Origin: Candidatus Saccharimonadota bacterium
Lineage (GTDB): Bacteria; Patescibacteriota; Saccharimonadia; Saccharimonadales; Saccharimonadaceae
NCBI GenBank assembly: GCA_017511965.1
Contig: JAFWHT010000012.1
Coordinates: 1,596-65,595, forward strand
Reading direction: 5' to 3'
DNA: 64,000 bases
Part shown: one piece after another, positions 1 to 64,000 of the stretch
Position numbering within the stretch: position 1 is the first letter of the stretch
How the letters are laid out: every line of letters begins with the position of its first letter
Notes under the pieces: generated by a model
What the model was told of the DNA's origin: nothing
The model's input: the letters and a program-made list of their open reading frames with translations, nothing else
Database searches by the model: none
Made by a program: the position numbers and the translations under genes

Positions 1-241
1 TTTTATCTCGCGACGGGTCCGCATAAAACGGCGATACGTCCTCGTCATTTGAAATCAATGCAAAAGTTACCGGGCAAGATTTTACTCCCGAGTGTAAATT
101 AGAAAGGGCCTCAGAAATCCCCTCTGCAATTCGTGAATTTGACTTAAATAAATAATAAGCATATCGCTCGGCTGTTTTTGGCCCCACTCCCGGCAACATA
201 CCGAGCGCGTTAATTACTTCTTCTAATGCTTTCGGTAGCAT
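1..241 (-). CDS. recR: Recombination protein RecR (3' part cut by window edge)
   Basis: Not in ORF track because it runs off the edge. ATG at 241 gives MLPKALEEVINALGMLPGVGPKTAERYAYYLF..., with the RecR helix-hairpin-helix motif LPGVGPKTAER. It lies directly downstream of ybaB, the conserved ybaB-recR pair. Confidence 0.8.
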   Translation of the reverse strand, partial: MLPKALEEVINALGMLPGVGPKTAERYAYYLFKSNSRIAEGISEALSNLHSGVKSCPVTFALISNDEDVSPFYADPSRDK

Positions 242-243
242 TC

Positions 244-549
244 TTACATTCCGCCAAGACCTAAGTTTGAAAGCCCGCCCATCAGAGGCTTCATCTTGTC
301 GGTAGCAATCTCCTGTGCTTTAGCAAATCCATCACGCATACAGTTTTCGATCCAACGCTCAAGTTCTCGCATATCATCAAAGTCAATTTTTTCCGGATCT
401 AATTTGACCTTTTTTACTTTTAGTTCACCATTAATCTGTATAACTACCGCACCGTCGCCAGCTTCTACTTCAACTATCTCGTTTTTCAGCTCTTTTTGTG
501 CTTTGCGTAGCTGATTCAATAATTTCATTTGGTCCATTGTCTGACCCAT
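244..549 (-). CDS. ybaB: YbaB/EbfC nucleoid-associated DNA-binding protein
   Basis: 101 aa. Typical YbaB pattern (MKLLNQLRKAQKEL...VEVEAGDGAVVIQINGELKVKKVKLDP...) and position upstream of recR. Confidence 0.85.
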   Translation of the reverse strand: MGQTMDQMKLLNQLRKAQKELKNEIVEVEAGDGAVVIQINGELKVKKVKLDPEKIDFDDMRELERWIENCMRDGFAKAQEIATDKMKPLMGGLSNLGLGGM

Positions 550-550
550 G

Positions 551-1990
551 TTATTCTCCTTCTTTTACAGTATATAGATATATTATATCAGAATCCTCTT
601 TCATTGGCGATGTGAAAATCCGCATAAGTTGGTATCCTTCACTTAAGTCTTTTGGCTTTCCCAAAAACGCCACCGTGCCCGGAGTCTCCTTTAGGTTGTT
701 GATTACTTTAATATCAGTTTTTTGTTCTAAAATTTTATAAAAATCATAATTGTCAAAAACAAATAATTCCCCATCTTTGATATTTTTATTGATCACTTCT
801 AACTTATACGAAAACTGATTCGCCACCGTTGGGTTATAGCGATACCCATAAATATATTGAAGCAGCCCAGGTATTATAATAAATCCAAACAAAATTGTTA
901 GCGGGAATAAGGCAAAAATCCTCGCATACGGATTTTCCGGAAAAAGTCCATACCATTTTTCAAGCAGATATTTGATGCCATGCGCAATCAAAATCGAAAA
1001 TGGCAAAATCAAGAAAATAATTGCATTTGGATTAAACCCGGCAATAATCACACAAAAAACCAAGAGTAGCGACGCGATTGAATTTCGCGAAGCAAAAAAT
1101 CCTTTAGTGGTAGAAAATAGCCCTACCAACGCCAAGACAAAAGTCGGCAAACTTATCAGTGGCGACAAGAAAACTCCCTCTACGCTATGATGCCACGAAA
1201 ACACCGGAGCCAACCCTGCCGAGATGTTATCCAAAAAATTACCTAGCTGAAAATCTTTACTCAAGAATAATTCCGCCACAATTTCGTGGTTTCGGTAAAT
1301 CCCAAATCCTAGCAAGAAAAACCCACCTAAAATAATCAACATTACCAACGCTAACGGAAATTTGGGCAACTCTTTAATCAAAAATCTTAGATGTGGTTGG
1401 AACAAAACAAATAATACGCAAAAAATTGCAAAATATACCATGTATGGCGTAAAAATCGCTACTAGCATTGAGATAGCAAACAAAAAACAATAAAACGGCC
1501 GGGGCTTTTTTTCGCCGTGGATTTTCGAGCCAAGCCACAAAAGTAGTGTTGGCCAAAAAACTATCATGATTAGTGGCGTACCAGAGCCAGCCAAAAACAA
1601 AAATGGCGTGGAAAGCACCACCAAGCATGACGCCAAAAGCGACACATTACTTTTAAACCAACGGTTTAAAAGAAGTACCAAGAGTAAACCTAAAACTAAA
1701 CCAACCAAAACGCTCGGTAATTTTATTGCAAACGGAGTTAGTCCAAAGAGTAAAATCGAACATTTTTGTAGTAGATGATACGGAAAATTTAACAAGTCAC
1801 CATTTAGCAAATTACTTTTACCTAAATAAAAAGATTTTGTCGCCGAAGCGATTTCATCCGTCGATAAACCTCTTTGTGCAACTAATGGCAATAAAAAGAG
1901 TAGCGCAATAAAAGTTAGTCCGAGCACAATATAGCCGATAATAAACCTATATCGATATAAAAAAAGTTTAGAAATAATAATTTTCTTCAC
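551..1990 (-). CDS. Polytopic membrane protein, candidate GT-C fold (ArnT/PMT-like) glycosyltransferase
   Basis: 479 aa with more than 10 hydrophobic segments and a C-terminal soluble domain. The topology resembles GT39/GT83-type enzymes. I recognised no catalytic motif with certainty. Confidence 0.35.
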   Translation of the reverse strand: MKKIIISKLFLYRYRFIIGYIVLGLTFIALLFLLPLVAQRGLSTDEIASATKSFYLGKSNLLNGDLLNFPYHLLQKCSILLFGLTPFAIKLPSVLVGLVLGLLLVLLLNRWFKSNVSLLASCLVVLSTPFLFLAGSGTPLIMIVFWPTLLLWLGSKIHGEKKPRPFYCFLFAISMLVAIFTPYMVYFAIFCVLFVLFQPHLRFLIKELPKFPLALVMLIILGGFFLLGFGIYRNHEIVAELFLSKDFQLGNFLDNISAGLAPVFSWHHSVEGVFLSPLISLPTFVLALVGLFSTTKGFFASRNSIASLLLVFCVIIAGFNPNAIIFLILPFSILIAHGIKYLLEKWYGLFPENPYARIFALFPLTILFGFIIIPGLLQYIYGYRYNPTVANQFSYKLEVINKNIKDGELFVFDNYDFYKILEQKTDIKVINNLKETPGTVAFLGKPKDLSEGYQLMRIFTSPMKEDSDIIYLYTVKEGE

Positions 1991-2007
1991 ATAACCATTA
2001 TATCATA

Positions 2008-3366
2008 CTAGTGTTCTTTGTCGAGCGTCATGAATCTTGAGCGTTCTTTGTCAAAGTATAGTTCTATTGTACCGAGCGCTCCACGTCGATGCTTCCTGAT
2101 AATTAATTCGGTGATATTTGTATCTTCTTCATCTTTTTTCTTATAATAATCAACTCGGTGAATAAAAATTGCAAGGTCGGCGTCCTGCTCAATCGAACCC
2201 GAATCTCTTAAATCCGACAAAACCGGCCTGGGATCTTCTCGCCCTTCTACATTACGCGACAACTGCGCCAAAGCTACAACCGGAACACTAAGTTCTCTCG
2301 CTAAAATTTTTAATCCACGCGAAATCTCGGTAATTTCCTGCACTCGATTACCAGCATATCGATCAGATCCCGTAATAAGTTGCAAATAATCAAGCACGAT
2401 AATTCCGATGTCGTGATCGTGCGCCGCACGTCGCGCTTTATTGCGTAGCTCGGTAATCGTCATCGAGCTTGTATCGTCAATATAAATCGGCACCTCATCC
2501 ATTTCGCCCAGCGCATCGCCAATTTTCGCAAATTCCGTATCCGACAAATTCCCTGTTCGCATTTTCCAGCTATCAACTCCCGAAACGCTCGAAATCATAT
2601 TATCGATAATTTCGTTTGCCGCCATCTCCATCGAGAAAAACAAAACGCCTCGCTTATTAATACTCGCGATATTGTAAGCTAAATTTTGGGCAAAAGTCGT
2701 TTTACCCATCGACGGACGCGCCCCGACGATAATCAAATCGCCTTTCTGAAAACCAGCAGTCTTTTTATCGAGGTCAGAAAATCCAGTTTTTAGTCCACGT
2801 AATGCCCCCTTGTTTTTTTGTAATTCCTCCAACCGATCAAACGCATCTGCCAAAAGCTCATCCATCGCCACATAATCACTCTTAATAATCTTATCCGAAA
2901 CCTCAAATAATTCCTGCTCGGCTCGCCCAACTAAATCATCCGCATTCGCATCATCTTCATAAGCCTTATTCGCGATTTCCGTCCCAGCTTTAATCAAACG
3001 TCGCCTTACCGCCGCCTTTTCAATAATATCCGCATACGCCTTCGCGTGCGCCGCCGCTGGCACAAATTCCGAAAGCTCGGTTAAATACGCCGCTCCGCCA
3101 ACCTCTTTTAATTTTTTCTTACTTCGAAGTTCCGCCGTCAAGGTCAAAAGATCGATCGGTTTATGCGCATCATATAAATCGGTTATCGCTTGAAAAATAG
3201 CCTCATGCCGTTTTTCATAAAAATCCGCCGGCTTTAAAACGGTCAAAATATCCGGCAAAGTACCATTGTCGAGCATAATTGCCCCAAGTAGTGACTTCTC
3301 AGCTTCGACGTCTTGTGGTGGTACCCTACCACTCTGCGCTTTAGAACGGGCTTTTTCCTCCATCAT
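2008..3366 (-). CDS. dnaB: Replicative DNA helicase DnaB
   Basis: 452 aa. N-terminal DnaB domain (PPQDVEAEKSLLGAIMLD), Walker A GARPSMGKTTFA, and DYLQL / SRGLK motifs. Confidence 0.95.
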   Translation of the reverse strand: MMEEKARSKAQSGRVPPQDVEAEKSLLGAIMLDNGTLPDILTVLKPADFYEKRHEAIFQAITDLYDAHKPIDLLTLTAELRSKKKLKEVGGAAYLTELSEFVPAAAHAKAYADIIEKAAVRRRLIKAGTEIANKAYEDDANADDLVGRAEQELFEVSDKIIKSDYVAMDELLADAFDRLEELQKNKGALRGLKTGFSDLDKKTAGFQKGDLIIVGARPSMGKTTFAQNLAYNIASINKRGVLFFSMEMAANEIIDNMISSVSGVDSWKMRTGNLSDTEFAKIGDALGEMDEVPIYIDDTSSMTITELRNKARRAAHDHDIGIIVLDYLQLITGSDRYAGNRVQEITEISRGLKILARELSVPVVALAQLSRNVEGREDPRPVLSDLRDSGSIEQDADLAIFIHRVDYYKKKDEEDTNITELIIRKHRRGALGTIELYFDKERSRFMTLDKEH

Positions 3367-4618
3367 TTATTACCTCTCCTCCCATTATATCAGAAAACCG
3401 CGCCAAAGTTTCGTCTTTTGTTTTATTTTTTTCAACCTCTCCAATCTCAATTTTAAAGCCGTTCGCTACACCAGTTAGTACGCGCAAATTATTCTCCCGC
3501 GAAAGAATAGTTTTAACGATATTTTTGTCCGGATAAATTTTTAAAACTCCATTTGAAAATTCATAACTACACTTTAAAAGTTGCGCCGAAATTGCATCAT
3601 TTTGCTCGCTAACTTTCCCCACGAAGCTTTCCCAGTTGAAACTAGTTATTGTGTTGGCAGGGGTGACTGAACCGGTCTTTACTGGTTTAGTCAGGACCCC
3701 TGCCAATGCAACTAGCAGCTTCGCTTCCGCAAACGGCGCTTTAACTTCTGGCAATTTCTCGAGCAACTTAAGATACTCAGACTCCGGATTTTCAATAATA
3801 AATGAAATGATTTCTTCGGCCAAAGTTTCCGGTTTTACGCCAGAAGACAATAAATTTTTCAAAATAGTTGTAATTTTTACAACATCACCAGATAGATATA
3901 CTTTTAGTAATTCGGCAATCTTTTCGTCTGCCGGCAAACCCAACGCTGAAATTACCATCTCTTTAGTGATTAAACCCGAAGACAACGTAGCAATTTGATC
4001 GAGCAAAGACAAAGAATCCCTAAACGAACCGCCACCTCGTTTAACAATAACGCCTAGGGCCTCTGGCTCAATTTCAATCCCCTCTTTTTTCGCGACTTCC
4101 TCCAAAAACGCGAGCATTGTTTTAGTATCTGCAAGCGTAAAAGTATAAACTTGTGCTCGAGAGACAATTGTCACCGGGACTTTATGCGCATCTGTTGTCG
4201 CCATAATAAAAATTACATGCTTTGGCGGCTCTTCTAAAATTTTCAAAAGCGCATTAAATGCTTCTTTTGTTAGCATATGTACTTCATCTATAATATATAC
4301 TTTATATTTTCCGCTTGTTGGTGCAATCAAGGCCTTTTCGCGTAGTTCCCTAATGTCGTCGATTCCACGATTGCTCGCCCCGTCAATTTCGATAATATCT
4401 ACATAATCATCTTCGATTTCGTATGAGAATCCGTTAATTTCGTGCGCAAAAATTCGTGCTACAGAAGTTTTGCCAGTTCCACGTGGCCCAATAAACAAAT
4501 ACGCATGCGAAATCTTGCCTTGCTTTAGTGAACTAGTCAAGATATCAGTGACTTGCGACTGCCCAACAACCTCATCAAGTTTACAAGGTCGATATTTTCG
4601 ATATAAAGCCTTCGCCAT
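3341..4618 (-). CDS. dnaX: DNA polymerase III subunit gamma/tau
   Basis: MAKALYRKYRP..., Walker A GPRGTGKTS, DEVHML box, SRAQ sensor. The track start at 4645 is a TTG extension. The ATG at 4618 overlaps the upstream stop as TAATG. Confidence 0.9.
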   Translation of the reverse strand: MAKALYRKYRPCKLDEVVGQSQVTDILTSSLKQGKISHAYLFIGPRGTGKTSVARIFAHEINGFSYEIEDDYVDIIEIDGASNRGIDDIRELREKALIAPTSGKYKVYIIDEVHMLTKEAFNALLKILEEPPKHVIFIMATTDAHKVPVTIVSRAQVYTFTLADTKTMLAFLEEVAKKEGIEIEPEALGVIVKRGGGSFRDSLSLLDQIATLSSGLITKEMVISALGLPADEKIAELLKVYLSGDVVKITTILKNLLSSGVKPETLAEEIISFIIENPESEYLKLLEKLPEVKAPFAEAKLLVALAGVLTKPVKTGSVTPANTITSFNWESFVGKVSEQNDAISAQLLKCSYEFSNGVLKIYPDKNIVKTILSRENNLRVLTGVANGFKIEIGEVEKNKTKDETLARFSDIMGGEVINDGGKSPF

Positions 4619-5139
4619 TATAGAGCAGCTTCGACCGCCGCCCAAGTCGCATCCGGATTACTTGCTGGTACAATCACAGAAACCTGCGAACCTTCACGCA
4701 GATGAAAATAAGTCACCGAAGCGTAGAGGATTTGGTATTCTTTCCCTGCAACCTCTACAAAGTATTTGTCGTCATGATGAATCAAGGTTCCAATTACGGT
4801 TTTCCTGTCAACCGGGCCAATTTGTTTATAAAGGAATTTTCCATCTTCGGTAATCGTGAGTTTCATAATATCGCCTTCAACTAGCTTTGATTTTGAAGCA
4901 TAGTTTGCCGGGACTGGATAATTCTTGCCATCGGGGCCAATCATAATCTGACCATCGAAAATCCCTTCGATTACTTTTCCTTCTGGGCCAGTTACGATTG
5001 TCTCACGTGGCGCCGAAATCGTCTCGCCATCGCCCAAAATCGAAATTAAAAGCTCTTTTGCGGCCGATAAATTTGTCTCCGCTTCGCCAAGTAGCGTTCG
5101 TAACCTCTTTATTTGTTTTTCTGGTATTTCAGACATCAC
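4618..5139 (-). CDS. Hypothetical protein (173 aa)
   Basis: Clean ORF with GAGGTG SD-like sequence upstream. Its stop overlaps the dnaX start. No family recognised. Confidence 0.5.
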   Translation of the reverse strand: MMSEIPEKQIKRLRTLLGEAETNLSAAKELLISILGDGETISAPRETIVTGPEGKVIEGIFDGQIMIGPDGKNYPVPANYASKSKLVEGDIMKLTITEDGKFLYKQIGPVDRKTVIGTLIHHDDKYFVEVAGKEYQILYASVTYFHLREGSQVSVIVPASNPDATWAAVEAAL

Positions 5140-5263
5140 CTCGCATCCTGTCTAAATATATTATTACTATTATATTATATCGTTCCATCCAAAAAGTCAA
5201 GCATTTTAAGAAAAAAAGTTTTCCACCAATTCTCCATCGGTTGTATCAAAATCGTTGTAATTT

Positions 5264-6316
5264 TTACATAGTCGGATGACGTCCAGTATGTTTTTTGCCG
5301 TCATAGATAGTAGTCGGGATACCTTTAACATGTAACTCTTTTTCGATAATCTCGCGATTTTCGTTCATCTTGTCGGTAATTTCTGGATAATCTACTATCT
5401 TGCGAAGCTCTGCCAAACCATCCTTATCAAACCCATCTGCCACAATCCATTCCTCTAGTTTTTCTGACGCCTCTTCGCGTGAATAATCTTCATTAAACAC
5501 GTTTTGATACAAAACTCCATCTTCATTTTTTTCGGTAAACAGCCTATCTAATATATTTACTGCCATTCCCGAACGTAGTTGTTCGATCGCGAGCATATAG
5601 CGCACGATAATTTCTGAGTTTTTAAACTTATAATTTCCACTCGAATCCGCAATCGCAAACGGCACCAACCTTACCTCATAATTATCAAAAAATCCTGTCT
5701 CTTTTTGATTTTGATATGAGCTCATACATACAAAACAGCCTGGATCAAAAATATCTATCGCAACCGGCTTGTCTGCCCCCTCGTTTGGATTCATTACAAT
5801 ATAATTTAAATCAAAATCTTCTGCCTTGTAACTACGAAACTTATCTGGAATTGCCTCAAAAATCTCGCCCCATTCCGTAAACCATCGCCCCGTCGCTTCA
5901 AGTGGACCTTTCGGTGCGCTTTCGTCAATTGAGCAAACTTCCGCTCCGAGCGTACAAGCTTCTGGCTTTGTTACGTTGCAAGTCCCAAGCGCCCAGAGTG
6001 CGAGCAGGGATTTTATTGACGTCAAAATTGCCCAAACTGCTACAATTACGATAACTACCGAAATAATCTCAACCATTACCGACAACGGTTTTACCCATTT
6101 TGGATGTTTTATAATTACACGGCTAAGGAGTGTATTTTTTACATCTTCTTTAAAACCAGTTTCGCATTTTTGCAGACGTACTTTTTTCCATAAGCACCCC
6201 CAAGCCTTCTTAAATATCTTTGTGTAAGCCTTCCAAACTTTTGGCTTAAAAATTGACACGACCCCCACAAAAACCCCCATCACTGCTAAAATAATAAAAG
6301 CTGCAATACAAACCAT
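5264..6316 (-). CDS. Membrane-anchored DsbA-like thioredoxin-fold oxidoreductase
   Basis: CxxC (PGCFVC) plus a cis-Pro-type loop (VKGIPTT) in the C-terminal domain. The N-terminal part has 2 TM helices and extra Cys pairs (CLWKKVRLQKC; CNVTKPEACTLGAEVC). Start moved to ATG 6316, preceded by TGcTATAAT 6 nt upstream. The track start at 6415 would overlap the divergent gene. Confidence 0.55.
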   Translation of the reverse strand: MVCIAAFIILAVMGVFVGVVSIFKPKVWKAYTKIFKKAWGCLWKKVRLQKCETGFKEDVKNTLLSRVIIKHPKWVKPLSVMVEIISVVIVIVAVWAILTSIKSLLALWALGTCNVTKPEACTLGAEVCSIDESAPKGPLEATGRWFTEWGEIFEAIPDKFRSYKAEDFDLNYIVMNPNEGADKPVAIDIFDPGCFVCMSSYQNQKETGFFDNYEVRLVPFAIADSSGNYKFKNSEIIVRYMLAIEQLRSGMAVNILDRLFTEKNEDGVLYQNVFNEDYSREEASEKLEEWIVADGFDKDGLAELRKIVDYPEITDKMNENREIIEKELHVKGIPTTIYDGKKHTGRHPTM

Positions 6317-6322
6317 AAATAC

Positions 6323-6331
6323 ATTATAGCA
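6323..6331 (-). promoter_or_regulatory. Extended -10 element (TGcTATAAT) 6 nt upstream of ATG 6316
   Basis: Minus-strand reading is ggTGcTATAATgtatttATG with no SD. This implies a leaderless or near-leaderless mRNA. Confidence 0.45.
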
Positions 6332-6353
6332 CCCTTGCTTTATTTGTGGTATA

Positions 6354-6359
6354 TATAAT
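6354..6359 (+). promoter_or_regulatory. -10 hexamer TATAAT 6 nt upstream of ATG 6366
   Basis: tatataatatatacATG with no SD between the hexamer and the start codon. Confidence 0.35.
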
Positions 6360-6365
6360 ATATAC

Positions 6366-7085
6366 ATGGAAACCAAAGTTTTTGACCGAATCGAGAAAAA
6401 ATACCTCATTACCAAAACTCAAAAAAGAAATCTTTTGCGAGTCATCAAAAAACACATGTCAAAAGACAAGTATTTTCGCTCGGAGGTTTTTAATTTATAT
6501 TTTGATACCGACAATTACGACCTTATCATCCAATCCATCGACCAGCCAATTTTTAAAGAAAAACTTCGTGCACGTTCTTATAGTGGCTATGATCGTGTAT
6601 TTTTAGAAGTCAAAACCAAGCTTCGAGGTCGCGACGTTAATCCGGGCTACAAGCGTCGTGTTATGATTACCGGCAAAGATCTAAAAGAACTTATTTCAAA
6701 AAAAGCCACCGCTAAAGAACTCGCCTCTCGCGTTATCGAAACCGAGCACGATTCGCAAATTGCCAAAGAAGTAGATTATTTAATTGAAAAATTTGATTTA
6801 AAACCAAAAATTTTAGTTATGTATAAACGCGAAAGTTATCAAGGCGAAGACAAACTTCGTGTTACTTTTGATGCCAATTTAAAATATCGCGAAAAAAATC
6901 TCAGCCTTTTTAAAGAAAAAAATGATAAAATATATTTTAAGGACAAGCGGAATATCATTATGGAGATTAAAGCGCACGGTGCCTTGCCTCTTTGGTTAGT
7001 TAAGGCGCTCTCCGAAAACAAAGCTTATCCTCAGCAATTTAGCAAAGTTGGCAAAATTTTTGAAAAATTAACTAGAAAGGAATAA
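6366..7085 (+). CDS. VTC-domain (CYTH-like polyphosphate polymerase domain) protein
   Basis: 239 aa. N-terminus FDRIEKKYLI...NLYFDTDNYDL...EKLRARSY is typical of bacterial VTC-domain proteins. It is followed by the usual DUF4956 partner. Confidence 0.7.
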   Translation: METKVFDRIEKKYLITKTQKRNLLRVIKKHMSKDKYFRSEVFNLYFDTDNYDLIIQSIDQPIFKEKLRARSYSGYDRVFLEVKTKLRGRDVNPGYKRRVMITGKDLKELISKKATAKELASRVIETEHDSQIAKEVDYLIEKFDLKPKILVMYKRESYQGEDKLRVTFDANLKYREKNLSLFKEKNDKIYFKDKRNIIMEIKAHGALPLWLVKALSENKAYPQQFSKVGKIFEKLTRKE

Positions 7086-7086
7086 A

Positions 7087-7758
7087 ATGTTTGACACAAT
7101 TTTCGATTCAACTGCGATTGGCCTAAATATCGAAAGCGCCCTTATCGCCGCCGCTGTGGCTTTGGGGTTAGGTATTGTTATTGCTGTAACCCACATGATT
7201 ACCACACGTACTAATAAAAGTTTTCTTGTAACACTTGCTACTCTACCACTTCTTGTTATGGCAGTCATGATTATGATTAATGGTAATCTCGGTACGTCAA
7301 TTGCTATTTTAGGCGCCTTTTCTTTAATTCGTTTTCGTTCTATTCAAGGTAGCGCCAAAGAGCTACTTAGTATTTTCTTTGCTATGACGGTAGGCCTTGC
7401 TTGTGGTATGGGCCATGTTTTATTCGGTTCGGTTATCACTGCTATTGCAGTTGTTGCCATCTGTTTCCTTTCGTGGACTAATTTTCTCGAACCCAATCGC
7501 TGTCGTCGTGTTCTTAAAGTTGTTATCCCCGAAGATTTAGACTACGACGAAGTTTTTTCCGAAGTATTTAAAAGATATACTCGTCGCGCTGAGTTAGTGC
7601 GCATGAAAACCGTTAATATGGGAAGTCTTTATAAATTAACCTACGACATTACCCTAAAACACGGCGTCAAAGAAAAAGCCTTTCTTGACGAAATTCGAGT
7701 AAAAAATTGCAACCTCAAAGTCCTGCTCTCTCAGCCTACTCTTGAGGAGGAAATTTAA
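7087..7758 (+). CDS. DUF4956-family membrane protein
   Basis: 223 aa with 4 TM segments and the LIRFRS...ELLSIFFAMTVGLACGMG core. Canonical neighbour of VTC-domain genes. Confidence 0.65.
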   Translation: MFDTIFDSTAIGLNIESALIAAAVALGLGIVIAVTHMITTRTNKSFLVTLATLPLLVMAVMIMINGNLGTSIAILGAFSLIRFRSIQGSAKELLSIFFAMTVGLACGMGHVLFGSVITAIAVVAICFLSWTNFLEPNRCRRVLKVVIPEDLDYDEVFSEVFKRYTRRAELVRMKTVNMGSLYKLTYDITLKHGVKEKAFLDEIRVKNCNLKVLLSQPTLEEEI

Positions 7759-9407
7759 TGGTTGCCAAAAAAACTTCCTCAAAAAAATCACCCCCTCGAA
7801 AATCTATCCCCAAAAAACCTAATACGACTACCACGTTCGAGCGTGAACGTAGCCACGATTTTCGCTGGCTATTTTTAATCTTGCTTTTGCCACTGATTAT
7901 TTTTGCCTGCATTAAATTTAACCCCATCAACGCCGACCATACTGCTTCCGATCTCATCAATGCTATGGATATTGATAATGGCGACGAAAAGGTCAATTGG
8001 GATAGCTTAGCTACTACCAAAATTAATCTAACCAAAACTCTAACCATCACCCAGGCTGGCATTTATTATATCACTGGCTCTTTAAGCGACGGTTCAATTA
8101 TCGTCAATGTTACCAAAGAGCAAGCCGTTAAACTCATCCTAGATGATGTTACAATTAAAAATCCTGCTGGCCCCGCAATTTCTTGTCTTGAGGGCGATGA
8201 TTTGGTGATTGAACTAGTTGGCAATAATACCTTAGAAGACGGCGCCACCTATTCGGCCGATTTAGATGTAGATATCAAAGGCGCAATTTATTCTAAAGCC
8301 GATTTGACTTTCGAAGGTAACGGTGTTCTTAATCTCACTGCTCGTCACGAAGATGGCATTGTTGGTAAAGACGATCTAAAAATTAAATCTGGTACTTATA
8401 ATATCACAGCCGCAGATGACGCTATTCGTGGCAAAGATTCAGTTTATATTCTTGATGGTAATTTTAATTTAACTTCTCAAGCCGACGGTATTAAATCCAC
8501 CGAAGAACTTGCCATGAGAAAAGGTTTTGTTTTAATAAAAAACGGCAATTTTGTCATTGATGCTGGCGCCAAAGGTATCAAAGCCCCCAAACACGTTCTT
8601 ATCCAAAATGGTAATTTCACACTCAAAACTTTTGACGACGCTCTTCATTCCAACGATTGTCTAGGTATCACGGGTGGCGATATTAACATTACCGCTGGCG
8701 ACGATGCTATCCATGCTGATTACGAGCTGATTGTAGACGGTGGTCGAATTAATATCGAGCGTGGTTACGAGGGGATTGAAGCTCAAGTTGTTACTATTAA
8801 TGATGGTGATATTACTCTTTATACCGCCGATGACGGTATCAATGCTGGTTCTGGAGCCGATGCCTCTGCCCTCAATCGTCCGGGTGCCAATAATTTTAAG
8901 GACGACGAAGATTCTGTCATTAACATCAATGGTGGTGTTATTCGTATCAACGCCACTGGTGACGGTATCGATTCAAACGGCTATCTCTATTTTAATGGTG
9001 GTACTACTATTATTGATGGCCCTACCAAAGATACCAATGGCGCTCTCGATGCCGGGCTTGGTATTATTATGAATGGTGGCGAGGTAATCGCTGTGGGTGC
9101 TTCGGGTATGGCAGTACCTTTGGGGCAAAATTCCAGAATCTACAATGTTAGCGTCTTTTTCCCAGAAAGTTTTCCTGCTGATACCGAAATCGAAATCAGA
9201 GATGCCGACGGAAATCTTGTTTTATCTCACACTTCTGCCAAAAAATTCAGTCACCTCTCAGCCGGCTCTTCAAAGTTTATCCCTACCAAAGAATATACTA
9301 TATATATAAATGATAAAATCTATGAAAAATTTGTTATCTCCAGTATTCTTACTACCGTCAAAAATTCAAATCAAAGTTTACCACAGCCAGCGCAGGGATC
9401 ACATTAA
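7758..9407 (+). CDS. Cthe_2159-like beta-helix carbohydrate-binding domain protein, N-terminal TM anchor
   Basis: 549 aa. Basic N-tail plus one TM helix, then repeated DDAI(R/H) / GDGIDSNG / GG..I motifs typical of the Cthe_2159 (PF14262-type) family. The start overlaps the DUF4956 stop (TAATG). Confidence 0.6.
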   Translation: MVAKKTSSKKSPPRKSIPKKPNTTTTFERERSHDFRWLFLILLLPLIIFACIKFNPINADHTASDLINAMDIDNGDEKVNWDSLATTKINLTKTLTITQAGIYYITGSLSDGSIIVNVTKEQAVKLILDDVTIKNPAGPAISCLEGDDLVIELVGNNTLEDGATYSADLDVDIKGAIYSKADLTFEGNGVLNLTARHEDGIVGKDDLKIKSGTYNITAADDAIRGKDSVYILDGNFNLTSQADGIKSTEELAMRKGFVLIKNGNFVIDAGAKGIKAPKHVLIQNGNFTLKTFDDALHSNDCLGITGGDINITAGDDAIHADYELIVDGGRINIERGYEGIEAQVVTINDGDITLYTADDGINAGSGADASALNRPGANNFKDDEDSVININGGVIRINATGDGIDSNGYLYFNGGTTIIDGPTKDTNGALDAGLGIIMNGGEVIAVGASGMAVPLGQNSRIYNVSVFFPESFPADTEIEIRDADGNLVLSHTSAKKFSHLSAGSSKFIPTKEYTIYINDKIYEKFVISSILTTVKNSNQSLPQPAQGSH

Positions 9408-9410
9408 TTA

Positions 9411-9419
9411 TGATATAAT
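9411..9419 (+). promoter_or_regulatory. Extended -10 (TGaTATAAT) 6 nt upstream of ATG 9426
   Basis: ttaTGaTATAATaattttATG with no SD. Confidence 0.5.
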
Positions 9420-9425
9420 AATTTT

Positions 9426-10388
9426 ATGGCAGCAGCAACCTTAAGAAAGACTCGTTGGACAATTCTACTTTCGCTCAATGCGGCCGCTATTTTAATCGCT
9501 GGTATCGCTATTTCTAGTGCCATTTGGTTTAATGGTGGGCTAGAATTTCGCGTTGTTGGCGAGCGTTCTGATATTATTGATAAGCCTACCGAAGAAACCG
9601 AGCTTCTTGAATCCGTTTCTAGTTCGGGCGAAGTCACCGTCGAAGAAATCAATTTTACCGGCAACGACGATTATATTTCTACTTCTAGCCATGAATTTGA
9701 TAATTCAGACGTTTCTTCTAGTGAGCTCTGGAACGAAACCGCTATCACGATTTATGCTACTCCCGATATTGATATTTGTGTCGGTGGAGGTCTATCAGAT
9801 CTTGGTGAAATGTATTGGCAAACTTCCAATCCCAAAGTTATCGCTGGCTTTTATGATTCAGCACGTTCGTGGCTCGGCTACGATAGCGAAACTTGTCGCT
9901 ACCCTGTGATTAAGGGTACCGGCACCACTACTATTACTGCCGGCACTTACGATGGCAAACGCAAAGACTCTATCATCGTTACCGTGCTCAATCCACCAGT
10001 CAAACAATGGGAGCACGAAGTTTTAACTCTTGTTAACAAAATTCGCACCAAAAATAATCTCGGCCAATTAGCCTGGGGTGCTTTTTGTGAGTCCGCCGCC
10101 GAAACTCGCGCTGCCGAGACAATCACTCTTTATAGCCATACTCGTCCAGACGGTTCTAGCTGGTCTACTGTTTGCCCAGCCCCAGCTTCCGGTGGTGTTA
10201 ACGGCGAAAATCTCGCCATCGGTAATGCCGCTGTTTCTCCCGCCACTGTCGTTTCGCTTTGGATGGGTTCTGAGGCTCACCGCGCCAATATCTTAAACCC
10301 TAGCTACACCAAACTTGCTGTTGGTTTTGTTTTCGACCTAAACTCCAACTATCGCACCCACTGGTCGCAATTCTTCAGCACTTATTAA
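9426..10388 (+). CDS. CAP/SCP (YkwD-like) domain protein with N-terminal TM anchor
   Basis: 320 aa. C-terminal domain carries LVNKIRTKNNLGQLAW...GENLAIG...WMGSEAHRANILNPSYTKLAVGF, the CAP-domain signature. Confidence 0.7.
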   Translation: MAAATLRKTRWTILLSLNAAAILIAGIAISSAIWFNGGLEFRVVGERSDIIDKPTEETELLESVSSSGEVTVEEINFTGNDDYISTSSHEFDNSDVSSSELWNETAITIYATPDIDICVGGGLSDLGEMYWQTSNPKVIAGFYDSARSWLGYDSETCRYPVIKGTGTTTITAGTYDGKRKDSIIVTVLNPPVKQWEHEVLTLVNKIRTKNNLGQLAWGAFCESAAETRAAETITLYSHTRPDGSSWSTVCPAPASGGVNGENLAIGNAAVSPATVVSLWMGSEAHRANILNPSYTKLAVGFVFDLNSNYRTHWSQFFSTY

Positions 10389-10399
10389 CCTTGAGCTTA

Positions 10400-10408
10400 T
10401 GATATAAT
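10400..10408 (+). promoter_or_regulatory. Extended -10 (TGaTATAAT) 6 nt upstream of ATG 10415
   Basis: cttaTGaTATAATataattATG, nearly identical to the element at 9411. Confidence 0.5.
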
Positions 10409-10414
10409 ATAATT

Positions 10415-12376
10415 ATGCTTAAGTGGGCTAACTTGTTTTCTATTCAAAAAACACACGAGACCATTTCTTCACCAGATGGTGGCGTAGTCTGTCATATATC
10501 CGTAGCGTCTGGTGGCGTAGTTTATCATATCGACAAAAACAATAAGCCAGTTGTTAAATCCTCAAGGCTTGGCTTTTTATTTTTTGGCGAAAAACCACTT
10601 TATAGCAACTTAAAAATCGTTCGTGCAGTACGCAAAAAAAATCGTGAAATAGTTAAATTATTGTGGGGCGAAGATAGTGAGATTTCTAATAATTGTAATG
10701 AATTAATTTTATATCTTTCCGAAAAAACTCCACCCGAGCGCATCTTTACGCTACGTTTTAGAGTTTTTAATGACGGTGTTGCTTTTCGCTACGAGATTCC
10801 ACCCCAGCCAAAGTTTCAACGTCTTTCCGTCGAAGAAGAATTAACCGAGTTTAATTTTGATTTAAATAGTGCTGTTTGGAAAATCCCTGCCTACCAACCC
10901 GATCGCTACGAATATAATTACGAAAAAAACATCGCCGCGAATCTCACCGAATCTGCCCATACCCCACTCACTTTTAAAACCCCAAACGGTGTTTATGCTA
11001 GCATTCACGAAGCTGCGCTCTACGATTATGGCTCGATGAATGTCAAGCTAAACAGCTCAAGTATTTTATCTTCCGACATCACTCCACTTTCCGACAATAG
11101 CAAGGCTCATATCAATTTGCCATTTAATACTCCGTGGCGAGTCATTATGCTGGCCGATTCGGCCATTGAGCTTACCACCAATCGAATGATTTACGCATTA
11201 AATCCACCACCAACACAGGATTTTTCGTGGGTTAAAACTTTAAAGTTTCTCGGTATTTGGTGGGCGATGTACGTAGGCGAATGGACTTGGGCACCGGGCG
11301 AAAATCATGGCGCCACCACTGCCCACGCCAAAGATTATATCGACGCCGCTCTAAGTTTGGGTATTAGTGGTCTTTTGATCGAAGGTTGGAATGATGGATG
11401 GGAAGGTGACTGGCTCGAAAACGGCATCAATAATAAATTCACTGTTTCTACTTCGGACTTTGACTTACCAAGAGTTGCTAGTTATGCCAAAAGTCGCAAT
11501 ATCGAGCTTGTCGGGCATCACGAAACCGTCGGCTTTATCGATAATTACGAGAAGCAACTCGAGAGTGCCTATAATTATTATGCAAGTAATGGTATTAACT
11601 ACATCAAAACTGGTTATGCAGGTAGCAAAATGCTTATCCACGGCTGCCGCGAATATCATCATTCTCAGCTTGGCGTTAACCATTATCAAAAAACCGTCGA
11701 ACTTGCCGCTAAAAAACACATTTGTCTTGACATTCACGAGCCTATCAAAGGTACAGGTATCGAGCGTACTTGGCCAAATCTTCTTACTCGCGAAGGTGCC
11801 CGTGGTCAAGAGTATGAAGGTGGTGCTCTTAGTCCCTCACACGTTTGTTTTTTGCCCTACACTCGGCTTCTTGCTGGTGGCATGGATTACACCAGTGGGA
11901 TTTTTGATCTCGATCATCCTACCAAAAAAATCCACACTACGATCACTCGCCAGCTAGCTTATTTTGTAGTAATTTATTCTGGCATGCAAATGGTTGCTGA
12001 TCGCCCGCATCTTTATGAAGCAAAATTCGCCCCACTCTTTAAGTTTATCAAAAATGTACCTACTAATTTTGCCAAAACTTTGCCACTAGCTGGTGAAATC
12101 GGCGAGTATTATATTGTTGCAAGACAAGATCGTGATAGTAGCGATTGGTATATCGGCGGAGTCACCAACGAAGATTCTCGTCACGCTAATTTGTACTTAA
12201 ACTTTTTGAGTGACGGCGAATATCTTGCCGAAATTTACGCCGATGCCACAGACGCCAATTATCAAACCAACAAATTTGCTCATAAAATTTTCGAGCAAAA
12301 AGTCACCAAAGATTCCATCATTAAAATCTTCATGGCACCAGGTGGTGGCTTTGCTATTCGTTTGCGTAAATTATAA
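10415..12376 (+). CDS. Glycoside hydrolase family 97 (alpha-glucosidase-like), no signal peptide
   Basis: 653 aa. Motifs FNDGVAFRYEIP, LIEGWNDGWEGDW, YIKTGYAG and REGARGQEYEG match my recollection of GH97 (SusB-like) enzymes. Confidence 0.7.
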   Translation: MLKWANLFSIQKTHETISSPDGGVVCHISVASGGVVYHIDKNNKPVVKSSRLGFLFFGEKPLYSNLKIVRAVRKKNREIVKLLWGEDSEISNNCNELILYLSEKTPPERIFTLRFRVFNDGVAFRYEIPPQPKFQRLSVEEELTEFNFDLNSAVWKIPAYQPDRYEYNYEKNIAANLTESAHTPLTFKTPNGVYASIHEAALYDYGSMNVKLNSSSILSSDITPLSDNSKAHINLPFNTPWRVIMLADSAIELTTNRMIYALNPPPTQDFSWVKTLKFLGIWWAMYVGEWTWAPGENHGATTAHAKDYIDAALSLGISGLLIEGWNDGWEGDWLENGINNKFTVSTSDFDLPRVASYAKSRNIELVGHHETVGFIDNYEKQLESAYNYYASNGINYIKTGYAGSKMLIHGCREYHHSQLGVNHYQKTVELAAKKHICLDIHEPIKGTGIERTWPNLLTREGARGQEYEGGALSPSHVCFLPYTRLLAGGMDYTSGIFDLDHPTKKIHTTITRQLAYFVVIYSGMQMVADRPHLYEAKFAPLFKFIKNVPTNFAKTLPLAGEIGEYYIVARQDRDSSDWYIGGVTNEDSRHANLYLNFLSDGEYLAEIYADATDANYQTNKFAHKIFEQKVTKDSIIKIFMAPGGGFAIRLRKL

Positions 12377-12877
12377 TTTTGTTGCCGTAACAATCAATCG
12401 ATGCGTCGCATCCATGTTTTCCAACATTTCACCTGCACAAGTCATCAATACTATCGTGTCGTCTGATTCGTTTTTTAAAACTTGTCGCATCGAAATCTCA
12501 TTTTTTTCTAATAATTCCCTTTTTTTAACTTTATAAAGTTTGCTTTTATAAATCACCGTATCATTTATTTTTAACTTATCTAGATTTTCAAAAATTGTTG
12601 TCGAATGTCCAACCAAAAGAGTTTTGTTTTCTGCTCTCGAAAAACTTCCTACAATTAAATCTGGCGTGTCTAGTTTGCCGTTTTTTGATTCTAAAATTGT
12701 GACGTCCGAAACTAGATTGATCGCTGGGATTTTTAACTGCGTGTCTATCGCGTAAATTGATTTAGTTGGCAGAAAACCAACTATCAAGTATACCGAGAGC
12801 AAAAAACTATACAAAATAATAAAAACTTTTCTAAGTGAAAAACGTTTTTTTAACTCCACCTCTCCTCCTGATTTCAA
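12371..12877 (-). CDS. Sortase-family transpeptidase (paralog 1)
   Basis: 168 aa. N-terminal TM helix, LLVGHST (His), IVLMTCAG (Cys) and THRLIV (Arg), the sortase catalytic-triad layout. Confidence 0.65.
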   Translation of the reverse strand: MKSGGEVELKKRFSLRKVFIILYSFLLSVYLIVGFLPTKSIYAIDTQLKIPAINLVSDVTILESKNGKLDTPDLIVGSFSRAENKTLLVGHSTTIFENLDKLKINDTVIYKSKLYKVKKRELLEKNEISMRQVLKNESDDTIVLMTCAGEMLENMDATHRLIVTATKL

Positions 12878-12894
12878 TTATAGCACAAGCAATT

Positions 12895-13449
12895 TCAAAG
12901 TCCAGGATTAAAATGTTTTATTTTTTTCTCATGCAATCGATAGTTCTTATCATGTGTACCCACTTCGCGCCAAAAATCTCGCGAATGATTCATGTGATTT
13001 AAATGCGCCAACTCGTGTAAAATCACGTAGTCACGTAAAACTTCCGGAACTTTCATCAATCCAATGTTAAGAGAAATTGTTTTGTTTGATGAACAACTCC
13101 CCCACCTAGTGTTTGCGTGTGTTAGTCGGCATTTGTTATATTCATAGCCATACAATTTTGCAAAGTATTCCAATCGATAAGGTAAGTATTCCCTAGCTTT
13201 TTTCATTAAAATCTTTTTTTGGTAATCTCGCGCTCGTTGTTCTTTAGGGTTTTTGAGTGGTAATTTTTCGCGAATCATTTTGCGATTTAAATCCAAGATT
13301 CTTTTTACGAAAAAATCCGAAGTGTGTTTTGGTACCGACATCGCCAGTCGTCCGGATGTCGAAACAGAAAATCTTGCCCCTCGCGAAAGTGGCGATTTTC
13401 TTACGATTACTTCGCCAAATTCCTTGTCGTTTAAAATCATTGGAAACAA
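12895..13449 (-). CDS. YgjP-like (DUF45 / M48-like) metal-dependent hydrolase
   Basis: 184 aa with HELAHLNHMNHSRDFW, the DUF45 HExxH...NHS..FW signature. Confidence 0.7.
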   Translation of the reverse strand: MFPMILNDKEFGEVIVRKSPLSRGARFSVSTSGRLAMSVPKHTSDFFVKRILDLNRKMIREKLPLKNPKEQRARDYQKKILMKKAREYLPYRLEYFAKLYGYEYNKCRLTHANTRWGSCSSNKTISLNIGLMKVPEVLRDYVILHELAHLNHMNHSRDFWREVGTHDKNYRLHEKKIKHFNPGL

Positions 13450-13938
13450 TTACAAATTAGCCAAACCCGAAATCACATGCTTGGTTTGAGTCTCGAAAGT
13501 GTGTTTACCAGAAAGAATGATTGGATGTTCATATTCTGCTGGTGCATCCATTTCTGCAATTGCTTTGTCGTAAACTACCTTAGCTTTTGATACGTCTTTG
13601 TAGCGTGTTTTCAAACGATTGCGAATCGTTGATACGTCAGTCTGAATCCAAATGAGAGACGGTGTGTAGCCAGATTTTCGGAGTAAGTTTCGTACTTCTT
13701 CGCGATCTTTTTCTGTCTTGGTCGCTCCTTCAATTAGAATAGTTTGACGCGTCCTTAGCATCAAATCCAGAATTACCAGAATTTGTTCTCTAGTAAAATT
13801 ATTTTTTTCTTGTAATTCGTCTAGGTCAAAAAACGCTAGTCCAAATTTTTTGGCAAATTTTTTGCCGAATGTTGTTTTGCCGCTGCATGGCGCTCCAAAC
13901 ACTAAAAGCGCTCGCGGTTTTGATTTATTACCTTCCAT
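13450..13938 (-). CDS. P-loop NTPase / small-molecule kinase-like protein
   Basis: Walker A GAPCSGKTT. Start set at MEGNKSK, with GGAGG 5 nt upstream. The track's longer start at 13995 would overlap tRNA-Trp. Confidence 0.55.
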   Translation of the reverse strand: MEGNKSKPRALLVFGAPCSGKTTFGKKFAKKFGLAFFDLDELQEKNNFTREQILVILDLMLRTRQTILIEGATKTEKDREEVRNLLRKSGYTPSLIWIQTDVSTIRNRLKTRYKDVSKAKVVYDKAIAEMDAPAEYEHPIILSGKHTFETQTKHVISGLANL

Positions 13939-13962
13939 AATACCTCCATTATAACACACTTT

Positions 13963-14038
13963 TGGCAGGGGCGGCAGGACTTGAACCCACGACACGCGGT
14001 TTTGGAGACCGCTGCTCTACCAACTGAGCTACACCCCT
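13963..14038 (-). tRNA. tRNA-Trp (anticodon CCA), 3'-CCA encoded
   Basis: Hand-folded cloverleaf: acceptor aggggtg/cgcccct, anticodon arm gcggt-ctCCAaa-accgc, T-loop ttcaagt. The T-stem has two G-U pairs. Confidence 0.85.
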
Positions 14039-14091
14039 TCAAATGTTCCTGTTCTATTTTATCACATTTTTTACACAAAACATAACTTTTA

Positions 14092-14100
14092 TGCTAAAAT
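14092..14100 (+). promoter_or_regulatory. Extended -10 (TGcTAAAAT) 6 nt upstream of ATG 14107
   Basis: ttaTGcTAAAATaaaaagATG with no SD. Confidence 0.45.
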
Positions 14101-14106
14101 AAAAAG

Positions 14107-15318
14107 ATGAAGATTTTAATGCTCGGTTGGGAGCTTCCTCCGCACAATAGCGGTGGTTTGGGCGTAGCCTGTTACAACATGGCGCGTGCTTTGAGCAAGG
14201 AGGGCGTCAAAATTAATTTTGTTTTGCCGTATAACGCTAAGCATCCCAAAATCGATTTTATGAAAATTCATGCCGCGACCAATCTTGATCCACTATTTCG
14301 TTTTGGTGGCGGTGCTTACGTATCTTCTAATGTCACCGATCATCTTATTCCTAATCCAAGTAGCGAACAGCTTACTTCGATTCGCGAAATTCAAAATGAG
14401 TATTGTGAATTCACTAAAAATCTAGTCGCCAAAGATATGCCCGACGTCGTTCATGCTCACGACTGGCTTACCTATGAAGCCGGCGTTGCTATCAAAGAAA
14501 AATACGGCGTTCCGTTGGTTGCCCATGTTCATGCTACCGAATTTGATCGTTCTGGCGGTAGTGCTGGCAACCCTTTAATCCACGCAATCGAATACGAGGG
14601 TTTAAGAGCCGCCGATAAAATCATCGCCGTCTCCGAGCTTACCAAGCACATCATTCATGAAAAATACGGCATTCCTTTATCCAAAATTGACGTCGTTTAC
14701 AATTCCCTCGACGAAGATTATCGCAACGACGAGTATGCCTTCGAAGAAGAATACTATCAATATGCCAAATCTAAAAAATCTGCAGGCTACACTATTATTT
14801 CTACCGTCGGTCGTTTCACTATTCAAAAAGGCCTTAGTTTCTTAATGTTTGCCGCCAAGAAAGCCATTGCTAAAAATCCTAAGTTGTTGTTTATTTTTGC
14901 TGGCGATGGCGAAGAACGCGATAAGCTAATCAACCTTTCTGCTGAGCTTGGTATTTCAGAAAATGTAATTTTTACCGGTTTTATTCGTGGCACGCGCTTG
15001 CGCGATATTTATACTCTTTCCGATATTTTTATCATGAGTTCAATATCTGAGCCATTTGGTCTTACCGCACTCGAAGCCGCTTATCACGGCGATGCGCTCA
15101 TTCTCACCAAAGAATCTGGCGTTTCCGAAATTATCTCCTCTGCCTTTAAATATCATTTTTGGGACGAAAACAAACTCTCTAGTCAAATTTTAGCTCTAAG
15201 CTCTAGTCCAACTTTGCTAAAAACTCTCCAAAAAAATGCCAAACAAGAATTTGAACAAATCTCTTGGGAACAAATCGCCAAAGAGTGTCTCGAGATTTAC
15301 CATTTAGCGAAAGGTTAA
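14107..15318 (+). CDS. GT4/GT5-type glycosyltransferase (alpha-glucan/glycogen synthase-like)
   Basis: 403 aa. N-terminus MKILMLGWELPPHNSGGLGVACYNMARAL and a C-terminal EPFGLTALEA motif. It is adjacent to a GH57 gene. Confidence 0.65.
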   Translation: MKILMLGWELPPHNSGGLGVACYNMARALSKEGVKINFVLPYNAKHPKIDFMKIHAATNLDPLFRFGGGAYVSSNVTDHLIPNPSSEQLTSIREIQNEYCEFTKNLVAKDMPDVVHAHDWLTYEAGVAIKEKYGVPLVAHVHATEFDRSGGSAGNPLIHAIEYEGLRAADKIIAVSELTKHIIHEKYGIPLSKIDVVYNSLDEDYRNDEYAFEEEYYQYAKSKKSAGYTIISTVGRFTIQKGLSFLMFAAKKAIAKNPKLLFIFAGDGEERDKLINLSAELGISENVIFTGFIRGTRLRDIYTLSDIFIMSSISEPFGLTALEAAYHGDALILTKESGVSEIISSAFKYHFWDENKLSSQILALSSSPTLLKTLQKNAKQEFEQISWEQIAKECLEIYHLAKG

Positions 15319-15322
15319 AACA

Positions 15323-16525
15323 TTGCGCGCTATTTGTCTTTATCTCCACATCCATCAGCCTATTCGCTATCGCGATTATTCGGCTTTCGACATAGGTAAT
15401 AATTCTGATTATTTTGATTCTGCCTATTATACTCGCTGGAACAATCAAAAAATTTTCGAAAAGGTTGCATCAAAAAGTTATCATCCCATGCTCGATTTAC
15501 TCGAAAAAAAGATGCATGAGTTTCCCGAATTTAAAGTGTCTTTTAGTATTACTGGTACTTGGTTAGAACAAGCCGAAAAATGGGATCCTAGTTTAATCGC
15601 ACAAATTAAACGTATGGTAGAGCGTGGTCAAGTCGAGCTACTTAGCGAAACTTATTATCACTCACTCGCCTATTTTTTCGATCTTGATGAGTTTAACGCT
15701 CAGGTTGATCAGCATTCGGCCAAAATCAAAAAACTTTTCAATGTCAAACCTAAAGTTTTTCGCAATACCGAATTAGCTTATAATAATAGCCTCGCTAAGT
15801 GGGCCGAAAAAAAGGGCTACCAAGGCATTTTAGCCGAAGGTTGGGATAAAATTCTTGGTTGGCGTAGCCCAAATCATGTTTATCGTCCAGTCGATTGCTC
15901 AAAAATTAAGTTGTTACTTAAAAATTATCGTCTTTCCGACGACATCGCTTTTCGTTTTTCTAATCGCGATTGGAAAGAGCATCCTCTCACCGTCAAAAAA
16001 TATCAACGCTGGATAAACGACGATTGTTTGCGGGGTAATTTAATTAATTTATTTATGGATTTTGAAACTTTCGGCGAACATCAGTGGGCAGATACGGGTA
16101 TTTTCAAATTTTTCGACCAATTTGTTACCAGCTGGATGAAAGAATACGACAACAAATTTGTTACCGCTTCTGAGGCTTGCCAACTAGAATCACCGGTCGA
16201 CGAAATTTCCATGCCAAACACAATCACTTGGGCCGACACCGAGCGTGATTTATCGGCTTGGCTATCAAATTCAATGCAAAACTCTGCCCTAGAGACGCTA
16301 TTTTCCTTCAAAGATTTGGTTTTTAAAACCAAAGACCAAAAGCTTATCTCCGATTGGCGTCTTCTTACTACTTCCGATCATCCATATTCAATGTGCACCA
16401 AATACTGGCGCGACGGCGATGTCCACGCCTATTTTTCTGCTTACGCCTCACCGTACGAGAGCTTCATGTATTTCATGAATATCTTACGAGACCTAGAATA
16501 TAGACTTAGCGTTTCTTCTCTTTAA
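15323..16525 (+). CDS. Glycoside hydrolase family 57 protein
   Basis: 400 aa with a TTG start. The N-terminal CLYLHIHQP motif and overall length are typical of GH57 alpha-amylase/branching-type enzymes. Confidence 0.7.
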
Positions 16526-16715
16526 CTTCGTTTCGTCCAAGATTTTTCTTGGTTTCTACAAACAAAACATGCTTGCGTAAAACCGGATCGTACTTTTTAA
16601 GACTTAATTTATCCGGCGTATTCATGGTATTTTTCTTGGTATAATAAGCTCGAACTCCCGATTCTTCCGAAACGAGCCCAACTAACTTTCTCTTGGTATT
16701 ATTCTTTTTTGCCAT
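16506..16715 (-). CDS. rpmG: 50S ribosomal protein L33 (Cys-free type)
   Basis: 69 aa: [18 protein letters not shown]...YYTKKN...[21 protein letters not shown]. No cysteines, and a basic C-terminal extension. Confidence 0.8.
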
Positions 16716-16743
16716 AACTGACTACCATTTTATCACAAATCCA

Positions 16744-16776
16744 GGAAAAAGGCAAGGTTTTGTCAACCTCGCCTTT
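16744..16776 (-). terminator. Rho-independent terminator after the small zinc-ribbon gene
   Basis: Minus strand: aaggcgagg-ttgacaaaa-ccttgcctt followed by TTTTT. 9-bp stem with one G-U pair. Confidence 0.6.
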
Positions 16777-16783
16777 AGGTGAA

Positions 16784-16993
16784 TTATACTCTGCCACTAC
16801 CACGACAATTAGGGCATTCGCCACCCCAGGTATTTTTACCTGAGCCAAAACAAACTCCACAAACTCCCCAGCTGTCTGACCGCCGGTAGCCCTGCTCATG
16901 TTCACGCTGGATGTGCTCTGTCAAGATACGCTGAATCTCTGAGCTGTCGCCATACGCTACAAAAGAACACCGTGGACAAGTTTGATGAGCCAA
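16784..16993 (-). CDS. Small Cys-rich protein with two DnaJ-type CxxCxGxG motifs
   Basis: 69 aa with a TTG start. It has CPRC...H...H, then CGVCFGSG and CPNCRGSG. It has its own terminator and looks locally GC-richer by eye. The start codon and SD spacing are uncertain. Confidence 0.45.
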   Translation of the reverse strand: MAHQTCPRCSFVAYGDSSEIQRILTEHIQREHEQGYRRSDSWGVCGVCFGSGKNTWGGECPNCRGSGRV

Positions 16994-17061
16994 TCACCTC
17001 ACCCCCTTTCAAAAGGACCATATATATTATATATACCGCAAGTATTATATCTATTTTTACT

Positions 17062-20000
17062 TTACTTTGCAAGCAAAAGCGCAATAAAATTTCGGATGTC
17101 TTTCAAGCCTAAATTGCTATCTGCTGGCACAAAAATTTCCGCATTATCTATAAAACTCAATGTGGCAATTTGACGATACACTGCCGTCATCAGTGTTTTT
17201 AATTCAGACTCATCTTGTTCGTTGAATTCATAAACCTTGTCGTGAACTTGTTCGTCTCCATCTGGCGTCACAAACAGAATATGCCCACGCTTTATCTTAT
17301 ACTTAGCGTAAGTTGGCGAGTTATTTAGTAGTAGTTTATAAAATTCTAGTTGCAACATATATTTAAATAGTGTTGCATGCGATTGCCAAGCTTTATTTTT
17401 GTATCCTCCAGTTTTAAAATCGTAAATCTCAATTGTTTTATTAGTTTCATCTATTATAATATGGTCTATTTTGCCAGTTACCGGCACACCGTTAATCGAA
17501 AGTTTCTCTGGCCCCAAATTAACTTCCGCTTTACCGTTTTTCAAAATCGTATCAAACGCTTCTAACGCCACCACAATATCTTCGGTTCCTTTTTCGCGCA
17601 TCCTTCTTAATACTTCGCTCTCTAACTCTTTTTTCTCTAACTCGGATCTAAAAAACTCCAGCGCCGCTTCTTTAGAAGCTTTTTTATTAGTCACAAATTC
17701 GAAAGTCTTATGCACCAAATCTCCATAAGCCATAACTTCCGTCTCTGGTTCGCGTGGTGCTTGCAAAATATAATTTTTGAAAAACTCTTGTGGCCCCGCA
17801 TAAACGATATCGATAAATGAAGTCAAACTTGATGCCGACATCCTAAACCGATTTACGCGCTCTTGGTAAATTGCCCGCATATCTGGCGTTGGCTTAATAA
17901 ACGGTGTTAACCAATTTTTAAGAGGTTTTTCGGAATAATCATAGGCGCTTGCTTCATAGTGCGTCATTACTTTTGCTCTTGGAATTAATGGAGAAATTAC
18001 CTTATCGCCATCAATACTTTCGTCAAAATACTCCAATCTTTCTGGTGATTTGCCATTAAAATCTCGCAAAGAGTTAGTGATATATAATACTTCTTTAGCT
18101 CGCGTCAAAGCTACATATAAAATCCTAAGTTTTTCCCCATCTGTCGTACCAGTATGTCGAATCTGAGTTAGATTTTTTGGTAGCACCAACATACTGTTGT
18201 TTCCCTTACCTTTGCCCCAGGCCGCATGATCTGCTGTTAGTATAAATACGTACGAAAATTCTAAACCCTTTGCTTTATGCGCCGAAAGAATCGACACGGC
18301 CTCACTCGATTCTCTGTAAGGGCTAGTGGTGTTTATTGCCATTTCGGCTTCTGTATAATCATCTAACATCGCGATTAAATCAGCCAGTTTTAATTTGCGT
18401 TCATCGCCAAAGTGTTGTTTTAGTTTACCACGTAGTGCCGCCAAGTTTTCGTATAGCGAAAATGCTTCGTAATCGTCTTTTGAGTAATATCGTAAAAATG
18501 GTGATTTATATCCATCTATTTCTGTTGCGCCAATCAAATAATCAAAGAAAATTTCCAGAGGCTCGTTAAATGATTTTGCTACCAAATTTCCTAAAAACTC
18601 TGCCACTTTTGCAATTTTGGGATTGTCCGAATCTGCCAGTACTGCAAAAATTGCTTTTTTGTCGGCCCTAGCTTTATCGGTTAATTTTACTATTTCCAAA
18701 ATTGGCAATTCTAAAAACGGATACGATAACACCTCTAGTGCCGAAACCGAGGGCTTTTTGTTATTGGCCAACTCATATACGTACCGTGCCAAGTTTAAAA
18801 GTTGGTAGATTTTTTCGTCTTCTAGAATGTTGTTCTTTTTTTCGTAGGCAATGTTTATCTCTGGATGTGATTTTAAAAACGGCAAAAGTGGCATAAAATA
18901 CTTAAGTTTATATGAAATTACTGCAATTTCATTTTGCGAAACACCACTTTTAATTAGCCGTGCGATTTCGTCTGCCACAAAGGCATATTCCATGTCGCTC
19001 GATAAAAATTCGTGTCGATAAATCTGCGACTTTGGCAGCGCTTTTTTGTGCGCAATTAGTTCTTTATCTGCAAACCGGTCTGGCGCTTGCTCGATAATTT
19101 TATGCGAAAAATCTAAAATTTCTTGCGTGCTACGGTAGTTTTCGACTAGTGCAATTACATTAGCATTATAATGTTTTTGAAAATCTGTCAAATTAGTCGA
19201 TAATGCTCCTTGAAATTCGTAAATCGCTTGATCATCATCACCTACCGCCATAATCATTGGCTTTTCGTAATCGGTCAATTCTTTAATAATCGCAAATTGC
19301 GACGGATTAGTATCCTGAAACTCATCCAGCATAATAAATTGGTAACGTTCAGACAGCGTTGCTTTAAATCCGGCATCCGTTTTTAGTACTCGCGTTGCTT
19401 CTTTAATCATATCATCAAAATCATATAGTCCATTTTCTTTCAGATATGCATCATATTTTTCCATTACAAAAGCAAGACTAAGTAACTTCTTATTTGCTAC
19501 TCTGTCCTTTAACCGATAATTCCCTTTTTCGTCTTTCTCGAAGTATTTATCTTTCCAAGCGCTAAGAGGCTTAATTTTTTCTTCGCTTTCTGCTTCTAGA
19601 ATTGCCTCTTTCAAATCTTTTGCGATATAATTTATATTTCTTTCAACATTCGATACGATCGGTTTAGTATTTTCATATTTATGCAATATATTATATATAG
19701 GACTATATGCATTTTCGTATGATTTTTTGAAGTTGCGTGGCACGATTTTTAAAAGAAATGGTGAAATGGTTTTTGATAAAACTTCTGAATCTTCGAGATT
19801 GACTTCTGCGATTTTCTGAAGCTGTTTGCTCGTGAGCCCTGCCGATTTTGCCGCCGAAATCACCGACACGATATCTTTTACTGCGTCGCCTCGCAAAATA
19901 TCTTTTCCCGAAAGCCCTTCCTGAACTAATCGCACAATTTTAAATTGTGTTACTTCATCAATCGCCGCGTCCAATCTTCTATCGTAATCTTCTGCATAAT

Positions 20001-20286
20001 TTTTGTATTGTGCTAAAATCTCCGAACCAAATGCATGATAAGTTGAAATGTTTACTCTAGTACCGATTTTTCCTATAATCGACTTTAGCCTCTCGCGCAT
20101 ATTATTTGCGCCGGACTCCGTAAACGTCATACATAAAATGTTTTCCGGATTAGTATCAGTTTCGTGTAAAATATAGGCGACTTTTTCGGATAATAATTGT
20201 GTTTTGCCCGTTCCTGGCCCCGCCAGTACTAAAAGCGGTCCATCCAAATATCTAACCGCTTCTTTTTGTTTTTGGTTTAGGCCCAT
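17062..20286 (-). CDS. UvrD/PcrA-family helicase fused to a C-terminal PD-(D/E)XK (Cas4/AddB-like) nuclease domain
   Basis: 1074 aa. Has LAGPGTGKTQ (Walker A), DEFQDT and VENYRST helicase motifs. The C-terminus has GKIDHIIID...IYDFKTG...QLEFYKLL, a nuclease-like core. Confidence 0.8.
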   Translation of the reverse strand: MGLNQKQKEAVRYLDGPLLVLAGPGTGKTQLLSEKVAYILHETDTNPENILCMTFTESGANNMRERLKSIIGKIGTRVNISTYHAFGSEILAQYKNYAEDYDRRLDAAIDEVTQFKIVRLVQEGLSGKDILRGDAVKDIVSVISAAKSAGLTSKQLQKIAEVNLEDSEVLSKTISPFLLKIVPRNFKKSYENAYSPIYNILHKYENTKPIVSNVERNINYIAKDLKEAILEAESEEKIKPLSAWKDKYFEKDEKGNYRLKDRVANKKLLSLAFVMEKYDAYLKENGLYDFDDMIKEATRVLKTDAGFKATLSERYQFIMLDEFQDTNPSQFAIIKELTDYEKPMIMAVGDDDQAIYEFQGALSTNLTDFQKHYNANVIALVENYRSTQEILDFSHKIIEQAPDRFADKELIAHKKALPKSQIYRHEFLSSDMEYAFVADEIARLIKSGVSQNEIAVISYKLKYFMPLLPFLKSHPEINIAYEKKNNILEDEKIYQLLNLARYVYELANNKKPSVSALEVLSYPFLELPILEIVKLTDKARADKKAIFAVLADSDNPKIAKVAEFLGNLVAKSFNEPLEIFFDYLIGATEIDGYKSPFLRYYSKDDYEAFSLYENLAALRGKLKQHFGDERKLKLADLIAMLDDYTEAEMAINTTSPYRESSEAVSILSAHKAKGLEFSYVFILTADHAAWGKGKGNNSMLVLPKNLTQIRHTGTTDGEKLRILYVALTRAKEVLYITNSLRDFNGKSPERLEYFDESIDGDKVISPLIPRAKVMTHYEASAYDYSEKPLKNWLTPFIKPTPDMRAIYQERVNRFRMSASSLTSFIDIVYAGPQEFFKNYILQAPREPETEVMAYGDLVHKTFEFVTNKKASKEAALEFFRSELEKKELESEVLRRMREKGTEDIVVALEAFDTILKNGKAEVNLGPEKLSINGVPVTGKIDHIIIDETNKTIEIYDFKTGGYKNKAWQSHATLFKYMLQLEFYKLLLNNSPTYAKYKIKRGHILFVTPDGDEQVHDKVYEFNEQDESELKTLMTAVYRQIATLSFIDNAEIFVPADSNLGLKDIRNFIALLLAK

Positions 20287-21056
20287 TTTTCGCTAATCCT
20301 CATTAACTCTCTTAGCACGGTTGCGTCTTTTGGTACTTTAATCTCGCCTCGCTTAATTCGCTTTAAAGCCGAAATACCCTCAACTGTTTTTTCTGGCTGG
20401 TAATTTGGATTATGTCGCAATTTATCCCCGAATTCATAATTTCGTGAAGGATAAGCGCAGGTTAATTTTAAATCCCCTACCCCGCAAGCTAAATCAACGG
20501 TCTCCTCTCTCGCTCCATTTTCTTTTAGTACTGCTCTCATTTCGTCTAAAATAGAATCAATATACGAATTCCATCTGTCGCTTTCCTTTTCTAGCCCCAA
20601 AAGCCCCGCATAAATCGCATAGACATTTTTAAGTGCCCCACACATCAACACGCCGTTTTCGTCGTCTGTTGAATCAAAAATTAAATAATCTGCTTTAAAT
20701 AATTCTTCTACCCTTAAATCCGTGGCAGTTAAGTATGTTTTTTTCTGCGCTTTGATGTCTACTGCAAATCCCGGCCCCGACAGCACCATATAATCTTTAA
20801 ATTTCTCAAAAGTTTTTGCTGATAAAATCCCCTTTGTTGCGATAATTAAAGGAACATCGGTCGGCAAATATGGTAAAACGTGCGAAATTGAAGCTGACGG
20901 TACCACGATTAAAATAAATTTTGAGCCTGCTACTACATCTGATAGTCGCTCTTTTTCAATCCTCGAATCATAGTAATCGATATCATAACCATTCCCAGCC
21001 AAAATCCCACCTAATGCTGTTCCGAATGCTCCCGCCCCCAAAATTGCAATTTTCAT
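20277..21056 (-). CDS. gpsA: NAD(P)H-dependent glycerol-3-phosphate dehydrogenase
   Basis: MKIAILGAGAFGTALG Rossmann start, GALKNVYAIYAG, and GVGDLKLTC..SRNYEFG. Start moved from the track's 21131 to ATG 21056. Confidence 0.75.
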   Translation of the reverse strand: MKIAILGAGAFGTALGGILAGNGYDIDYYDSRIEKERLSDVVAGSKFILIVVPSASISHVLPYLPTDVPLIIATKGILSAKTFEKFKDYMVLSGPGFAVDIKAQKKTYLTATDLRVEELFKADYLIFDSTDDENGVLMCGALKNVYAIYAGLLGLEKESDRWNSYIDSILDEMRAVLKENGAREETVDLACGVGDLKLTCAYPSRNYEFGDKLRHNPNYQPEKTVEGISALKRIKRGEIKVPKDATVLRELMRISEKWA

Positions 21057-21057
21057 T

Positions 21058-21915
21058 TTAGGCTTTCTCGATTGTTTTAGCTTTTTTGTGCTTCTTGATA
21101 ATAGCCACAATAGTTGCCACAATCGCCGCAAGCGTTACGCCCACTAAAACCATAAACCAAATCGGGCAAATAAATACATCTTTGACAACCTCCGAAACAT
21201 CACCTTGGTAATAAATTGTTTGTTTAATTCGCACCATGCCTAACCCCGGCAACCCACTTACTTCTCGCGTCACTGCTCGTGTACTTTCAGGCATAATTAG
21301 TTCGCTATACCGACCACTATTTTCTTCGGTTGGCAAAATTACTTCTCCCGTAAATACGTTTGAGACCGCAATTACAAAAGTAGCATCTTCGTGAACATTC
21401 CCGTTATTTGAGATTAAAGCGCTAAGTGTTATTGGTGTCGAAAGCACAAATCCAGGCACATTGTTTTCGATGATTTCGCCCTCATGTACAATCTCGCCAT
21501 CTACGTGTCCATAAATCAAACTCGCTAACTCAAATATATTGTCAATCGCCACTGCCCCGTCGCTTCCTGTTGTATTGTCAGAGCTTACCGCAATCGTTGC
21601 GTATTGCCCTCCACCAGGTGCGTCTTTTGGCACTGTGATAGTAAATTCAACGTCCTTAGTTTCGTTGGGCTTTACTGTGCCGGTAGGTTCTTTGATTGTA
21701 ATCCAATCTACAATTTGTGTTCGATTAGTGATTGATACTAAGTCGGCTGTATAATTTTCGTCGGTTACCCCATAAGGTGTAACCGAGACTCTATAAGCAA
21801 AATCCGCACTTGCGTCCGCCGGATTAATGACCGACACTTTACCCTCATAGGTTTTTCCCGGCTCTAAGCTAAACCTTTGAGTCATCGGTAGTACCGTAAA
21901 AGAATTATTATCCAT
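21058..21915 (-). CDS. Hypothetical beta-rich protein with a single C-terminal TM anchor and no signal peptide
   Basis: 285 aa. GGAGG sits upstream of the ATG. The C-terminus is WFMVLVGVTLAAIVATIVAIIKKHKK. The body loosely resembles DUF916/DUF3324-type surface proteins, which is a weak impression only. Confidence 0.4.
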   Translation of the reverse strand: MDNNSFTVLPMTQRFSLEPGKTYEGKVSVINPADASADFAYRVSVTPYGVTDENYTADLVSITNRTQIVDWITIKEPTGTVKPNETKDVEFTITVPKDAPGGGQYATIAVSSDNTTGSDGAVAIDNIFELASLIYGHVDGEIVHEGEIIENNVPGFVLSTPITLSALISNNGNVHEDATFVIAVSNVFTGEVILPTEENSGRYSELIMPESTRAVTREVSGLPGLGMVRIKQTIYYQGDVSEVVKDVFICPIWFMVLVGVTLAAIVATIVAIIKKHKKAKTIEKA

Positions 21916-21953
21916 TAAACCTCCACATTAATTATAATTATTATAGCAAATAA

Positions 21954-22517
21954 TTATTCAATTGACAAAGTTTTTCCGGTACCGACTTTCATTCTAATTA
22001 GTCGCTGATTTTTAGAACCTCGAAATCGTAAACTCAAATCTCGTTGGCCTAAAATAAACGGCCCATCAATAATCACGTCCAATGATTTTAAAAATTCTAA
22101 AGGCTCTCTACCATATTCTTCGATAATTTCTTTTGTAAAACCCGAAAAACTCCAAACATTCCAACCGAGCTCTTTTCTAACGTAATCTGCAATTTCTTTG
22201 CATGCTTTTGCTTGCACAAATGGCTCTCCCCCACAAAATGTCAATCCCGATTGCCCACGAAAACTCGCCAACTCTTCTTTGATGTCTTCAATTTTGCGTA
22301 GTTCTCCCGCTTCGTAGTCCCAAGTTTCTGGGTTTTGACAACCCGGACAAGCATTTGGGCAACCTTGAGTCCAGAGTACTGCTCGCAATCCTTCGCCATT
22401 TACGATGTTATCATGCTCGAGAGGTCCGGAGACCCGGATGTATCCATCCGGCGTCTCCAATTGCTTAGCGATTTTTTCTAACGAAATTTTATGCCAATCA
22501 ACCATTTTAACATTCAC
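21954..22517 (-). CDS. nrdG: Anaerobic ribonucleoside-triphosphate reductase activating protein (radical SAM)
   Basis: 187 aa with NIVNGEGLRAVLWTQGCPNACPGCQNPETW, the NrdG CxxxCxxC cluster region. It overlaps the nrdD end. The GTG start in the track is uncertain, and an internal ATG lies 4 codons later. Confidence 0.85.
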   Translation of the reverse strand: MNVKMVDWHKISLEKIAKQLETPDGYIRVSGPLEHDNIVNGEGLRAVLWTQGCPNACPGCQNPETWDYEAGELRKIEDIKEELASFRGQSGLTFCGGEPFVQAKACKEIADYVRKELGWNVWSFSGFTKEIIEEYGREPLEFLKSLDVIIDGPFILGQRDLSLRFRGSKNQRLIRMKVGTGKTLSIE

Positions 22518-24693
22518 AACTTAATTTTTGAAATGCAACATCCCCTTCAAGTCGTCCACAATGTGGGCAACGCTCGCCACGAATCACACCGGAGAATCCA
22601 CACACTGGATCGCGGTCTACTGGATGGTTGACCGAACCATAGCCAATCCCCTCGTCGTGCATTTTGCGAATTACCGCTTCATATGCTTCGATGTTTTGCG
22701 ACGGGTCACCATCAAGCTCGATATAAGTAATATGCCCAGCGTTACAAAGGTTATGATATGGCGCCTCAATCTCGATTTTTTCAAAAGCCGAAATCGGGTA
22801 ATAAACCGGCACATGGAACGAGTTGGTATAAAAGTCGCGATCCGTTACACCCGGAATTATGCCATATTCTTTTTTATCAATTTTCGTAAAGCGCCCTGCG
22901 ATACCCTCAGCTGGCGTTGCGAGCAAGGTAAAGTTCAACTTATACTTTTTCGCAAATCCATCAATTACTTCGCGCATGTGCGTAATAATGTCAAGCCCGA
23001 GCTCTCTCGCTTCCTCATCTTCGCCATGATGTTTTCCGACCATCGCAACCAGCGTTTCTGCGAGGCCAATAAACCCAATCGACAAAGAACCGTGCTTAAT
23101 CACATCGCGCAGGGTATCGTTTGGCCCTAATTTTTCGCTTCCAAACCAGTTGCCTTGCCCCATCAAGAACGGGAAGTTTCTAACGTGTTGGTTAGCTTGA
23201 AATTCGTATCGCTCTAATAACTCATCTTTGACAAGATTTAGTTTTTCGTCGAGCTCTTTATAAAATCCATTCCAATCTGCCTCTTTGCGCTCGCCAAGAC
23301 AAATTCCGTGTTTAATGCCGAGACGGACTAAATTAATCGTTGTAAACGATAAATTCCCGCGCCCGGTTACAATTCCGTCTGATTCCGGGAAGACCGATGC
23401 AAACACTCGCGTTCTACAACCCATCGTCGCAATCTCAGTTCGATAATCGCCTTTCTTGTAGTATTTCAAGTTAAACGGCGCATCAATAAAGCAGAAATTT
23501 GGGAACAATCGTTTCGCCGAAACTTCCATCGAACGCCTAAAGAGGTCGTAGTTTGGATCTTTTGGATTATAGTTAATCCCTTCTTTAACTTTCAAAATCG
23601 AAATCGGAAAAATCGGCGTCTCACCCTTGCCAAGCCCGTTTTCGGTTGCCTGTAAAAGATTCAAAGAAACCAAACGCCCGGCCGGTGTCGTATCAGTCCC
23701 AAAGTTAATCGACGTAAACGGAACTTGCGCCCCAGCACGCGAATGCATCGTGTTTAGGTTATGGATAAACCCTTCCATCGCTTGCAAAGTCTCTTTTTCA
23801 ACATCTTCATTCGAAACTTCAATCACTTCTTTTGGCCATTTTGCCTTCTCTAATTTTTTATCATCCCCGTATTCATAAGTCTCTTTAATTTCTAGGTCGA
23901 GTTTTTTCTTTGCGAATTTATTATATTTCGCCAAATTTCGCTTCAAAGCTTTTCTAAATGATTTATTTACGCCCGGCGCCATTGCATAATCAAAATTCGG
24001 AATCGATTGACCACCGTGCTGTTCGTTTTGGTTGGCTTGAAGCAAAATTGCCGCTAGTGCCGCATAAGAACCAATCGAATTTGGCGTACGAAGATGCCCG
24101 TGTCCAGTATTAAAACCACCGTTTTCGAACAAAACAAACGGATCCGACTGACAACAAGTTAAAGTCCCCGTCGCATAAAAATCTAGGTCGTGGATATGAA
24201 TATCGCCGTTATCATGCGCCGCCGCAATCTCTGGGTCGAGTAGTAGAGTCTTCGCAAAGACCTTCGAGCCTTCCGCGCCAAATTGTAACATCTTCCCCAT
24301 CGCCGAATCGCCATCGACGTTTGCGTTCGAGCGCTTAACATCCGAGTCGTCTGCCGCATCTGCATGAGAAATCGTGCGATAAATCATCATGAGATCGCTT
24401 TTTGCATCACGCACTCTCGAGCGTTCTTGGCGATAACGAATGTAAGCTCGCGCCGTTTTTTTATATTTTGATTCCATCAAAACTTCCTCGACGATGTCTT
24501 GAATTTGCTCAACATTTGGCGTTCTAGCCGTAATTTTTTCTTCTGCCTTTTTTAAAACTTTTTCTGCGAGCGCCTTAGCACGGTCTGCCTTAAATTCTTC
24601 AGTCGCGATTCCGGCTTTTGCAATCGCTTCAATGATTTTTTCTGGATCAAATTTTACAATTTTCCCATCTCTTTTTACAATTCTTTTAAACAT
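22507..24693 (-). CDS. nrdD: Anaerobic ribonucleoside-triphosphate reductase (class III), C-terminus atypical
   Basis: ATP-cone start MFKRIVKRDGKIVKFDPEKI with GGAGG 5 nt upstream. Core motifs are SRAGAQVPFTSINFG, MGCRTRV, GRGNLSFTTINL and GYGSVNHPVDRDPVCG...CPHCG. The ORF ends 16 aa after CPHCG (see findings). Confidence 0.85.
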   Translation of the reverse strand: MFKRIVKRDGKIVKFDPEKIIEAIAKAGIATEEFKADRAKALAEKVLKKAEEKITARTPNVEQIQDIVEEVLMESKYKKTARAYIRYRQERSRVRDAKSDLMMIYRTISHADAADDSDVKRSNANVDGDSAMGKMLQFGAEGSKVFAKTLLLDPEIAAAHDNGDIHIHDLDFYATGTLTCCQSDPFVLFENGGFNTGHGHLRTPNSIGSYAALAAILLQANQNEQHGGQSIPNFDYAMAPGVNKSFRKALKRNLAKYNKFAKKKLDLEIKETYEYGDDKKLEKAKWPKEVIEVSNEDVEKETLQAMEGFIHNLNTMHSRAGAQVPFTSINFGTDTTPAGRLVSLNLLQATENGLGKGETPIFPISILKVKEGINYNPKDPNYDLFRRSMEVSAKRLFPNFCFIDAPFNLKYYKKGDYRTEIATMGCRTRVFASVFPESDGIVTGRGNLSFTTINLVRLGIKHGICLGERKEADWNGFYKELDEKLNLVKDELLERYEFQANQHVRNFPFLMGQGNWFGSEKLGPNDTLRDVIKHGSLSIGFIGLAETLVAMVGKHHGEDEEARELGLDIITHMREVIDGFAKKYKLNFTLLATPAEGIAGRFTKIDKKEYGIIPGVTDRDFYTNSFHVPVYYPISAFEKIEIEAPYHNLCNAGHITYIELDGDPSQNIEAYEAVIRKMHDEGIGYGSVNHPVDRDPVCGFSGVIRGERCPHCGRLEGDVAFQKLSCEC

Positions 24694-24766
24694 CTTCACC
24701 TCCACAAACACAATTCGGACAATCACAGTCTGGTCCACATGGGCAAGTTCCATTTTTAGTGAGCAT
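24686..24766 (-). CDS. Cys-rich micro-ORF (26 aa, MLTKNGTCPCGPDCDCPNCVCGGEDV) overlapping the nrdD start
   Basis: Below the ORF-track size cutoff. AAGGAGG lies 5 nt upstream of ATG 24766. The peptide has 6 Cys arranged CxC-x3-CxC-x2-CxC. Its TAA stop overlaps the nrdD ATG region by 8 nt in another frame. Confidence 0.5.
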   Translation of the reverse strand: MLTKNGTCPCGPDCDCPNCVCGGEDV

Positions 24767-24884
24767 AAAAACCTCCTTATAATTCACTATTTTATTTTAC
24801 AAATATGACCTTTTTGTAGTTTCAATAGACTTTTGTTAGGTAATGCTTTTCGCCTTTCGACCCTACATCTAGTGTCTTATACCT

Positions 24885-24913
24885 ATAATACACCACTAAA
24901 TATGGATTTGCAA
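24885..24913 (-). promoter_or_regulatory. Sigma70-type promoter for the micro-ORF/nrdDG unit
   Basis: Minus strand: TTGCAA, 17 nt, TATTAT. This predicts a leader of about 110 nt before the micro-ORF. Confidence 0.5.
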
Positions 24914-24948
24914 GCCTTTTATGCTAAAAAATGTAAAAATTACAACAA

Positions 24949-25872
24949 CTACTTCAAAAACCCATTAATAATCTGACTTTCGGCTTCTGCTCGCGAGAGT
25001 CCTAGCGTCATCAGCTTCTCAAGTTGCTCGCCCGCAATTTTTCCAATCGCCGCTTCGTGTATCAGCTCTGCATCTACACTTGCCGCATCAAGCGACGGCA
25101 CCGCCAACACCCGCGCCTGATCCATAATAATTGCATCACACTCCGAATGCCCTCGGCATTTATTATTTCCCACAATCTTCGAGCGAAAAATCTGTTCTGA
25201 GACGTCTTGCGCTACTGAACGTGATGCGATTGTTGAACTCGCGTCCTCTCCATCAAGCGACACCTCATAAATACTCTCCGCCTTTTGTCGTCCATGTGTC
25301 ATCAATCGCTCTTTTACTACTAATTTCGCCCTACGCCCAAGTGTCGCTACGGTCTTTCTAATCGTCGAGTCCACTCCCTTAATCTGTTCCATCACCAGCT
25401 CTGCTTCTGCTCCCTCTTCTAAAAACACTTCCGTCACCGGATTCAAAATTCGCCCTCCACGCCCTGGCCCAAACCCATAATGCTTCTCAATATATCGCAC
25501 CTTCGCCCCCTTGCCTACAAAAAACCGATGTATCCCATCATGTACCGAATCAACTGGCCCACAATTATAAATCCCACACCCCGCCACAATCGTCACATCC
25601 GCCCCTTCCCCAACATGAAAATCATTATAAACCGTTTCTTTTAAGCCCGTCGCTGAGATCGCTACCGGAATATGTACCGACTCATCAATCGTCCCCGGAT
25701 TAATATAAATCTCAAGCCCCGAAACGTCCTTTTTTGACACTATATTTATATTCTTGCTCGATTTTCGCCCCACCGACTTTCCGTTCACTCGGAAATTATA
25801 TGCACCCTTCGGTGGCTCACTTGTTCCAGTCACCTCGCAAAAAATCTCTTGCTCATATTCATTAAAATTCAT
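24949..25872 (-). CDS. sufD: SufB/SufD-family Fe-S cluster assembly protein
   Basis: 307 aa beta-helix-type SufBD pattern with a C-terminal LIHEAAIGKI...LSRAEAESQIINGFL. It overlaps sufC. Confidence 0.7.
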   Translation of the reverse strand: MNFNEYEQEIFCEVTGTSEPPKGAYNFRVNGKSVGRKSSKNINIVSKKDVSGLEIYINPGTIDESVHIPVAISATGLKETVYNDFHVGEGADVTIVAGCGIYNCGPVDSVHDGIHRFFVGKGAKVRYIEKHYGFGPGRGGRILNPVTEVFLEEGAEAELVMEQIKGVDSTIRKTVATLGRRAKLVVKERLMTHGRQKAESIYEVSLDGEDASSTIASRSVAQDVSEQIFRSKIVGNNKCRGHSECDAIIMDQARVLAVPSLDAASVDAELIHEAAIGKIAGEQLEKLMTLGLSRAEAESQIINGFLK

Positions 25873-26563
25873 CTTCTGACCCCTGTATTTTCGGCAAAAC
25901 CTTACGCGCTTCGTTGAGCTTAAAGATTCGCCCCTTCTTTAAAATCATGATTCTATCTGCAATTTTTAAAATCCGCTCTTGATGCGAAATCACGATAATT
26001 GTCTTACCCTCTCTATGTAACTTCCGAAAAACTTTCACCAAATCATCAAAACTCCAAAGATCAATCCCTGCTTCCGGTTCATCAAAAATCAAAAGCTCTG
26101 AATTTCGTGCTAAAATCATTGCAATCTCAATCCGTTTCAATTCCCCACCCGACAATTTCCCATTTACTTCTCGATTTAGATATTCTTCTGCAGGTAGCCC
26201 CACTTGCTTTAAAATTTTCTCCGCCTCCTCCGGGCTTATCATTTCTCCGTTTGCGATATTTAATAAATCATAAACCGTCAGCCCCTTAAATTTTACCGGC
26301 TGTTGAAACGAAAACGAAATTCCTTTTTGCGCTCGCTGAGGGATCGACAACTCAGAAATATCTTCTCCATTAAGCAAAATCTTCCCCCTAGTCTGTTTAG
26401 CGAGTCCCATAATAATTTTAGCCAAACTCGACTTCCCACCTCCGTTCGGTCCCGTCACTACCAAAAATTCCCCAGGCCGTACTTTAAATGAAATTTTATC
26501 TAAAATTTTTTTCTTTCGCCCCTCTTCCGAAACTAAAAACGAAACATCCCGAACCTCTAACAT
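25862..26563 (-). CDS. sufC: Fe-S cluster assembly ATPase SufC
   Basis: 233 aa. Walker A GPNGGGKSS, signature LSGGELKR, Walker B LLIFDEPEAGID. Confidence 0.8.
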   Translation of the reverse strand: MLEVRDVSFLVSEEGRKKKILDKISFKVRPGEFLVVTGPNGGGKSSLAKIIMGLAKQTRGKILLNGEDISELSIPQRAQKGISFSFQQPVKFKGLTVYDLLNIANGEMISPEEAEKILKQVGLPAEEYLNREVNGKLSGGELKRIEIAMILARNSELLIFDEPEAGIDLWSFDDLVKVFRKLHREGKTIIVISHQERILKIADRIMILKKGRIFKLNEARKVLPKIQGSEDEF

Positions 26564-26610
26564 AGTACCAAAATTATATCACAAATCTATCAACTAAAAT
26601 CTAAAAATTT

Positions 26611-27366
26611 CTAAATCTCCAAATCTTTATATTGGAATAAAATCATCGTTACTACGCTTGGGATTATAATATAAGCCATTAATACTAAGTAATCATTCGT
26701 CACAATTTCCTTGCCTAGAGATAAACTCTCCGTTGTTTCTCTTAGTGCGTGCGATGCCAAATACGATTGAAGATATACAGTATCCTCATTTAATAATACA
26801 AACGATAGTAAATAAATTGCGCTTGTTGCAACAATCACATAAATAATAATTCCCGCAATTGAACTTTGAAACCAAAACATCACTGGCGAAATCAGTGCGA
26901 TTATCGCCACCACAAACAGCGCTTCCGTTAAAAATATACAAAAAATTGTTAGATAATTAAGCATCCTCGTTTCAATTCCTAACGATAGCATGGAAAAAAT
27001 CACCACTATTGCACTTATCCCACCAATTAGCACTGCCAAAACCGCTACTTCAAGCATTTTTGCCAAAAAAACTTTAAAACGCGCTATCCCCGACCCGATT
27101 GCATTCGACATTATTTTTGCTTTAAAATCATCATGAAATACCGAAATCAATATCGCGATACCAGCAAATATCGAAAATACCTCTGGTAAAATCGCAATAT
27201 CTCTCAGGGCAATCGCAACGTCATAACCAGACAAATAATGGCTTGACTGAATCATCAAAATTCCAGTAATCGCCAATCCCGGAATCAACGCTAAAATCCA
27301 AAAACTCACCTTGCTAACTACGCGCAGTATATCAGTATAAAAATATCTAAACATTGCTTCCTCCAA
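26611..27366 (-). CDS. ABC-2 type transporter permease
   Basis: 251 aa with 6 TM segments, overlapping the upstream ABC ATPase gene. Confidence 0.5.
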   Translation of the reverse strand: MEEAMFRYFYTDILRVVSKVSFWILALIPGLAITGILMIQSSHYLSGYDVAIALRDIAILPEVFSIFAGIAILISVFHDDFKAKIMSNAIGSGIARFKVFLAKMLEVAVLAVLIGGISAIVVIFSMLSLGIETRMLNYLTIFCIFLTEALFVVAIIALISPVMFWFQSSIAGIIIYVIVATSAIYLLSFVLLNEDTVYLQSYLASHALRETTESLSLGKEIVTNDYLVLMAYIIIPSVVTMILFQYKDLEI

Positions 27367-28144
27367 TTAGTTCAAAATAATAATCTTCCAGCGAAGTCGC
27401 ATCTAATCCTTCTCCAAAAACTTTTATACCGGCTTTCTTAAGAGCCGTTTTTGCTTTTGCTAAATCATTAATTTTTAATTTTACATAATTAGTAGAAGAT
27501 TTTAAGTCATTTTTCTGAAGCTCTTTTAAGACTTTACCTTCGTCAATAATTCCAAATCGCGTCGCTGTATGTTCAAGCTCACCCAAAATATGCGACGAAA
27601 TCAAAATTGTCTTCCCGTCTTTATTCAATTTTTTCATCAGCGCCCGAATATCGGCGATTCCCTGTGGGTCCAAGCCGTTTGCTGGCTCGTCAAAAATTAA
27701 AATTTCCGGATTTCCTAAAATCGCTCGCGCAATTCCCAGCCTTTGTTTCATCCCCATCGAAAACGATTTATAACGCTTTCTAACTTTCTCGAGCCCAACA
27801 ACCTCCAAAACTCGCTGAATCTCGGCTTTTTGATTTTTAACCCCCAGTAGTCGGCAATAATATCTTAAATTTTCTCGCGCACTCAAATTGTTAAAAAATC
27901 CACTATCAATAAAAAAACCAATTTTCCGTCGGTTTTTTAAAAATTCAAACGAATTTTTACTTCCCGCAATCGAAATTTCACCAGAATATCTCACCAATCC
28001 TAAAATCGCTTTAAAAATCGTCGTTTTTCCCGCGCCATTTTTCCCCACCAAACCATAAATATCGCCTTTTTTTACATCAAGCGAAACATCCGCCAAAGCC
28101 CGAAACTTCCCATAACGTTTATTGACTTTATGTAGTTTTATCAT
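27347..28144 (-). CDS. ABC transporter ATP-binding protein (BcrA/lantibiotic-export-like)
   Basis: 265 aa. Walker A GKNGAGKTT, signature FSMGMKQR, Walker B ILIFDEPANGLD. Confidence 0.8.
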   Translation of the reverse strand: MIKLHKVNKRYGKFRALADVSLDVKKGDIYGLVGKNGAGKTTIFKAILGLVRYSGEISIAGSKNSFEFLKNRRKIGFFIDSGFFNNLSARENLRYYCRLLGVKNQKAEIQRVLEVVGLEKVRKRYKSFSMGMKQRLGIARAILGNPEILIFDEPANGLDPQGIADIRALMKKLNKDGKTILISSHILGELEHTATRFGIIDEGKVLKELQKNDLKSSTNYVKLKINDLAKAKTALKKAGIKVFGEGLDATSLEDYYFELIGGSNV

Positions 28145-28274
28145 ATGTACATATTATAACACAAACTTATTGGTGGGGGCGAATTGGGCAGGCATTAACA
28201 CTATATAGAGAAGACTTGCAGGCGAAGTTGGATTGTGAACGTGGTATAATTAAACTAATATAAGCGGAGGCTCT

Positions 28275-28700
28275 ATGCAGGATATTATTAAAATTGGAAT
28301 TGGAGTGATGCTCCTTGATGATGACAAAATCTTATTGGGGCATCGAGCTACCAATAAAAAAGATACTGGTGGTATATATGAAACAGACTGTTGGACTCTT
28401 CCTGGAGGAAAACAAGAATATGATGAAACGTTTTTTGAGAGCGCGAAACGGGAAGTTAAGGAAGAAACTAATTTAGATATTGATAAACTAGAATTATTTG
28501 GTGCGGCAGATGATATCCAACCAGATAGGCATTATATTACTATGCACGTAATTGCTAGGGAGTTCAGTGGCAAGCTTAAGGTTATGGAACCGGAGAGCGA
28601 AGATGAATGGCGATGGTTTTCACTGGATAAACTACCAGATAATCTTTATTCCCCGTCTGAGAAATTTATAAAAGCATACCTAGAATCCAAGAAAGCGTAA
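28275..28700 (+). CDS. NUDIX hydrolase
   Basis: 141 aa with Nudix box GGKQEYDETFFESAKREVKEETNL. AGGAGG-like SD (GCGGAGG) upstream. AT-rich, with AGA/AGG/GGA-type codons that look atypical for the window. Confidence 0.8.
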   Translation: MQDIIKIGIGVMLLDDDKILLGHRATNKKDTGGIYETDCWTLPGGKQEYDETFFESAKREVKEETNLDIDKLELFGAADDIQPDRHYITMHVIAREFSGKLKVMEPESEDEWRWFSLDKLPDNLYSPSEKFIKAYLESKKA

Positions 28701-28839
28701 CTTGTACTGAATAATTATTTAGGGTATTAACAGACGATTTTATAGGAGTAAAAATGCACCTTTTGCCCCATTTTTCATGCAGAATCGGCGCAAGATAGCA
28801 CCCTAGAATCCAGAGGGTACTTAACAGAAATTTACTACT

Positions 28840-28863
28840 AAAAAATCGGCCAAAATGCCGATT
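28840..28863 (-). terminator. Terminator downstream of tRNA-Val
   Basis: Minus strand: atcggc-attttg-gccgat followed by TTTTTT. Confidence 0.5.
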
Positions 28864-28874
28864 TAGATACGTTG

Positions 28875-28951
28875 TGGTGGGGTTTACAGGGCTTGAACCT
28901 GTGACCTCACGAATGTGAATCGTGCGCTCTAGCCAACTGAGCTAAAACCCC
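28875..28951 (-). tRNA. tRNA-Val (anticodon CAC), 3'-CCA encoded
   Basis: Hand fold: ggggttt acceptor, D arm gctc-agttggcta-gagc, anticodon arm cacga-ttCACat-tcgtg, T arm acagg-ttcaagc-cctgt. Confidence 0.9.
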
Positions 28952-28957
28952 ATCATA

Positions 28958-28966
28958 TGGTATAAT
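28958..28966 (+). promoter_or_regulatory. Extended -10 (TGgTATAAT) 8 nt upstream of prfA ATG
   Basis: ataTGgTATAATtataccatATG with no SD. It overlaps the 5' flank of the opposite-strand tRNA-Val. Confidence 0.45.
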
Positions 28967-28974
28967 TATACCAT

Positions 28975-30009
28975 ATGGAAAAGATAAATTTCGAAAATGA
29001 ATTAAAAGAGCTCGAGGCTTTTTTAGCAAAACCCGACGCTTACTCCGATCCTGAATTTGGCGCGAAAAGTAAGCGCGCTGGGCTTGTTCGCGAAATTATT
29101 GAACTCATAACAAATCTCGAAACCGACGAAAAAAATCTTGCCGAAGCAAAAGAACTACTAAACGATCCTGAGCTTGGCGAAATTGCCAAAGCCGATGTCG
29201 AAGCCTTAACCGAAAAAATCGCATCCAACCAAAAAACTCTCGACGAACTTCTTATTCCACGCGACCCCGAAGACGACAAGCCGGCCATTATCGAAATCCG
29301 CGCTGGCGCCGGCGGCGACGAGGCCAGCCTTTTTGCCGGCGAACTTTACCGATTATATATGAAATACGCCGAAAAGCACGGCTTAAAATTTGAGCCGATT
29401 TCCGAAAACCTAAACGAAGCTGGCGGCACTAAAGAAGTTATCTTCAAGATTTCCGGCGACAACGCCTATGGGCAATTAAAATTCGAAGGCGGTGTCCACC
29501 GCGTCCAACGTGTTCCGGTGACCGAATCTCAGGGCCGTATCCATACCAGCACTGTTACTGTCGCCGTTCTCCCCGAAGCTTCCGAAGAAGACCTTGAGAT
29601 TAAACAAGAGGATCTTCGTATTGACATCTATCGCTCTGGTGGGCATGGTGGTCAAGGCGTCAATACTACCGACTCTGCCGTTCGCATTACCCACCTCCCA
29701 ACCGGCATTGTCGTCGCGATGCAAGACGAGCGCTCTCAGCAACAAAACCGTATTAAGGCTATGAACGTTCTTCGTTCTCGTCTTCTCGAGAAAAAGAAAG
29801 AGGAAGAACAAAAATCCGCTTCCGAGGCACGAAAATCCCTCATCGGCACCGGCGATCGTTCCGAAAAAATCCGCACTTATAATTTCCCCCAAGACCGCAT
29901 CACCGACCACCGCATCCACTACTCCCGCTCTAACATCCCCGCCGCGATGGACGGTGATATTGACGACATCATTGATGAACTAGTAAAACATGAACGAGAG
30001 CTTAATTAA
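28975..30009 (+). CDS. prfA: Peptide chain release factor 1
   Basis: 344 aa. GGQ motif ([24 protein letters not shown]) and a PVT tripeptide in [17 protein letters not shown], which is RF1-type. Confidence 0.95.
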
Positions 30010-30655
30010 TTTCTACGGGCGCGATTTTTTTGTTAATCAGCACGTCCTCACTCCTCGCCCCGAAACCGAACAACTGATTGACGAAGTTTTAAATCTCGCC
30101 GGCAAACCCTATCTCCCAGGCATCAAATCAGCGCCTAGGGTTTTGCCGAAAAACCCCTATATTCTCGACGTCGGCACCGGCTCTGGCTGTATCGCGATTA
30201 CCTTGAGGCTTATGCTAAAAAACGCTAGAATTCAGGCTACTGACATCTCGAAAGATGCTTTAGAAATCGCACAAAAAAACGCCAAGAAATTTGGCGTTGA
30301 CGACCCCCATCTTTTTATTATATCAAATTTACTCGAAAATGTCAAATTTACCCCTGAAAACACGCCTGATTTAATTGTTGCAAACCTACCTTATGTCGAT
30401 AAAAACTGGGATTGGGTTAAGCCAGAAACTCTAAAATCCGACCCCGACCTAGCTCTCTATGCCGAGGACGGCGGCCTCGAGCTAATTAAGAAACTCATCG
30501 ATGAGGCCGAAAAATACCAAATCAAATACCTCATCCTCGAAGCCGATCCCTGCCAGCATCAAGCCTTAGAAACCTACGCCGAATCTAAAAACTATCACCT
30601 AAAAACCACCAACGGCTTTATCTTGACTTTTTATAGAAAGTATGATACAATATAA
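29990..30655 (+). CDS. prmC: Release-factor glutamine N5-methyltransferase PrmC/HemK (short form)
   Basis: 221 aa. SAM motif [12 protein letters not shown] and an NPPY-like VANLPYV. It overlaps the prfA end. Confidence 0.8.
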
Positions 30656-30733
30656 AAATATAATCTCTAAAGTGGGAGCAACTTAAAAACCAGTCTACTC
30701 TAAATACACAGCGTTTTTTAAAGGAGGGCAAAG

Positions 30734-31294
30734 ATGAAAAAACGTGCGTTAATACTGTTGTTAGCTTGTGTCTTATCTACTTGCGGGCAAAAACCTGCAT
30801 CAAGTAAAGCCACAACCCAAGTCACGATAATAGACCGGCAAGAGACCAAGACGGAAACAGAGGTCGAACCGCCCAAGGCGTCAGAGCCTCCCAATGAATC
30901 TTCGCACGACATGCGCGAGGATAACCTCGCTGAGGATTGGCCCGACTGGTTCGTGGCACCTACCGGCGTCCCGGAAGACGAAGAGGTAAAGCAAGCTATC
31001 CAAGGCGCAGAATTCGACGCTTTGCCAAAATGGATGCAAGTGGTCGCCGTCCGACCACGCTCTGTAGTGGCTTGGCTGGAGATGACCAGACTAGTCACTC
31101 CACCGATTAACCCAGAGCTGTTTACGGGCTTTCTCAAAGAAAATCCTGAGTATATCATGCCAATCATGAGCCGGTTAAAAATCATATTCGAGAAAGCTGA
31201 AGCCGGCGAACAAAGCAATAACGTTGGCAGTCTTCCGCAAGAATTCATCGAAATACAGGATATCGTAAACGAAATTGCGCGTCAACTAGAGTAG
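30734..31294 (+). CDS. Acidic putative lipoprotein (186 aa) in a GC-rich patch
   Basis: AGGAGG lies 6 nt upstream. Signal peptide MKKRALILLLACVLSTC has a lipobox-like LSTC. Sampled 60-nt blocks are 57-62% GC, well above most of the window. Confidence 0.6.
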   Translation: MKKRALILLLACVLSTCGQKPASSKATTQVTIIDRQETKTETEVEPPKASEPPNESSHDMREDNLAEDWPDWFVAPTGVPEDEEVKQAIQGAEFDALPKWMQVVAVRPRSVVAWLEMTRLVTPPINPELFTGFLKENPEYIMPIMSRLKIIFEKAEAGEQSNNVGSLPQEFIEIQDIVNEIARQLE

Positions 31295-31297
31295 ACC

Positions 31298-31328
31298 AAA
31301 AACCCTAGGGTAAAACCTAGGGTTTTTT
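31298..31328. terminator. Bidirectional rho-independent terminator
   Basis: aaaaaccctagg-gtaaaa-cctagggtttttt, an A-run, stem and T-run between convergent genes. Confidence 0.75.
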
Positions 31329-31338
31329 AATGGTAAAA

Positions 31339-33864
31339 TTAAGCACTAAACGTTACTGAATTTCTTAAATCCCGATACAGACTTCGCCGAGTTAACAGCG
31401 CTAACATATCATAAAAATCTTTATCTTCTGTCAAAATATCGATTCTAAACTCTACCGGCTCTACTTTTACAAAAGCATACCGTTCCTCCGGGTTATATCT
31501 TGCCAAATAATCCATATAGTCCATATATCCAAGCGCTATTTCCGCGTCTTCTCGACTCATCCCACTCCGGCGTGCCAGAATTGCTTCTCGCGAATTATCC
31601 TGTGGGTATTTGGCCTCATACTCCTCTTTCCAGATTGCCGTGTCGCTCTTTTTTTCATCTAAAAGCGCCGAAACTGTATCTAGCAAAGTATAAGCAGAAA
31701 AAACTTCTATAGCTTCTTTGAATTGGTTAGAACTACTTATGGTGTATTTCGAACCAATCGCTACTTCTGGTGGCGGAGTAAGTAAACCACCAAGTATCGG
31801 TATATCAATCGGTGATTCGCAGGCATTATCCAAGGCAAGAAGATTACTTAGCAAAGCAGAAATTTTTCCCAAAGGTCCACCATATTTTTCTTTCCATTTC
31901 TCGCAAATCACCGCATCTTGAATCCCAACCGTAGTTTGCCGCCCCATAGCTAAATCACGCAGTTCGTCCATAGATACTTTTAGTCCCGCCAGCATTGATC
32001 CGAGCGCTTCTTTAGTTTGCCCCATTCTAGAAGTATCAATTGTATTGTGTGTCGTACAATACATATCTCCAACCACCCCAGCCGCCGTCACTGCCGTTGG
32101 GCAATTTCCGTTAGTTGTCAAATAAGATTCCTCTGCCTCCGCCAAAACTGTGTTAGAAGTTAAATCTTGCACCGATTCTTTAAACAAATCCGCTACCGAA
32201 TTGAATAACCCAGTCCCTGCCGAACTCCCACTTCTGGCGAAATTTTGTACTGCAATTACCCCAAATTTATGCGCTAAACTCCCCAAAAATGTATGCTTCG
32301 AGCTAATGTCAAACGGGCTTAGTGTTGCTCGGTCGGCTGCCGCTCGTCGGGCAAAGACTTCATCAACTACTTCTTTATAGCCCAAGACTGCTTCTGCGTC
32401 TGACGGCGCCGCAGCAAGCACCCGCGAATTGATATTGTTCGACAAAAACGACCCACCCATCGGCGTCCGTTCTCCACCAATCGTTGACTTAGTTAGCTCA
32501 TAAGTATCATCATAAAATGTCGTCGCAAGACTATTTGACGCTCTTAAAACTCGCTCGTCTGTATTTCCCTTCTCTTTCATCCTGATCAAAACATTAAATC
32601 GCTTATTTGCATTTGTCGCCATAGTGGTTCGATTAATTATGTCAGTCGCCGCCCCACCCGACATCTCAAGGATTCGGTCCCTCGAATAATCTGCCGCTTC
32701 GGATACTGAATACGAACGATTCAGTACCGTCGCCAAGAAATTCGGCGTCCTTATCAGCGAGTTCGTCGTGGTTTTGTTTGCGCCGGTTTTTACATCCGTT
32801 ACTGTTACCGTATTGACTTGGGTAAAAGTATTTAGCAACGGATCGACTAAATCCGAATGCTCGCTGTCGATTCGCGCCACATTCAACCCCTCTTCTAACG
32901 TCGAAAATGTTGCCGCTGCGATGTATGGTTCATTCGCCGAAACCGCCGTATTAAGTAGCGATACGGCCTTTTCCGTTGCTCTCTCTCCTTGAACATTCCC
33001 CCCAATCATTGTTGCAAGCGCTGCGCCACTATTTGCATCTGTTCTTTCCTCTGTCGTAAAAGAGCGAGTCTTGCATGGGCAATCTTCAATGGTCGCATCT
33101 TTGCCAGTTTGTTGTTTAAATGCCGCCGCACATTCCTCGTCTATTTTTTCGCCATCATATTTACAATCCTCATCGCACCCATTCAGCCCCACGCTCGACA
33201 CTTTTCTGATAATCCGATCAAAAATTTTTTCAAACTGCTCTTGGTCTCCCTCTATACTCCCCGTTGTCTTCCAGCTTGCAAAATTATTACGGCTCAGTCC
33301 AAACTCTTTATAAACTTTATTTACGTCATCACTATAATAAAATCTCGATGTCATATCTGTCGCTAACGCAAACGCCGCATAAAGTCGCGGGTTTGACTCA
33401 ACTTTTGCCACAAAGTCATCTGCTACAATAATTTCGCCTTCAAACCGCATTGCTAGTTCACCAGTACTATGATCATAAAATACCCCATCGCTCGCTACTT
33501 CCGTCTCTAATTCAGCCGAATAATTATTTGTTCGTACGAATTCGCCTACTAAAGTTGTCTGTCCAACCTCAACTCCATGCTTTTCAAAATCTGCCGCTAG
33601 AGTTTCATTAAAATATCCTCGTTTTAATTGACTCGCGACTACATATTCGGCCTGCTTTTCGATAACCGCCGAAGTCTCATCAAATCCTAACGCCCTCTGC
33701 AAACCGTAATCAATCGTTGCCATTACTGCTATCGGAATTGCAAACAACAAAGCCGCCGCCGCTACTGCTATAATTATTACAATCATAACAGTAGCCCCTA
33801 CAGCCATTGCGACTTTTTTGTTTTTGTTCTTACCAGTTATATTTTCTTGTTCATCGTTTTCCAT
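31339..33864 (-). CDS. Large bitopic protein (841 aa), N-terminal TM anchor, family unknown
   Basis: N-terminal KNKNKK plus a long hydrophobic helix, then about 780 aa of hydrophilic sequence with a Cys cluster (NGCDEDCKYDGEKIDEECAAAF...DCPCK). No Walker motif or hydrolase motif seen. Last gene of the operon. Confidence 0.6.
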   Translation of the reverse strand: MENDEQENITGKNKNKKVAMAVGATVMIVIIIAVAAAALLFAIPIAVMATIDYGLQRALGFDETSAVIEKQAEYVVASQLKRGYFNETLAADFEKHGVEVGQTTLVGEFVRTNNYSAELETEVASDGVFYDHSTGELAMRFEGEIIVADDFVAKVESNPRLYAAFALATDMTSRFYYSDDVNKVYKEFGLSRNNFASWKTTGSIEGDQEQFEKIFDRIIRKVSSVGLNGCDEDCKYDGEKIDEECAAAFKQQTGKDATIEDCPCKTRSFTTEERTDANSGAALATMIGGNVQGERATEKAVSLLNTAVSANEPYIAAATFSTLEEGLNVARIDSEHSDLVDPLLNTFTQVNTVTVTDVKTGANKTTTNSLIRTPNFLATVLNRSYSVSEAADYSRDRILEMSGGAATDIINRTTMATNANKRFNVLIRMKEKGNTDERVLRASNSLATTFYDDTYELTKSTIGGERTPMGGSFLSNNINSRVLAAAPSDAEAVLGYKEVVDEVFARRAAADRATLSPFDISSKHTFLGSLAHKFGVIAVQNFARSGSSAGTGLFNSVADLFKESVQDLTSNTVLAEAEESYLTTNGNCPTAVTAAGVVGDMYCTTHNTIDTSRMGQTKEALGSMLAGLKVSMDELRDLAMGRQTTVGIQDAVICEKWKEKYGGPLGKISALLSNLLALDNACESPIDIPILGGLLTPPPEVAIGSKYTISSSNQFKEAIEVFSAYTLLDTVSALLDEKKSDTAIWKEEYEAKYPQDNSREAILARRSGMSREDAEIALGYMDYMDYLARYNPEERYAFVKVEPVEFRIDILTEDKDFYDMLALLTRRSLYRDLRNSVTFSA

Positions 33865-33867
33865 AAA

Positions 33868-35802
33868 TTACATGATCCCGCCCGTCCAAGGATTACGTTT
33901 TGCTCCGCCATTGTTTTGATTTGTGGAGCCATTAGAGCTATTGGATCCACTAGGACCATTGCCACTCGAGCCACTCGAGCTAGTAGAGCCTCCCCCAGCT
34001 CCCGTAGAACCACCCGTAGTTCCTTGTGGCGGCAGATTTCTTCCTTGATATTCCTCCCGCACCGCTAGCTGTGATCCCTCTGCGATATCACCCAGATTAT
34101 ACGCACTAGCATTATTGTGCAATCCGCTGAGTCGCGCATCGCTCACGTGCTTGACCAATTCCTTTACCTCGCTTGTAGATTGCGTCATAAAGTCCTTATC
34201 TTTATCAAGCACCTTACGCGCGATATTTTGGACGACAGTTGTGCCATCAACTTGTCTTCCAGCAGTTTGTTCGCTCTGCATCCAGTTAGCCTGATCTTGT
34301 CTCATTTCTGCATGATTAGCAAACGTAGCTTTTCGCCCAGCCGCCGCTTCTTCGCGCCGATGGGTCAAATAATCATTATTCATAGCATCATATTGCTCTT
34401 GCGTCGTATCGGCAGAAATCGCACCCGAAGCAATATCAGAAAGCCTCGAAGAAGTTCGGCGACTCTTACTATCCATCGCATTCTTTACTGCATTATTCTT
34501 CGCCATCGCTTCACCCATTAACTCTGCCGATGTGCCAGTTCTTCCTTCGCTCGCCTTAGCGATTTGCTTTGCGCCCCCCATCATACCAGATAATTGCGAA
34601 GTTAGAGCGTCGATCTTCCTTAGCTCGCCAGCATTTAATGTCTCTCCTTGATCTACTCTATTTAGAAGACCACTCAACTGATTCCCCATAATATCAACGT
34701 TGTAATTTCCGGTCTCTTCACGCATCGCCATTTTGGTTGCTTCGATATCCTCAGCTGCACCTCGTTCAGCTAACGATTGATTTCTCGCAAAGCCTCTTTC
34801 TCCTCCCGAAATCCAAGCGCGGAATCGCTGTCTTCCACTCGCAGTGCCAGCCCGTACTGCCTTATAGGCATCGGCATTTCTTTTTGCTCGGCCAAGCATA
34901 GCTGTTCTCTCTGCATCTTTATAAATTGCCGAATTCTGTACGACTCCCTCTGCTTGCCTTAAACCACTCTTGACATTAGCGCCAATTCTCTGTAGATAAC
35001 CACCCATCTCGCCAAATACCGCCAACGCTTTTTCAAGAATCTTCGGCGCTGCCGCTAGTGGCAAGAATATCATTACTATTGCCACTATTGCTAGTCCCGG
35101 ATTATCACCATTAGCACTCGATATCGCAAGTAGTCGCATTATCCTTGAAGCTGCCAAAATCGCCGCACAAACCGGATAAACCATCAAAATAATTTTAAAA
35201 GCATCAAACCATTTTTTATAAATTTGTTGAGTATTCGGCAAAATATAGCAAAGCATTGCTAGTGGTGCTACTGCTACCAAAAGCGCCGCAAGTAGTTGTC
35301 GAAGCCCTACCATCAAGAAGAATATAATCACCGAAACCAACGCATAAAGAGCCAAGAAAATTATCGGAATCAACCAAAACATCCCGCCAACCGTAAGTGC
35401 TGCAGCTATTGATCCAGCTACTGCTCCCCCTGCCGAAGCAACTCCAAAAAGTGAAGCAAATATCGCTCCAAAAGTTAGCGCAGAGCCATCGACTCCAGTT
35501 TGACTTTGTACACTATAATAAGCATCACGTGCAGCAGCTATAATTCCTTTTCCGATAATGTTTGACAAATCTACTGCTACCTGGCAAATTAAATAAGACA
35601 GATTAATCAAAATTGCCACAATAATCAACTTCGGCAACATTTTCTTGATACCATAGTTATCAATTCCAAACCCAGTTAATTGTGAGAAAATAATTGCCAG
35701 TAGAATAACAATCATCCCAGCATTGGCGAAAGTCATTAGATTTTGCCAAATCAAAAATGTGGCACTGCCGTCTCCAAAAAGGTTAGCTTCTAACTGAAAC
35801 AT
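33868..35802 (-). CDS. Polytopic membrane protein, VirB6/TrbL-like (tentative), with long hydrophilic C-terminal domain and G/S/N-rich tail
   Basis: 644 aa. Residues 1-260 carry about 6 TM helices (LPKLIIVAILINLSYLICQVAVDLSNIIG...), followed by about 380 aa of soluble sequence ending GTTGGSTGAGGGSTSSSGSSGNGPSGSNSSNGSTNQNN. Assignment rests on architecture and recollection, not on a search. Confidence 0.45.
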   Translation of the reverse strand: MFQLEANLFGDGSATFLIWQNLMTFANAGMIVILLAIIFSQLTGFGIDNYGIKKMLPKLIIVAILINLSYLICQVAVDLSNIIGKGIIAAARDAYYSVQSQTGVDGSALTFGAIFASLFGVASAGGAVAGSIAAALTVGGMFWLIPIIFLALYALVSVIIFFLMVGLRQLLAALLVAVAPLAMLCYILPNTQQIYKKWFDAFKIILMVYPVCAAILAASRIMRLLAISSANGDNPGLAIVAIVMIFLPLAAAPKILEKALAVFGEMGGYLQRIGANVKSGLRQAEGVVQNSAIYKDAERTAMLGRAKRNADAYKAVRAGTASGRQRFRAWISGGERGFARNQSLAERGAAEDIEATKMAMREETGNYNVDIMGNQLSGLLNRVDQGETLNAGELRKIDALTSQLSGMMGGAKQIAKASEGRTGTSAELMGEAMAKNNAVKNAMDSKSRRTSSRLSDIASGAISADTTQEQYDAMNNDYLTHRREEAAAGRKATFANHAEMRQDQANWMQSEQTAGRQVDGTTVVQNIARKVLDKDKDFMTQSTSEVKELVKHVSDARLSGLHNNASAYNLGDIAEGSQLAVREEYQGRNLPPQGTTGGSTGAGGGSTSSSGSSGNGPSGSNSSNGSTNQNNGGAKRNPWTGGIM

Positions 35803-36077
35803 TATTCAAAAAACTCCTCTATTTTAGTACTTAATGCATCCACCGCCCCCGCGAGCGTTCGGATTACCGGGCAAACCACCCAGCCCAAACTTACAGATTT
35901 TTTACATTCCTCAATAAATTCCTCTTTATCTAGTACATAAGAATCGCTTGCAAAAGAACCACTCCTCCCACCGTGCTGTCTGCTGTCGTCTTCTGCATTT
36001 GCAATCTGTCCTACCAAAAACAGCGAACTAATCATTATAACTGCTACTATTATTAATTTTAGCTTTTTTCTTCTCAT
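35802..36077 (-). CDS. Small secreted protein (91 aa) carrying the shared WVVCP...LAGAVD...FFE C-terminal module
   Basis: Signal peptide MRRKKLKLIIVAVIMISSLFLVGQIANA. ATGA overlap with the upstream gene and TAATG overlap with the downstream gene. Confidence 0.65.
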   Translation of the reverse strand: MRRKKLKLIIVAVIMISSLFLVGQIANAEDDSRQHGGRSGSFASDSYVLDKEEFIEECKKSVSLGWVVCPVIRTLAGAVDALSTKIEEFFE

Positions 36078-37591
36078 TCAAAAAACCCTTCTATTCCATT
36101 AGCTAACATATCTACCGCGCCCGCTAGCGCGTCAATCATTGGACAAACCACCCAAGGTAATAAAATCTCTTCGCTCTGCAAGCACGCATCGTAAAAATTC
36201 TCTGCCTGAAAATCTCCTAAAAGCTCATCTTCCGAATGTATTGTGATATTAAATCCTGCCAATGTATCTCTACAGGTCCAAATAAAATCAGTTGGCACTT
36301 CTCCACCCGTGAATTGAATTAATTCCTCGCCACCACTAGCGTCTCTTTTTGCTACATGTTCTCCCGTACGTTGAACTCTTTCGTATTCATTTAGTACCTC
36401 TCTCGCCGCTGCTTTTTCTTCTTCGTTTCTTTCAGGATCATTTAATACTTTTTCTTCGATTTCGCTTTTCTTTTTCGCAATCTCTTTATTAATCTCTTGG
36501 CGACAGTAATTCAAAATCTTCTCATTTACAAATTTTACATACTCGCCTATCGTATCGTTCATTTTGCGAATTAACGCTCGACAAGTTTTAGTATCACTGC
36601 CAGAGCTCATCGCAAAACTCCCCTTTGCAGTATCTTTAGACGAATCATTGATGTAGTAAGAACCAGATTTTACATTACCGCTAGAATCCACTTTAAATCC
36701 GACTTCTCCATCTGTTGCGCCTTCTACGAAAGTCGCCGAAATACTACTGCACTGTTTTTCGAAATCTAAACTATATAGATAAAAACCATCAACCTTGTCA
36801 TAATTATGCAAATCATCAAAAGAAATTCGCTGGATATATTCGTTACCAGATTTTGCCTGAAAATCTTGATAAAGTTGTTTTAGGAAAGCGTCTCTTTGCC
36901 CTGCATCTTCGTTAAATTTAAACACTTCGGCGTCTGTGCAAGAAATACTCGAGTCGGCCTCGACTTTTTGCGTGACAAGATCAAACGCCGTTGTCCCGTC
37001 GTTACCGAGATTTATCGCATCGCCATACTTTGCGGGTTTAAAAATACCCGTACCTGCATCATTGCAGGCTACTTTCAAGATATCTTCTTTACTCACCGAA
37101 ACCGAACCAGACAATGCAAAATCAGAGTTATAGTTTTTATATACGTAGGCCGCCATACTCATCAGACTTCCTCCGCTTTTTAATTGGTCGGTACATTTAA
37201 TGTTGCCGTCATTTTTGCCGTCCCCGTCAGTAAAATGCCCCTCAAACCACACGCCAGTCCCGATATTCGTCGGTCTCGAATAAACGTTGCCACTTGCTAC
37301 ATCTTTAGCCGAAAAACCTTGCGTTGTTGTGCTACCGGTAGTAGCTCTAGTTACGCTATCCATGCATCGTCCAAATTTCTGGAAGACCAAATGCGCCTGT
37401 GCCGCATTTTTAATTTTCGACCATTGGTCATACAAATCAACATTCGTTGCACTAAGGCCTAATTTTTGATACGTTACTTCGAGATCTGCATAAGCTTTAA
37501 GTGGTACAAGGAAAAACTGCACTGCTAACACCACCACAACAAATATACTCATCCATCTTTTACTCTTCGCTATATTCATCGTATCCTCCAA
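36074..37591 (-). CDS. Secreted protein (505 aa) with coiled-coil segment and the same C-terminal module
   Basis: Signal peptide ...KSKRWMSIFVVVVLAVQFFLVPLKAYA. It has a charged helical stretch (EINKEIAKKKSEIEEKVLNDPERNEEEKAAAREVLNEYERV) and ends LPWVVCPMIDALAGAVDMLANGIEGFFE. Confidence 0.65.
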   Translation of the reverse strand: MEDTMNIAKSKRWMSIFVVVVLAVQFFLVPLKAYADLEVTYQKLGLSATNVDLYDQWSKIKNAAQAHLVFQKFGRCMDSVTRATTGSTTTQGFSAKDVASGNVYSRPTNIGTGVWFEGHFTDGDGKNDGNIKCTDQLKSGGSLMSMAAYVYKNYNSDFALSGSVSVSKEDILKVACNDAGTGIFKPAKYGDAINLGNDGTTAFDLVTQKVEADSSISCTDAEVFKFNEDAGQRDAFLKQLYQDFQAKSGNEYIQRISFDDLHNYDKVDGFYLYSLDFEKQCSSISATFVEGATDGEVGFKVDSSGNVKSGSYYINDSSKDTAKGSFAMSSGSDTKTCRALIRKMNDTIGEYVKFVNEKILNYCRQEINKEIAKKKSEIEEKVLNDPERNEEEKAAAREVLNEYERVQRTGEHVAKRDASGGEELIQFTGGEVPTDFIWTCRDTLAGFNITIHSEDELLGDFQAENFYDACLQSEEILLPWVVCPMIDALAGAVDMLANGIEGFFE

Positions 37592-38255
37592 AATCTCTTA
37601 CCAGTGCGATAATACGTCCCATCACATCACAATAATATATCTCGTCAAAGGCTTCATAATCAGTATAAACTGCCAAAATCTCTTCCGACATTCCAGGATA
37701 AACCAGCGTCCCATCTTTTGCCGCTGCATCAATTTTATCTACAATGCTAGTAATTTTTTGATTGTTAAGTGCAAGTAATTGTTTTCGTTTATCTGCACTA
37801 TAATCATTTTCGATATATTCGTACAATAAGTTATATAATGTTACGGTATCAGTATAAGCAGGTAGATTTGTTTTCATACTTTCCAGTAATGTTGTAAAAT
37901 CTTCCAACACCAGTTCGTCTGTAATTTCATTTACATTCACATTATTTAAATCCGTGCTAAATTTATTCATTATTTCACCGATTTTATTTATCGAATCTTT
38001 AGTGTTTTTAAAGAAAAATTCTAATCCAAAAGCATAACTACCGTTAGCCATGTCTTCAAAAAGCCCTTGCGCCCAACCAACATCATTATAATTATTGTCC
38101 AACATTTCTGAAATCGAAATATCTACTTCTCCATCATCCTGTTCTTCCCCGCTTGTAAATATCGTCATAATACCAAAAACAAGACCGAGCACTAAAATAA
38201 TCCCAATCACCAAAAACCAAACCTTATTCTTAGTACTCACCCTATTGGTATCCAT
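37560..38255 (-). CDS. Bitopic acidic protein (231 aa), N-terminal TM anchor
   Basis: VWFLVIGIILVLGLVFGIMTIF helix followed by an acidic ectodomain. Its size and topology resemble VirB8-type components, but no motif supports this. Confidence 0.5.
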   Translation of the reverse strand: MDTNRVSTKNKVWFLVIGIILVLGLVFGIMTIFTSGEEQDDGEVDISISEMLDNNYNDVGWAQGLFEDMANGSYAFGLEFFFKNTKDSINKIGEIMNKFSTDLNNVNVNEITDELVLEDFTTLLESMKTNLPAYTDTVTLYNLLYEYIENDYSADKRKQLLALNNQKITSIVDKIDAAAKDGTLVYPGMSEEILAVYTDYEAFDEIYYCDVMGRIIALVRDFGGYDEYSEE

Positions 38256-38296
38256 ACTATTATATTACCATAAGCATCTTGTTAGGACAAGACTTT

Positions 38297-39442
38297 TTAT
38301 TTTTTATAACCTTCTAATGTGACATTTACGGCCGTTTCGCCACCATTGCGATATACGGTTAGCTGTACTGTATCACCCGGCTCGTATTCCGAAACCAAAT
38401 TCGCCAAAGATCCAGCCGCGCCAACTTTTACACCGTTTACTGCTGTTACAATATCTTTGTCGAGTAGTCCCGCTTTAGCCGCCGGACTATTTTTAATAAT
38501 TGCCGAATAAGTCGACGAACTATAAAGATATGCTCCCGACGAAACCGGTAATTCATAGGCTTTTGCGATTTCTGGAGTGATGTCTACCGAATATACGCCA
38601 AGATAAGTTCGCTCTGCCGAGCCGTTTTTGACTAACTGTTTTAACATCCCCTTTACGCTCGAAATCGGAATCGCAAAACCCATATTCTCCGCCGAAGTCG
38701 AAACCGCCGTATTAATTCCAATCACTTCTCCCGCCGCATTAACGAGCGGCCCACCGGAGTTACCAGAGTTAATCGCCGCATCAGTTTGAATCATATCGGT
38801 CAAAGTTTCTGTATTATAACCAGTACTATCTGACGCCGTTACTGAACGCCCCGTACCCGAAACAATCCCAGAAGTTACAGTATTTTGATATTCGCCCAAA
38901 GCATTACCTATCGCAATTACTTGTTGGCCGACTGTAATTGTTTTAGAGTCGCCTAAAGTCACTGCCGGCAAATCCGAAACATCTTTTATTCTTAGAAATG
39001 CCACATCGTTTAGCGGGTCCGTCGCCACTGTCTCAACTTCCTCATAAATTGTTCCGTCATCTAATACCACGTATACTTTATTTGCATCATTTATTACGTG
39101 TTTGTTGGTTAAAATATATCCGTCGCTCGTTACGATTATACCAGTCCCTGCCGCCGAAGAATCATAACTTCGTCCAAAAAAATCTGCCGATTTTACTGAC
39201 GTTACTATCGACACCACCGATTTAGATACTTTGTCTGCGATTTCTGCAATTGATCCTTCAATAAAATTTGCCGAGTTTCCATCTACCCCGCCTCCCAAAA
39301 ACGTAATCGGTGTCGAAACTTTGGTGTAAGCCATCAGCCCAAAAGTCAATCCACTCCCGCCAACTAGTATCGAAATTAAGACCAAAAACACCAAAATTCC
39401 ATTTACGTTAGTCTTTTTTTCTTCTTTCTCTTTCATTTCCAC
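38297..39442 (-). CDS. htrA: HtrA/DegP-family serine protease with PDZ domain, N-terminal TM anchor
   Basis: 381 aa. GTGIIVTSDGYILTNKHV (His), DVAFL (Asp), GNSGGPLVN (Ser) and a C-terminal PDZ-like region. Confidence 0.9.
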   Translation of the reverse strand: MEMKEKEEKKTNVNGILVFLVLISILVGGSGLTFGLMAYTKVSTPITFLGGGVDGNSANFIEGSIAEIADKVSKSVVSIVTSVKSADFFGRSYDSSAAGTGIIVTSDGYILTNKHVINDANKVYVVLDDGTIYEEVETVATDPLNDVAFLRIKDVSDLPAVTLGDSKTITVGQQVIAIGNALGEYQNTVTSGIVSGTGRSVTASDSTGYNTETLTDMIQTDAAINSGNSGGPLVNAAGEVIGINTAVSTSAENMGFAIPISSVKGMLKQLVKNGSAERTYLGVYSVDITPEIAKAYELPVSSGAYLYSSSTYSAIIKNSPAAKAGLLDKDIVTAVNGVKVGAAGSLANLVSEYEPGDTVQLTVYRNGGETAVNVTLEGYKK

Positions 39443-39448
39443 CTCCTT

Positions 39449-40249
39449 TTAGTTTAATAAAATCGTAAATCTTGGATCACTAAAGAATACCACAATCACC
39501 CCTATAAGCACCAGTCCAAAAATTACTGGTCCAGCAATATGTACAAACCTAAAATCGTCTTGGTATTTTATCATTGCTTGACGGGCATAATTATATACAA
39601 ATGCAAAAATTGTCAAAATTATCGCCAGCTGCGGCAATTTTACGCCTGACAAACCAAAATTTTCATAAGTATAAATAATCGACCAAACCGACGATAGGTA
39701 AGTCACTTCTGCAAAAATTAGTCCACAAATCAAAGTTGCTAGTGTAAAATTTTTATCGCTACCTTGCGCCAAAACATGGCGACTTGCCGCATAGCCAATC
39801 ATAAAAGATATCAGCACCAACCAAATTGAGTTTAACCCCGATGTTAGTAGTACTCCAGCTGATATTCCCAAAAACACTGCCACCAACGCTTGCACCAGGG
39901 TGGCTGTTTCTGACGATAGTGGCTTAATAAATAACAGCCATACCGGATAAAACACCATTAAAATTATATCCGAAATCAAAAATGTTGTTCCACCAGCATA
40001 CGCTAATAATACTACGCTAATTCCCACGATTATATCCACCAAGTTAGCTTTTAAATTAACAAAAAAATACCGTGATCTTACTGCAAAAATTCGCCATTTC
40101 GACACTAACACTAGCAAAATTCCAATCAGTGGGCTTCCTGACAAAACCGTCACTAGTACCGCTCCTACTCCCAACAAGATATTCAAAAACACTTGTACCA
40201 TGCTACTCGCGATGTTTCGAGATTTTCTAGCTAACACATAATCCGCCAT
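39449..40249 (-). CDS. Polytopic membrane protein (266 aa), unknown family
   Basis: About 8 hydrophobic helices. First gene of the minus-strand operon. TGgTAATAT lies 7 nt upstream of the ATG. Confidence 0.55.
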   Translation of the reverse strand: MADYVLARKSRNIASSMVQVFLNILLGVGAVLVTVLSGSPLIGILLVLVSKWRIFAVRSRYFFVNLKANLVDIIVGISVVLLAYAGGTTFLISDIILMVFYPVWLLFIKPLSSETATLVQALVAVFLGISAGVLLTSGLNSIWLVLISFMIGYAASRHVLAQGSDKNFTLATLICGLIFAEVTYLSSVWSIIYTYENFGLSGVKLPQLAIILTIFAFVYNYARQAMIKYQDDFRFVHIAGPVIFGLVLIGVIVVFFSDPRFTILLN

Positions 40250-40256
40250 ATATTAT

Positions 40257-40265
40257 ATATTACCA
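40257..40265 (-). promoter_or_regulatory. Extended -10 (TGgTAATAT) 7 nt upstream of ATG 40249
   Basis: Minus strand: aattgTGgTAATATataatatATG with no SD. An alternative TATAAT register sits only 2 nt from the ATG, so the assignment is tentative. Confidence 0.4.
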
Positions 40266-40291
40266 CAATTATTTAAAAATAAACTTAAAAA

Positions 40292-40300
40292 TGATATAAT
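40292..40300 (+). promoter_or_regulatory. Extended -10 (TGaTATAAT) 7 nt upstream of lepB ATG
   Basis: aaaaTGaTATAATaacttttATG with no SD. Confidence 0.5.
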
Positions 40301-40307
40301 AACTTTT

Positions 40308-40973
40308 ATGAAACCAACATTTTTTCAGAAACATCCGTTATTTAAAGATTTACTAAGTCTAGCTTCGTTCATCGTTGCAATTGTGCTTGGTACTTTGTTT
40401 TTGAATACTTTTATTTATCGCTCTTATAATGTTGTTGGTGGAAGTATGGAAAACACGCTTCATGAAGACGATCGCGTAATTGTTAATCGTGCCGCTGTTT
40501 CTTGGTCGCATTTTCTCGGCCAGGAATATGTGCCCGAGCGTGGTCAAATCATCGTTTTCTTAAACGAAGATGAAAATGCAAAGAAAAAATATCAAGCCGA
40601 AGGCATTGAAAACCCAATGACTTGCTCGGTTCCATCAAACATTTCCGACCAATATATTATCAAGCGCGTCATCGCTTTTCCGGGTGAACGTGTCGTCGTA
40701 AAAGACAACATAATGACAATTTACAACGAAGAACATCCCGAAGGTTTTGTCTACGACAATACTTGGCGCGACAAAAATAGTGGTCCAAAAGAGCATACTT
40801 CTGGCGAAGTCGACTTAATAGTCCCTGCCGGTGAGCTTTTTGTTTCTGGCGATAATCGTGAGGGTTCTCATTCTTGGGATTCAAGAAATGGCCTTGGTAC
40901 AATTCCGTATTGTCGCATTATCGGCCCAGTTGTTTTAAGACTCTTTCCTTTAGACAAAATTAGAACCTTCTAA
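40308..40973 (+). CDS. lepB: Signal peptidase I
   Basis: 221 aa. GGSMENTL (catalytic Ser box), IKRVIAFPGERV (Lys box) and GDNREGSHSWDSR. Confidence 0.9.
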   Translation: MKPTFFQKHPLFKDLLSLASFIVAIVLGTLFLNTFIYRSYNVVGGSMENTLHEDDRVIVNRAAVSWSHFLGQEYVPERGQIIVFLNEDENAKKKYQAEGIENPMTCSVPSNISDQYIIKRVIAFPGERVVVKDNIMTIYNEEHPEGFVYDNTWRDKNSGPKEHTSGEVDLIVPAGELFVSGDNREGSHSWDSRNGLGTIPYCRIIGPVVLRLFPLDKIRTF

Positions 40974-42088
40974 ACTTCCCCAATCAATTTAACCGAATCT
41001 GCTTCCGGAAGCTCTTCGACTGATTTTAATTTTCGCTCAATTTGGCGTGATGTTGTCGCTGCCGATTCGATTTTGTGTGCTGATTCAGTTAATTTTTTAT
41101 GCGTCGCCTCAAGCAAATCACCAAATTTCGAGAACTGAGTTTTAACTGCGCCGAGTGTTTGTAAAACTTCATGACTGCGCTCAGAAATCGCAATCGTCCG
41201 AAAGCCCGACTGTAACCCCGAAATAATCGCTGGCAAGGTCGAAGGACTAACGATATTAACGTTTAACTTCGAACGAATCTCGTCCGAAAGCCCTGGAATC
41301 CTTAAAATCTCTGCGTATAATGATTCCGTCGGTACAAACATCACCGCCATAGGCGTCGTCGCCGGCGGATCGAGATATTTGGTGCTAATTTTTTTCGCCT
41401 GCTCTTTGACGTCAACACTTAAAGCCTTTTGGTATTTTGCGATTTCTGTCTTATCTCCCGAATCATACGCCGCGATGAGCCGTGAATAATTTTCAACCGG
41501 AAACTTCGAGTCGATTGGCAGATAAACCGGAGTTTTATCCTGCCCCGGCATCTTAATCGCAAACTCAACCCGATCCGAAGAGCCTTTTTTTGTAATAATG
41601 TTTTCTTCGTATTGCCCAGGGCTTAGCATGTCAGATAGTATCGAACCGAGCTGAACCTCGCCGTAAATTCCACGCGTTTTTACCCCTTCCATCACCTTTT
41701 TCAAATCGCCAACATCATTCGTTAGCCCCTTAACCTCACCAATGCCTTCGTAAACTTGCGTCAGTTGTTGGGAAAGAGTTTTAAAACTCTCATTGAATCG
41801 TTTCTCGACGCTCGCTTTTAGCTTCTCGTCAACCGTCTCGCGCATCTCTTCTAATTTTTTCTCATTCCCATTTTGGAGCCGTTCCAAATTTTCCGAAATC
41901 TCCTTTCGATTCTCCCGGAAATTTCGATCGATCGATGGATTAATTTTTTCGACCTCGCCCTGAAGTTGGATTAATTTCTCCTCCATCGCCTTAAAATCAT
42001 TCGGCACTTCAACCTTCGGTTTTTTCAAAATCAAAATAATTAAAAGAATAATTGCCGCCCCCAGCATAACCACTAACACTATATCCAT
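40970..42088 (-). CDS. rmuC: DNA recombination protein RmuC
   Basis: 372 aa. N-terminal TM helix, long coiled coil, and a C-terminal RmuC nuclease-like region (VEFAIKMPG...YLPIDSKFP...VMFVPTESLY). Confidence 0.7.
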   Translation of the reverse strand: MDIVLVVMLGAAIILLIILILKKPKVEVPNDFKAMEEKLIQLQGEVEKINPSIDRNFRENRKEISENLERLQNGNEKKLEEMRETVDEKLKASVEKRFNESFKTLSQQLTQVYEGIGEVKGLTNDVGDLKKVMEGVKTRGIYGEVQLGSILSDMLSPGQYEENIITKKGSSDRVEFAIKMPGQDKTPVYLPIDSKFPVENYSRLIAAYDSGDKTEIAKYQKALSVDVKEQAKKISTKYLDPPATTPMAVMFVPTESLYAEILRIPGLSDEIRSKLNVNIVSPSTLPAIISGLQSGFRTIAISERSHEVLQTLGAVKTQFSKFGDLLEATHKKLTESAHKIESAATTSRQIERKLKSVEELPEADSVKLIGEV

Positions 42089-42137
42089 AAAAAAATTATA
42101 CCATATATAATATATAGTGTGGTATAATAATTCTATT

Positions 42138-42213
42138 GCCGCCTTAGCTCAGTTGGTAGAGCAACGGTTTTGTAAACCGTAGGTCGTCAGTTCAAGCCTG
42201 ACAGGCGGCTCCA
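42138..42213 (+). tRNA. tRNA-Thr (anticodon TGT), 3'-CCA encoded
   Basis: gccgcct acceptor, anticodon arm acggt-ttTGTaa-accgt, T arm tcagttcaagcctga. TGgTATAAT lies 10 nt upstream. Confidence 0.9.
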
Positions 42214-42218
42214 CGAGA

Positions 42219-42257
42219 GAAAACAAAAGAGAGCATTTATGCTCTCGCTTTGTTTTC
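42219..42257. terminator. Long imperfect hairpin between tRNA-Thr and the convergent SDR gene
   Basis: gaaaacaaaagagagcat-tt-atgctctcgctttgttttc, a stem of about 17 bp with one bulge and A/T runs on both sides. Confidence 0.6.
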
Positions 42258-42299
42258 CGAGTGGAGTAGGCTACAGCAACCCCACCATACCGCCTGAGT

Positions 42300-43121
42300 T
42301 TATTTTCGCTTCGTTCCTTTTATCGTTCCACCATCAACCAAGACATCAACCCCCGCAAGATAGCCATTTCGTTCATCAACAATCGTCGCAATCGCAAATC
42401 CAAGCTCTTTCGGCTCGCCCATTCGATTTTCGCATGAACACTTAATAAACTGCCCGCCGTTTTCTTCTTCGAGCTTACCCATCCCAGTCGCAATCAACCC
42501 CGGACTAACCGAAACAACCCTTATACCTTTTTTGCCGAGTCGAAACGCCATCTCCTCCGTATACCAAACCACAAAATTCTTCGAAATCCCATACGCCAGC
42601 CCAAGACTCTTATAACTATCCTTCATTTTCTTCGCCATCTTCAGCGTCTTTTTCAAAAACAACGCCTCATCCGTCTCGGCAAGCGGAAACGCTTTTTTCG
42701 GAATGATAAATTTCGGCAATTGATAAGCCGACATCGAAGCAACATTTAAAATTGCCGTCCCCTTTTTCATCACTTTCCCAAACTCTTGATCAACGTAAAC
42801 CGTCCCCAGCGCGTTGATTCGCATCAGCTTTTCTGGCTCGCCACCCATCGCTGGCGAAACTCCCGCCGCATTAATTACATTCGTAATTTCGCCGAGTTTC
42901 GACGCAAATTTTACGAGTTCCTTGACCGATTTTCGATCCGACGTATCGCAGGCCTTCGCGTAAGCCTTGAATCCTAGTCGCCCCAGTTCTTTGATCGCTT
43001 TTTCGAGCTTGGTTTTCGTCCGCCCAGACAAAACAATAATTTTAGTTTTGTCCATAAACTTCGCGGCCTCAAGCCCCATCCCCGAACCACCACCGGTTAT
43101 TACAACAACCTTTTTCGCCAT
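42300..43121 (-). CDS. SDR-family oxidoreductase
   Basis: MAKKVVVITGGGSGMG Rossmann motif plus an active-site Y..xK region (AYGISKNF). Start moved from 43148 to ATG 43121. Confidence 0.75.
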   Translation of the reverse strand: MAKKVVVITGGGSGMGLEAAKFMDKTKIIVLSGRTKTKLEKAIKELGRLGFKAYAKACDTSDRKSVKELVKFASKLGEITNVINAAGVSPAMGGEPEKLMRINALGTVYVDQEFGKVMKKGTAILNVASMSAYQLPKFIIPKKAFPLAETDEALFLKKTLKMAKKMKDSYKSLGLAYGISKNFVVWYTEEMAFRLGKKGIRVVSVSPGLIATGMGKLEEENGGQFIKCSCENRMGEPKELGFAIATIVDERNGYLAGVDVLVDGGTIKGTKRK

Positions 43122-43122
43122 T

Positions 43123-43668
43123 TTAATAATTTTCTGCCTTAATTTCAAAGAAACTTTGCGGATGGTTGCAAACCGGACAAACTTCTGGCGCGTCTTTTCC
43201 TACCACAATATGACCACAATTTCGGCAAATCCAAATTGCATCGCCATCTCTTGAGAAAACTTTTTTGTCTTCGATGTTCTTAAGCAACTTGCGATAGCGC
43301 TCTTCATGGGCTTTTTCGATCGCCGCCACACCGTCAAATTTTTTCGCCAATTCCTCAAACCCTTCTTCGCGCGCGACTTTAGCAAATTCATCATACATAT
43401 CTGTCCATTCATAATTTTCACCCTCAGCCGCCTCGACTAAATTATCAGTCGTAGTCGGCATCTCGCCACCATGAAGCTCTTTGTACCAAAGTTTGGCGTG
43501 TTCTTTTTCGTTGTTTGCAGTCTCTTCAAATATCGCCGCAATTTGTTCGTACCCATCTTTCTTTGCCTTCGACGCAAAAAAAGTATATTTAGTGCGTGCC
43601 TGGGCTTCGCCCGCAAACGCAATTTTTAAGTTTTCTTCAGTTTTAGTACCACTATATTTAGTTTTCAT
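43123..43668 (-). CDS. rbr: Rubrerythrin
   Basis: 181 aa. Ferritin-like diiron domain (EAQARTKY...EKEHAKLW...EGENYEW...EKAHEERY) plus a C-terminal rubredoxin CRNCG...CPVC. Confidence 0.9.
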
Positions 43669-43686
43669 ATAATCTCCTTTCTTATA

Positions 43687-44448
43687 TTATATAGCTGTAT
43701 AACCACCATCAACTGGCAAAATCACTCCCGTTACATAACGCGATTCTTCGCTCGCTAAAAAGACCGCCGCCGCGTCGAGCTCGCCCGCCTGACCATACCT
43801 TTGCATCGGCACATGTGTCTTTGCGAATTCCTGGAACGTCGGCGTATCGAGCGCCTCAGTCGTCAACTCTGTATAGAAAAATCCCGGACAAATCGCATTA
43901 CACGTAATCCCGTCTAGCGCTAACTCCGCCGCCACTGCTCGCGTCAAATTAACCACCGCGCCTTTTGAAGCATGATATGCCGTTGTATGGATTTCGGTAT
44001 TCCCGACCAAACCATAAATCGACGCGATATTAATAATTCGCCCGTATTTTTTCTTCTTCATGATTTTTGCAAACGCTCGCGTCATCTTAAACACGCTCGT
44101 CTCATCCGTATCAATCGTAAAATCCCACTCTTCATCCGTCATGTTTAATACGTTATTATTTTTTGCCGAACCAGCGCAGTTTAGTAAAATATCAACCTTC
44201 TTAAATTCCTTCTCAACTGCTTTAGCAACCGCATCAACTTCCTCGGTTGAAGTCACATCACATTTATAAGCAACCACTTTTCCCGCGCCCGCTTTTTCTA
44301 GTTTCGGCTTAAACTCTTCAAGCCTCTCGACTCGCCTTGCTAAAATCGCAATATCCGCCCCTTGCCGAGCAAACGCTAAAGCCATTTGTTGGCCAAGCCC
44401 AGAAGATGCCCCTGAGACAACTGCCACCCTTCCTTTCAAATCAAACAT
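43687..44448 (-). CDS. SDR-family oxidoreductase (FabG/gluconate 5-dehydrogenase-like)
   Basis: 253 aa with GASSGLGQ, NCAG, and the YHASKGAV catalytic Y-x3-K. Confidence 0.8.
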   Translation of the reverse strand: MFDLKGRVAVVSGASSGLGQQMALAFARQGADIAILARRVERLEEFKPKLEKAGAGKVVAYKCDVTSTEEVDAVAKAVEKEFKKVDILLNCAGSAKNNNVLNMTDEEWDFTIDTDETSVFKMTRAFAKIMKKKKYGRIINIASIYGLVGNTEIHTTAYHASKGAVVNLTRAVAAELALDGITCNAICPGFFYTELTTEALDTPTFQEFAKTHVPMQRYGQAGELDAAAVFLASEESRYVTGVILPVDGGYTAI

Positions 44449-44492
44449 TTTCCTCCTTTCTGTAACCTTTGTCTACTAATTATACCAAACTA

Positions 44493-44501
44493 TGCTAAAA
44501 T
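44493..44501 (+). promoter_or_regulatory. Extended -10 (TGcTAAAAT) 7 nt upstream of ATG 44509
   Basis: ctaTGcTAAAATtaaaaccATG with no SD. Confidence 0.45.
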
Positions 44502-44508
44502 TAAAACC

Positions 44509-45168
44509 ATGGAAAAGAATCGTAGCAAAGAAATTATGAAATCTGGTTACCTATTTATCGCAATAAATTTTTTGCTGGCGATTTTTAATCTTCTTATCGG
44601 TTTCGTTTCTAATTCAATCGCGATTGTATCTGATGCTACGCATAGCCTAATCGATTCGATCTCTGGTTTTCTTGTCATAATAACCGAAAAAATCGCAAGC
44701 GCAAAAAAATATGCCAAAAAACGCGAAAAAATCGAACGTATGACAACGATTTTGATTGCGATTATTATTATCCTCGTTGGTGTTCATATCATCCATGAAT
44801 CAATCGAAAAAATCCTCGAACCCGAAGAAGTCGAATACTCTATCCCGGTTCTTATCGTTCTTGTAGCAAGCATCATCGCAAAGTTCTTGCTCGCAAAATA
44901 CCTAAAAGAAACCGGCCGTAAAATTAAATCAAGCGTCGTTTCCGCCTCTGGCGCCGAAACCTTAAACGATTTTTTCATCTCGGTCGCAGTTTTAATCTCC
45001 GCACTAATTTATCTAATTTGGCATGTCGATATCGAGGCTTACCTTAGTATCGCCATCGCTCTCGTGATTTTCAAAATCGGCCTCGAGTTTATCTTCCCAC
45101 ATATCTCAAAACACCACCATCACCACCTCGAACAAAACTCCGACCACGATCATTGCCACAAAAAATAA
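44509..45168 (+). CDS. Cation diffusion facilitator-type transporter (membrane domain only) with His-rich tail
   Basis: 219 aa. SNSIAIVSDATHSLIDSISGF motif, 5-6 TM segments, and a C-terminus KHHHHHLEQNSDHDHCHKK. Confidence 0.6.
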   Translation: MEKNRSKEIMKSGYLFIAINFLLAIFNLLIGFVSNSIAIVSDATHSLIDSISGFLVIITEKIASAKKYAKKREKIERMTTILIAIIIILVGVHIIHESIEKILEPEEVEYSIPVLIVLVASIIAKFLLAKYLKETGRKIKSSVVSASGAETLNDFFISVAVLISALIYLIWHVDIEAYLSIAIALVIFKIGLEFIFPHISKHHHHHLEQNSDHDHCHKK

Positions 45169-45211
45169 ACCAAAAAATAATCCCCGGCGTGTTGATGCCG
45201 GGGATGGATAC

Positions 45212-45643
45212 TTATTTGGTAGTTACAGATTTCAGAGCCTTAAGCGACTCCCGAAATTGCTTGTCAAGCGAAGGGTTGAGATTGTACTCGATTAGCGCCT
45301 CAAACATTTCGATACGCTTCTCGATGTATTTCTCTCGTTCGGACTTCGGCATGCTTTTAATCAGCATGCGATCAATCAGTCCGCACCGCTTCGCCGGGGT
45401 GCTAGTTTTTGGTGCCATTCCCTTATAGGGCCCGCAACAGATGCATTCATGCAGTCCTGCGTATATAGCATATTGCTTGTCGGCATTGTTGTCGACAATT
45501 ACGAGATTTTTCTCCGAGTCATATTTTACCAACCCATCCGTAATCTCATCGGCCGACACTCCAACCTGCTTAGCAACTTGCTCGCGAAGATTACCACGAG
45601 CGATATTATACGTCACTACCCTTCCGTTTAGTTCTACTTTCAT
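45212..45643 (-). CDS. Hypothetical protein (143 aa) with ECICCGP motif
   Basis: Driven by a near-consensus promoter and an AGGAGG SD. No family recognised. Confidence 0.55.
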   Translation of the reverse strand: MKVELNGRVVTYNIARGNLREQVAKQVGVSADEITDGLVKYDSEKNLVIVDNNADKQYAIYAGLHECICCGPYKGMAPKTSTPAKRCGLIDRMLIKSMPKSEREKYIEKRIEMFEALIEYNLNPSLDKQFRESLKALKSVTTK

Positions 45644-45686
45644 CTCTCTCCTCCTTTTTGTGAAAGTACGACACCCCTATCCCCCT

Positions 45687-45715
45687 ATTATACCACACTT
45701 CTTAAGTTTAGTCAA
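45687..45715 (-). promoter_or_regulatory. Near-consensus sigma70 promoter (TTGACT-17-TGgTATAAT)
   Basis: Minus strand: TTGACTaaacttaagaagtgTGgTATAAT, about 45 nt upstream of AGGAGG and ATG 45643. Confidence 0.7.
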
Positions 45716-45730
45716 TAGCATTTTATCGTC

Positions 45731-45753
45731 AAAAAAGAACCCTTGCGAGGTTC
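45731..45753 (-). terminator. Terminator after the tRNA-Tyr/tRNA-Thr pair
   Basis: Minus strand: gaacc-tcgcaag-ggttc followed by TTTTTT. Confidence 0.55.
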
Positions 45754-45766
45754 AACCCAAATTCTC

Positions 45767-45842
45767 TGGAGCCGCCAACCAGGTTTGAACTGGTGACCTC
45801 ATCCTTACCATGGATGCGCTCTACCAACTGAGCTATAGCGGC
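45767..45842 (-). tRNA. tRNA-Thr (anticodon GGT), 3'-CCA encoded
   Basis: gccgcta acceptor, anticodon arm catcc-atGGTaa-ggatg, T arm accagttcaaacctggt. Confidence 0.9.
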
Positions 45843-45855
45843 ACTCACTTAAAAA

Positions 45856-45941
<86 letters not shown>

Positions 45942-45974
45942 AACAATCTAATTATACCAAAAAAACCTAAAAAC

Positions 45975-46754
45975 TCAAATTCTTTTTCGCCCGACGTGAG
46001 TTTTTTGCACTCGATTTGCCGACTTTGGACCAGCTTTAGTTGTTTTTGAGGCTCGTCGCCCATCAAGCACCTTTTCACCTCTGCTCAAATTGTTTTTACG
46101 AACTTTATTAGTTAATGCGCGTCGTTTTTTAAATTCCTCGTCTCGCGCCATTTGTGTCTCAATTCGCGCCGCTGTCGCTTCTACCGCTTCTGCATCGCCA
46201 TTATTTTCGTGAATCGCTAAAATCTGTCGCAAAGTCGTGATTTTAGGATCTAGCTCGTAAGCGTTTTCCAAGGCTTCTACGGCTTTTTTGTAATTCCCTA
46301 ATTTTTCTTCAGCTTTAGATAAAGCCAAAAATCGCGCCGGTATATCGCCCTCAAGCTCAATCGCTTGATTAAATGCCATCGCCGCCTTTTCATACGCACC
46401 TGTTTCTAGATAAATCAACCCCACATTATGAATCGAGGCTGGGTTATTATCCAAACTCTGCGCAATCTCAAAACATTCCACCGCCTCATCGTATTTTTGC
46501 CCCTTAGCATACAAAATCCCCAGTCGGTTATAAGCTGCCGCATTTTTTTCGTCAAATTTCAAAATTGTGAGAAGTGCCTTTTCGGCCCTAAATGGCTTCC
46601 TTTCTTTCATTGAAGTTTGGGCAATTTGCCATAATTTTTTCATCTGCGCAGTATATTTTGGTGAACGCACTTCTTTTTTCTTCTCTTTTGTTTCGAGTGG
46701 AAAAAAGAACACCAAGTAACAAACAAAAACCAAAATAGCGCTAATCGCAACCAT
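45975..46754 (-). CDS. TPR-repeat protein with N-terminal TM anchor
   Basis: 259 aa. Several 34-aa TPR units (AAYNRLGILYAKGQKYDEAVECFEIAQSLDNN...), followed by a basic C-terminal tail. Confidence 0.7.
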   Translation of the reverse strand: MVAISAILVFVCYLVFFFPLETKEKKKEVRSPKYTAQMKKLWQIAQTSMKERKPFRAEKALLTILKFDEKNAAAYNRLGILYAKGQKYDEAVECFEIAQSLDNNPASIHNVGLIYLETGAYEKAAMAFNQAIELEGDIPARFLALSKAEEKLGNYKKAVEALENAYELDPKITTLRQILAIHENNGDAEAVEATAARIETQMARDEEFKKRRALTNKVRKNNLSRGEKVLDGRRASKTTKAGPKSANRVQKTHVGRKRI

Positions 46755-46781
46755 ATGTAATATATTAGCACAAAAAGATTC

Positions 46782-47441
46782 TTAGCACAAATCCGCTACA
46801 ATATGGAGTTTTATGTGCCCATTTCGCTCTAAATTTTCATAAAGCTCTAAAAACCTAGGTAATTTTTGCACAAAAATTTCTTTGCCAGTTACAAAATAAG
46901 ATTTATAAAACATTTCGATTGCTAACCCTACTATCTTCAAAGCATACTCGCGCGCGCCGGTTTTTTTTGCGGTAATTTCCTCTGTTATTTTCACCAAATC
47001 TTTTGGCCCTGCCGTCATTAATTTTTTTGCCAGTGCTTTATCTTTTTCATCGGCATCAATTTTAGTAAAATCTATCTCGCTACGCAAAAAATAAATTTCT
47101 GCCCGCGAAAGAATCGTTGGCAAAAGTCTAGACGGATGCGCTGTAACCAAGCAAAAATGTACCTTTTCGTTTGACTCTTCCAGATTTTTCAAAAATGCAT
47201 TCGCTGCCACCTCGCTCATTTTGTCTGCCGGGCGAATTATGATGTATTTTTCTTCGGTCTGTTTTACCGTTAGCGAGCCAATCACTTCTCGCACCTGCTC
47301 TACCGTAATTGTTGTTTTGGATTCTGGTGCTAGAGTTAAGGCCCCCTTTATTTCTAGTTTTTCAGTCTCTGGTACCACAAAAATTGCACAATTCGTTTTG
47401 GTCGCAATCGGCAAAATATCATCAATCTTCTCGAAAAACAT
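46782..47441 (-). CDS. holB: DNA polymerase III delta' subunit-like protein (HolB)
   Basis: ANAFLKNLEESNEKVHFCLVT...LLPTILSRAEIYFL matches the clamp-loader delta' sensor region. No Walker A motif. Start chosen at ATG 47441, with GAGG upstream. The track start is 47489. Confidence 0.6.
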   Translation of the reverse strand: MFFEKIDDILPIATKTNCAIFVVPETEKLEIKGALTLAPESKTTITVEQVREVIGSLTVKQTEEKYIIIRPADKMSEVAANAFLKNLEESNEKVHFCLVTAHPSRLLPTILSRAEIYFLRSEIDFTKIDADEKDKALAKKLMTAGPKDLVKITEEITAKKTGAREYALKIVGLAIEMFYKSYFVTGKEIFVQKLPRFLELYENLERNGHIKLHIVADLC

Positions 47442-48309
47442 CCAAAAATTCCTCTGGTAGTTTTGCTTCAAACATCCGACGCTCGCCATTTGGCAAATCT
47501 ACTTCCAATCGATTTGCGTGCAAAAACAATCTATCTGCCCTATCTCCACCATAAACCATATCTCCCAAAATTGGATGCCCTAAGTATTTCATATGCACAC
47601 GTAATTGATGTGTCCGCCCCGAAGTTGGCTTCAACTCCACCAAAGAATACCCGTTGCCCGACCGCACCACGCTATAAAATGTCTCGGCTTCCTTGCCGTT
47701 AGCATCCACTCGAAACGTTGTTGGTCGTTTTAAATCTCGTTTTATTGGCAGATCTATTCGCGCTTCGTCTAGTTTTGATCGCCCAGACACCACTGCAAAA
47801 TAGGTTTTCTTAGTGGTTCGATTTTGAAATTGTTTTTTTAAAAAATCTTGCGCTTTTTCGTTTTTAGCCAATATCATTACTCCACTCGTATCTCTATCTA
47901 GTCGATGCGCAATTAGCCCAAAATCTGCCAAAGTTCGCTCTGGGCAATACTCGCCCTTAGCTTCAGACAACAGCCCCGCTGGCTTGTTTACCACCAAGAC
48001 ATCTTCATCTTCGTAGATTACCTCTGGTTTTACATCTGCGTTTTTCATTTCCTCTGGTATATTAAGCTCTACTCGCACTCCACGCAAAATTTGCGTGTTA
48101 GGCTTTAAAATTACTTTACCGTCTACCGTCACAAAACCTTTACGAATAAACTTTTGCAAAGTCGCTCGCGAATAACTCTTAAACACCTCAGTCATCACTG
48201 TATCGAGCCGTACCAATTCTGGCTTTTTAGGCGCATCCGGCAAAATAGAATCGCCGTTTATTACTCGCGACATCTCTGGTTTGCTAAACTTCTTCCCAGT
48301 TCGAATCAT
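47422..48309 (-). CDS. rluD: RluA-family 23S rRNA pseudouridine synthase (RluD-like) with S4 domain
   Basis: 295 aa with the HRLDRDTSGVMILAK catalytic motif and GRTHQLRVH. Confidence 0.85.
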   Translation of the reverse strand: MIRTGKKFSKPEMSRVINGDSILPDAPKKPELVRLDTVMTEVFKSYSRATLQKFIRKGFVTVDGKVILKPNTQILRGVRVELNIPEEMKNADVKPEVIYEDEDVLVVNKPAGLLSEAKGEYCPERTLADFGLIAHRLDRDTSGVMILAKNEKAQDFLKKQFQNRTTKKTYFAVVSGRSKLDEARIDLPIKRDLKRPTTFRVDANGKEAETFYSVVRSGNGYSLVELKPTSGRTHQLRVHMKYLGHPILGDMVYGGDRADRLFLHANRLEVDLPNGERRMFEAKLPEEFLDVFRED

Positions 48310-48316
48310 ACCGTTT

Positions 48317-49327
48317 TTATCGTAATCCTACTGCTTTTTGAACCTCTAAAAGCTTGGCGTTCGCAATTTCATTGGCGTATTTTTCGCCTTCTTCAAGCAA
48401 TAAAATCACATCCTCATCCGAAATTTCTTTAAGTCGTGCCTGAAACTCCTCCAGCATCTTCGCGACCGTCTCGGAAACCTGCTTTTTTAAATCCCCATAG
48501 CTCGTTTTGCCATCCCATTCTGCCGTAACTTCTGACAAGGGCCGGTTTGAAACTAGCGCCTCAATCTGTAAAAGATTTGAAATACCCGGTTGATTTACCA
48601 TATCAAAATGAATCACCCCAACCGAATCTGTTGTCGCCGACATGATTTTTTTCCGTACGGCTTCTGGTGTGTCATCTAGCATAATCTTCGAATTCTCCGC
48701 CACGGTTGATTTGCTCATTTTCTTTTCTGGCGAAATCAAATCCCGAATCCGGATTGCCTTTTCGATCTCCATAAATTTTATTTGTTCGGCAGTTTTGGCC
48801 GGCAACACAAACACCTCGCCGTGTTTATGATTAAAACGCTCGGCAATATCTCGCGTGATTTCGATATGCTGGAATTGATCTTCGCCTAGAGGGATAAACT
48901 CGGCGCTGTACAACAAAATATCCGCCGCCATCAGTACCGGATAATCAAAAATCCCAACATTACAACTTGCTTTGCCTTCGGATTTTTCTTTGTATTGCGT
49001 CATTCGCGACATTTCGCCCATCGTCGCCGTACAATTTAAGATCCAACAAAGCTCTGCATGCGCCGGTACGTAAGATTGTCGATAAATATGCACATTTTTA
49101 TTTACTAACAGTCCCGCCGCTAGATAGTATTTTAAAGTTCTGAGTGTGTTTTCTTTAAAATTTCCATCAATCTCTGAAATAATCGAATGCAAATCCGGGA
49201 CAAAAACATTAAATTGGTACTCGCCAGAGTATTTATTTGCGAGCCTCACCATCGGAAGCAAAGCCCCAAGATAATTCCCCAAGGTTAAAACTGAGTTCGA
49301 TCTAATACCTGTCAAAATCGTTTTCAT
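48317..49327 (-). CDS. trpS: Tryptophan--tRNA ligase
   Basis: 336 aa. Class I signature region TLGNYLGAL (HIGH-like), GEDQFQH, and KMSKS. Confidence 0.9.
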   Translation of the reverse strand: MKTILTGIRSNSVLTLGNYLGALLPMVRLANKYSGEYQFNVFVPDLHSIISEIDGNFKENTLRTLKYYLAAGLLVNKNVHIYRQSYVPAHAELCWILNCTATMGEMSRMTQYKEKSEGKASCNVGIFDYPVLMAADILLYSAEFIPLGEDQFQHIEITRDIAERFNHKHGEVFVLPAKTAEQIKFMEIEKAIRIRDLISPEKKMSKSTVAENSKIMLDDTPEAVRKKIMSATTDSVGVIHFDMVNQPGISNLLQIEALVSNRPLSEVTAEWDGKTSYGDLKKQVSETVAKMLEEFQARLKEISDEDVILLLEEGEKYANEIANAKLLEVQKAVGLR

Positions 49328-49365
49328 ATTTTCATTATAACAAATTTATGATAAAATGAAAACAC

Positions 49366-49442
49366 GGGGCGTTAGCTCAGCTGATTAGAGCGCTACTATG
49401 GCATAGTAGAGGTCATGAGTTTGAATCTCATACGCTCCACCA
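49366..49442 (+). tRNA. tRNA-Ala (anticodon GGC), 3'-CCA encoded
   Basis: Acceptor ggggcgt/acgctcc with the G3-U70 identity pair. Anticodon arm ctact-atGGCat-agtag. Confidence 0.9.
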
Positions 49443-49458
49443 GAGTAGGAGCCGAGCA

Positions 49459-49487
49459 AAAATCCAAAGCTTGCTTTGGATTTTTTG
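49459..49487 (+). terminator. Rho-independent terminator after tRNA-Ala(GGC)
   Basis: aaaaatccaaagc-tt-gctttggattttttg. Confidence 0.7.
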
Positions 49488-49536
49488 AGGCGACGCCCTC
49501 TGGAAGACTCGCGCAGCGAGTCTACCAAGGCCTTTT

Positions 49537-50136
49537 TTATTGTGCGTTCGCAAAAACCACCAACCGATGCGACGCATCACCGTTACCGTACGACACACCC
49601 GCACAAGTAAATAAAGCCACATCATACCCAAGCGCCGTATTTGCGATTCGTCCCATCAATTTTGCATCTCCGTTCAAAAACCCTTCTGCTGTTTTTTGGT
49701 ATGTCTGCACCGCAGTCACTTGGTATTGTCGCGCCACCCCACCCTCAGTAATCGTAATTGTCTCTCCTACGTATCGATTCGACAAATTACCTAGTAAATT
49801 ATAAGAATTATGGCCATAAATCATCTTATTATATTTATAAAGCCCGTTATAGCTTAAATTCAAAGCAGTTGCCTCATATTCGGCCGCCGAACCAATATAG
49901 TATGATACTTGATAATTTGCCATCGCTGGTGCCGTATTTACCGGCGCTGTATTAACTGGTGCAGTATAACTAACCGTTGATTCTACTACTGGTTCTGGCT
50001 CTGGTTCTGGCTCTACCGTCAAAACCGCATCCGCACCTGGACTTTTTGCCAAAATATGGTCTGCCATTAAAAATTCTGGGGACGTAATCACCCCTATAAG
50101 GCTAAAAATAAATATCGAAAAAATTAACTTCACCAT
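49537..50136 (-). CDS. Sortase-family transpeptidase (paralog 2) with low-complexity linker
   Basis: Start at MVKLIFSIF, with GGAG 6 nt upstream. It has a TM helix, EPEPEPEP and APVNTAPVNTAP repeats, then YGHNS (His), ALFTCAG (Cys) and SHRLVV (Arg). Confidence 0.6.
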   Translation of the reverse strand: MVKLIFSIFIFSLIGVITSPEFLMADHILAKSPGADAVLTVEPEPEPEPVVESTVSYTAPVNTAPVNTAPAMANYQVSYYIGSAAEYEATALNLSYNGLYKYNKMIYGHNSYNLLGNLSNRYVGETITITEGGVARQYQVTAVQTYQKTAEGFLNGDAKLMGRIANTALGYDVALFTCAGVSYGNGDASHRLVVFANAQ

Positions 50137-50245
50137 TATAACTCCATTTATGACCAAGTTATACAATCATTATAGCATACTTTGCCGAAAAAGTCAAGAT
50201 ATGCTATAATTTAACAGAGGGGAGTACATTAAAAGGAGGAAAAGG

Positions 50246-51067
50246 ATGAATCTTAGAGAAGAATTTTCAAGGATTATTTTGCACGAAGCGGCTCTGGCTA
50301 CTAACATATGGGATATCCCTAGTGTAGACGAAATTTATGCCACTGCCACCTATCTGGCCGAAATCGCCGCATCTTCATTGGTTCTGAGGTCTTACAACAA
50401 CAGATATCATCTTACCTGGGACAAAATTGCTTTTGAGTCTGTCGGCGCCCACACCAACCTTATGATGGCTTTAGTTGATCGTATGTTAGGCTTTTACTAT
50501 GGGCCAGACGTTAATTTGCCAGACAGTAACTTCACTTATCGCGAAATCATGGAGGCTATACGTCTTCACGATTTACCCGAAAATATCATCGGCGACATTC
50601 CCGATAATGGCTCTGGCGATATTGAAGAAAAACGCGCACAAGAAGAGTGTTATTATGAGACTTTTTCGCATCATTATCTAAAGCGCGAAACCGTTTTTAA
50701 GCAGCATGTTTTGAGGCTTCTCGAGGAGATGAACAACCAGCTCACTGATCTTGGCAAAATTCTCTATTGCGCTGATAAGGTTTCGGCTACGTTAATTACT
50801 CTTCAATACGACGCCATAGGCATTATTCCGCGTCTCCATGACGACGATAAATCCGCCTCTGCGCGTGATTGTAGAGAAATGGCCTTATGCGACGAAGGTG
50901 TTGACGGCTATCACCGTGCTAGCGAAATGTGGACGATTGATTACCTCAAAGAACGTCGTCTTGTCGACTACGACACCACCGGGTATTTCACTGCCATACT
51001 CATCATGCGCACTCTGCAAGTTCGTCAGCATTGGTATGCTTGGCGCGAAAAAGATTACTGTATTTAA
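50246..51067 (+). CDS. HD-domain phosphohydrolase, YfbR-like 5'-deoxynucleotidase candidate
   Basis: 273 aa with GAHTNLMMAL...AIRLHDLPENIIGDIPD, resembling the YfbR H...HD...D layout. GGAGG SD upstream. Confidence 0.5.
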   Translation: MNLREEFSRIILHEAALATNIWDIPSVDEIYATATYLAEIAASSLVLRSYNNRYHLTWDKIAFESVGAHTNLMMALVDRMLGFYYGPDVNLPDSNFTYREIMEAIRLHDLPENIIGDIPDNGSGDIEEKRAQEECYYETFSHHYLKRETVFKQHVLRLLEEMNNQLTDLGKILYCADKVSATLITLQYDAIGIIPRLHDDDKSASARDCREMALCDEGVDGYHRASEMWTIDYLKERRLVDYDTTGYFTAILIMRTLQVRQHWYAWREKDYCI

Positions 51068-51138
51068 CCCTCCCCCACACTAGCCCCGAGTTTTTGCTCG
51101 GGGCTTTTTCATGCTATAATTATAAAAAAGGAGGTTTA

Positions 51139-52104
51139 ATGAGTAAATTTGATGATCAATATATCGCTCTTTGTCGGCGAATTCTCGACGAGGGCGAAAA
51201 AGTAACTAATTATCGGAAAAAAGATACGCGTTCTTCTAAAACCGCCTCGGCAATTCCCGATCACACTGCCCAAGCAAATTCCGAAGCAAAAACCATTCGT
51301 CTTCCACACCAAGTATTACAGTTTGATCTCGAAGAAGAATTTCCAATTTTAGTTTCAAAACAAGTTGGTTTTAAAACCGCTGTCCTCGAGATTCTCTGGA
51401 TTTATCAGGTCGCCTCTAATGATGTGCGCTGGCTAAGAAAGCGTAATGTCAAGATTTGGAACGAATGGGAAATTTCTGAAACTGGCGAATATCAAGGGCG
51501 CAATATCAACGAGATATTTAAGAAAAATCATCCCGAAGAACCCACAACCAATTTTGCCCACACTATCGGCACCGCCTACGGCTGGATTGTAAACCGTTAT
51601 AATTTAATCGGTAATTTAATCGAAACTTTGAAACAAAACCCTGGTAATCGCCGTATGGTTCTCTCGCTCTGGCAAAACGAATGGCTAGAGACCGCCGCCT
51701 TGCCAAGCTGCGTCTGGAATTCCCAATGGAACTTAATTGATGGCCGGCTAAATGTTCTCGTGACTTCTCGTTCATCCGATGTTCCCTTAGGCCTTCCCTT
51801 TAACGTCGTTCAGTACTCTGTTTTGTGTCACTTAATCGCTCGTTCGATCGGTGCAAAACCCGGGCAACTCACTTTCATCACAAACGACGCCCACATCTAC
51901 GAAAACCAAATCGACGGCATTAAAGAGCAAATCGCTCGCTACGATGAAGCAGTTAAAAACGGCACATTGCCAAAACCTCCAAAACTTTGGCTAAATCCTG
52001 AAATTAAGGATTTTTATGATTTCGACAATTCCCACGAGCTAAAAGATATCAAATTAGAAGGCTACGAAAATCTCGGCAAAATCGTTATGCCGGTTACGGA
52101 GTAA
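51139..52104 (+). CDS. thyA: Thymidylate synthase (ThyA family, long variant)
   Basis: Start at MSKFDDQYIALCRRIL, with AGGAGG upstream. It has the catalytic Cys in ALPSCVWNSQW and the dUMP-specific SRSSDVPLGLPFNVVQY (Asn retained). There is an extra segment of about 35 aa after residue 25. Confidence 0.85.
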   Translation: MSKFDDQYIALCRRILDEGEKVTNYRKKDTRSSKTASAIPDHTAQANSEAKTIRLPHQVLQFDLEEEFPILVSKQVGFKTAVLEILWIYQVASNDVRWLRKRNVKIWNEWEISETGEYQGRNINEIFKKNHPEEPTTNFAHTIGTAYGWIVNRYNLIGNLIETLKQNPGNRRMVLSLWQNEWLETAALPSCVWNSQWNLIDGRLNVLVTSRSSDVPLGLPFNVVQYSVLCHLIARSIGAKPGQLTFITNDAHIYENQIDGIKEQIARYDEAVKNGTLPKPPKLWLNPEIKDFYDFDNSHELKDIKLEGYENLGKIVMPVTE

Positions 52105-52106
52105 AT

Positions 52107-52580
52107 ATGTTTAGTATTATCGCGGCAATCGGCAAAAATAATGAGTTGGGAATTAACGGCAACCTCTGTTTTCACATCAAAGAAGATATGAAGTTTTTCC
52201 GTGAAAAGACTACGGGGCACAAAATTGTTATGGGCCGAAAAACTTGGGAATCTTTGCCCGGGAAATTACCTGGCCGCGAAAATATCGTAATTTCTAGCCG
52301 TGAATTCGATGGCCCAGACCACATAATTCATGATGTCGACGAATTTATCAGTCAAAATAAAGATACTAAAGAAGAGATTTTTATCATCGGCGGCGGGACG
52401 GTTTATTCGCAATTTCTTCCCTACGCCAAAATTCTCTATCTAACCGAAATCGACGCCGAATGTAAATCCGCCACCACCTTCTTCCCCGAATTCGATAAAT
52501 CTAAGTATAACAAAGAGACGATTAGGAAAGGTACCGAAAATGATCTAGCTTATACTTTTGCTAAATATATTATTAAATAA
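52107..52580 (+). CDS. folA: Dihydrofolate reductase
   Basis: 157 aa with IIAAIGKNNELG...MGRKTWESLP...IIGGGTVY. Confidence 0.9.
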   Translation: MFSIIAAIGKNNELGINGNLCFHIKEDMKFFREKTTGHKIVMGRKTWESLPGKLPGRENIVISSREFDGPDHIIHDVDEFISQNKDTKEEIFIIGGGTVYSQFLPYAKILYLTEIDAECKSATTFFPEFDKSKYNKETIRKGTENDLAYTFAKYIIK

Positions 52581-52589
52581 GGAGAAAAT

Positions 52590-53975
52590 ATGAAAGATTT
52601 AGTATTTGATTTAATCGAGCAAGAAAAAATTCGCCAAAGCGAAGGACTTGAGCTAATTCCGAGCGAAAACTACGTTTCAAAAGCAGTTTTAGAAGCCGCC
52701 GGTTCTATTTTAACTAATAAGTATTCCGAGGGTTACCCTAGTTTTGAAGGTGTGCCGGGTTGGAGTGAGGAAAAGATTGCCGAAGAGATTTTACCAAATT
52801 TCCGCTACTACGGTGGCCAAATCAACGTCGATCGTATCGAAAGGCTCGCTATTGATCGCGCCTGCCGCTTGTTTAAAGCCGACCACGCCAATGTCCAGCC
52901 CCACTCTGGCGCCAACGCCAACGAAGCGGTCTATTTCGCTTGGTTAAACCCTGGCGATAAAGTTCTCGCCATGAATCTTGGCCATGGTGGCCACCTAACC
53001 CACGGCTCACCCGTTACCCGTTCCGCTAAAATCTACGAATTCATCCCTTATGGAACAAACCTAGCAACCGGCGATATCGACTATAACGAAATGGAAAAAC
53101 TAGCGCTAGACCACGACATCAAACTCCTTCTCGTCGGCTATTCTGCCTTTATGAAAGTCCCAGATTTTAAGCGTGTCGCCGAAATTCGTGATAAAGCCGA
53201 GCAAAAATGGGGCCACGAAATCTTGCTCATGGCCGATATGGCCCATGTTGCCGGCCTTATCGCCGCCGGAATCCACGATAATCCTCTTGATTTTGGTTTT
53301 AATGTCATGACAACTACTACTCATAAAACCCTTCGTGGTCCGCGTGGTGGTCTCATCCTCTCAAAAGGCCGCGTCGGCTCACCTTTAAAGAAACTTGAAG
53401 AAAAAAATCTCGAGAACATCCCAACCATGATCGACAAAGCCGTTTTCCCAGGTACTCAGGGTGGCCCGCTCGAACATATTATCGCCGCTAAAGCTGTCGC
53501 TTTTGGCGAGGCCTTAAAGCCCGAATTTAAAACTTATGCTAAAAATATCGTCAAAAACGCCAAAACCCTCGCCGAAGAATTAAAAAAGCGTGGCTTTAAA
53601 TTAATCGGCGACGGAACCGAAAACCACCTCATTCTCGCCGACATGATGAAAAGTTTCAATATCAACGGCAAAACCTACGAAAAAGCCCTCGATGCAGTCG
53701 GTTTAACCTTGAATGCAAACGCCCTACCCGGCGATACCGGCGGTGCCTTTAAGCCAAATGGCGTTCGTCTCGGCACACCAGCAATCACAACCCGCGGACT
53801 CGGCGAAAAAGAAATGATAGAAATCGCAAAATGGATGGCAGAAGTAGCCAAAATCTGTCAAAAAGCCGACGAAAACGGTGACGAAAATCCCGAAAAAACC
53901 TATGCCGAAGATTTTGCTAGCTTACGAGATGAGGTAAAAAACTTAACCAAAAACTTCCCCGTCCCTGGAATATAA
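52590..53975 (+). CDS. glyA: Serine hydroxymethyltransferase
   Basis: 461 aa with ELIPSENY, a PLP-lysine motif TTTTHKTLRGPRGG, and an insertion near the N-terminus. Confidence 0.95.
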   Translation: MKDLVFDLIEQEKIRQSEGLELIPSENYVSKAVLEAAGSILTNKYSEGYPSFEGVPGWSEEKIAEEILPNFRYYGGQINVDRIERLAIDRACRLFKADHANVQPHSGANANEAVYFAWLNPGDKVLAMNLGHGGHLTHGSPVTRSAKIYEFIPYGTNLATGDIDYNEMEKLALDHDIKLLLVGYSAFMKVPDFKRVAEIRDKAEQKWGHEILLMADMAHVAGLIAAGIHDNPLDFGFNVMTTTTHKTLRGPRGGLILSKGRVGSPLKKLEEKNLENIPTMIDKAVFPGTQGGPLEHIIAAKAVAFGEALKPEFKTYAKNIVKNAKTLAEELKKRGFKLIGDGTENHLILADMMKSFNINGKTYEKALDAVGLTLNANALPGDTGGAFKPNGVRLGTPAITTRGLGEKEMIEIAKWMAEVAKICQKADENGDENPEKTYAEDFASLRDEVKNLTKNFPVPGI

Positions 53976-54021
53976 CAAAAACACTATCCTTTTATTATAT
54001 TTTATGATATAATAAAGGTAT

Positions 54022-54097
54022 GGGGCGTTAGCTCAGCTGATAGAGCGCTACATTCGCATTGTAGAGGTCATGAGTTTGAATCTCATACGCTCCACCA
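54022..54097 (+). tRNA. tRNA-Ala (anticodon CGC), 3'-CCA encoded
   Basis: Same acceptor, D and T arms as the gene at 49366. Anticodon arm ctaca-ttCGCat-tgtag. Confidence 0.9.
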
Positions 54098-54105
54098 TAT
54101 TCACT

Positions 54106-54137
54106 AAGTCAAGATTTTATGCTTGACTTTTATTTTA
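54106..54137 (+). terminator. Terminator after tRNA-Ala(CGC)
   Basis: aagtcaag-attttatg-cttgactt followed by ttattttatt. Confidence 0.55.
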
Positions 54138-54198
54138 TTCAGTAGTAAAATAGATACCTGGGGTTTAGCAAAAACCAGTACATTAAAAGGAGGATAGA

Positions 54199-54762
54199 AT
54201 GGTAATAAAAAGAATTAAAGCAGTCTCTTGGTGTATCATTTTAATTTGTTTTATCTCTATACTATTTCCAAGAAATGACACTACAGTTTCCGCTATGGAA
54301 CCCGTCAATCCTGGCATCGAAACTGCCAACACCATGGTATTTCCTTTTTCTGAAGGAGATTTAATTGTGCTTGCTAAAACTCTTTACGGTGAAGCAAACA
54401 ACGTTAAATCAAAAGCTGAAAAGGCTATGGTGATTTGGTGTATTTTAAATCGTTACGATGCAAAAGTTTTTGGGGCCACCATTACGGAAATCTGTACCAA
54501 ACCACGTCAATTCGTCGGATACAGTCCAGGTAATCCGGTAACCGAAGAAAATCTAATGCTTGTTGGCGATGTCGTAAACCGTTGGTTTATGGAGAAAAAC
54601 AGCACCGAGCCAATTGGGCGAACCTTGCCTATCGGATTTTACTATTTTTGTAGTGATTCAAATCCAGCCAAAGGCGAGTGGCACAACAAATTCTATTACT
54701 ATGATCTAAACGGCAACAGAATCTACTATGATTATAGAAATCCCATTTCTAACCCCTACTAA
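54199..54762 (+). CDS. Secreted SleB-like cell-wall hydrolase (Hydrolase_2-type) candidate
   Basis: 187 aa with a signal peptide. LAKTLYGEANNV...AMVIWCILNR resembles the SleB/CwlJ catalytic-domain opening. Confidence 0.5.
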   Translation: MVIKRIKAVSWCIILICFISILFPRNDTTVSAMEPVNPGIETANTMVFPFSEGDLIVLAKTLYGEANNVKSKAEKAMVIWCILNRYDAKVFGATITEICTKPRQFVGYSPGNPVTEENLMLVGDVVNRWFMEKNSTEPIGRTLPIGFYYFCSDSNPAKGEWHNKFYYYDLNGNRIYYDYRNPISNPY

Positions 54763-54763
54763 A

Positions 54764-54794
54764 CAAAACCCACCCTTGAAAGGGTGGGTTTTTC
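54764..54794. terminator. Bidirectional terminator
   Basis: caaaacccaccct-tgaa-agggtgggttttt, between convergent genes. Confidence 0.75.
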
Positions 54795-54815
54795 CTATTT
54801 TTGGTAAAACGTAAA

Positions 54816-55217
54816 TTAACGTTTCGAGAATTGTTCGCGCTTTCTTGCCGAACGTAAGCCATATTTTTTGCGTTCTTTTTCGCGTGGATCACGTTTCATC
54901 ATTCCAGCCTTTTTAAGTACTGGACGCAAATCGGCCGCTTCCGTTACTAAAGCTTTCGAAATTGCAAGCTTGATTGCGTCAACTTGCCCCGCAAGACCTC
55001 CGCCTTTTACGATAATCGTAATATCAAACTCTTTTTGCTTTTCAGCCAATGCTAACGGATCGGTAATCTCTGCAAGAAATGTCTTATTTCCCGAAAGATA
55101 CTCAAGTGCCGGCTTATTGTTAATTGTAATTTCGCCTTTACCTTTATAGAGACGCGCGGTAGCCGTAGCGCTTTTTCGTCGCCCTAAACCATAGGTGTAT
55201 TTTTTCGTAGTAGCCAT
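54816..55217 (-). CDS. rpsI: 30S ribosomal protein S9
   Basis: 133 aa ending RKYGLRSARKREQFSKR. Confidence 0.95.
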   Translation of the reverse strand: MATTKKYTYGLGRRKSATATARLYKGKGEITINNKPALEYLSGNKTFLAEITDPLALAEKQKEFDITIIVKGGGLAGQVDAIKLAISKALVTEAADLRPVLKKAGMMKRDPREKERKKYGLRSARKREQFSKR

Positions 55218-55642
55218 TATTTAATCTCCTTTGGATTTTGCGCCACGTGGGTATGTTCCGCGCCTGCAAAGACACGAAGTCTCTTCAATCGCTCGGACGC
55301 CAATTTATTTTTTGGCATCATCCCCTTCACGGCTTCAACTATCGCTCGAGCAGGTTCTTTTTCAATCACTTCTTCCAAGCGAAGTTCTTTAATTCCACCA
55401 GGGTATCCACTATGACGGTAATACTTCTTCTGAATCATTTTATCTCCGGTTACCACTAAATTTTTAGCATTTACCACTACCACAAAATCACCATTGTCGA
55501 TATGTGGAGTGTAAGTCACCTTCGATTTACCCATTAATTTATCAGCAATCACTACCGCTAATTTACCAAGTGGCATACTCCCAGCGTCAATCAACCACCA
55601 TTCACGCTTAATTTCGTTTCCTTTTTGACTATAAGTTTTCAT
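55217..55642 (-). CDS. rplM: 50S ribosomal protein L13
   Basis: 141 aa with REWWLIDA...YTPH.D.GDFVVVVNA...YYRHSGYPGG. Confidence 0.95.
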   Translation of the reverse strand: MKTYSQKGNEIKREWWLIDAGSMPLGKLAVVIADKLMGKSKVTYTPHIDNGDFVVVVNAKNLVVTGDKMIQKKYYRHSGYPGGIKELRLEEVIEKEPARAIVEAVKGMMPKNKLASERLKRLRVFAGAEHTHVAQNPKEIK

Positions 55643-56043
55643 TACTTAGCCTCCTTCTTCGCCGGCGCTTCCTTTGTCTCAAACGAAATTTCATCTACGA
55701 ATGCAATCGTACCCATTTCGGCATTGTCACCTCGCCGAAAACCAGCACGTGTAATTCTTAAATACCCAGAATCTCGCTTAATTTGCGGCGCAATTTTATC
55801 GATAAGTAATGTAGCTGCTTCTAAATCACCTAACCGTGCAATAATTAGCCGACGATTAAACAATCCACCCTTTTTTGCACGCGTGATTAACTTTTCAGCT
55901 TCCCCACGAATCTCTTTCGCGCGCGCCAGAGTCGTGGTAATTTCTTGTTCCCGAATCAAAGAGCTAATTAACCCCCGCACTAAAGCCCTTCGTTGATCGG
56001 TCTCACGGCCAAACTTTCGGCCCTTATATCCATGGCGGTGCAT
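55642..56043 (-). CDS. rplQ: 50S ribosomal protein L17
   Basis: 133 aa beginning MHRHGYKGRKFGRETDQRRAL. Confidence 0.95.
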   Translation of the reverse strand: MHRHGYKGRKFGRETDQRRALVRGLISSLIREQEITTTLARAKEIRGEAEKLITRAKKGGLFNRRLIIARLGDLEAATLLIDKIAPQIKRDSGYLRITRAGFRRGDNAEMGTIAFVDEISFETKEAPAKKEAK

Positions 56044-56993
56044 TATATATTTAACTCCATTAGCTTTTCTTTAACTTCGTCCAATGCTTTCGTCCCAAAG
56101 CCCTTCAAATCTTTAAGATCGTTCTCCGAAAGCATTACTAGGTCTCGAATCGTCTTGATGTCATTATTAAGAAGTGCGTTAGCTGTCCGTGCCGACAAAT
56201 CAAGCTCTTCAATTGGTAACATCAAACCAGAATCATCTTCTTCCTTGTTCGAGCCAGGCGCTGGCGTCGATTCAACTGTAGTCGAACCAGCTAATGCGAT
56301 GTATTGATTTACCAAAATCGCCGCCGCTTCTTCAAACGCCTCACGTGGTGTCAAAGTTCCGTCAGTTTCAACCATCAAAGTCAACTGTTGCAAATTGGTA
56401 TCTTGTCCTACGCGAGTGTTCTCAACTTTATAGCGCACGCGCAAAACTGGCGTAAATACTGCATCAATTGCAATCATGTCGCTATGTACTCTATTTTCGC
56501 TCGATTCGTCAATCGTAAGATATCCTCGGCCCGATTCAACGATAAATCGCATTTTTAAAGTCTTTTTCGGATCATCAATGTGGCAAATCACTTGGTGTGG
56601 ATTAGCAATTTCCACTTCCGCTGGTAATTTAATATCACCTGCTACCACGCGCTTATCACCATTTTTTTCTGATTGCTTATCGCCCTTCATTTCGAGCGAA
56701 AGCTCAACCGGCGCATCCGTATGTACTTTAAAACGAATCGTCTTTAAGTTTAGCATAATATCAACTACGTCTTCGCGAATGCCAGGAATCGTAGTAAATT
56801 CATGGCTCGATCCATCGACCGAAAAAGCCGTAATCGCTGCACCCTTTACGCTTGAAAGTAAAACTCGACGTAAAGAGTTACCGAGAGTATTGCCATACCC
56901 ATAATAAAGCGGCTTGACGATGAACTCTGCTTGCGTCTTACTGATTTCTTTAACTTCAGCAAGCGCTGCTTCGTGGATATTTTTCGTTGTCAT
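56043..56993 (-). CDS. rpoA: DNA-directed RNA polymerase alpha subunit
   Basis: GNTLGNSLRRVLLSS motif and a C-terminal domain with LSARTANAL. Start set at MTTKNIHE, with GGAG right after the rpsD stop. The track start is 57029. Confidence 0.92.
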   Translation of the reverse strand: MTTKNIHEAALAEVKEISKTQAEFIVKPLYYGYGNTLGNSLRRVLLSSVKGAAITAFSVDGSSHEFTTIPGIREDVVDIMLNLKTIRFKVHTDAPVELSLEMKGDKQSEKNGDKRVVAGDIKLPAEVEIANPHQVICHIDDPKKTLKMRFIVESGRGYLTIDESSENRVHSDMIAIDAVFTPVLRVRYKVENTRVGQDTNLQQLTLMVETDGTLTPREAFEEAAAILVNQYIALAGSTTVESTPAPGSNKEEDDSGLMLPIEELDLSARTANALLNNDIKTIRDLVMLSENDLKDLKGFGTKALDEVKEKLMELNI

Positions 56994-57006
56994 ATTCCTT
57001 TTCTCC

Positions 57007-57624
57007 TTAGCGTGAGTAATACTCAACAATTAATTGTTCATTAATACCAGGTTCTACCTCTTCGCGTTTCGGTAAACCTGTAATTTCGATTTTCATTTTC
57101 TTGCCGTCGACCTTCATCCAGGAAAGCGGAGTTGCCCCCGACACTCCAATGATGTTCGCAAGATTTTTGAAATACTCAGTTTTACCTGATTTCGACTTTA
57201 CTTCAAGAACATCACCCGGGTTCAATCTAATCGATGGGACATCGATTTTACGACCGTTCAACATAAAGTGTCCATGTGATACTAACTGTCTAGCTTGACG
57301 ACGAGTTAATGCAAATCCCGAGCGAAACACTACGTTGTCTGCTCGTCTTTCCAAAAATTCCAATAACTTTTCGCCAGTTAAACCTTCGGCTCGCTGAGCC
57401 TCATGCATCAATTTTGCAAATTGTTTTTCAAGTAATCCGTACATCCGGCGCACTTTTTGCTTTTCGCGAAGTTGCGTTAAGTATAGGCTACCGCCTCGTA
57501 CTCTCTTATCGCCATGTTGGCCCGGAATACCAGACTTCTTCGCCATAATTTTGCGCGCTTTTGGCGCCAACGCCACCCCTTCGCGCCGACTTTGTTTTAC
57601 AATTGGAGAATTATCCCTAGCCAT
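57007..57624 (-). CDS. rpsD: 30S ribosomal protein S4
   Basis: 205 aa with YLTQLREKQKVRRMYGLLEKQF and an S4 RNA-binding domain. Confidence 0.95.
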   Translation of the reverse strand: MARDNSPIVKQSRREGVALAPKARKIMAKKSGIPGQHGDKRVRGGSLYLTQLREKQKVRRMYGLLEKQFAKLMHEAQRAEGLTGEKLLEFLERRADNVVFRSGFALTRRQARQLVSHGHFMLNGRKIDVPSIRLNPGDVLEVKSKSGKTEYFKNLANIIGVSGATPLSWMKVDGKKMKIEITGLPKREEVEPGINEQLIVEYYSR

Positions 57625-58061
57625 TATGGTTTCCTTTCTCCCTTTGGTCGCACACCACCATGTGCAATCGGGGTTACATCTGTAATACTATCAATCTTAA
57701 TGCCAACCGTCGAAATTGCCCTCACAGCCGCATCGCGACCAAGTCCAATTCCCGAAACAAACACGTCAACCGAGTTCAATGCGTGATTCTTTTTTGCAGC
57801 CTCAAGAGCTTTCTCTGCTGCAACACCTGCCGCAAAAGCTGTACCCTTTTTTGAACCACGAAAACCGTTTGCACCTGCACTTGACGCAGACAAAACCCCG
57901 CCGTTTTTATCGGTTACACTAATAATCGTATTATTGAAGGTTGATTGAATATGTACCGCCCCCGCATTAACAATTCGTTTAACCTTTTTATTCTTTTTCG
58001 CCTTCGTAGAAACTTCCGGAGTCTCTGCGACAGTCGTATTTTTAATTTCTTCTTCTGCCAT
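57624..58061 (-). CDS. rpsK: 30S ribosomal protein S11
   Basis: 145 aa with VHIQSTFNNTIISVTD...GSKKGTAFAA. Confidence 0.95.
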   Translation of the reverse strand: MAEEEIKNTTVAETPEVSTKAKKNKKVKRIVNAGAVHIQSTFNNTIISVTDKNGGVLSASSAGANGFRGSKKGTAFAAGVAAEKALEAAKKNHALNSVDVFVSGIGLGRDAAVRAISTVGIKIDSITDVTPIAHGGVRPKGERKP

Positions 58062-58070
58062 ATTACTCCT

Positions 58071-58457
58071 TTAAGTTTTACTCGCTGCTTTAGGTTGCGC
58101 TCCACCAACTGCAATCGCCTTACCCTTACGCGTACGTGCATTCGTTCGGGTGCGTTGACCGTTGACTGGTAACTTCGCCTTGTGACGCATTCCTTTATAG
58201 GAATTAATGTCTTTAATTCGTTTGATATTATTGCTCACGAGACGGCGCAAATCACCTTCAACATGGTATTTTCTAGAAATAATGTCGTTGATTTTTTGTT
58301 CGTCAGCCTCGGTGAGATCTTTCACCCGAGTGGTAGGCTCGATTTTAGCCTCCGCAAGGATTTTTTTACTGGTCGTTCTTCCAATTCCGTAAACGTAAGT
58401 CAATGCAATCCAGACTTGCTTTTCGGAAGGAATCACAACGCTAGCAATTCTAGCCAT
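58071..58457 (-). CDS. rpsM: 30S ribosomal protein S13
   Basis: 128 aa with [10 protein letters not shown]...[17 protein letters not shown]. Confidence 0.95.
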
Positions 58458-58461
58458 ATAT

Positions 58462-58578
58462 TTAACCCTGCCTTTGCTTATTCTTAGGTTTTTTCTTATT
58501 GATGACTCTTAAGACACCCTTCCGGCGAACTATGATGTCATCAGGTGATATTTTTTTAACACTTGCACGTACTTTCAT
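58462..58578 (-). CDS. rpmJ: 50S ribosomal protein L36 (Cys-free type)
   Basis: Not in ORF track (38 aa). Hand translation gives [38 protein letters not shown]. It sits in the canonical position between infA and rpsM. Confidence 0.9.
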
Positions 58579-58607
58579 AGTGTTATAAATACCTTTCCTT
58601 CTTTTAA

Positions 58608-58667
58608 GTTGTAAAAATTTCTTTTAGCTTGTTGCAACGAAGCTAAAACGTTGTGATTTTTACAACG
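58608..58667 (-). ncRNA. Structured infA-rpmJ intergenic RNA element (nested/alternative hairpins)
   Basis: Outer inverted repeat gttgtaaaaat (58608-58618) / atttttacaac (58656-58666). Inner stem ttttagctt (58622-58630) / aagctaaaa (58640-58648). A competing hairpin cgttgt-gattttt-acaacg lies at 58649-58667. Confidence 0.45.
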
Positions 58668-58674
58668 GTTGATA

Positions 58675-58899
58675 TTAATCTCTGAGTCGGAAACTGATTC
58701 TGCCCTTTGTAAGATCGTAGGGGGTTAACTCAACTTCGACTCTGTCGCCCGGGACCAAACGAATGTAGTTTTTTCGCATTCGCCCGCTCATATGAGCGAC
58801 AATAATATGACCATTCTCGAGTTCCACTCGAAACTGAGTATTAGGCAACGCCTCAACAACGCTACCCGTGAGTTTAATCACTTCCTTTTGACTAGCCAT
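58675..58899 (-). CDS. infA: Translation initiation factor IF-1
   Basis: 74 aa with an S1-like fold sequence: [66 protein letters not shown]. Confidence 0.95.
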
Positions 58900-58912
58900 A
58901 AATTACCCTCCC

Positions 58913-58941
58913 AGTATAGCACATAAATCAAGCCTTGTAAA
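58913..58941 (-). promoter_or_regulatory. Sigma70-type promoter for infA-rpmJ-rpsM... (TTTACA-17-TATACT)
   Basis: Minus strand: TTTACAaggcttgatttatgtgcTATACTgGGAGGgtaatttATG. Confidence 0.55.
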
Positions 58942-58966
58942 CCCCATTTTTCAAGCAAAAACCCAA

Positions 58967-61900
58967 TTACCGCGCCACGCAACGGATATTGTGACCAAAA
59001 GCGATATTTGAGGAATAAGAATCATTATAGCTTGCGTTATGGTTGAAATAATAGGCCGTATTAAATACATACATCGGGCCTCCGGCGGTTGAGGACCAGT
59101 AAGAGCCGGCATCACCGACACCCTGTAATTCGCTACCCTGATCAATCGCCCCACCTCGTGTAAAGTAAAGCGGTGAGGCAATCAGTCCAGAATCAGTAGA
59201 ATTTACGCCGTTATTATACAACCGGTTTAGCTCCTTAAACTCGTCAACATGGCCTGTAATTTCATTGGCGATAATCGGCAATCGCCAACCTTTCGGACAA
59301 ATTGAGGTCTGCGGATTTTGCGAAGGGTCGGTTTCTGTGCCATTAGAATACGCACCGGAATCGTTTACTGCTAGCGCGGCGGTCCAGTTGTAATAGTTCC
59401 CTATTCTACTATGGCGATTAGTTGAGCCATCCCAATAAGCCTCACCCGGATCGGCCGAAGCAAGGCCATTATCACCAAACGCACCAACCCAGCCCGCAAC
59501 GCTCTCACCAACATTCAAGCCTTGGATGTTGATAGTTGAAACATCTGGAGTCCAGTCGCTAGAAATATCCGTATCGGCCGGGGTGTAAGTCTTCGTCGCG
59601 TCGATATCGTGGTCTAGGTTTTCGATCATCCAGCAGTTGCCGTCTTTGAGTTTCGCCACCGAATAAGTTTTGCCATCACGCGTGTCTTTTAGGACCGCCT
59701 CGGTCCCAACCGGCGTAGCCGAGCAAATACCCGGAGTCATTTCTTGCATGGTAGAAATTTGTTCGAGTGGGGTAGGTTCGGCCCATTGGGCGTAAAGGGT
59801 GATGGTTTCGCCTTTACCGACGAGGTCGGTAACTTCTTGTTCGTTAGCATAGGAGTCGCCGGTGCCGTCGTTTTTAGTATTCCACCCGGTAAAGACCTTG
59901 GGGTTATTCGTAAATGTATTAGCGGAGAGTTTAGTCGCAACATCGGTATAAATAGTTTGGTCGGGCATATCACCGGAGCCACCATTGGCGTCAAATTTTA
60001 CCGTATAGTTTTCTCTCGCAATGCAACGCACCGCCGTACCAGAAGATTTTGCATAGTTACTGGTGCCTGGATACAATCGTTTGAGCGCGGGATTTAACGT
60101 AAAAATATATGCAGCGTTTTCGTTTGCGGCAGTAGATGTGTAAAGCATAGTATAAGCACTATTTTTCTCACTATTAGTCTGCCAGTCGCCATTTTCATGA
60201 AAATTGTTGGGGTAATCCCTAAGGGCATCCATGGCAGTTTTGCCCGATACGTTAGTTTCGGTACCTTGATAATAGAAATTATTTTGTGGAGCAAAACCCA
60301 TAATACTCAAACTTAGTTGCCAATAATCGCTATTTGTCGCATTGGCTACACCTCCACCTTTTGGTAGGCGCCATCCAGCTGGACAAATAGAGCCAGAAAC
60401 ACTAGTATTATTAGTGGTTATAGCACTAGTGCCATTTCCAGCGGTAGCCGAATACCAGTTATAATAATTACCGCGGGAATAGATTTTAGCAGTGCCACCG
60501 CCCCAAACCGTTATCGGATTTGCTGTATTGCTCGTATTGAGTTTCGATTGATCATAACAGTGTACGCCGAGCTGAGCATCATTTGAGAGACACCAGTCAT
60601 CCGAAGTGGGCGAAAGGTGGTTTGATGTAGTACCATTATAGACATTTACAAGTGGGAGGATAGGATTATCAGTATTTTCGCGAGTAATCTCCGCCGAATC
60701 ATCCAAACGAAGATTTTCGATTGTCCAACATTTATTATCAGCAAGTTTAGCGACAGCATAAACTTCATTATCGCGAATGTCAGTTAAGGCGGTAACATCA
60801 CCAATATTCATGCTATTGCAGCCATTCCAGTTTTGTAAGTTCCCAGCCGAAGGGATCCAATTTGCATAAAGATACAGACCTTTTATATGAATATCAGGAA
60901 GGTCAACAACCTCATTTGGGCCATAACTTATGCCAGTGCCATCGGCTTTAGTGTTCCAACCGGCAAAACCATAACCTTCACGTTGGAAATTTGAAACTCT
61001 TAGCATTACACTAGTCGTATTAACTACGACGCCCTGATCAGACATCGTGGTGGGTGAATTCTCTGCGCCGTTGCTATCGTAATGGATGAGATATCTTGGA
61101 TAGCCCCATTGGGCGTAAAGGGTGATCGTTTCGCCGGCGGTGGTGAGGTCGGTGACCTCTTGTTCGTTGGTGTAGGAATCGCCGGTGCCGTCGGGCTTAG
61201 TGTTCCAGCCCACAAAAGGCTCGGTATTAGTAAAAGTATTAGCAGAAAGCTTAGTCGCAATACCGACTTGGATGGATTGGTCCGCCATATCACCAGAGCC
61301 ACCATTAGCGTCAAAAGAAACCGTGTAGCGCTCATCAACAACGCATCGCGCTGGCATTCCGGTAAATTTACTAGCCGAAGAAGTCCCCGGATTAACCGAC
61401 TTACTAAAGCTTACCATACCAAAATTATAGGCATTGCCATATTCTGAGTAAAACGTAGAAGTCCAGAAACTCCCAATAGTACTACGATTATTTGGACTAT
61501 CCTTTTCATACCTGCCAGAGTAAACAAAATTGTTTGGGTATTTTGTCATAATTTTAATTAATTCCTCTCCTTCGTTGAGGTAGATTGGTTGATCTGTATT
61601 ATCGTAATTACTTGGCTGGACGCCATTATTAAAGTGGTTCACAATTAGATCCCAGACATCGTTATTGGTCTGGTTATTTTTATCTCCGCCTCTTGGTAAA
61701 CGCCAACCAGCTGGACAGATTGAGATGCTAGAAAGCGACACATTTCGAATCAGTACTTTGTCCACGTTAGCGACTATCGCTGTCCAAGTATAATAATTTC
61801 CTAGTGAATAAATATTTTCCGTGCCGGTCCACGAAGTCAAAGTTTCAACTGCGTTAGCGGTATTGATATTATTGTAGCGTGGCATTTGCGTATTATTATT

Positions 61901-64000
61901 GTTTACATCCGCAGCCGAATACAATGAGTTCGACGCCGTAGAATAATCAAAGTTAGAAGATTCTGGCTCCGCAAGACCGATAAAACCAGTTCCGTAGCCT
62001 TGCGACAGAGCAACATCTTCTGCGCTGGTGGTATACTGATTATCAAGACGTAGGTTTTCAGTCATCCAACATTTACCGTCGGCGAGTTTAGCGACGGCAT
62101 AAGTCTGGTTGTCGCGTTTGTCGGTAAGGGCCGTAACATCGCCAATATTCATGGTAGCACAACCATCCCAACTTTGGATATCACCAGCCGATTTTATCCA
62201 AGTCGCGTAAAGAGCCAGGCCGTCTGTTTTGATATTATTTATAGTAGTATCGTCAAAGATTGTTTCATTTGGGCCATACATAGTTCCGGTGCCGTCAGCC
62301 TTAGTGTTCCAGCCAGCAAATCCATAACCAGAGCGCTGGAAGTTCGACGGCCAAAGCAGCGCGCTAGTATCAGAATCACCAACCGATTGTTTACCCATGC
62401 TGGTCGGGCTATTAGCGGCACCGTTCTTATCGTAGCAAATATTGCCGGGCGGACAGCCCCATTGGGCGTAAAGGGTGATGGATTGGCCGGCGGTGGTAAG
62501 GTTAGTAACCTCTTGTTCGTTAGCATAAGAAGTGCCAGTGCCATCTGGTTTCGTGTTCCAGCCGAGAAATACTTGCCAAGCCTCTGGCGCGGTGAAGGTG
62601 GCGGGGTTTAGAGTGGTGGAGGTGTTGCGATAGATGGCTTGGTCGGGCATAGTGCCAGTGCCGCCGTTTTTGTCAAAGGTGATGGTGTAGTAGTCGGAGC
62701 GGGCGATGCAGCGGATGGTTTCGCCGTTGTATTTAGTATCATGAGCATCGCCTGGCAATATTCTACTACTACCGGTGTCAATAAGGAGATTAAAACCGTA
62801 ACTTTCGCCATAAAGTGTTCGAGTCCAATAAACTGCGCCTGAACCACGATAACTATACCTTGAAGTGTAATATCCGCCCGAATAGACAAAATTATTAGGA
62901 TAAGAGCGCCAACGATTAAAGACTGCGGAAGAAACATTTTGATTGCTACCTGTGCCACCGATTGACACATCTAGAGCACCGAAACTGCCAGACGAAGTAG
63001 TGTTGCCAAGAGGTAGCGTCCAGCCCCTCGGACAGATGGAAGTAGAAACACTACCAGAGGAATAAGCACTGGTAGAGCCAATAGCGGCCGGCCAAGTATA
63101 ATAGACACCGTAAGAGTAAATATTAGCATTAGTGCCGGTCATATTGGCAACGGTATTTAATTTGTTAATAGCGTTTTGACGGATGGAGTTAATAGTGTTG
63201 TATGAATTTGAGAATGAAGTAGTGGAAGCTGGGAATGTGAGGTTGGCGTTAATAGAAGTATCGTTTGGAGTAAGGGTGATTGTAGTGTTAGAACCGAGAC
63301 GCAAATTTTCAATCATCCAACAATTGCCGTCGGGGAGTTTGGCGACAGTGTAGGCTTCGCCATCGCGAGTGTCTAGGAGCGCGGTGACGGAGGAGAGATT
63401 GGCAGTGACGGTGCCGTTTAAATAGGTGGCCTGGGTTAGTTTCGGGCAGCCGGTCCAGTTTTGGATGGTGTCTTTGGCCTCAATCCAGACGGCGTAGAGT
63501 TTTTTGCCTTTGGTGGTAAGATCGCCAGTTTGAGCGGCGGCGAGGGTTTGCTGTGGGCCGTAGATAATGTCGGTGGTGGTGGGGGTGGGGGTTTCGGCCC
63601 AGCCAGCGAAACCGTAGCCTTTGCGCTGGAAGTTGGTCGGCCAGAGAGTTGTGGCGGTGTTGGACGATGCGGATTGGTTGTCCATGGTAGTGGGGGAGCT
63701 GGCGCCGTTGTCAAAGTAGCAGATTTTGCTAGCGGGGCAGTTCCATTGGGCGTAGAGAGTGATGTTTTGGTTGGAGCCGGAGAGGGTAACTTCTTGTTCA
63801 TCGGTGTAGTGGGTGCCGGAGCCGTCGGGCTGGGTGTTCCAGCCGATGAAGCCGTCTTGGTCATTGCTGGATGTATAGGTGTTTTTAGTGAGGGTGGTGG
63901 GGGTGTTTTCGGTGATTTGTTGGGTAGGCATCTGGGCGCCGGAGCCGCCGTTAGGGTCAAAGGAGATATTATAGTAATTAACGCAGGTTGGGCTAGTTGT
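58967..64000 (-). CDS. Giant modular surface-type protein (>1677 aa, N-terminus beyond window): alternating Listeria-Bacteroides (Flg_new) repeats and Fibrobacter-type paralogous (FISUMP) domains
   Basis: The frame stays open from 63931 to 64000: TTSPTCVNYYNISFDPNGGSGAQ precedes the track's M and is itself a repeat start. Flg_new-type units: Y(T/N)(V/I)xFDxNGG(S/T)G...GWNTKxDGTG..Y...LYAQW. FISUMP-type units: L(T/K)D.RD...Y.VAKL.D..CWM.ENL...GNYY.W.A...ICP.GWRLP...W(S/T)ST...RC(V/I). Confidence 0.8.
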   Translation of the reverse strand, partial: TTSPTCVNYYNISFDPNGGSGAQMPTQQITENTPTTLTKNTYTSSNDQDGFIGWNTQPDGSGTHYTDEQEVTLSGSNQNITLYAQWNCPASKICYFDNGASSPTTMDNQSASSNTATTLWPTNFQRKGYGFAGWAETPTPTTTDIIYGPQQTLAAAQTGDLTTKGKKLYAVWIEAKDTIQNWTGCPKLTQATYLNGTVTANLSSVTALLDTRDGEAYTVAKLPDGNCWMIENLRLGSNTTITLTPNDTSINANLTFPASTTSFSNSYNTINSIRQNAINKLNTVANMTGTNANIYSYGVYYTWPAAIGSTSAYSSGSVSTSICPRGWTLPLGNTTSSGSFGALDVSIGGTGSNQNVSSAVFNRWRSYPNNFVYSGGYYTSRYSYRGSGAVYWTRTLYGESYGFNLLIDTGSSRILPGDAHDTKYNGETIRCIARSDYYTITFDKNGGTGTMPDQAIYRNTSTTLNPATFTAPEAWQVFLGWNTKPDGTGTSYANEQEVTNLTTAGQSITLYAQWGCPPGNICYDKNGAANSPTSMGKQSVGDSDTSALLWPSNFQRSGYGFAGWNTKADGTGTMYGPNETIFDDTTINNIKTDGLALYATWIKSAGDIQSWDGCATMNIGDVTALTDKRDNQTYAVAKLADGKCWMTENLRLDNQYTTSAEDVALSQGYGTGFIGLAEPESSNFDYSTASNSLYSAADVNNNNTQMPRYNNINTANAVETLTSWTGTENIYSLGNYYTWTAIVANVDKVLIRNVSLSSISICPAGWRLPRGGDKNNQTNNDVWDLIVNHFNNGVQPSNYDNTDQPIYLNEGEELIKIMTKYPNNFVYSGRYEKDSPNNRSTIGSFWTSTFYSEYGNAYNFGMVSFSKSVNPGTSSASKFTGMPARCVVDERYTVSFDANGGSGDMADQSIQVGIATKLSANTFTNTEPFVGWNTKPDGTGDSYTNEQEVTDLTTAGETITLYAQWGYPRYLIHYDSNGAENSPTTMSDQGVVVNTTSVMLRVSNFQREGYGFAGWNTKADGTGISYGPNEVVDLPDIHIKGLYLYANWIPSAGNLQNWNGCNSMNIGDVTALTDIRDNEVYAVAKLADNKCWTIENLRLDDSAEITRENTDNPILPLVNVYNGTTSNHLSPTSDDWCLSNDAQLGVHCYDQSKLNTSNTANPITVWGGGTAKIYSRGNYYNWYSATAGNGTSAITTNNTSVSGSICPAGWRLPKGGGVANATNSDYWQLSLSIMGFAPQNNFYYQGTETNVSGKTAMDALRDYPNNFHENGDWQTNSEKNSAYTMLYTSTAANENAAYIFTLNPALKRLYPGTSNYAKSSGTAVRCIARENYTVKFDANGGSGDMPDQTIYTDVATKLSANTFTNNPKVFTGWNTKNDGTGDSYANEQEVTDLVGKGETITLYAQWAEPTPLEQISTMQEMTPGICSATPVGTEAVLKDTRDGKTYSVAKLKDGNCWMIENLDHDIDATKTYTPADTDISSDWTPDVSTINIQGLNVGESVAGWVGAFGDNGLASADPGEAYWDGSTNRHSRIGNYYNWTAALAVNDSGAYSNGTETDPSQNPQTSICPKGWRLPIIANEITGHVDEFKELNRLYNNGVNSTDSGLIASPLYFTRGGAIDQGSELQGVGDAGSYWSSTAGGPMYVFNTAYYFNHNASYNDSYSSNIAFGHNIRCVAR
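58970..59782 (-). repeat. FISUMP-like domain copy 4, C-terminal (aa ~1384-1654)
   Basis: LKDTRDGKTYSVAKLKDGNCWMIENL...IGNYYNWTAA...ICPKGWRLP...YWSST...IRCVAR, then the stop. Confidence 0.65.
60014..60844 (-). repeat. FISUMP-like domain copy 3 (aa ~1030-1306)
   Basis: LTDIRDNEVYAVAKLADNKCWTIENLRL...RGNYYNWYSA...ICPAGWRLPKGG...VRCIAR. Confidence 0.65.
61337..62185 (-). repeat. FISUMP-like domain copy 2 (aa ~583-865)
   Basis: LTDKRDNQTYAVAKLADGKCWMTENLRL...LGNYYTWTA...ICPAGWRLPRGG...FWTST...ARCVV. Confidence 0.65.
62699..63469 (-). repeat. FISUMP-like domain copy 1 (aa ~155-411 of track numbering)
   Basis: LDTRDGEAYTVAKLPDGNCWMIENLRL...YGVYYTWPAA...SICPRGWTLP...YWTRT...IRCIAR. Confidence 0.65.

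Follow-up and report, generated by a model that had tools for sequence, protein, structure and literature searches.

A giant Sec-exported protein of alternating Flg_new and FISUMP modules, probably a multivalent binding protein, in a gut Saccharibacterium

Gene, neighbours and export

The window analysed here (64,000 nt, C29:1596-65595) carries on its minus strand a reading frame of 1677 codons that ends with a stop at 58967 and is still open where the window finishes. A sequence-only reading of this DNA had proposed that the protein extended further, and the contig bears this out: the start ATG lies 528 nt past the edge, preceded by the ribosome-binding site AGAGAGG, and the gene measures 5562 nt (~5.6 kb), with a complete product of 1853 aa. 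Its downstream neighbour is infA, and extension of the contig identified a sortase gene as the upstream neighbour. Transcription might start at a TGcTAAAAT-like promoter of the giant gene itself or reach it as read-through from secY-sortase.

58675..58899, minus strand: infA, downstream neighbour, outside the feature
58941-58913, minus strand: infA promoter-like site TTTACA-17-TGcTATACT, right edge of the apparent insertion
58967..64000, minus strand: giant gene within the window, codons 177-1853 plus stop
C29:65596-66123: giant gene outside the window, codons 1-176, encoding the signal peptide and the larger part of the N-domain

Sixty-seven nt separate the stop of the giant gene from the ATG of infA, and the promoter-like site lies inside them; in the sequence-only reading, the 67 nt had been counted to the promoter instead of to the ATG. 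The site is kept in relatives devoid of the giant gene. The expectation that infA would follow secY-adk-map is not valid for this lineage, since secY adjoins infA directly in this order and the arrangement in the genus is rpoC-secY-sortase-infA. Only in this genome are the sortase gene and the infA promoter separated by a 5.6-kb gene which, judged from gene order, is a species-specific insertion. A mobile cassette with shared ends is not supported, since neither of its flanks significantly matches another part of the genome and no target-site duplication was seen. We also considered the sortase as an operon partner and rejected it, because a sorting signal is absent from the giant protein and the sortase gene holds the same position in relatives without the giant gene; the sortase is a bystander.

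The sequence-only reading had made a surface role depend on an export signal, and a cleavable-type signal peptide is encoded beyond the window: MIKKIATVFSVFVGIFAGIFVADSAFA, followed by YQ (read directly from the sequence as MIKK-IATVFSVFVGIFAGIFVA-DSAFA, then YQ), in which the n-region is basic, the h-region hydrophobic and the cleavage site of the AxA type. It is followed by an all-beta N-terminal domain of 157 aa (residues 28-184) that is common to a whole family of paralogs and matched no Pfam or NCBIfam family. A profile search retrieved this N-domain in 474 cluster representatives, at the N-terminus in every case; its AF2 model was poor (pLDDT 53). The giant protein, which ends in ...AFGHNIRCVAR, contains no LPXTG-like sorting signal, and neither a lipobox nor a type IV pilin signal was found in it. 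Canonical sorting signals were detected by a regex scan in other ORFs (LPQTG on C12, VPNTG on C22 and C28).

Module architecture and ancestry

The giant protein consists of the signal peptide, the N-terminal family domain, three successive [Flg_new-Flg_new-FISUMP] modules and a final [Flg_new-FISUMP] module. The order of its Flg_new and FISUMP modules is exactly the one proposed in the sequence-only reading, and the Pfam and NCBIfam searches that had been asked for confirmed both domain assignments.

63977..64000, minus strand: last 8 residues of the N-terminal domain (residues 28-184)
63743..63976, minus strand: Flg_new repeat A1, residues 185-262, C3 = 0.65
63485..63742, minus strand: Flg_new-like repeat B1, residues 263-348, Cys pair NCPASKIC, C3 = 0.63
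62696..63484, minus strand: FISUMP F1, residues 349-611, subtype I, TIGR02145 50.2 bits
62459..62695, minus strand: Flg_new repeat A2, residues 612-690
62198..62458, minus strand: Flg_new repeat B2, residues 691-777, PF09479 31.9 bits
61331..62197, minus strand: FISUMP F2, residues 778-1066, subtype I, TIGR02145 58.1 bits
61106..61330, minus strand: Flg_new repeat A3, residues 1067-1141
60857..61105, minus strand: Flg_new repeat B3, residues 1142-1224, PF09479 36.8 bits
60011..60856, minus strand: FISUMP F3, residues 1225-1506, subtype I, TIGR02145 44.2 bits
59783..60010, minus strand: Flg_new repeat A4, residues 1507-1582
58970..59782, minus strand: FISUMP F4, residues 1583-1853, subtype II, TIGR02145 50.4 bits, end ...GHNIRCVAR-stop

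Over the whole protein, the Flg_new profile PF09479 matched seven stretches (E 3.5e-46; 155.6 bits, the cut-off being 27); among single B repeats, B2 and B3 exceeded this cut-off and B1, with 20.4 bits, fell under it. The FISUMP profile TIGR02145 matched the whole protein at E 9e-47 and each of the four domains above its cut-off of 41.65 bits. PF09603 was borderline on the single domains (31.1, 33.8, 34.0 and 27.9 bits for F1 to F4, against 33.9), and it matched 17/17 FISUMP domains tested across the family. Each FISUMP domain has conserved Cys residues and comprises ~270 aa compared with a profile of 176 positions, which implies inserts of ~100 aa in each. No catalytic domain was found in the giant protein by the Pfam and NCBIfam searches.

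At the DNA level, exact copies of the 21-mer CCATTGGGCGTAAAGGGTGAT are present at 59783, 61106 and 62459, and a further copy at 63743 has two mismatches; 0 occurrences are expected by chance. The recurrence of these LYAQW-encoding repeat ends had been noted before, two of them being placed one position off (61107 and 62460, besides 59783 and ~63744). The repeats have a period of 1320-1353 nt and an identity of 60-82% (E 1e-16 to 1e-54 at the protein level). The 5' modules had also been described as GC-rich, and GC content is indeed higher at 63350-63950 (0.57-0.59) than in the 3' module (0.45-0.52) or on the contig (0.42); however, this reflects a synonymous codon bias, with C replacing T at third positions, and not a general rise in GC. 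We examined two other origins for this composition and discarded both. A foreign donor is contradicted by G-ending codons, which are not enriched, by a best homolog that is Saccharibacterial and 55% identical, and by the best 80 loci in 185,579 species genomes, all from gut Saccharibacteria. GC-biased gene conversion among the repeats does not agree with an increase in C that is not accompanied by one in G.

The four FISUMP domains are only 28-39% identical in pairwise comparisons, in agreement with the four diverged binding modules claimed earlier. The domain tree separated two deep subtypes (support 100/99), F1-F3 belonging to subtype I and F4 to subtype II. The giant's four domains formed a clade of their own in 0% of bootstrap trees, and F1 was sister to a domain of P0005, a protein of another species. 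As judged by this phylogeny, the four domains are not recent tandem copies and the gene is built from modules of different ancestry, three of subtype I and a terminal one of subtype II; the module shuffling that had been suggested is supported by the same tree. In another sample, a module similar to F4 was found within another gene context.

The AF2 model of F4 was good (pLDDT 84.5, pTM 0.87). Foldseek found no PDB match to it at E <= 0.001; the second-ranked PDB match, a weak one (probability 0.23, TM 0.42), was the C-terminal domain of Legionella Lcl (8q4e_A), and in BFVD, phage proteins with a FISUMP annotation headed the matches (E 1e-5). Sequence searches of the PDB with the whole giant protein and with the FISUMP profile gave no match. 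Fib_succ_major/DUF1566/DUF823 domains have been classified as category d targets of diversity-generating retroelements (DGR), with variable regions of class CLec2, an example being the surface lipoprotein LdtA of Legionella (Wu et al. 2018, PMC5758913). The relationship of FISUMP to C-type-lectin-like ligand-binding folds, put forward in the sequence-only reading, is consistent with this classification and with the variable regions of the paralogs, which lie at the same C-terminal tip.

Paralogs, DGR targets and relatives

This 695-kb genome contains ~28 ORF pieces that belong to the family of the giant gene, amounting to 38 kb or 5.5% of it. They occupy 20/78 contig ends, and it is chiefly this family that fragments the assembly. 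A usual member has ~600 aa, with signal peptide, N-domain, one Flg_new repeat and one FISUMP domain; no other member of this genus-restricted family is as large as the giant gene.

The genome contains reverse transcriptases, and two standard family members are DGR targets with adenine-specific pairs of template and variable repeats (TR and VR), the mismatches falling at template adenines in 12/14 and 15/15 cases. The first template also serves a third and a fourth VR, and paralogs on C8, C7, C36 and C4 qualify as DGR targets. In these paralogs, the VR corresponds to the C-terminal tip of the FISUMP domain. F4 belongs to the same subtype as the DGR targets of the genome and is 33% identical to the two of them (E 1e-45 and 1e-41). 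One of these, T7, also resembles the giant protein in the N-domain (35%) and the Flg_new repeats (44-50%), in addition to its FISUMP similarity to F4 (33%, E 1e-41), and T7, the other target and the giant protein have in common the C-terminal motif ...RC[VIL]AR. None of the four tips of the giant gene matched a template, either TR aligning over 8-43 nt at most in this 97%-complete genome, and when each tip was searched against the whole genome by sensitive blastn, only the self-match was retrieved. The absence of a template match indicates that all four tips of the gene are fixed genetically.

More than 2000 homologs of 1000-3200 aa exist in Candidatus Saccharibacteria, with the automatic NCBI names 'InlB B-repeat-containing protein' or 'FISUMP domain-containing protein'; in the literature searched, we found no experimentally characterised one. 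The best 80 loci in 185,579 species genomes were all from gut Saccharibacteria or Nanosyncoccus, and the best non-self identity of the giant protein was 35-55%. These homologs resemble it in having PF09479 and PF09603 in alternating layout, in lineage, in habitat and, for many of them, in the N-domain, but differ in the number and order of modules and in genomic position. P0005, for instance, has another N-terminus, four FISUMP and seven Flg_new domains and an additional C-terminal domain.

The giant protein can likewise be compared with two known systems. With the CLec2 (category d) DGR targets, whose prototype is LdtA of Legionella pneumophila (PMC5758913), it has in common a Fib_succ_major/FISUMP binding domain in an exported or surface-exposed protein and a C-terminal tip with constant residues of the type ...RCxAR, and true DGR-target paralogs are present in the same genome. 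Nevertheless, those targets have one such domain and the giant protein four, three of them internal; it also departs from them in lacking any template repeat match and lipoprotein signal and in possessing Flg_new spacers and a family-specific N-domain. With the InlB B-repeat/Flg_new stalks of Listeria (surface proteins of Gram-positives and Bacteroides) it has in common the seven matching repeats, each with an LYAxW end. In Listeria InlB the repeats follow an LRR domain, whereas here they alternate with lectin-like domains, and the type B repeats, second of each pair, have diverged into a subtype that contains an additional pair of Cys, unlike the Listeria type.

Putative function and alternative explanations

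Taken as a whole, the results make it likely that the Sec-exported giant protein of this gut Saccharibacterium (Candidate Phyla Radiation, with relatives named Ca. Nanosyncoccus) serves in multivalent binding, either at the cell surface or outside the cell. It is probably a multivalent adhesin of known kind and not a new system and, by analogy, attachment to a host cell might be its role. Each FISUMP tip would provide a C-type-lectin-like ligand-binding surface, and the Flg_new repeats would act as a backbone, or spacers, so that the four tips, all different, are spread out over a stalk. The N-domain may retain the protein at the cell surface, neither by sortase nor by a lipid anchor. Several surface ligands, of a host bacterium or of gut glycans, could be bound at once, and the giant protein would represent a hard-wired counterpart of the single-tip paralogs diversified by DGR. 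Saccharibacteria have minimal genomes and live attached to other bacteria, and yet 5.5% of the DNA is devoted here to one family of lectin-like surface proteins. The hypermutated members and the single fixed tetravalent one form a natural pair for the study of ligand recognition by epibionts and of how variable and fixed recognition combine.

A different function, secreted glycan binding or nutrient capture, would imply positioning on, or scavenging of, plant, mucin or microbial polysaccharides instead of attachment to a host bacterium. FISUMP is named after Fibrobacter succinogenes, a rumen bacterium. The relatives at the best 80 loci all come from ruminant or other gut metagenomes, the homologs P0113 and P0118 carry a glycoside-hydrolase-type domain (PF00150), and no cell anchor was found in the giant protein. 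Nonetheless, we regard this function as unlikely: the DGR diversification of the paralogs agrees better with ligands that vary, on proteins or cell surfaces, than with invariant polysaccharides, the family-wide conservation of the N-domain suggests a common module for attachment or assembly, and the giant protein is devoid of catalytic domain.

More tentatively, and with a similarly low probability in our opinion, the giant protein might be a hard-wired archive of binding specificities gained by its DGR-mutagenised paralogs. Mutagenesis in the single-tip paralogs would explore ligand space, and successful FISUMP modules would be fixed and then concatenated by shuffling into one multivalent protein. 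The terminal subtype-II domain could be a retired variable region, as the F4 tip, with its excess of nonsynonymous changes that involve several nucleotides, suggests, and module 1, with its A/C-rich, C-ending codon usage, might be the most recently imported or rewritten segment.

It is quite improbable that the tips of the giant gene are not fixed, being or having been diversified either by a DGR with its template in the 3% of the genome that is missing from the assembly or by recombination with paralog cassettes, in which the gene would be acceptor or donor. F4 belongs to the DGR-target subtype and occupies a C-terminal position like a variable region. Compared with a 91%-identical relative, its tip has 9 nonsynonymous for 3 synonymous changed codons, the rest of the domain having 15 for 31 (p = 0.018); the nonsynonymous changes are often multi-nucleotide and, in 8/9 such codons, one variant has A at a changed position. 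The F4-like module in another gene and sample would also be compatible with diversification. On the other hand, the base changes between the giant gene and this relative are ordinary transitions and not adenine-specific, and no tip has a TR-like match in the 97%-complete genome. In addition, the sequence 3' of the stop does not match that following the VRs of the two DGR targets, the gene does not differ between the two assemblies of the population, and no other place in the genome matches it exactly over more than 20 nt.

Finally, an assembly artefact, whether a chimera or mis-joined paralogs, is a most improbable origin of the four-module array: family genes at 20/78 contig ends indicate that paralogs do confuse the assembler, but the gene is identical over all 5562 nt, and in the same context, in the separate ENA scaffold L009 (84 kb; the two assemblies may share reads), its internal repeats are only 60-82% identical, the longest exact one being 25 nt, its 1853 codons are open with regular domain boundaries, and multi-module relatives (1195-2389 aa) occur in other species.

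We rejected an overlapping antisense gene (a plus-strand ORF of 216/223 aa) because P0005, a homolog without the codon bias, has antisense ORFs just as long; the antisense frame looks coding since sense third positions, which are C3-biased, are antisense first positions. Gene callers mis-annotate the giant gene: one public call starts at Met463 and places three antisense ORFs across its 5' third.

Extent and architecture of the giant protein

The giant repeat-modular gene described in the sequence-only reading was confirmed as a whole, and its domain reading was right. The minus-strand ORF ending at 58967 is open as far as the window edge and, as anticipated, encodes a protein longer than the window shows: in contig C29, where the window takes up positions 1596-65595, the frame extends 528 nt further, to an ATG with AGAGAGG ahead of it, for a full product (P0002) of 1853 aa. 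Extension into the contig also reached the N-terminus, where MIKKIATVFSVFVGIFAGIFVADSAFA, with YQ following, is a classical Sec signal peptide (judged by eye); the C-terminus is ...GHNIRCVAR. The Flg_new and FISUMP assignments were upheld by Pfam Flg_new, which matched seven stretches (E 3.5e-46), and by TIGR02145 (FISUMP), which gave 160 bits for the whole protein and 44-58 bits for the four FISUMP domains scanned singly (cut-off 41.65); the scores of these domains with Pfam PF09603 were borderline (28-34 bits, cut-off 33.9). The order of domains, where A is a Flg_new repeat, B a second Flg_new-like repeat and F a FISUMP domain, is as follows.

Residues 1-27, signal peptide
Residues 28-184, N-domain (family-specific N-terminal domain)
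Residues 185-262, 263-348 and 349-611, A1, B1 and F1
Residues 612-690, 691-777 and 778-1066, A2, B2 and F2
Residues 1067-1141, 1142-1224 and 1225-1506, A3, B3 and F3
Residues 1507-1582 and 1583-1853, A4 and F4

A 21-mer encoding ITLYAQW forms the end of every A-type repeat. The exact copies and the diverged copy reported earlier are real, at 59783, 61106 and 62459 (the last two had been placed at 61107 and 62460) and, with two mismatches, at 63743; none is expected by chance. The DNA repeats of the gene are 60-82% identical, with a period of 1320-1353 nt.

The link between FISUMP and C-type lectins given earlier has literature support, because Wu et al. 2018 (PMC5758913) assigned variable regions (VRs) overlapping DUF1566/DUF823/Fib_succ_major to target category d of diversity-generating retroelements (DGRs), VR class CLec2, with LdtA, a surface lipoprotein of Legionella, as the prototype. 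The predicted model of F4 is confident (pLDDT 84.5, pTM 0.87). Foldseek found no significant match for it in the PDB, the Lcl C-terminal domain being second (probability 0.23); in a viral library, phage proteins with a FISUMP annotation were the top matches (E 1e-5). The N-domain was poorly modelled (pLDDT 53) and matched no family in Pfam or NCBIfam. Among 1.84 billion representatives, a profile search retrieved 474 proteins with this domain; among the matches listed, it starts at most about 100 residues from the protein start and many of the proteins also carry Flg_new and FISUMP. The N-domain would be the best candidate for a cell-attachment or assembly module. The reading that best fits P0002 is that of an exported, tetravalent binding protein of lectin-like type, in which the C-terminal ends (tips) of the FISUMP domains would bind ligands in the CLec manner, the Flg_new repeats may act as spacers and the N-domain would anchor a protein that may adhere to a host cell.

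Integrity of the array and codon bias of its 5' part

An independently assembled 84-kb ENA scaffold (L009) matches over 8863 nt with 99.98% identity, and the whole gene is identical in it, although the two assemblies may share reads. The longest exact repeat within the gene is 25 nt and its longest exact match elsewhere in the genome 20 nt; short reads are therefore able to resolve the array. NCBI nr already contains the full 1853-aa protein, from contig C29. The ENA gene call begins at Met463, and three antisense ORFs (113, 216 and 52 aa) were called over the 5' third (L009:8582-9948, window about 63230-64596, + strand); both are a gene-calling artefact of codon bias.

The GC-richness of the 5' modules, previously noted by eye, was borne out (0.57-0.59 at 63350-63950) and corresponds to an excess of C at third codon positions (C3), 0.55-0.68 in codons about 150-400, with weaker peaks at A2 to A4; in the FISUMP cores, T3 is around 0.5. 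Wherever an amino acid can be encoded by a C- or a T-ending codon, C/(C+T) ranges from 0.60 to 1.00 across codons 150-420, compared with 0.23-0.57 elsewhere in the gene and 0.00-0.50 for housekeeping genes nearby. C3 in A1 and B1 exceeds that of every 60-codon window in 286 other long ORFs. As a by-product, the antisense frame becomes G1-rich, which misleads gene callers. GC-biased conversion was ruled out, since only C is in excess and purine-ending codons of this part remain A-ending, with G-ending ones avoided (AAA 10, AAG 0). A GC-rich donor was likewise ruled out by the retained A-ending purine codons and by the search for a foreign homolog of the giant protein, which found none. The C-for-T bias is strand-specific and runs from about 63270 to the window edge at 64000 and past it, over codons about 150-420.

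Diversified paralogs and ancestry of the modules

Profiles made from the N, A/B and F segments of P0002 itself identified 28 family ORF pieces in the assembly (695,404 bp in 39 contigs of about 42% GC, 97% complete), which together make up 5.5% of the genome (38 kb). Since 20 of the 78 contig ends lie within them, this family is the main cause of the assembly fragmentation. One fragment lies at the beginning of C29, the contig of the window, just ahead of the window (C29:2-961). A standard complete member has about 600 aa, with a signal peptide, the N-domain, one Flg_new and one FISUMP; multi-module relatives in other species of the genus reach 1195-2389 aa, and no members were found in sampled genomes of 12 other families of the order. 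Two standard members are targets of two DGRs that lie outside the window (C8:33088-37289 and C7:3832-7040).

Contig C8, target of 567 aa; VR 34608-34826; template repeat (TR) 35720-35938, beside a 451-aa reverse-transcriptase (RT) ORF, opposite strand
Contig C7, target of 632 aa; VR 5543-5756; TR 6061-6274; adjoining RT ORF with two stop codons

The DGRs have been active in these paralogs: the C8 VR, a 219-nt region at the gene end, differs from its TR at 14 positions, 12 of them template adenines, and all 15 differences of the C7 pair are at template adenines. The C8 TR has further matches in gene tips on contigs C36 and C4, with 20 of 21 (95%) and 14 of 18 (78%) mismatches at adenines, respectively. 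Upstream of each RT lies a 252-260-aa ORF with a poly-Pro run at its start, which matched no Pfam family.

The DGR target T7 shows homology to the giant protein in each of the three types of domain (35% identity in the N-domain, 44-50% in Flg_new, and 33% between its FISUMP and F4, E 1e-41). The VRs of the two targets end in ...GLSLRCVAR and ...GFPVRCLAR, a terminal motif common to the four FISUMP domains of P0002. Neither TR aligns with the four tips of the giant protein, and when each tip was searched against the genome with sensitive blastn, only the tip itself was recovered; the giant gene has no template in this genome. In this family, ordinary members are diversified by DGRs; the giant gene is a fixed member.

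In a maximum-likelihood tree, 30 FISUMP domains fall into two subtypes (support 100/99). F1, F2 and F3 belong to subtype I, together with a few other paralogs, and F4 to subtype II, together with all DGR-target-like paralogs; no bootstrap tree (0%) unites F1-F4 in a single clade. The sister of F1 (support 99/89) is a domain from P0005, the closest homolog, which belongs to another species, and sibling modules of the giant protein share only 28-39% identity. The gene is therefore not a recent tandem expansion but a composite of old modules. In effect, the protein is T7-like (N-A-F, subtype II) with three A-B-F modules of subtype I in between.

A 1931-nt scaffold (L125; ENA ERZ28653831 scaffold_118614) contains a module that shares 91% DNA identity with F4, located after a subtype-I FISUMP domain, with an N gap at the junction. 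Its downstream flank is a different one (not infA), so a second sample has this terminal module in a different gene context. In this single pairwise comparison, the last 64 codons have nine nonsynonymous and three synonymous changed codons, versus 15 and 31 in the rest of the domain (Fisher p = 0.018). This suggests that the tip of F4 is its fast-evolving and, if so, probably its ligand-contacting part.

Insertion site in the rpoC-infA cluster

On the ENA scaffold the gene order is rpoB-rpoC-secY-sortase-giant gene-infA-(rpmJ)-rpsM-rpsK-rpsD-rpoA-rplQ-rplM-rpsI, with rpmJ placed by sequence reading. The secY-infA spacing is 717-926 nt in nine genomes of other species of the genus and 1652 nt in one; in most other sampled families of the order it is 155-183 nt, with one case of 1213 nt. 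In G004, a genome of the same genus, this gap is the sortase gene, whose stop is 50 nt ahead of the infA start. When empty and filled sites are aligned, the insertion maps downstream of the sortase stop and upstream of the infA -35 hexamer; the filled site keeps the infA promoter-like site, and no shared flanks or target duplication were found at the insertion. The sortase is a bystander, because the giant protein has no sorting signal and other ORFs of the genome have canonical ones (LPQTG or VPNTG).

In the related species, the gene of P0005 (2107 aa; L042:5034-12324, ENA ERZ28019015) sits between rpoC and secY, and an ORF6N-domain gene precedes it. P0005 contains four FISUMP domains and seven Flg_new repeats; its N-terminus is different, and it has an additional domain at the C-terminus. 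Its gene marks a second, independent insertion of a giant gene of this family into the conserved rpoC-secY-sortase-infA cluster, in a different slot.

The secY-adk-map order cited earlier as the comparison for infA did not hold, as none of the genomes examined has adk or map between secY and infA; their absence is therefore lineage-typical. The stretch from rpoC to infA contains neither the S10/spc ribosomal-protein block nor adk-map, a departure from the usual bacterial order. In the genus, secY directly follows rpoC (75 nt apart in this organism, 165 nt apart in G004; L009:1-8542 and relatives), and the sortase gene is the only one between secY and infA. The end of contig C29 (C29:66197-66862) falls inside the sortase gene, and secY is on a separate contig (C11:1-1578); the ENA scaffold joins the two parts.
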